Source of the DNA: a virus
Reading direction: 5' to 3' (one strand)
Virus genome (UHGV): UHGV-1714330
DNA length: 13,050 nucleotides
Part shown: positions 1-13,050 of the stretch, in pieces
How the letters are laid out: each line of letters begins with the position of its first letter
Position numbering within the stretch: position 1 is the first letter of the stretch
The notes under the pieces: model-generated
The model's input: only the letters and a program-made list of their open reading frames with translations
Told to the model about the DNA's origin: nothing
Databases searched by the model: none
Program-made: the position numbers and the translations under genes

Positions 1-303
1 GGGAGGGCAATATTATCAGATCAGAGCGATGCCATACGCAACATCACTGGTGAGTTCATGGCTGTAAACGCCGAAAATTATTCAATATGGGAATCAGTAG
101 GCTCGTTTAAGGGGGCAGTGGTGCCTTTGAATCCCTCAACGAACAATAGTTATTTCTCCTTAATCAGAAGTATGGTGATAGAAAGAACAGATGGCTCTGT
201 TTACCCAAAAGTGATTGGCCTTGATGCTTCAAGAATTGTTCCAACTGCAAACGAAAACCGTCCTCGTAACATTGCCTTTAATTATATCGTGAGGGCTGCC
301 TGA
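1..303 (+). CDS. Alternative tail fiber C-terminal (receptor-binding) segment, 5' end outside the window
   Basis: Frame 1 is open from base 1 to the TGA at 301-303, so the listed 58..303 ORF is only the end of a longer reading frame. The C-terminus (..NIAFNYIVRAA) resembles the ends of phage side tail fibers. The stop overlaps the start of the next gene (TGATG). Confidence 0.55.
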   Translation, partial: GRAILSDQSDAIRNITGEFMAVNAENYSIWESVGSFKGAVVPLNPSTNNSYFSLIRSMVIERTDGSVYPKVIGLDASRIVPTANENRPRNIAFNYIVRAA

Positions 304-905
304 TGAATAAAGCCGTATTAAATAACGAACTCATTGCCATAAAAGCGGGAGACATTACCATTTATAATTATGATGGTGAAACGCGGGAATATATTTCCAC
401 ATCAACTGAATATCTTGCTGTGGGTGTCGGTATTCCGGCATTTTCCTGTCTGGAGGCACCTGGCATATACAAGGCTGGTTATGCAATTTGTCGCTCTGTG
501 GATTTAAATTCATGGAAATATGTGCCAGACCATCGCGGTGAAATCGTCTATAACACCGAAACGGGAGACGCCAAAGAAATCACAGCTCCGGGTGATTACC
601 CCGAAAATACAACCACTATCGCCCCGTTAACGCCATACGATAAATGGGATGGTGAGAAATGGGTGACCGATACTGAGGCACAGCATTGCGCCGCAGTAGA
701 CGCGGCAGAAGCACAGCGCCAGTCACTGATTGATGCTGCAATGGCTTCCATCAGTCTGATTCAGCTGAAATTACAGGCCGGGCGGAGGCTGACGCAGGCA
801 GAAACCACCCGCCTTAACGCCGTGCTGGATTACATTGACGCGGTGACGGCAACAGATACCAGCACCGCGCCGGATGTCATCTGGCCTGAACTGCCGGAGG
901 TGTAG
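303..905 (+). CDS. Tail fiber assembly (chaperone) protein, alternative copy
   Basis: 200-aa ORF directly after a fiber C-terminal segment. Its C-terminus carries the motif DTSTAPDVIWPELP, also found at the end of the convergent tail fiber assembly gene at 877..1320. Confidence 0.7.
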   Translation: MNKAVLNNELIAIKAGDITIYNYDGETREYISTSTEYLAVGVGIPAFSCLEAPGIYKAGYAICRSVDLNSWKYVPDHRGEIVYNTETGDAKEITAPGDYPENTTTIAPLTPYDKWDGEKWVTDTEAQHCAAVDAAEAQRQSLIDAAMASISLIQLKLQAGRRLTQAETTRLNAVLDYIDAVTATDTSTAPDVIWPELPEV

Positions 906-1320
906 GCCATTCAATATCGGGGGCTGTTGATGTATCAACACGCATCAGCAGCACACGGTATTTCTTCCATTGGGTGAGAGTTGAAGTTTCTTCATCAGTT
1001 GCGATACCAGCATCAACAGCATCCTGACGCCAGGATATTTCACTGTCAGCTTTTGCACGAAATGTGGCTTTCATGTTTTCTGCATCTGATATTTTCTGTT
1101 CTGGTGAAAGCGGCGGCTCATCAACCCATGCAAGGGTCCCTGAAACCATTCCCAGCATTTTTCCTGTTGGCTTATTTCCCCCATTAAATCTGACAGCATC
1201 CTCATCGCTGATTTCAATACCATCCTGCGGCCATGTCCCCTCCTTGATATAACTTTCATATAGCGCTGCGTTGTAGATTGCATTTTCGGACGGGCTGTAA
1301 ACACTTTTAATTTTATTCAT
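877..1320 (-). CDS. Tail fiber assembly protein (positional equivalent of P2 gpG)
   Basis: 147-aa ORF immediately after H, preceded by a GGGAGA ribosome-binding site. C-terminal motif VDTSTAPDIEWP. Its 3' end overlaps the convergent tfa copy by 29 nt (877..905). Confidence 0.8.
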   Translation of the reverse strand: MNKIKSVYSPSENAIYNAALYESYIKEGTWPQDGIEISDEDAVRFNGGNKPTGKMLGMVSGTLAWVDEPPLSPEQKISDAENMKATFRAKADSEISWRQDAVDAGIATDEETSTLTQWKKYRVLLMRVDTSTAPDIEWPTPPAVQAR

Positions 1321-1324
1321 TCTG

Positions 1325-2542
1325 TTATCTCCCTTTCGCTATATAGCAAAGATTAAACCCACCGGCGCCTGACATACGGGCTGTAAAACCCGTTCTTGAA
1401 GTACCAGTTGAGTTAACTCCATAAGCAGGCATGGTTGCTGGAGAAAGCAGAGACTCCTGGATATCTGCCATTGTCAGTGTAATTGATTCGACCCGCGCGG
1501 GGAAAGGTAGCGGGAAAACAACATTCGTCCCTGTCTGTCCAACGGGGAAACCGAAAATACCCCATTGTGTAATTACCCCTTCCGGCCCCTTACTCCATCC
1601 AGATTTAGGAATCGGCCAGTCTGCTGCTCCAGAGTGCCCCGTTGTAAAACTACTCATATCTGGTACTTGCCCGGTATCCGTTCCGACGTTCCTCGTTGCC
1701 GCTTCTCCCAAACCAAGGTATGCGAGAAGGCCGGCAACATCCTTTCCGCTCAAATGAGTCAGCGTCTCATCCAGTGGCTGCTTACCTGACAGCGCATTGT
1801 TAATGGTGGTGCTGAATTTCGGGTCATTGTTAATGGCTGCGGCAATTTCTTTCAGTGTGTCCAGCGTGGCTGGCGCACCGTTAATCAGAGCGGTAATAGC
1901 GGCCTGAACAAACGCAGTGGTCGCAATCCGCGTGGTGTTATTTCCTGCGGCAGGCGTCGGCGCTTTTGGTTCTCCGGTAAATGTCGGATTATGTTTCTGT
2001 GCATACTGGGTATGAGGATCCTGTGCGGCAATGTGGTTTCTCATCTGGTCATCCACATACAGCCTTAATTCCAGGACTTCATCATCCACGTATTTACGGG
2101 TCGCCAGTACCACCGACGGGTCGATTTTCAGCGTGATGGCTTCGGTATTCGAGACAACCAGAATCATGCGGATAGTCTGGGTACGACCGCTTCCTTCCTG
2201 CAACTGCGGTTTGTACGTTTCCGGGCAGTTTGCCACCGCAATGAGTACGCCTTCATCATCATAAAGCCCAATCTCACGGATCCAGAATCCGCCCTCGTTC
2301 TCAGGGATGATTTGCTCCGCAATAATCTGGCTCTGGTTGTTCGGGTCAACACTCAGAAGATTCAGCGGCGCGATGCGTTTCTGGTTAATCAGTTTTGTCT
2401 GTGCCGGGTCTGGTGTCGGCAAGACACCATTCGCATCACCAACGGCCATTTGCGTCAGATTCAGCTTACTGCCGAGCATCGTCGCGTTAGCCAGCCGTGC
2501 TGCGCCCTGATTAGTCAGAATGGCGTAGTATTTCACTGTCAT
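1325..2542 (-). CDS. H: Tail fiber protein (P2 gpH-like N-terminal domain, distinct C-terminal domain)
   Basis: 405-aa ORF. The N-terminal region (..TQMAVGDANGVLP.., GGFWIREIGLYDDEGVLIAVAN, EGSGRTQTIRMILVV) resembles P2 H and Mu S-type fiber N-termini. The ATG at 2540-2542 overlaps the gpI stop. Confidence 0.9.
   Translation of the reverse strand: MTVKYYAILTNQGAARLANATMLGSKLNLTQMAVGDANGVLPTPDPAQTKLINQKRIAPLNLLSVDPNNQSQIIAEQIIPENEGGFWIREIGLYDDEGVLIAVANCPETYKPQLQEGSGRTQTIRMILVVSNTEAITLKIDPSVVLATRKYVDDEVLELRLYVDDQMRNHIAAQDPHTQYAQKHNPTFTGEPKAPTPAAGNNTTRIATTAFVQAAITALINGAPATLDTLKEIAAAINNDPKFSTTINNALSGKQPLDETLTHLSGKDVAGLLAYLGLGEAATRNVGTDTGQVPDMSSFTTGHSGAADWPIPKSGWSKGPEGVITQWGIFGFPVGQTGTNVVFPLPFPARVESITLTMADIQESLLSPATMPAYGVNSTGTSRTGFTARMSGAGGFNLCYIAKGR
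1703..1728. other. Candidate serine DNA invertase crossover site (hix/gix/cix-like) inside H
   Basis: TTCTCCCAAACC-AA-GGTATGCGAGAA. The two 12-bp half-sites agree at 10 of 12 positions as an inverted repeat around a central AA. It matches hixL (TTCTTGAAAACCAAGGTTTTTGATAA, quoted from memory) at 18 of 26 positions, including the AAACCAAGGT core. It encodes LLAYLGLGE, about aa 272-280 of H. Confidence 0.5.
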
Positions 2543-3150
2543 GCGTTTACTCTCAGGTTATCAATTAAATGAATGGCCGAGGCCGGGAAATAATCCCCTC
2601 CGACAATAATGGCCTCCGGGGTGTAGGGATAAACCGTCAGGGCGTCGCCGTGATAGCATCCCGCACCGGCAAAAATGTTGCCGGTTGTACTTAAACTGAT
2701 AGCCAGTCCCGTCAGATGGCGGCTTGCCGGTTTTGCATCAGCAACGAGGCGCTCCAGCTCCTGATACATTTCTTCGGTAATACCCTGCTCAAGCACGCCA
2801 ACAACGATACGGAACGTCCCCGGCTCCTCGTTGAGCTGCCACCACTCCCTCACCTCAATCAGATAGCCGAGCGGCTCCACCACACGGCGAATCGCACCAA
2901 TAGTGCCCTTATGGCAGTGAATGAAATACGCATCGCGGATAACAGCGCGTTTTGTCGCTTCCGGCCACTTATCATCCCAGCGGTCAACCGAAAATGACCA
3001 CGCCAGCCACGGCAGCAGATTTGCCGGACAGGTATCCGGGTTCCACAGCTCACGAATACTGACCGGCGTTTTTTCAATTTCCGCACAGGCTTTTGCGGTG
3101 GCGACTTCAAGCGGTGATGAGCCGGTCGGCAGCAGGCGCGAATCACTCAT
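2539..3150 (-). CDS. I: Baseplate assembly protein gpI
   Basis: 203-aa ORF beginning MSDSRLLPTGSSPLEV.., in the position between J and H. A GGAGG ribosome-binding site lies 5 nt upstream. It overlaps the J stop. Confidence 0.85.
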   Translation of the reverse strand: MSDSRLLPTGSSPLEVATAKACAEIEKTPVSIRELWNPDTCPANLLPWLAWSFSVDRWDDKWPEATKRAVIRDAYFIHCHKGTIGAIRRVVEPLGYLIEVREWWQLNEEPGTFRIVVGVLEQGITEEMYQELERLVADAKPASRHLTGLAISLSTTGNIFAGAGCYHGDALTVYPYTPEAIIVGGDYFPASAIHLIDNLRVNA

Positions 3151-4051
3151 CCGAGCCTCCGGTCACGACGCGGTATTCGGTACAGAAAGACGCCTGCGTA
3201 CTGTTGAGCACAATGTCGGCCAGTGGTGCGGCCAGCTCGACACGCTGCACGCCTTCCACATGCAAAGCGGCATAAATGGCAGACAGACGGATGTCGCGCC
3301 CCAGCCGGTGCTGTGCCGTGATGTACGCTTCCAGTTTTTTCACGGCAGCAGCGCGGATGGGTTCGCTTTCGGGACCAGGGTAAAGGTAAAGCGTGGCGTT
3401 TATCTGGTATTCAACAATGGCGGCAGACTGCACGGTCACGCGGTCGGCCACCGGCCTGACGTCCTCGCCATTAAGGGCGTTACGCACCACGGCCAGCAGG
3501 TCTTCGGATGCGACGCCGTTATTTTCACGTGACAGCACGGAGATAGTGACGCAGGCCGGAGACGGACTGGTGACAGAGATATCCGCGACACGCCCGTCGG
3601 CACTGCGACCATGATACTGATAGGCTCCCACCGACCCGGCGACGCTTAAGCCCTCAAACGCCTGCTGAATACGCAGACGATAATCGGTGTCAGACTCCAT
3701 CACTGCCGGTGTCGGCGGGATGGTCGAATCATCTGCCGGGGTGATAATCAGGCGCGTGGTGTTGTAATTGGCACCAATCACATCAAGGTCATTACCGGCG
3801 GCACAGGCCAGCATCACCGCCCGTGCGGCCTCATTCACACGCTGACGCCAGATAAGCTCACGATAAGCATTTTCCTCCAGCAGTTTGACGAGAGGCTCGG
3901 ATTCCAGCGTCAGGGTACGGGCGACCGCCTCCTGCTGGTCTTCCGGGTAAAGGGAAATCAGTGTCGCCTTGCGTTCGGCGAGAATGGTTTCAAAGTCCAG
4001 CTCCTCGACCACATCCGGTGCGGGTAGCTGGTTCAGGTCGATAATCGGCAT
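3143..4051 (-). CDS. J: Baseplate protein gpJ
   Basis: 302-aa ORF, the same length as P2 gpJ as I recall it, in the position between W and I. Confidence 0.9.
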   Translation of the reverse strand: MPIIDLNQLPAPDVVEELDFETILAERKATLISLYPEDQQEAVARTLTLESEPLVKLLEENAYRELIWRQRVNEAARAVMLACAAGNDLDVIGANYNTTRLIITPADDSTIPPTPAVMESDTDYRLRIQQAFEGLSVAGSVGAYQYHGRSADGRVADISVTSPSPACVTISVLSRENNGVASEDLLAVVRNALNGEDVRPVADRVTVQSAAIVEYQINATLYLYPGPESEPIRAAAVKKLEAYITAQHRLGRDIRLSAIYAALHVEGVQRVELAAPLADIVLNSTQASFCTEYRVVTGGSDE

Positions 4052-4055
4052 GGTT

Positions 4056-4403
4056 TCAACTCACAGGGATGGTTAACGAAAGTGGCTGGCCGGTGTCGTT
4101 GTGCTGGCCGGTTAACGTGACCGTCATTCGCCCGTCAAAACTGCGCGCCGTGGTGACGGATGACAGGGTGACGCGGGGTTCCCATTTCAGCACCGCCATG
4201 TAACAGGCGACCTTAATCTGCAACTCAAGCGCCGGGGTCTGCGGCTGGTCAATCATTGACGCCAGCAACGAGCCGTAATCACGACGCATCACCCGTGAGC
4301 CGACCGGTGTGCGCAGGATATCGCCGATACTCTGGCTGATATGCTCAAGGTCAGTGACAGTCAGGCCATCACTGCGATTCATTCCGAGATAACGCGCTGT
4401 CAT
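4056..4403 (-). CDS. W: Baseplate wedge protein gpW
   Basis: 115-aa ORF, the same length as P2 gpW as I recall it. Its start overlaps the V stop (ATGA). Confidence 0.9.
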   Translation of the reverse strand: MTARYLGMNRSDGLTVTDLEHISQSIGDILRTPVGSRVMRRDYGSLLASMIDQPQTPALELQIKVACYMAVLKWEPRVTLSSVTTARSFDGRMTVTLTGQHNDTGQPLSLTIPVS

Positions 4404-5035
4404 AGAGGCCCCCCTGTTGTGCCGCCACTGTCGCCGGGGTGTTTATGGGTATGCAGTACCTTACCGTTTGATGAGAGTTCACCGCCGGTGTGTTCAATGT
4501 TGCCGCGCATCGTCCCGCCCTTCTGCACTTCCAGCGTGCCGGTAGTCAGTTTGTTAGTGCAGACCACTTCCGGTGTGTCCAGGGTGACACGGGTTGACGC
4601 TTTCACCGTGACCACCGGTACCGTGGCAGTAACAGAATCAGAAGCCGTCACGCTGGCCGTTTTAATTCCGCTTACCGTGAGCGCGCTGGTTTCGGGTTCA
4701 TACTCAATCACCGCCCCGTCAGGGAAACGGATATGCAGGGCATCCGCCGACGCAGACGGCGCGGGGTTATCGCCGGAATAAATCCCCGGCAGAACGAACG
4801 CCGTGTCGAGTTCACCGCCCACGGCCAGAATCAGCACCTGTTCCCCCACGGAAGGTGCCCACCATGTGCGCGAACGTCCGGCGCGATGGGTCAGCCACTG
4901 AAGCCAGTCGGTGCACATGCCGCCGGTCTGCACACGGCAGCGACCGGCGTTAAGGTCGGTTTCGACGACAATGCCGGTGCGTATCATGTTGCGCAGTGCG
5001 CGCGCGAGTTCCTGAATATTTGCGAGAGTGTTCAT
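4400..5035 (-). CDS. V: Baseplate spike protein gpV
   Basis: 211-aa ORF, the same length as P2 gpV as I recall it, first gene after the S-V intergenic spacer. Confidence 0.9.
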   Translation of the reverse strand: MNTLANIQELARALRNMIRTGIVVETDLNAGRCRVQTGGMCTDWLQWLTHRAGRSRTWWAPSVGEQVLILAVGGELDTAFVLPGIYSGDNPAPSASADALHIRFPDGAVIEYEPETSALTVSGIKTASVTASDSVTATVPVVTVKASTRVTLDTPEVVCTNKLTTGTLEVQKGGTMRGNIEHTGGELSSNGKVLHTHKHPGDSGGTTGGPL

Positions 5036-5046
5036 AACGGGAAGGA

Positions 5047-5070
5047 TGCCGCCGGGTCATACCGGCGGCA
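5047..5070. repeat. Perfect 9-bp GC-rich inverted repeat with a 6-nt spacer in the S-V intergenic region
   Basis: TGCCGCCGG-gtcata-CCGGCGGCA, read directly from the sequence. It sits in the 66-bp gap between the S stop (5102) and the V start (5035). Confidence 0.6.
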
Positions 5071-5101
5071 ATGTGACGATGAGGTGTCGGGAATGGCACA
5101 A

Positions 5102-5554
5102 CTAACGGTCGAGGTGCGCCAGAATAATCTCTTCAATCATCTGCACATCCTCACCGGTAAAGCCGAGCAGAGGACGCGCCGGATAATCAATTTTCTTACC
5201 GTCTTTCCGGGTTTCTTCCGACAGACCGAACTGATGCACGCTGGCGATTTTCGGTGACTTTCCGCCGTAAAACTCCATTGATGCCTGTTCCGGGCTGGCG
5301 CGGATATGCAAAAAACGACTGGTGATAAGTTTCGCAAACATTTTTCGCTTAACGCGACCGGTCTTTTTTCTGGCGCTCTGCTGCTGGCGTGGTGCGTAGG
5401 GTGTGCCGTCCGGGGCTTTCTGTGCCATCACCCGGCGCTGCTGACTCTGCCGCAGACGTTTCGCCAGTTCGGCGCTCAGTCGCCGACGCCCTGACGGTGA
5501 CAGCGATTCAATAAGTCCGGCCAGCCGGTCTTCAAAACGCTTAAACTCATTCAT
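5102..5554 (-). CDS. S: Tail completion protein gpS
   Basis: 150-aa ORF, the same length as P2 gpS as I recall it. Its start overlaps the R stop. Confidence 0.9.
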   Translation of the reverse strand: MNEFKRFEDRLAGLIESLSPSGRRRLSAELAKRLRQSQQRRVMAQKAPDGTPYAPRQQQSARKKTGRVKRKMFAKLITSRFLHIRASPEQASMEFYGGKSPKIASVHQFGLSEETRKDGKKIDYPARPLLGFTGEDVQMIEEIILAHLDR

Positions 5555-6014
5555 CCCACTTGCTCACCAGTTCGCCATTGATATAAAGCTCCACCGGGCG
5601 GGTGACCGGCTCCGGCGGCGGAGGTTCCGGGATATTCTTCACATGCAGTGCGCCGTCCACCTCACTGACCAGCGTGCGCTCGGTCAGCATCAGGCTGATG
5701 CTGATATCAAAGCTGCTGTCATTGTTGATGTCTGCATAAAACGTGAAGCCCTTTTTCTGGCCTTCGTCGGTGGTCATGATGTCGGGCTGATTTTCCCGCA
5801 GCCACGCCAGCACCGGCACGATGAGCAGGTCAAAATCACCGGTAAAGTCGGTCACAATGACATTGAGCGTGTAACGCTTTTCAAATGACAGCGACGTCGC
5901 CAGTGTGGAGGCAATACTCCCGTTATCCACGAATATCCGCAGCATCTCGGGGCTGGTTTTCAGCACCGTGACGGCATCAGTCAGCGCCCTGCGCAGGCTG
6001 TCGGGTTTGAGCAT
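5547..6014 (-). CDS. R: Tail completion protein gpR
   Basis: 155-aa ORF, the same length as P2 gpR as I recall it, directly after the lysis cassette. Confidence 0.9.
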   Translation of the reverse strand: MLKPDSLRRALTDAVTVLKTSPEMLRIFVDNGSIASTLATSLSFEKRYTLNVIVTDFTGDFDLLIVPVLAWLRENQPDIMTTDEGQKKGFTFYADINNDSSFDISISLMLTERTLVSEVDGALHVKNIPEPPPPEPVTRPVELYINGELVSKWDE

Positions 6015-6267
6015 CGTTTTCGTCCTGACAGTGTTTAATCATTTTTACCTGGCTGGCACAGCGTGCCAGCGCGTTCTCAAGCTGCCGGATATCAGCACTT
6101 AAATCGCCGTTCGTCTGCGGGTCACTGCCCGGCATCGGGCAAAGGCTCACTTTCGGGCAGGCGTTGGCGACAATCACTGGCGTCGGTGCAGGCCGGGCGC
6201 TGGTGCAACCGGCGCACAGCATCAGGCAGGTCAGCACCGTACCAGCGGCGAAAATCTTCGTTTTCAT
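5977..6267 (-). CDS. lysC: LysC, outer-membrane spanin (Rz1-like lipoprotein)
   Basis: 96 aa from the internal ATG at 6265-6267 (MKTKIFAAGTVLTCLMLCAGC..). It has a signal peptide with a lipobox-like LCAGC. It is embedded out of frame in the 3' part of lysB and overlaps the start of R. Confidence 0.8.
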   Translation of the reverse strand: MKTKIFAAGTVLTCLMLCAGCTSARPAPTPVIVANACPKVSLCPMPGSDPQTNGDLSADIRQLENALARCASQVKMIKHCQDENDAQTRQPAQGAD

Positions 6268-6547
6268 TAAGTAACCTCGTGATGGTTTTCTCGCGCTGTG
6301 CTTCACGCTTCGCGGCGTTCTCCAGCTCCTGACGCAGTGCCACCTGCGCCAGCTCGTTTTTATCTGCCCTGGTGATGGCAACATGAAGCTGATTTTTCAG
6401 CATGGTGATGGTCGTCTGCTGTTCACTGGCGACGTTGTTCGCCCTGTCCAGCGAGGCGCGCAGGCTGGCATTTTTGTGTTTCACCAGAAACAGACCGGCC
6501 ACCGCCAGTGATAACAACACAACCAGCACAATCATCAGCTTTGACAT
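6122..6547 (-). CDS. lysB: LysB, inner-membrane spanin (Rz-like)
   Basis: 141-aa ORF with an N-terminal transmembrane segment (MIVLVVLLSLAVAGLFLV) followed by a charged, probably coiled-coil region. It overlaps the lysA 3' end by 13 nt. Confidence 0.85.
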   Translation of the reverse strand: MSKLMIVLVVLLSLAVAGLFLVKHKNASLRASLDRANNVASEQQTTITMLKNQLHVAITRADKNELAQVALRQELENAAKREAQREKTITRLLNENEDFRRWYGADLPDAVRRLHQRPACTDASDCRQRLPESEPLPDAGQ

Positions 6548-6960
6548 GGTTCCCGCCCCTCAAAACGCTGACGGCAGGCCGTACGTATCAGCCGGAAGAA
6601 CACCGACGCCACGAGATAAATCAGCGCGGTAAAAATCCACCCGGCAGCGACCAGCGAGATAAATGTCGCCACCATCACCACCAGAGCCGCCGACCGTCTG
6701 CGCCACGGCACCGGCTGCAAAAACAGCGACGTGACAATCTTCACGGCCAGCGATTCCGGCGGCAGCTCCCGCCCGTAGCGTTCCAGTACATACTCAGTGG
6801 CATACACACCGACACCACCGGCAACCACACAGATAACCGTCGCCAGAATCGCCCAGGCGGCGACAAAACTGACGGCCACGCTCTGCGGGTAAATCAGGGA
6901 CAGTGCCAGCATCAGCGCCAGCGACACGTTCAGCATCAGTGAAAGGGATAATTTCTTCAT
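6535..6960 (-). CDS. lysA: LysA, membrane protein of the lysis cassette
   Basis: 141-aa ORF with several hydrophobic segments, located between the endolysin and lysB. Confidence 0.85.
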   Translation of the reverse strand: MKKLSLSLMLNVSLALMLALSLIYPQSVAVSFVAAWAILATVICVVAGGVGVYATEYVLERYGRELPPESLAVKIVTSLFLQPVPWRRRSAALVVMVATFISLVAAGWIFTALIYLVASVFFRLIRTACRQRFEGREPCQS

Positions 6961-6974
6961 GGTGTTTACTCCGT

Positions 6975-7472
6975 TTAAGCCGGTACGCCGCCAGCGGTAC
7001 GCCAGACGGTGACCAGTTTTTCCAGTGAATGCTCACGCTGACCGTAACCGGCTCCCGGCAGGGACGCCCAGATATTGCGACAGCGTGAAATGGCGCGCTC
7101 AATGCGTCCCGCCCGGATGTCATCCAGCGCACCGCGTTCGCGGATCAACTGAATGGCGAGTCTGTCCTGTGACAACGGACTGAAATCCGGCAGGGCAAGC
7201 TGTTTGCGGTAATGCGGCCAGAACAGGTAAAGCTGCTGATAGCGACCGGAGGCCGTGGATTTTTCACCGCGACGGTTAAACACCTTCGCCGGTCGGCCAT
7301 GCGCGAACGGGTGGTCACTGTAGTCGGTGAAAATTTCCGGCTTCCCGTCCAGTCCGGTGACTATCACGTCATAGCCACGGTTTTTCGTCAGCGGATGATT
7401 CGCCGTCCCTTCGGACACGGCCAGCATGTCGAGAAAGGCGGCGATATTCTGATGCGTGTTAATTACCGGCAT
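6975..7472 (-). CDS. K: Endolysin (P2 gpK-like lysozyme)
   Basis: 165-aa ORF immediately after the holin. Its start codon overlaps the holin stop. Confidence 0.9.
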   Translation of the reverse strand: MPVINTHQNIAAFLDMLAVSEGTANHPLTKNRGYDVIVTGLDGKPEIFTDYSDHPFAHGRPAKVFNRRGEKSTASGRYQQLYLFWPHYRKQLALPDFSPLSQDRLAIQLIRERGALDDIRAGRIERAISRCRNIWASLPGAGYGQREHSLEKLVTVWRTAGGVPA

Positions 7473-7753
7473 TACGGTTTCCCCCTGCCCTTAAAGCGGC
7501 GCTGAATGGCAATCTCAATCACCTGATAACCGGCGATACCCAGCATGGAGCCGATGCCGCACACCGCAGGCAGTGACAGGTCAGGAAACTGCACCAGAAC
7601 AACACCGGCAACCATCGAGACAAAACCACCGAGCAACATGCGCCCGATAAACAGACGCGGAGTGATGGGTTCACCACCGGCAAGCACCTTGCCGACAACA
7701 ATCAGCACCCCAATCATGAAAAGCGACAGGACGCTTTTTTCTTCTGCTGTCAT
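7472..7753 (-). CDS. Y: Holin (P2 gpY-like)
   Basis: 93-aa ORF with hydrophobic segments and a charged C-terminus (RRFKGRGKP), located upstream of the endolysin. Confidence 0.9.
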   Translation of the reverse strand: MTAEEKSVLSLFMIGVLIVVGKVLAGGEPITPRLFIGRMLLGGFVSMVAGVVLVQFPDLSLPAVCGIGSMLGIAGYQVIEIAIQRRFKGRGKP

Positions 7754-7756
7754 GCG

Positions 7757-7960
7757 TTACTCCCACAGATTGACAGTTTCAGCCACGGGCGCGGTCTGAA
7801 CGTCGGGCAGTTCGACGGCGGTGCCGTGTGGCAGCACCGCACCCAGTTCAGCCAGTCCCGGATTTGCGGCGAGCACGGTCTCAACCACGCCCTCAGTGCG
7901 CCCGTAATACCGGACACAAATGGCGTCGAGCGTGTCGCCCTGTAGCGCAAAGGTCTTCAT
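7757..7960 (-). CDS. X: Tail protein X
   Basis: 67 aa from the ATG at 7958-7960 (MKTFALQGDTLDAICVRYYG..). The first 23 codons of the 90-aa track ORF are rejected because they lie inside gpL. The start overlaps the gpL stop (ATGA). Confidence 0.85.
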   Translation of the reverse strand: MKTFALQGDTLDAICVRYYGRTEGVVETVLAANPGLAELGAVLPHGTAVELPDVQTAPVAETVNLWE

Positions 7961-8469
7961 CAGATTTGACTCACGATGCAGCGCGGCTTGCCCTGGATGC
8001 GCGCCACCGCCCAGCGCATATCCCGCCACAGTTCATCAATGGTACTGTCAATGCTGTCAGCCTTCTTGTCGCCTTTCGCACTGGCATCCACGCCGCGATA
8101 ACGCTCATAAAGCGACGCGGTCGCCATCGCACACACGGCGCGCTCGTAGTAAAAAACTTTGATGCTTTCACCGTCGATGTCGTCCGCCGGGACGTCCGCC
8201 AGACGCGTAAAACCGGCGGCAATTTTCTGTTCGCGATACTCGTACAGCTCCGCATTCGTCTCCGCCATGCCTGACTTGATGGCCTCACGCAGACGGGCGG
8301 GGGCGACGGTCTGCTCAAGGCGCATACGTTCCCGGACGCGCTTCGGGTCGATATCGGGAAAAAAGAACGTGTTTTTAATCACCGGCTCGTCGCCTGCCGG
8401 TTGCGGGATGACCACCGTACCCTCACCGGACACGGGAGCCTCCTTTCGCGGAATAATCAGCGTCATCAT
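7960..8469 (-). CDS. L: Head completion/stabilisation protein gpL
   Basis: 169 aa from the ATGATG at 8464-8469 (MMTLIIPRKEAP..). A GAGG ribosome-binding site lies upstream. The upstream in-frame extension of the 189-aa track ORF is rejected. Confidence 0.9.
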   Translation of the reverse strand: MMTLIIPRKEAPVSGEGTVVIPQPAGDEPVIKNTFFFPDIDPKRVRERMRLEQTVAPARLREAIKSGMAETNAELYEYREQKIAAGFTRLADVPADDIDGESIKVFYYERAVCAMATASLYERYRGVDASAKGDKKADSIDSTIDELWRDMRWAVARIQGKPRCIVSQI

Positions 8470-8568
8470 GACTACCTCTGAAAAGTCGGGCGGTGGACGC
8501 CGGTGCAGTGTCAGGTGATTCACCCTCACTGACCGGCGTGCCGCCCTGGCGCGGGGCGCATTCGGTTG

Positions 8569-9312
8569 TTAACTGGCTTTCTTTTTCGGGCGTCCACGTT
8601 TTGCCGGTGCCACGCTCCGGGTCTTACGCGGGGCGCGCGTGGCCGCTTTTGGCTGCGGCTCCGGCTTCGGTTTCAGTTCCCGCTCCAGTCGTTCAATCTC
8701 TTTTTTGACGCCTGCCTGACAGTCGAGCTGTGTCGCACGTTGCAGGTGAGCCAGCGCACCGGCGGCATCACCACCGTCACGCAGAAACAGACCGGTGATT
8801 TTGTGCAGCTTTGCGCGCACTTCATCAGGCATGTCAGCCGTGGCGGTCAGTTCAAGGGTCTCCGTCAGCAGGCGGGTATCCACAGACTCACCGGCAGCGT
8901 GAGCGCGCATGGCCGCAAGCGCTACCTCCTCGGTGAACATGTACGGCGGGGTACGGCGGTGTTTACCCGGCATGGTCAGACCGTACTTCAGGGCATAACG
9001 GGCAATCTCCAGCGCACCGGCAATATCGCCGGTATCCAGACGCCACAGCATGACCGTCATCAGAATGTCATCCTGTGCACCTTTGCCCTGCTCCAGCACG
9101 CCGTTCACCCACGGCAACCAGAACGGCAGCAGTTCGCGTTTTTTCGCGGCCTTCAGCTCTTTTGAATAAATCGCTTTCAGTGTGCGCTGGTCTGCGGCGA
9201 GCTTAACCAGCATCTGCTCATAGACAGTTGCATGTCGCAGCGGGGCGGCTTCCCGCTGCGCGGTCATCGCTGCCGAGACCCGCATCATGTGGCGCTGTGC
9301 GGGACTCGTCAT
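8569..9312 (-). CDS. M: Terminase small (endonuclease) subunit gpM
   Basis: 247-aa ORF with a basic Lys/Arg/Pro-rich C-terminal tail, located between N and L. Confidence 0.9.
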   Translation of the reverse strand: MTSPAQRHMMRVSAAMTAQREAAPLRHATVYEQMLVKLAADQRTLKAIYSKELKAAKKRELLPFWLPWVNGVLEQGKGAQDDILMTVMLWRLDTGDIAGALEIARYALKYGLTMPGKHRRTPPYMFTEEVALAAMRAHAAGESVDTRLLTETLELTATADMPDEVRAKLHKITGLFLRDGGDAAGALAHLQRATQLDCQAGVKKEIERLERELKPKPEPQPKAATRAPRKTRSVAPAKRGRPKKKAS

Positions 9313-9315
9313 CGG

Positions 9316-10389
9316 TTACGCTCCCGGCTCTGCGGTCGCTTTAGCCAGTGTGGAGAAATCACCGACCTTAATTTTTTCCACCAGACAACCGGCGGCGTAG
9401 TCCTCCACCACGTAATCAATGTTCATTGACTCGTAGTTCTCCACGCGGTCGAGTTTCGGGTTTTCCTCAATCACGCGGCGATGGCTGTCATCCATGTAGT
9501 AGATGGACAGGTTTTCCAGCTTCGTGATGAGCATCGCATCCGCCGGGAAGTACGGGACGCGTACCGCCGGCAGGTTACCGATGCGTTTCTGGCTGATGAT
9601 GACGTCAGCGGCCAGCATTTCGCTGTTGTCCTGCTCCTTGTTGACGATGGGAAAATACTTGTCCGCCAGTAGCTGACGTCCCACAATCACCACAAGGTCA
9701 GGGTCTTCCTGATACCACGGCTCAATCAGGTTGTTGGTCGCATCCATCACCAGTGCATCGAGGCTGGCATAATCACCGCCCTTACCCACGCGGATGACCT
9801 CAGAGGTGGTGTGCCCTTCCTCGTCAGTGACCTTGCTCATCACGCGCGCCGGGGCTTCATTGCGGTATTTCTGCAGCCAGCCGACCGCCACATCCTGCAG
9901 CATCGGATTGCTGCTGCGGTCAGAGGTTTCGGCACGCTTCACGCCGTTAAAACCGGCCATGATGAAATCAAGGGACTGGCGTTTGATAATGGCGTTACGG
10001 ACACGGAGCTGGAAATCCTGATAACGCGCCCACAGGTCCAGCGTTTTGTAGCGGATATAAAAATCGAAGTTAATCTGGTCGCATTCGTACTTGTTTGACG
10101 CCAGCTTCGAGAAGTCCTTCGGCTGACGCTCGGTGCCACCGGCGGTGTCGGTGGTGCTGGCGATGGAGCCGGTGACACCGATGCCAATTTTTTCCCCTTT
10201 CATTTCGCTGACCGGCACAATGTTGATGCGGGTCAGAAAGTCAGAGGACTCCTGCATGGTGTTCATCAGGGTCTGGGTGACCGACGGTTCAACGGTGAAT
10301 TTTTTCGACACATCACCGGCGTCGATGCCGTTCAGTTCGGCAACACGGGACAGGTAGGCATTAAATTTAAAGCGGGTTTCCTGGCGCAT
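9316..10389 (-). CDS. N: Major capsid protein gpN
   Basis: 357-aa ORF beginning MRQETRFKFNAYLSRVAELNGID.., located after the scaffold gene. Confidence 0.95.
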   Translation of the reverse strand: MRQETRFKFNAYLSRVAELNGIDAGDVSKKFTVEPSVTQTLMNTMQESSDFLTRINIVPVSEMKGEKIGIGVTGSIASTTDTAGGTERQPKDFSKLASNKYECDQINFDFYIRYKTLDLWARYQDFQLRVRNAIIKRQSLDFIMAGFNGVKRAETSDRSSNPMLQDVAVGWLQKYRNEAPARVMSKVTDEEGHTTSEVIRVGKGGDYASLDALVMDATNNLIEPWYQEDPDLVVIVGRQLLADKYFPIVNKEQDNSEMLAADVIISQKRIGNLPAVRVPYFPADAMLITKLENLSIYYMDDSHRRVIEENPKLDRVENYESMNIDYVVEDYAAGCLVEKIKVGDFSTLAKATAEPGA

Positions 10390-10447
10390 AGTTTTTCCTG
10401 AAATTAAGGGTTAATCGTGAAGGTTTTCCCGGACTGACTGACGCCGG

Positions 10448-11302
10448 TCAGCAGTTCGTCATCAGGGCGTCACCGCCACCGCCGGTGGCCTTGCTGCGGC
10501 GCTGCTGGGTCAGACTTTCGGTGTGGTCGAGGCTGTTTTTCAGGCGGGTGAATGCCTGGCTGGTTTCATCCGCCCTGTCAGTCACATCCTGCTTAAGTGC
10601 GGAAAAGGCGGTTTCCATCTCAGCGAGGCGCTGCTCAGTGGCACTCAGTTTTTCCTGCACATGTTCAGCAACAGCGGTCACCGCTTCATGCACGTCATTC
10701 AGACGGGCGTCATCGCTGGCCTGTTTGCGGCCAAAAATGGATTTCACCTTTTCAGTCAGGGCGGTGAACACGGTTTCAGGCAGGTCTTCAAATTCCAGCT
10801 CAACGGGCGTTGCCACTGAAATCAGATTTTCAGGGCTTAATTTGAAGCGGTTCAGGGGGTTGTGTTTTGCCGTGCGGCAGAATTCCAGGTATTCCGTGCC
10901 GAGGCTTGCCGGGTCATCGGTGACGGCCAGCCCCACCAGATAACATTTGCCGGTGTTGGCAAAGTTCGGCTGAATTTCCATTGAGGTATAGACCTTCTGC
11001 GCGGCCTTGTTCATCGCGATAAGGTCATCGGTCGGGGTGATTTTCGCAAACAGCGCCCATTTGCCTTTCAGCGCCGAATCATCGTCAATCTTTTCGGCCT
11101 TCAGTTCGACCACATCGCCATAACGCTTAAAAATACCGTCAGGCAGGATGCCGCGCAGATGTTCCAGGTTAATGCGGCAACCATAGACTCGCGGGTCAAA
11201 GGTTTCGGCCATTTCCTGAATATCCTGCGCACTGATGACACGCCCGTCACAGGTGTCACCCTCAACGCCGATACGAAAGAATTTTGAGACTTTTTTTGCC
11301 AT
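10448..11302 (-). CDS. O: Capsid scaffolding protein gpO
   Basis: 284 aa from the ATG at 11300-11302 (MAKKVSKFFRIGVEGDTCDGR..). The upstream 22 codons of the 306-aa track ORF are rejected. Confidence 0.9.
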   Translation of the reverse strand: MAKKVSKFFRIGVEGDTCDGRVISAQDIQEMAETFDPRVYGCRINLEHLRGILPDGIFKRYGDVVELKAEKIDDDSALKGKWALFAKITPTDDLIAMNKAAQKVYTSMEIQPNFANTGKCYLVGLAVTDDPASLGTEYLEFCRTAKHNPLNRFKLSPENLISVATPVELEFEDLPETVFTALTEKVKSIFGRKQASDDARLNDVHEAVTAVAEHVQEKLSATEQRLAEMETAFSALKQDVTDRADETSQAFTRLKNSLDHTESLTQQRRSKATGGGGDALMTNC

Positions 11303-11475
11303 TGTCAGGAGTCCTGAATAGTGATTAGAGGAGTCACATGTCGGCATCAGTTTCCCGACGATGCGCATCCTCCGCCATCAGTCCCGGATGGCTTATCACT
11401 GACACAACAGCACCTTAGCGAATCGCGGGGCGCGACTCAGTAGCCTTGCCGTGTATTCATCACGGCGAGGTATTC
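11303..11475. promoter_or_regulatory. Divergent intergenic region between O and P, expected site of the divergent late promoters
   Basis: 173-bp non-coding gap between two divergently oriented operon starts. It contains a GTCGG-N10-CCGAC dyad (11340..11359), a GCCGTG-N7-CACGGC dyad (11448..11466) and a TATTCAT direct repeat (11454..11460 and 11471..11477). No promoter element could be assigned with confidence. Confidence 0.4.
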
Positions 11476-13050
11476 ATGACCATCACCACAGACACCACTC
11501 TTTTACACGACCCGCGTCGTCAGGCGGCGCTGCTGTACTGGCAGGGATTTTCCGTGCCGCAGATTGCCGCCATGTTGCAGATGAAACGCCCGACGGTGCA
11601 GAGCTGGAAACAGCGCGACGGCTGGGACAGCGTTGCCCCCATCAGCCGTGTCGAAATGAGTCTGGAAGCGCGGCTGACCCAGCTCATCATCAAACCGCAG
11701 AAAACCGGCGGTGACTTCAAGGAAATTGACCTGCTCGGACGCCAGATTGAACGGCTGGCACGGGTCAACCGTTACAGCCAGACCGGCAACGAGGCAGACC
11801 TTAATCCGAACGTCGCTAACCGCAACAAAGGCGGGCGTCGCAAACCGAAAAAGAATTTTTTCAGTGACGAGGCCATCGAAAAGCTGGAGCAGATTTTCTT
11901 TGAGCAGTCTTTCGAATATCAGTTGCACTGGTATCGCGCCGGGCTTGAGCACCGCATCCGCGATATCCTGAAATCCCGCCAGATTGGCGCGACGTTTTAT
12001 TTTTCCCGCGAGGCGCTGCTGCGTGCCCTGAAAACCGGCCATAACCAGATTTTTCTGTCGGCCAGTAAAACGCAGGCGTATGTGTTCCGCGAATACATCA
12101 TCGCCTTTGCCCGTCTGGTTGACGTTGACCTGACCGGTGACCCGATTGTCCTGGGCAATAACGGCGCAAAACTGATTTTTCTCGGCACCAACTCCAACAC
12201 CGCGCAGAGCCATAACGGCGACCTGTACGTCGACGAGATTTTCTGGATCCCGAATTTTCAGGTACTGCGTAAGGTGGCATCAGGTATGGCCTCACAGAGT
12301 CACCTGCGCTCGACCTATTTCTCCACCCCGTCCACGCTGGCGCACGACGCCTACCCGTTCTGGTCGGGTGAACTGTTCAACCGGGGACGCGCCAGCGCCG
12401 CCGAACGCGTGGAAATCGACGTCAGTCATAACGCCCTTGCCGGTGGGCTTCTCTGTGCGGACGGCCAGTGGCGGCAGATTGTCACCATTGAGGACGCCCT
12501 GAAAGGCGGCTGCACGCTGTTCGACATTGAGCAGCTCAAACGTGAAAACAGCGCCGACGATTTTAAAAACCTGTTCATGTGTGAATTTGTTGACGACAAG
12601 GCGTCGGTGTTCCCGTTCGAGGAGCTGCAACGCTGCATGGTCGACAGCCTCGAAAAATGGGAGGACTACGCGCCATTTGCCGACCGGCCATTCGGTCACC
12701 GCCCGGTGTGGATTGGCTACGACCCGTCATTACGTGGCGACAGCGCCGGGTGCGTCGTTATTGCGCCGCCGGTCGTTGCCGGTGGCAAATTCCGCATCCT
12801 CGAGCGCCACCAGTGGAAAGGGATGGACTTCGCCCAACAGGCCGAATCCATTCGCGAACTCACGCAGAAATACACCGTGGAATATATCGGCATCGACGCG
12901 ACCGGGCTCGGTCAGGGCGTTTTCCAGCTCGTGCGGTCTTTCTACCCGGCTGCACGTGAAATCCGCTACACGCCGGAAATGAAAACCGCGATGGTGCTCA
13001 AAGCAAAAGACACCATTCGCCGCGGTTGCCTCGAGTACGACGTCAGCGCG
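11476..13050 (+). CDS. P: Terminase large (ATPase) subunit gpP, 3' end outside the window
   Basis: The frame is open from the ATG at 11476 to the window end (525 codons, no stop), with a GAGG ribosome-binding site 5 nt upstream. It begins MTITTDTTLLHDPRRQAALLYWQGF.. and contains a Walker B-like LYVDEIF. It is missing from the ORF track because no stop occurs in the window. Confidence 0.9.
   Translation, partial: MTITTDTTLLHDPRRQAALLYWQGFSVPQIAAMLQMKRPTVQSWKQRDGWDSVAPISRVEMSLEARLTQLIIKPQKTGGDFKEIDLLGRQIERLARVNRYSQTGNEADLNPNVANRNKGGRRKPKKNFFSDEAIEKLEQIFFEQSFEYQLHWYRAGLEHRIRDILKSRQIGATFYFSREALLRALKTGHNQIFLSASKTQAYVFREYIIAFARLVDVDLTGDPIVLGNNGAKLIFLGTNSNTAQSHNGDLYVDEIFWIPNFQVLRKVASGMASQSHLRSTYFSTPSTLAHDAYPFWSGELFNRGRASAAERVEIDVSHNALAGGLLCADGQWRQIVTIEDALKGGCTLFDIEQLKRENSADDFKNLFMCEFVDDKASVFPFEELQRCMVDSLEKWEDYAPFADRPFGHRPVWIGYDPSLRGDSAGCVVIAPPVVAGGKFRILERHQWKGMDFAQQAESIRELTQKYTVEYIGIDATGLGQGVFQLVRSFYPAAREIRYTPEMKTAMVLKAKDTIRRGCLEYDVSA

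Follow-up and report, generated by a model that had tools for sequence, protein, structure and literature searches.

A probable PinE/Gin-type host-range switch in the tail-fibre region of a P2-like prophage contig

The inversion of tail-fibre segments is by now known from e14, Mu, P1 and P2-like prophages, and the feature that we describe here is this same switch and adds no new biology to it. In the P segment of e14 in E. coli K-12 the genes stand in the order stfP/ycfK - tfaP - tfaE - stfE' - pinE, and the G segment of Mu (NC_000929) is arranged as Sc / Sv-U / U'-S'v / gin, with sites of 26 bp that contain a 2-bp core and with annotated segment boundaries that fall exactly on this core. Comparable invertible tail-fibre loci are present in the P2-like prophages of EPEC E2348/69 (Goldberg et al, 2014), and coexisting orientations have been detected by sequencing in e14, with confirmation by PCR, and in two P2-like EPEC prophages (PMC4272514). 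Invertases with inverted neighbouring genes are also common in the P2 hotspot (bioRxiv 10.1101/2024.10.15.618418). Here, we describe a metagenome contig in which positions 1..1728 are, with a probability that we put at roughly 0.86, the visible four-fifths of an invertible tail-fibre segment of ~1.9 kb, placed in a P2-like late operon and forming a host-range switch of the PinE/Gin type.

The window, by which we mean the whole stretch of 13,050 bp that was analysed (1..13,050), is an entire metagenome contig (ENA ERZ773186, NODE_2614) with a coverage of 3.9x. Its minus strand carries capsid, lysis, R, S, V, W, J, I, H and G-like genes in which the P2-like late order V-W-J-I-H-G is found, with Tail_P2_I and Baseplate_J among the Pfam matches and GPW_gp25, Phage_base_V, Phage_tail_S, P2_Phage_GpR and LysC as further P2-type families. 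From about position 1700 rightwards, Peduovirus pro483 and many E. coli prophages are 97–98% identical to the window in DNA, with 98% identity for pro483 over 1696..5000. These similarities support the assignment to a Peduovirus-type, P2-like prophage whose host is E. coli or a close relative. At the right end, a plus-strand frame of 544 codons (11419..13050) leaves the window at a position that is presumably that of the P2 terminase gene P, and the 236-aa open reading frame inside it on the opposite strand (11503..12213, minus) is probably spurious antisense. The tail-fibre module at the other end had been described in the first-pass annotation as AT-richer than its surroundings, and the base composition bears this out: GC content is 47.6% in 1..1702, 52.3% in the constant part of H and 57.6% in the remainder of the window, where the minimum over every 1702-bp stretch is 54.3%. 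The fall toward the left is graded, with the lowest values of 41–43% in 1..600.

The fibre gene H (1325..2542, minus strand) encodes 405 aa, with a Phage_tail_fib domain at the N-terminus and a gp53-like domain at the C-terminus, and it is divided by a crossover site into a constant and a variable part. The constant part, Hc (1729..2542, minus), lies outside the invertible segment, matches Phage_tail_fib (PF12571, E 9.2e-63) over residues 1–150, holds the start codon and receives late transcription; it is collinear at 97–98.5% in all relatives, whichever way the segment points. The variable part that is currently expressed, Hv (1325..1702, minus), corresponds to a gp53-like receptor-binding tip (Gp53-like_C, PF21882, E 2.6e-09), which also gives a weak match to 4MTM. 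Starting 4 nt downstream of the H stop codon, in the position of P2 G, is the gene for the tail-fibre assembly chaperone of this expressed cassette (877..1320, minus; 147 aa; Caudo_TAP, E 9.8e-33).

On the plus strand, the left end of the window is occupied by the 3' part of an alternative variable tip, Hv' (1..303, plus; 100 codons and a stop), which belongs to a silent cassette and is cut by the contig end. Its frame is open from base 1, is closed by TGA at 301..303 and encodes 100 aa that end in ...ENRPRNIAFNYIVRAA. The sequence is 93% identical to that of E. coli SC418 (locus L002:4001-4303), where it lies within an annotated 'phage tail protein'. About 69 codons of Hv' and the left crossover site are missing at the contig end. 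The 100-aa fragment alone gives no Pfam match; when completed with 69 residues from a relative, Hv' matches the Collar domain (PF07484, E 3.6e-15). It then also aligns with the T4 gp37 fibre tip over its collar and C-terminal strand (2XGF, E 3.5e-17) and with 9cuy, deposited as a 'short tail fiber' (E 3.7e-25), in agreement with the fibre-like C-terminus that had been proposed for this open frame. The left end of the window sits in the collar-coding part of this alternative tip, and because this collar stretch is common to many fibre genes, the left break looks like a repeat-induced assembly stop and not like a biological boundary.

The Hv' stop codon is overlapped by 1 nt by the ATG of a second assembly chaperone gene (303..905, plus; 200 aa; Caudo_TAP, PF02413, E 2.4e-32). 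Its product is TfaE-like, with 88% amino acid identity to e14 TfaE over 199 aa. A PDB sequence search with the 200-aa protein returned no match at E <= 0.01. Promoters and terminators predicted in 1..2700 are as frequent as expected from shuffled sequence, and there is no sign of a promoter belonging to the silent cassette itself.

The two assembly genes converge, as the first-pass annotation had it, and share the 29 nt of 877..905 at their 3' ends, according to the coordinates of 303..905 and 877..1320. Both proteins are clear Caudo_TAP members (112.3 and 113.5 bits, where the curated cut-off is 22.1), and each gene stands directly behind a fibre tip. The same 29-nt overlap is found in e14 tfaP/tfaE, pro483, SC418, strain 144 and HCM-28C-2; its positions are 4518..4546 in the e14 locus (L008), 5601..5629 in pro483 (L001) and 4877..4905 in SC418 (L002), and it is kept in e14 and the P2-like relatives whichever minus-strand chaperone is present. 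A shared ending, given before as DTSTAPD-x-WP, is indeed present in both proteins, but the spacer consists of two residues (VI in one, IE in the other), and the motif has to be written DTSTAPD-xx-WP. The nucleotide sequences behind it differ, as had also been stated, with agreement at 21 of the 33 motif-coding nucleotides. In assembly chaperones of this type the C-terminal domain is the conserved part and mediates trimerisation, while the N-terminal domain is fibre-specific (PMC9608196); the common DTSTAPD-xx-WP lies in the conserved C-terminal domain and is a family trait.

On the right, the segment is bounded by a 26-bp site of the Pin/Gin type at 1703..1728, TTCTCCCAAACC AA GGTATGCGAGAA, with the core dinucleotide at 1715..1716. 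As in other switches of the Din family (Gin/Cin/Pin/Hin), two imperfect 12-bp half-sites in inverted arrangement surround the 2-bp core. The site lies within H at the junction of constant and variable part, is unique in the window and stands above chance expectation. Both sites at the ends of the e14 segment have the same inner half-site (12/12) and the same AA core, and the Mu gix sites share the format. Several other P2-like phages are similar to the window from 1702 onwards, as expected for a constant/variable junction, and homology and inversion breakpoints in the relatives fall at 1703..1728. We searched the window for a second or internal site, allowing up to 3 mismatches to the full site, up to 2 mismatches to a half-site with core, or a degenerate core, and recovered 1703..1728 and a chance-level match at 6252. 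On this search, the visible part of the segment gives no evidence that would point to a multi-site switch.

Where, then, is the partner of this site? Because the contig ends inside the alternative cassette, a second site and an invertase gene would lie outside the view that it offers, and the relatives have to be read instead. In pro483, SC418, strain 144 and HCM-28C-2, the site corresponding to 1703..1728 forms the best inverted repeat of the region together with TTTTC(A/T)TAAACG TT GGTTTGGGAGAA, located at the start of the alternative frame, about 195–220 bp to the left of the position that aligns to window position 1. The second site is present in the loci of pro483 (L001), SC418 (L002), strain 144 (L003), HCM-28C-2 (L009) and PigCaeca_1 (L010), and it is identical to the pinE-proximal site of e14. 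The expectation that the alternative frame begins at an inverted copy of 1703..1728 therefore holds in every close relative examined, and in this contig the copy lies beyond the left end. Adjoining the left site in the relatives is a serine invertase gene, the 197-aa product of which contains Resolvase (2e-52) and HTH_7 (1e-12) domains and shares 87% of its residues with e14 PinE and 80% with Mu Gin. From these relatives we infer that the genome from which the window derives also carries the second site and an active invertase. Within its 5' part, the invertase gene of the Gin and Hin systems contains a recombinational enhancer that binds Fis. The corresponding part of the relatives' gene has a mean column identity of 86% with pinE and gin, and by analogy the reaction may depend on Fis and such an enhancer.

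Does the segment flip? We inverted it in silico at the core dinucleotide, with 207 nt borrowed from SC418 (L002) to complete the left end, and found that Hc becomes joined in frame to Hv' at ...LLAYL|GLGEGSALPVGVPVPW..., the GLGE junction, which gives one open H of 445 aa with a Collar domain. Among 5,426 complete E. coli genomes, in which orientations were counted, this flipped Hc–Hv' junction is contiguous in 38, at 93–98% identity, and is annotated as a fibre CDS of 1338 nt followed by tfaE; it is also present in one phage record, Salmonella phage MET_P1_103_31. The alternative tip Hv' lies silent beside the invertase in 66 of the 5,426, and the gp53-like tip that the window expresses is the one that lies silent beside an invertase in 16. 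Pairs of genomes give the same picture. SC418 and Q65 have collinear flanks (99.96% and 98.2%) around a middle of 1878 bp that is inverted (99.1%) and the ends of which overlap the sites. Positions 249..1719 of the window run in the same direction in strain 144 (97.1%) and in the opposite direction in HCM-28C-2 (97.9%), and both strains are collinear with the window in the flank from 1702. The same segment occurs in nature in both orientations between collinear flanks, in a comparison between genomes and not within the sample of the window, and copies that are 97–98% identical over most of the segment are found in both orientations in public E. coli genomes. The proposal of an invertible two-host-range cassette has thus held up on the site, the in-frame flip, the two orientations between collinear flanks and the gene order of Mu and e14. 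Silent cassettes in these genomes carry annotations as stand-alone CDSs under the names 'phage tail protein', 'gp53-like domain-containing protein' and 'hypothetical protein'; such calls are found at 3752..4303 in SC418 (L002), 4395..4826 in HCM-28C-2 (L009), 5936..6346 in L005 and 4068..5054 in L007. They start at an ATG immediately beyond the crossover site and are probably promoterless gene fragments that the annotation has mistaken for genes.

How would the switch operate? In the arrangement that we propose, H is split by the 26-bp site at 1703..1728, and Hc (1729..2542) would stay with the baseplate genes and the late promoter. The segment itself consists of two promoterless, mirror-image cassettes, each with a variable tip followed by its own assembly chaperone. 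The gp53-like Hv and its tfa (1702..877, minus) are the cassette joined to Hc and expressed in the configuration captured by this contig, and the collar/gp37-like Hv' with the tfaE-like gene (1..905, plus) is silent. A PinE/Gin-type serine invertase, expected to be encoded just past the left contig end, would bring the site in H together with an inverted copy ~200 bp left of position 1 and invert the segment by cleavage at the AA/TT core. Such a flip would fuse Hc in frame to Hv' and place the tfaE-like gene behind it, and a phage population would then give rise to virions with one of two receptor specificities, as we infer that the two tips bind different receptors.

Could the left-hand frame instead belong to a static second fibre gene, an independent and separately expressed tail fibre with its own chaperone, of the kind known from phages with two sets of fibres, that involves no inversion? 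PGAP calls the homologous frames of SC418 and HCM-28C-2 stand-alone CDSs with an ATG, as such a gene would have. These CDSs, however, encode 143–183 aa that do not include the Phage_tail_fib N-terminal domain, have their start a few codons ahead of the crossover site and continue across it. In the 38 genomes with the flipped junction, this sequence continues the reading frame of Hc. The first-pass annotation had stated that inversion would be contradicted if the frame were a complete gene in its own right, with a promoter and a start and no recombination site beside it; the frame was found to have no N-terminal fibre domain and no promoter excess, and in the relatives it is flanked by the site. 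We consider a static second gene highly improbable and have rejected it, as it is contradicted by the in-frame flipped junction and by the inversions between SC418 and Q65 and between strain 144 and HCM-28C-2. A comparably faint chance is left for an assembly chimera, in which the fibre modules of two prophages would have been joined via the conserved C-terminal region of the assembly proteins and the convergence would be an artefact. The low coverage of 3.9x and the homology breakpoints at ~249 and ~939 are what such a chimera would predict, but strain 144 is collinear with 249..5000 of the window in one piece (97.1%), and pro483, e14 and complete genomes all show the same convergent overlap of 29 nt. 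On this collinearity and this conservation the chimera was rejected as well.

More weight, although still little, goes to a frozen remnant, in which the segment is real but can no longer turn, through loss or inactivation of the invertase gene or of the left site, and the alternative tip and chaperone are permanently silent relics. Since some related prophages have decayed, a frozen switch is conceivable here too. In PigCaeca_1, H is split into two partial pieces (L010 5839..7122), in strain 144 frameshifts are flagged in the fibre gene, in one assembly gene and in the silent tip (L003 3489..6291), stfE of e14 is annotated as a pseudogene in K-12, and in the window the left part lies beyond the contig end. 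Yet the window shows no damage to H, to either assembly gene or to the visible part of the alternative frame, the right site is identical to that in genomes that show both orientations, and an intact invertase gene of 197 aa adjoins in every relative examined that has the same arrangement. We regard the frozen remnant as unlikely. The PigCaeca_1 and strain 144 copies of the switch are themselves either decayed or mis-sequenced.

The segment is also a mosaic. No database genome covers the full 1..2600 at >=99%, and the whole segment is not reproduced by any single genome. Positions 1..248 of the window are nearest to SC418 (93%) and 249..1719 to strain 144 and HCM-28C-2 (97–98%). Homology to the relatives switches at ~248/249, at ~939/940 and at 1695–1702; 1..939 resembles SC418 and e14, and none of SC418, pro483 and e14 contains 940..1695. 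It seems that half-cassettes have been exchanged at conserved joints, namely the collar region, the region of the Tfa C-terminal motif and the crossover site. It is doubtful that the locus varies beyond two states, either by half-cassette swapping at the joints at ~1702 (site/GLGE), ~939 (Tfa motif and 29-nt overlap) and ~249 (collar), or by a third site and a further cassette to the left as in the three-site EPEC prophage. If it did, the swapping would produce a combinatorial library of tip/chaperone pairs, and a third site with a further left cassette would make the locus a multi-state switch.

Recognition of a host-range phase-variation switch calls for three changes in the annotation of the contig: H becomes a fusion of a constant and a variable part, the contents of 1..905 become one silent alternative cassette instead of independent genes, and 1703..1728 becomes a recombination site. 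The call also helps to predict that two virion types are released by the prophage.

Compared with the described systems, the closest homologue of the window segment is the e14 P segment. One order, with the constant fibre part, Hv-tfa, the convergent tfa'-Hv' and the invertase, is common to e14 and to the window read together with its relatives, and 253..939 of the window is 88.5% identical to e14 at the DNA level. In contrast to the complete-looking P2-type late module of the window, however, e14 is a defective lambdoid element; it has no counterpart of 940..1695 (the gp53-like tip and its tfa), and the outer half-site is GGTTTTCGAGAG in e14 and GGTATGCGAGAA in the window. The loci of P2-like prophages (pro483 and those of strains 144, HCM-28C-2, SC418 and Q65) agree with the window in phage type and in their position between I/H and the sheath gene FI, share the type of site and invertase, and have 97–98% DNA identity over most of the segment. 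One of the EPEC prophages has three sites and four variants, whereas a single site is visible in the window. The G segment of Mu shares gene order and logic with the window, and the order noted in the first-pass annotation equals that of the NC_000929 record, with e14 closer still. Nonetheless, 1..2600 of the window has no detectable DNA similarity to the Mu G region, and the two differ in the length of the segment (~3 kb in Mu, ~1.9 kb in the window and its relatives), in the spacing of the assembly genes (U and U' are 28 nt apart, those of the window overlap by 29 nt) and in the core (TC/GA in Mu, AA/TT in the window and relatives). Judged by sequence, Mu is an analogue in architecture and invertase only, and e14 is the true homologue.

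Follow-up and report, generated by a model that had tools for sequence, protein, structure and literature searches.

A putative Gin/Cin/Pin-type crossover site at the constant/variable junction of tail fiber gene H in a P2-like prophage

Gene content of the window and the 26-bp site in H

The window analyzed here is the whole 13,050-bp stretch of DNA, which corresponds to the complete metagenome contig NODE_2614 (ENA assembly ERZ773186) from one sample at ∼3.9x coverage. Its genes are late and tail genes of a P2-like (Peduovirus-type) prophage. The minus strand carries H, I, J, W, V, S, R, the lysis genes lysC/lysB/lysA, a holin gene, X, L, M, N, and O; the lysozyme ORF was named from the annotation of relatives, as Pfam gave no match there. 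The right end of the window cuts through a plus-strand open frame that contains large-terminase domains.

The tail fiber gene H occupies positions 1325-2542 of the minus strand as a 405-aa ORF that combines a P2 tail-collar fiber N-terminal domain with a gp53-like C-terminal domain. Its constant N-terminal part (aa 1-271, 1729..2542, minus strand) would lie outside the proposed invertible segment and includes the Phage_tail_fib collar domain, with Pfam PF12571 matching aa 1-150. The variable C-terminal part (aa 281-405, 1325..1702, minus strand), which would lie inside the segment, is in the expressed state in the window, and Pfam PF21882 (gp53-like C-terminal domain) matches aa 320-404 of the protein. 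Downstream of H on the same strand is the partner of this expressed tip, a tail fiber assembly chaperone of 147 aa (877..1320; Pfam PF02413, Caudo_TAP). A second cassette of the same composition, a variable tip with its own chaperone, lies to the left in the opposite orientation. It begins with the last 100 codons of an alternative, silent fiber tip (1..303, plus strand), which is open to a stop at 301-303 and has its 5′ end cut off by the contig end, and continues with an alternative, TfaE-like tail fiber assembly chaperone of 200 aa (303..905, plus strand; Pfam PF02413), whose homologue is annotated as tfaE in relatives. The region containing this chaperone gene (window 253-939) has 88.5% DNA identity to the stfE-tfaE region of the Escherichia coli element e14. 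The original prediction had pointed to an alternative tip and chaperone pair at the left of the window that could replace the C-terminal part of H and its chaperone, and this was borne out both by the two oppositely oriented cassettes and by the in-frame fusion of the inverted state described below. Window position 1 corresponds to position 6001 of the SC418 locus (L001) and lies inside the alternative cassette, about 195-220 bp short of where the partner site is found in relatives. Because the contig ends inside this cassette, the partner site and the invertase of this element are outside our view.

Between the two parts of H lies a 26-bp sequence at 1703..1728, TTCTCCCAAACCAAGGTATGCGAGAA in the plus strand reading, which we interpret as a pix/cix-like invertase crossover site. 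It is composed of an inner half-site at 1703-1714 (TTCTCCCAAACC), a 2-bp core at 1715-1716 (AA), and an outer half-site at 1717-1728 (GGTATGCGAGAA). When the left half, TTCTCCCAAACC, is compared to the reverse complement of the right half, TTCTCGCATACC, 10 of the 12 positions agree. Our reading of the sequence hence confirmed the imperfect palindrome around a central AA that had been described at these positions. The same is true of its predicted place at about aa 272-280 of the 405-aa fiber: the site coincides with codons 272-280 of H, where the coding strand reads CTT CTC GCA TAC CTT GGT TTG GGA GAA and encodes LLAYLGLGE.

We rejected palindromy as evidence for the site. Two 12+2+12 palindromes with at least 10/12 agreement occur in the window, the second of them at position 3760, and 200 shuffles gave a mean of 0.66 such palindromes and at most 4. 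The symmetry of the site is at chance level, and the case must therefore rest on other evidence.

Similarity to known crossover sites and the junction in the fiber gene

For comparison, we used sites from loci in which inversion systems are annotated or experimentally known. The window site is identical at 23 of 26 positions to the e14 site in ycfK/stfP (TTCTCCCAAACCAAGGTTTTCGAGAG), at 22 of 26 to the H site of the Salmonella phage Fels-2 (TTCGCCTAAACCGAGGTATGTGAGAA), and at 21 of 26 to P1 cixR as annotated in AF234173 (TTCTCTTAAACCAAGGTATTGGATAA), a record that places the cixR crossover between its two central bases. Identity to the gix sites of Mu was lower, at 17-18 of 26 positions. A simple calculation puts the expected number of 23/26 matches to one particular 26-mer at <1e-6 per 26 kb. 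Furthermore, the inner half-site and core of the window site together (TTCTCCCAAACCAA, 14 bases) are identical to the e14 repeat CCTTCTCCCAAACCAA. This repeat and TTGGTTTGGGAGAAGG are the points at which the e14 P segment inverts, as established by genome sequencing and PCR, and the inversion is driven by PinE, PinQ, or PinR (2025; PMC12529663). The resemblance to the recombination sites of Hin, Gin, Cin, and Pin noted in the original prediction consequently holds, and the window site belongs with the hix/gix/cix/pix family. The same 26-mer is also found, with 26/26 identity and in the same place in H, in eight P2-like relatives.

We then located the point at which H changes from conserved to variable. 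The constant part (1729..2542) has 97-99.9% identity across 570 E. coli genomes and is collinear in relatives in which the segment is flipped. When sequenced P2-like phages are aligned to the window, the match begins at position 1702 and extends to the right only. From the other side, the variable tip and its chaperone occur at 97-99% identity on fibers with unrelated N-termini (L006 and L007), which belong to a non-P2 myovirus prophage at dusA in RM9088 and to a different P2-like prophage in MINF_2E. In these foreign fibers, homology to the window ends inside the site, at positions 1727 and 1719 for RM9088 and MINF_2E, respectively. Across all comparisons, the H homology breakpoints fall within 1702-1727. 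The site had been predicted to mark the join of a conserved N-terminal and a variable C-terminal fiber part, and the breakpoints at 1702 in P2-like phages and at 1719-1727 in the foreign fibers agree with this. The match to known invertase sites and the placement at the mosaic junction of H are far beyond chance.

Partner site, invertase, and orientation of the segment in relatives

We turned to nine P2-like E. coli relatives for the region beyond the contig end: SC418, strain 144, Q65, CPww7, YZ3E2001, HCM-28C-2, phage pro483, the T22 'P2' phage, and MINF_2E. All nine contain an inverted partner site. In eight of them it reads TTCTCCCAAACCAACGTTTA(A/T)GAAAA, with one base changed in MINF_2E, and its inner half-site and core are as in the H site. 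In six of these eight, the partner is identical to the e14 partner (26/26). In the ninth relative, the T22 phage, the partner position is taken by another copy of the H site. For instance, the SC418 partner lies at L001 5780-5805 (TTTTCTTAAACGTTGGTTTGGGAGAA), inverted and with the inner half-site and core in common with the H site. The partner has the start codon of the invertase gene on one side and the silent tip on the other, and it lies outside any expressed fiber gene. A search of the window, L001, and L002 for partner sites with up to 3 mismatches matched only the H copy. Five positions distinguish the partner from the H site, and each of them either belongs to the outer half-site or is the base beside the core; the partner was detected by reading the sequence and by a half-site scan. 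In SC418, the homologue of the tip at 1..303 (L001 5752-6303) has a Collar domain, and its beginning is at the partner site.

All nine relatives have a serine recombinase gene in the stretch that separates the alternative tip from FI, the tail sheath gene, and the 5′ end of the recombinase gene faces the partner site. In seven of these, the gene is intact and encodes, between the partner site and FI, a 197-aa protein with Resolvase and HTH_7 domains. Identity of this invertase to Fin of Fels-2 and to PinE of e14 is 85%, to Cin 78%, and to Gin 77%; its Ser9 residue is conserved, and it matches the Gin crystal structure 3UJ3 with E = 1.6e-94. The remaining two copies are degraded: MINF_2E carries an invertase pseudogene, and the T22 phage a frameshifted gene that lacks the HTH domain. 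On a broader scale, 570 complete E. coli genomes contain the H constant part with the site, and 547 contain the FI end with the invertase and the partner, the two sets being counted separately from each other.

Homology to P1 hints that the 5′ end of the invertase gene may contain an enhancer. Compared to the annotated P1 enhancer (cin nt 19-90), the SC418 invertase gene is identical at 57 of 72 positions, and over nt 91-540 at 306 of 450, a difference that coding constraint could explain. A by-eye search of the invertase gene for the Fis consensus yielded one good match to GNNYRNNWNNYRNNC at nt 71-85 and no convincing second site 48 bp away; because of the latter, we do not claim Fis sites.

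Comparisons between genomes gave evidence that the segment inverts. Between SC418 and Q65, the flanks are collinear with 99.96% and 98.0% identity, and the 1.88-kb segment between the two sites is inverted with 99.1% identity; the alignments overlap by 18 bp at each of the two sites. HCM-28C-2 displays the same relationship to the window itself. Here, window 249-1719 is inverted (97.9% identity) and window 1702-3200 is collinear (98.8% identity), which places the inversion boundary in the overlap of the alignments at 1702-1719. In HCM-28C-2, the gp53-like tip of the window is silent beside the invertase, and H is fused to a collar-type tip. These observations, like the junction counts below, concern differences between genomes and not within one culture. 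Inversion within a culture has been documented by sequencing and PCR in the P2-like prophages of EPEC E2348/69 and in e14 (PMC4272514).

To represent the inverted state of the window, we built a synthetic junction in which the H constant part of the window, up to the core, was joined to the alternative tip of SC418. This junction translates in frame to a proper stop, fusing H aa 1-276 to the alternative tip (...LAYLGLGE|GSALPVG...). The inverted-state junction is contiguous in 48 E. coli genomes, with up to 99.1% identity, and the window-state junction in 4. Inverted-state fusions also occur in relatives as annotated full-length fiber genes.

Proposed inversion, alternative explanations, and comparison to known systems

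Taken together, the similarity of the site to known crossover sites, its position at the junction within H, the partner and invertase of relatives, and the two orientations among genomes support the interpretation of 1703-1728 as an invertase site. Specifically, we propose that it is the H-proximal crossover site of a Gin/Cin/Pin-type invertible tail fiber segment in a P2-like prophage, a reading to which we assign a probability of roughly 0.88. As in relatives, the invertase gene would separate the segment from FI and be located shortly past the left end of the contig, and a partner site of the form TTTTC(A/T)TAAACGTTGGTTTGGGAGAA would be expected beyond window position 1. By analogy to Gin, Hin, and Cin, invertase dimers would bind the site at 1703-1728 and the inverted partner ∼1.87 kb away, and the invertasome would be assembled by Fis from an enhancer located at the 5′ end of the invertase gene. 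Ser9 would then make cuts staggered by 2 bp at the central AA/TT of both sites, and the segment would flip as the subunits rotate. In the state captured by the window, H codons 1-276 run into the gp53-like receptor-binding tip, and the chaperone at 877-1320 comes after it. In the inverted state, the same H N-terminus would be in frame with the collar-domain tip that ends at 1-303, followed by the TfaE-like chaperone at 303-905. A lysogen population may in this way release particles of two adsorption specificities. That the specificity differs between the two orientations is what would be predicted from Mu and P1 and from the unrelated tips, one with a gp53-like C-terminal domain and the other with a Collar domain. 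For this element, four points are inferred, namely the enzymology, the dependence on Fis, a host range that differs between orientations, and an intact invertase.

The last of these bears on the alternative that the switch is a relic or locked, with the invertase lost or inactive here and the fiber fixed unless the Pin-type enzyme of another prophage acts in trans. The invertase region of this element is beyond the contig end, and the degraded genes of MINF_2E and the T22 phage demonstrate that invertases of this group can decay. Canonical P2 provides a further precedent: its H contains a gix-like fossil (TTCCTGTAAACCGAGATATTCGATAA, 23/26 to Mu gix), it has no invertase, and Z/fun takes the position of the invertase module. 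On the other hand, the invertase is full-length and its catalytic motif intact in seven of nine P2-like relatives, the site itself is conserved at 26/26 positions, and both window cassettes are intact ORFs. Moreover, action in trans is documented for PinE, PinQ, PinR, and Fin (PMC12529663), and loss of the gene in cis therefore need not lock the switch. We consider a locked switch unlikely on this evidence.

Trans action also underlies a further reading, in which the role of the switch would go beyond the host range of the phage itself: the segment would be flipped by PinE, PinQ, or PinR, the tip product, expressed by the host, would block the adsorption of other phages as reported for e14 StfE2, and an intact P2-like prophage would serve in addition as an inversion-controlled defense element. 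Flipping in trans by resident Pin enzymes would be possible because the alternative cassette is e14-like (88.5% at the DNA level) and the 14 bases of the inner half-site and core are identical to those of e14. We regard this additional role as rather improbable.

Finally, the sequence could be kept only for the fiber peptide LAYLGLGE, or as a patch of homology for ordinary recombination of fiber modules, which would fit the chance-level palindromy and the fact that homology of otherwise unrelated fibers starts or stops within the 26 bp, as at a homologous-recombination joint; yet we find this highly improbable given that the partner copy lies outside expressed fiber genes beside the invertase, is always inverted, and has the inner half-site and core in common with the H site, that prophages of nearly the same sequence are distinguished by an inversion with clean ends at the two sites, that the identical e14 repeat is an experimentally proven inversion point, and that the shuffling of modules at the site fits, and would be expected under, exchange by an invertase.

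Under the preferred reading of an invertible tail fiber segment, the system is one that is already known; we find no new variant features, and nothing is added on mechanism. For annotation of this prophage, the reading means that H is a gene with two alternative C-termini and that the 'orphan' fiber fragment at the left of the window is a silent cassette and not a pseudogene. It also means that an assembly of the region captures only one of two states and that both fiber tips are to be considered in host-range prediction or phage engineering.

Among the known systems, the P segment of e14 with PinE in E. coli K-12 has the layout in common with the P2-like loci: invertase, silent tip, tfaE, second tfa, and expressed gp53-like tip. 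e14 is a defective element with another baseplate and tail type (YmfQ, gp47/J), whereas the switch in the window lies between H and FI of a P2-type late operon that appears to be complete. The P2-like phage Fels-2 of Salmonella has the same gene order, J-I-H-G-(G′)-(H′)-invertase-FI-FII, including an annotated DNA invertase, and Fin of Fels-2 is described as an active invertase in literature cited in PMC12529663. Fels-2 differs in that the H constant part has only ∼67% DNA identity to the window and in the variant of the core and half-site (TTCGCCTAAACCGA...). In the C segment of P1, which is acted on by Cin, cixR is likewise at the constant/variable junction of the fiber gene, and its inner and outer half-sites have the same polarity as here. 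P1 likewise has two cassettes of variable part and chaperone, and the 5′ end of its invertase gene contains the enhancer. By contrast to the P2-like loci, the P1 segment spans 4.2 kb, its variable parts are much longer, and cin runs towards the segment with its 3′ end overlapping cixL. The G segment of Mu and its invertase Gin follow the same logic; Gin is 77% identical to the invertase of the relatives, and the orientation of the invertase gene with respect to the adjacent site is the same in Mu, e14, and the P2-like relatives. The core of gix is GA/TC, however, and the fiber proteins are different.

Further counterparts to the window are P2-like themselves. A survey of P2-like phages describes an invertase with inverted neighboring genes at the Z/fun hotspot (bioRxiv 10.1101/2024.10.15.618418). 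Phage pro483 and the 'P2' phage of E. coli O157:H43 strain T22 contain the 26/26 site in H, a constant part with ∼99% identity, the same layout, and a gene labeled 'DNA invertase' in GenBank. The variable cassettes of these two phages, like those of the P2-like prophages of EPEC E2348/69, are present in combinations other than that of the window.

Cassette movement between phage types

The variable fiber tip and chaperone of the window are also found in E. coli RM9088, where they lie in a prophage adjoining dusA (L006 4723-7505) and match at ~97.6% over 1.1 kb. When we compared this cassette to that of the window, identity was 99.2% in the part nearest the crossover site. The RM9088 prophage is of a non-P2 type, with YmfQ and gp47-type baseplate genes, and it encodes its own invertase of 187 aa (54% identical). 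Its partner site, the second and inverted crossover site of the segment, is more divergent. Evidently, the crossover site is a point at which cassettes pass from one type of phage to another.

State of the switch in P2-like relatives

The P2-like phage of E. coli O157:H43 T22 (KC618326) carries two crossover sites, at L010 2141-2166 and 4002-4027, and both are identical to the window site at 26/26 positions, including the outer half-site. The reading frame of its invertase (L010 1575-2075) diverges past approximately residue 129 and the HTH domain is absent; we attribute both to a frameshift or a sequencing error. The P2-like prophage of E. coli MINF_2E shares its variable cassette with the window, but the invertase there is a truncated pseudogene (L007 6932-7076); the switch in this prophage is probably locked. 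The closest relative that shares the cassette arrangement of the window is the prophage of E. coli strain 144 (L002 5489-8291), for which frameshifts are annotated in H, the chaperone, and the silent tip. Such frameshifts could reflect real decay, or else misassembly of homopolymer runs.

Canonical P2 (NC_001895) lacks an invertase and has Z/fun at the corresponding locus. Within its gene H, we found a degenerate gix-like site, TTCCTGTAAACCGAGATATTCGATAA (L016 1858-1883), that agrees with the gix site of Mu at 23/26 positions and falls in the codons for IEYLGLQE (H aa 375-382). This site is apparently a fossil of a former invertible segment.

Further features of the window

Position 1 of the window, the left end of the contig, lies inside the invertible segment, ~195 bp short of where the partner site is located in relatives. 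The contig could have broken here due to low coverage (3.9x), because the sample contained both orientations of the segment, or at repeats that it has in common with e14-like elements also present there. A second 12+2+12 palindrome, TGTTGTAATTGGCACCAATCACATCA, occurs within the baseplate J gene (3760-3785) with half-sites that agree at 10/12 positions. Upon comparison with invertase sites it showed no resemblance to them, consistent with a chance palindrome. Lastly, the interval between V and S is only a 66-bp gap in the window (5035-5102). The same interval holds a cargo gene for a hypothetical protein in strain 144 (L002 10868-11611), and genes for a HIT-family protein and a hypothetical protein in MINF_2E (L007 570-1728).

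Follow-up and report, generated by a model that had tools for sequence, protein, structure and literature searches.

Genes and features at the fibre end of the locus

The window analysed here, ENA metagenome contig ERZ773186 NODE_2614, is a 13,050-nucleotide stretch of viral DNA that carries a Peduovirus (P2-like) late-gene module with its genes in P2 order. The encoded gpJ is 99% (300/302) identical to that of P2, and the open reading frames (ORFs) from M to J are equal in length to those in the P2 annotation. The closest phage to the window is Escherichia phage pro483, with 97% identity over 92% of the window, and pro483, pro147, and STYP1 show 97% identity over 79-92% of it. The exact window was not found in any complete E. 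coli genome, the best match being 97%.

Next to gpJ, ORF calling gave gpI (2539..3150, minus strand, 203 aa) and the tail fibre gene H (1325..2542, minus strand, 405 aa). gpI is the long form of the baseplate wedge "triplex" single-copy subunit; it matches Pfam Tail_P2_I (PF09684; E 5e-56, 188.9 bits against a cut-off of 20.6), is homologous over residues 3-176 to PA0619 ("Tri2") of R2 pyocin (6u5b; E 6e-41), and is 99% identical to large E. coli protein clusters. The H protein begins with a baseplate-attachment domain (residues 1-150; 2093..2542, minus strand) that belongs to the tail-collar fibre N-terminal family (Pfam PF12571, Phage_tail_fib N-terminal; E 9e-63), followed by a shaft (residues 151-271; 1730..2092, minus strand). 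A 26-bp inversion crossover site of the Gin/Cin type, TTCTCCCAAACC-AA-GGTATGCGAGAA (1703..1728, plus strand), encodes residues 272-280 (LLAYLGLGE), and the expressed variable tip (Sv; residues 281-405; 1325..1702, minus strand) completes the protein.

Downstream of H lies the tail fibre assembly chaperone of the expressed tip (877..1320, minus strand, 147 aa; Pfam Caudo_TAP, E 1e-32). On the plus strand, an alternative TfaE-like chaperone of 200 aa (303..905; Caudo_TAP, E 2e-32), annotated as tfaE in related E. coli prophages, converges on it with a 29-nt overlap. The first 303 nucleotides (1..303, plus strand) hold the 3′ end of a silent alternative tip (Sv′), the last 100 codons of a frame that is already open at base 1, continues leftwards out of the window, and closes with ...ENRPRNIAFNYIVRAA.

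The lengths of gpI and H are those of a common class

The first-pass annotation had remarked that gpI and H differ in length from their P2 counterparts within an otherwise P2-like region. Both ORFs were confirmed on the minus strand and matched to their Pfam families, and the P2 figures that it quoted for I (176), H (669), and M to J proved correct against the P2 record NC_001895, in which I has 531 bp (176 aa), H has 2010 bp (669 aa), and G encodes 175 aa. The remainder of the region is indeed P2-like, with a nucleotide identity to P2 of 93-100% from W to about nt 2930, in addition to the gpJ identity given above.

A wider comparison places these lengths in a different light. gpI has 176 aa also in 186 and PSP3, 201 aa in Fels-2, and 203 aa in pro483 and T22 "P2". 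Nearly all of the 120 best database relatives of gpI have 201-204 aa, with the 176-aa form occurring twice among them, and relatives of 201-204 aa come from Escherichia, Salmonella, Cronobacter, Citrobacter, Leclercia, Serratia, Kosakonia, and Edwardsiella. In Enterobacterales, the form of 201-204 aa is the commonest. Since P2, 186, and PSP3 have the less common form, a comparison of lengths with P2 alone is a misleading guide. We also surveyed H in 80 related viral loci from IMG/VR, using complete H genes only. In loci with a long gpI, H ranged from 319 to 711 aa (median 400, n = 39), and in loci with a short gpI it ranged from 487 to 952 aa (median 696, n = 24). An H of 405 aa is thus typical for its class. 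Among named phages with a long gpI, H has 399 aa in pro483, 499 aa in T22 "P2", and 524 aa in Fels-2.

The lengths of gpI and H are not unusual; they represent the normal layout of a known group of E. coli P2-like prophages, and the P2-type fibre set, consisting of a 176-aa gpI ending in ...TVYPG, a gpH of about 669 aa with a P2-type tip, and a single gpG, is absent from the window. The suggestion that the lengths signal an exchange of sequence relative to P2 consequently stands only in part: they are typical of well-characterised P2-like phages (Fels-2 with its 201-aa gpI, pro483 with its 203-aa gpI and 399-aa H), but mosaic breakpoints do exist, as described below.

Similarity to P2 breaks at several points

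In a sliding comparison, nucleotide identity to P2 dropped between about nt 2930 and 2700. To the left of about nt 2700 it was at most about 60%, except for a stretch of 0.73 at about nt 2220-2300 in the region of the H N-terminal domain. Aligning gpI and H with their homologues from P2, 186, PSP3, and Fels-2, as had been proposed, located several breaks and not one. Mosaic junctions lie at gpI codon ~97 (nt ~2860), at H codon ~150, and at the crossover site (1703-1728), with further junctions at nt ~940 and ~248 seen against P2-like relatives.

The first junction falls inside gpI. Residues 1-95 (2866..3150, minus strand) are of P2 type, being 97% identical to P2 gpI but sharing only 60-78% of positions with the other long gpIs; as far as about nt 2930 the DNA keeps an identity to P2 of 0.9 or more, and the sequence upstream of the junction is 95-100% that of P2. 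Residues 99-203 (2539..2856, minus strand) are 83-89% identical to other long gpIs, and their identity to P2 falls to 70% over residues 99-145 and to 50% over residues 146-175. The gpIs of P2, 186, and PSP3 end at ...TVYPG; that of the window runs 28 residues further, and this C-terminal extension, YTPEAIIVGGDYFPASAIHLIDNLRVNA (2542-2625, minus strand), is absent from all three in the alignment. Judged from these identities, gpI is a natural chimera, with a P2-type half that stands beside a gpJ 99% identical to that of P2 and a half of the long class. Recombination at about codon 97 therefore joined the two. AlphaFold2 (AF2), run on an alignment of 30 sequences, gave a gpI model with a mean pLDDT of 55 and values below 50 for residues 141-203, which was too poor for a fold search or for contacts.

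The units of H are delimited in a similar manner. Residues 1-150 are about 53% identical to the corresponding part of H in P2, 186, and PSP3 (global alignment of 150 residues; a BLASTP alignment of H with P2 gave 42% over a longer N-terminal stretch), and they are 73-99% identical to those of every H behind a long gpI. The shaft is a separate exchangeable unit; among loci with a 99% identical H N-terminus, its identity is either 94-100% or 32-59%. T22 "P2" has an extra shaft repeat in the region of residues 151-271, and P2 H has extra shaft repeats compared with the H of the window. The tips of the window H and of P2 H show no similarity by BLASTP, as expected from the earlier proposal that the receptor-binding tip has been replaced. 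On the other side of the crossover site, nt 259-1727 share a nucleotide identity of 94-98% with cassettes from E. coli prophages that carry Mu-type baseplate genes, and this homology stops at the site. The match of pro483 and of E. coli SC418 to the window reaches nt 1696, after which the sequences diverge.

It had been suggested that the attachment interface and the receptor-binding domain were exchanged jointly, as one module, relative to P2. Such a single event would account for the fact that all sequence to the left of about nt 2860 differs from P2, and also for a GC content that falls there from about 0.58 to 0.41-0.52. However, the GC content declines stepwise, in stages, and the segments of the two proteins (C-terminal part of gpI, N-terminal part of H, shaft, tip) give discordant identities. 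Two junctions, one at H codon ~150 and one at the crossover site, lie between the interface and the tip. Relatives whose residues 1-150 of H are 99% identical bear different shafts and tips, and exchange of the tip apart from the rest is indicated by cassettes of tip and chaperone that are nearly identical in prophages with Mu-type baseplates and by the end of the pro483 and SC418 match at nt 1696. We consequently regard a single joint replacement as improbable. On these comparisons, the fibre end is assembled from at least four or five units, and not swapped as one.

The expressed tip resembles a gp53-type receptor-binding domain

The expressed tip consists of a linker followed by a lectin-like, gp53-like receptor-binding domain. 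Residues 320-404 of H belong to Pfam Gp53-like_C (PF21882; 37.9 bits against a cut-off of 24.9, E 3e-9), and a weak direct sequence match to AP22 gp53 (4mtm) was also obtained. A structure prediction of the H C-terminus, which the first-pass annotation had recommended as a search for receptor-binding folds, led to the same family. The AF2 model of residues 270-405 is a beta-sandwich of moderate confidence (pLDDT 66, with 70-87 in the core). A Foldseek search with this model returned 4mtm as the top match (E 3e-5, TM 0.53), then C-terminal fragments of R1 and R2 pyocin fibres, and then H-type lectins. On the basis of this predicted fold, the H tip can reasonably be expected to bind a surface sugar such as LPS. 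The 147-aa chaperone accompanies the tip of the window also in unrelated prophages. In other genomes, the tip occurs either fused to a fibre (226 aa) or as a silent 143-aa ORF beside an invertase, and in the silent ORF the coding sequence of the first residues is supplied by the crossover site on the invertase side together with its flank.

The tip of H probably lies on a Gin-type invertible segment

A search of the window for crossover sites matched only at nt 1703..1728 (expectation from shuffled sequences, 0), and this site aligns in register with gix of Mu. It is the top inverted repeat in pro483, SC418, T22, and a 220-kb contig that encodes an identical H protein. In relatives, the partner site, TTCTCCCAAACC-AA-CGTTTATGAAAA, lies about 1.9 kb away at the start of the silent tip gene, beside a DNA invertase; in pro483 and the loci L006 and L004 both sites are present, inverted, and with a central AA. 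The window has one crossover site, and the position of the partner would be about 200 bp past its left end. The silent tip is 93% identical at the nucleotide level to that of SC418, in which the full 183-aa ORF starts at the partner site beside the invertase.

The fibre gene is split accordingly. Its constant 5′ part (1729-2542, residues 1-271 of H) lies outside the segment, the alternative 3′ tips lie inside it (1325-1702 and, in the opposite orientation, 1-303), and each tip is accompanied by its own Caudo_TAP chaperone in one of two convergent cassettes. The invertase gene is outside the window, and it is present in the 220-kb contig and, as an annotated gene, in pro483, T22, SC418, strain 144, and Fels-2. 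These relatives (pro483, T22 "P2", SC418, strain 144, Fels-2, and the 220-kb contig) share the gene order J, I, H, Tfa, opposite-strand Tfa, opposite-strand tip, invertase, sheath. The 220-kb contig is 98.6% identical to the window at the nucleotide level over 8.3 kb and carries both sites and an intact invertase of 197 aa, which is Gin-like (3uj3, E 4e-94). Among the IMG/VR loci, only some of those with a long gpI carry an invertase.

Inversion performed in silico between the central dinucleotides stayed in frame in every intact relative, changing the length of H from 405 to 442, from 399 to 445, from 399 to 439, and from 499 to 473 aa. Both orientations of the segment were found among relatives, with the TfaE-like cassette of T22 "P2" facing the other way with respect to the H constant part. 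In cultures of EPEC, Goldberg et al. (PMC4272514) measured a continuous flipping of the fibre segments of P2-like prophages. A 2026 survey of P2-like viruses contains no discussion of invertases or of gpI.

Together, these results suggest that the locus is very probably the host-range end of a pro483-like Peduovirus late operon in an E. coli prophage, composed of exchangeable units and with the tip of H on a Gin-type invertible segment. H consists of the constant part (residues 1-271), the 26-bp recombination site, and a 125-residue lectin-like tip of gp53 type. Of the two convergent cassettes, one has the gp53-type tip and the 147-aa chaperone and the other has a collar or "NIAFNYIVRAA"-type tip and the 200-aa TfaE-like chaperone. 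A Gin-like serine invertase is predicted outside the window, just to its left; it and the partner site would lie roughly 200 to 1,000 bp beyond the edge, and the partner site is expected in the form TTCTCCCAAACCAACGTTTA(T/A)GAAAA. The enzyme would flip a segment of ~1.9 kb between the H site and the partner site, so that H would have about 445 aa in place of 405, with the other tip and chaperone, and host range would hence switch by the mechanism of the Mu G segment. H would thus be short and variable because its 3′ end sits on such a segment. As the invertase and the second site are outside the window, inversion activity is extrapolated from relatives, and we infer by analogy with them that the phage of the window itself carries an invertase and flips.

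An alternative is that the locus is a frozen relic, as in phage 186, with a fixed 405-aa fibre and inversion lost. Phage 186 has an annotated relic crossover site without an invertase, the copies of these genes in strain 144 are frameshifted, and neither an invertase gene nor a partner site lies within the window. Against this, the gene of the silent chaperone is intact, as is the silent tip as far as the window shows it, an intact Gin-like invertase and both sites are present on the contig that encodes the identical H, and a full-length or partial invertase match was present in 6/7 of the closest IMG/VR relatives with sequence beyond H. We therefore give the loss of inversion as small a probability as the joint replacement considered above. 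A truncated or decaying H, or a mis-assembled contig that would render the 405 aa meaningless, is extremely improbable: the contig does end within the invertible segment, as do two other metagenome contigs, but the identical 405-aa protein is encoded on four independent contigs (0-2 nt differences, no amino-acid change), has the full domain set from N-terminal attachment to C-terminal tip plus a cognate chaperone, lies near the class median of 400, and stands in a gene order that is repeated in complete genomes.

An operon end with an invertible fibre segment is a known layout of the Mu G-segment type, real but ordinary. It carries little weight as a discovery, since invertible fibre segments are annotated publicly in P2-like prophages of E. 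coli and Salmonella (Fels-2, pro483, T22). Metagenome contigs tend to end inside flipping segments, so that the invertase is hidden from a reader of the contig.

The C-terminal half of gpI and the H attachment domain are inherited together

We compared the form of gpI with the class of H residues 1-150 in 66 non-redundant pairs from IMG/VR. A long gpI was paired with a window-like H in 45 of them and a short gpI with a P2-like H in 21, with 0 discordant pairs (Fisher p about 1e-17, a value that ignores shared ancestry). The concept of the attachment interface as a module is thereby upheld for the C-terminal half of gpI and the N-terminal domain of H, which are co-inherited in 66/66 pairs, but the tip is not part of the same module. 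In the diffocin triplex, it is the C-terminal region of the subunit present in one copy that links to the tail fibre (PMC11329794); a review of R-pyocins contains nothing on PA0619. By homology to the pyocin and diffocin triplexes, gpI residues 99-203 and H residues 1-150 are plausibly the socket and the plug of the fibre, and their co-variation in sequence supports a fibre-docking module.

A stronger version of this proposal is that the chimeric gpI is a natural adapter, in which the P2-type half would preserve the fit to P2 gpJ and gpW, and the long-class half with its 28-residue tail would be strictly required for this class of H, so that gpI(99-203) and H(1-150) would form an obligate pair. 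We advance it tentatively, its chances being in our estimate slightly short of even. If the adapter reading is true, the boundaries at gpI codon ~97 and H codon ~150 would mark the limits of a portable unit of socket and plug with which P2-like phages and tailocins could be re-targeted. The co-variation and the surrounding junctions offer usable boundaries for fibre engineering.

Comparison with known invertible and P2-like systems

The locus is arranged like the G segment of Mu, the C segment of P1, and the P segment of e14 (served by Gin, Cin, and Pin, respectively), with which it shares the order J-like gene, I-like gene, fibre constant part, Sv, U, U′, Sv′, and, in its relatives, invertase. 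Further similarities are a site of 26 bp whose AAACC-NN-GGT core is in register with gix and, in the relatives of the window, a Gin-like invertase and the exchange of tips by inversion. Unlike these systems, the backbone here is P2-like, the central dinucleotide is AA compared to GA in gix, the tips are of the gp53-like and collar types, and the invertase and second site are cut off from the window.

P2, 186, and PSP3 share with the window the order and the lengths of the genes from O to J, a homologous H N-terminal domain, and a YLGL motif at the position of the crossover site, and P2 is close to it in gpJ (99%) and in gpI residues 1-95 (97%). In contrast, their gpI has 176 aa and lacks the 28-residue tail, their H proteins have 669, 462, and 675 aa, respectively, with other shaft repeats and tips, and they have a single chaperone gene and no invertase; P2 also has orf30 and fun(Z). 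R-type pyocin resembles the locus in PA0619, the homologue of gpI, and in the C-terminal domain of its fibre (PA0620), which resembles the tip model, although that model is of moderate confidence (TM about 0.53, 18-22% identity) and PA0619, with 177 aa, is of the short form.

Salmonella phage Fels-2 (Felsduovirus) also has a long gpI, of 201 aa, and its H belongs to the same N-terminal class (66% identity over residues 1-150). It carries a pair of gpG-like genes in opposed orientation and a silent fragment of H, and its sheath gene is preceded by a DNA invertase. It differs in its level of identity (about 58-66%), in a 524-aa H with a P2/PSP3-like tip, and in a backbone that is diverged throughout. 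The nearest counterparts are pro483 (Peduovirus pro483) and T22 "P2" (Peduovirus magyaro), which have the 203-aa gpI (99% identical), the constant part of H, and the crossover site, as well as a pair of chaperone genes that converge, a silent tip, and, ahead of the sheath gene, an invertase. pro483 departs from the window in the expressed tip and its chaperone (window 940-1695), the H proteins being 82% identical overall, and in the last ~250 nt of the silent tip. T22 differs in carrying the segment in the other orientation and in its extra shaft repeat, which gives an H of 499 aa.

Cassettes shared with prophages that have Mu-type baseplate genes

The part of the window that holds the expressed fibre tip, encoded by H at 1325-1702 (minus strand), and both chaperone genes (877-1320, minus strand, and 303-905, plus strand) shows 94-98% nucleotide identity over positions 259-1727 to invertible cassettes of the E. 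coli prophages L093, L095, L097 and L098, whose baseplate genes are of the Mu type (Pfam families of Mu gp45-48) and not of the P2 type. The homology of the cassettes between the window and these prophages ends at the crossover site within H (1703-1728). A shufflon-like multi-cassette version with several tips and chaperones is found in L095. GC content is about 0.58 at J and rightwards, 0.51-0.54 in the constant part of H and 0.45-0.47 in the neighbourhood of the tip and chaperone; the silent tip (1-303, plus strand) has 0.41-0.43. This stepwise drop over window positions 1-2600 is consistent with modules acquired separately.

Decaying and apparent relic forms

The nearest complete-genome match to the fibre region, at 97%, is E. 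coli strain 144 (NZ_CP023364), where H, the chaperone and the silent-tip genes carry frameshifts; this is the same module in a decaying copy. In phage 186, a "Mu-like inversion crossover site" is annotated within the fibre gene K (3963-3988 of record L010), despite which the invertase is absent, and the counterpart of this position in P2 H is a YLGLQE motif. The site and the motif look like relics of one junction in phages with fixed fibres.

orf30, fun(Z) and contig ends

S (5102-5554) and V (4400-5035) are separated by just 66 nt (5036-5101), and therefore the non-essential orf30 of P2 is absent from the window. The position of fun(Z) in P2, between G and FI, is occupied in relatives by the invertible segment and the invertase. 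The left end of the window (position 1) falls within the silent tip gene, and two further metagenome contigs with an identical H protein (L008 and L009) likewise terminate inside the invertible segment, a pattern suggesting that assembly breaks off where the DNA flips or varies.
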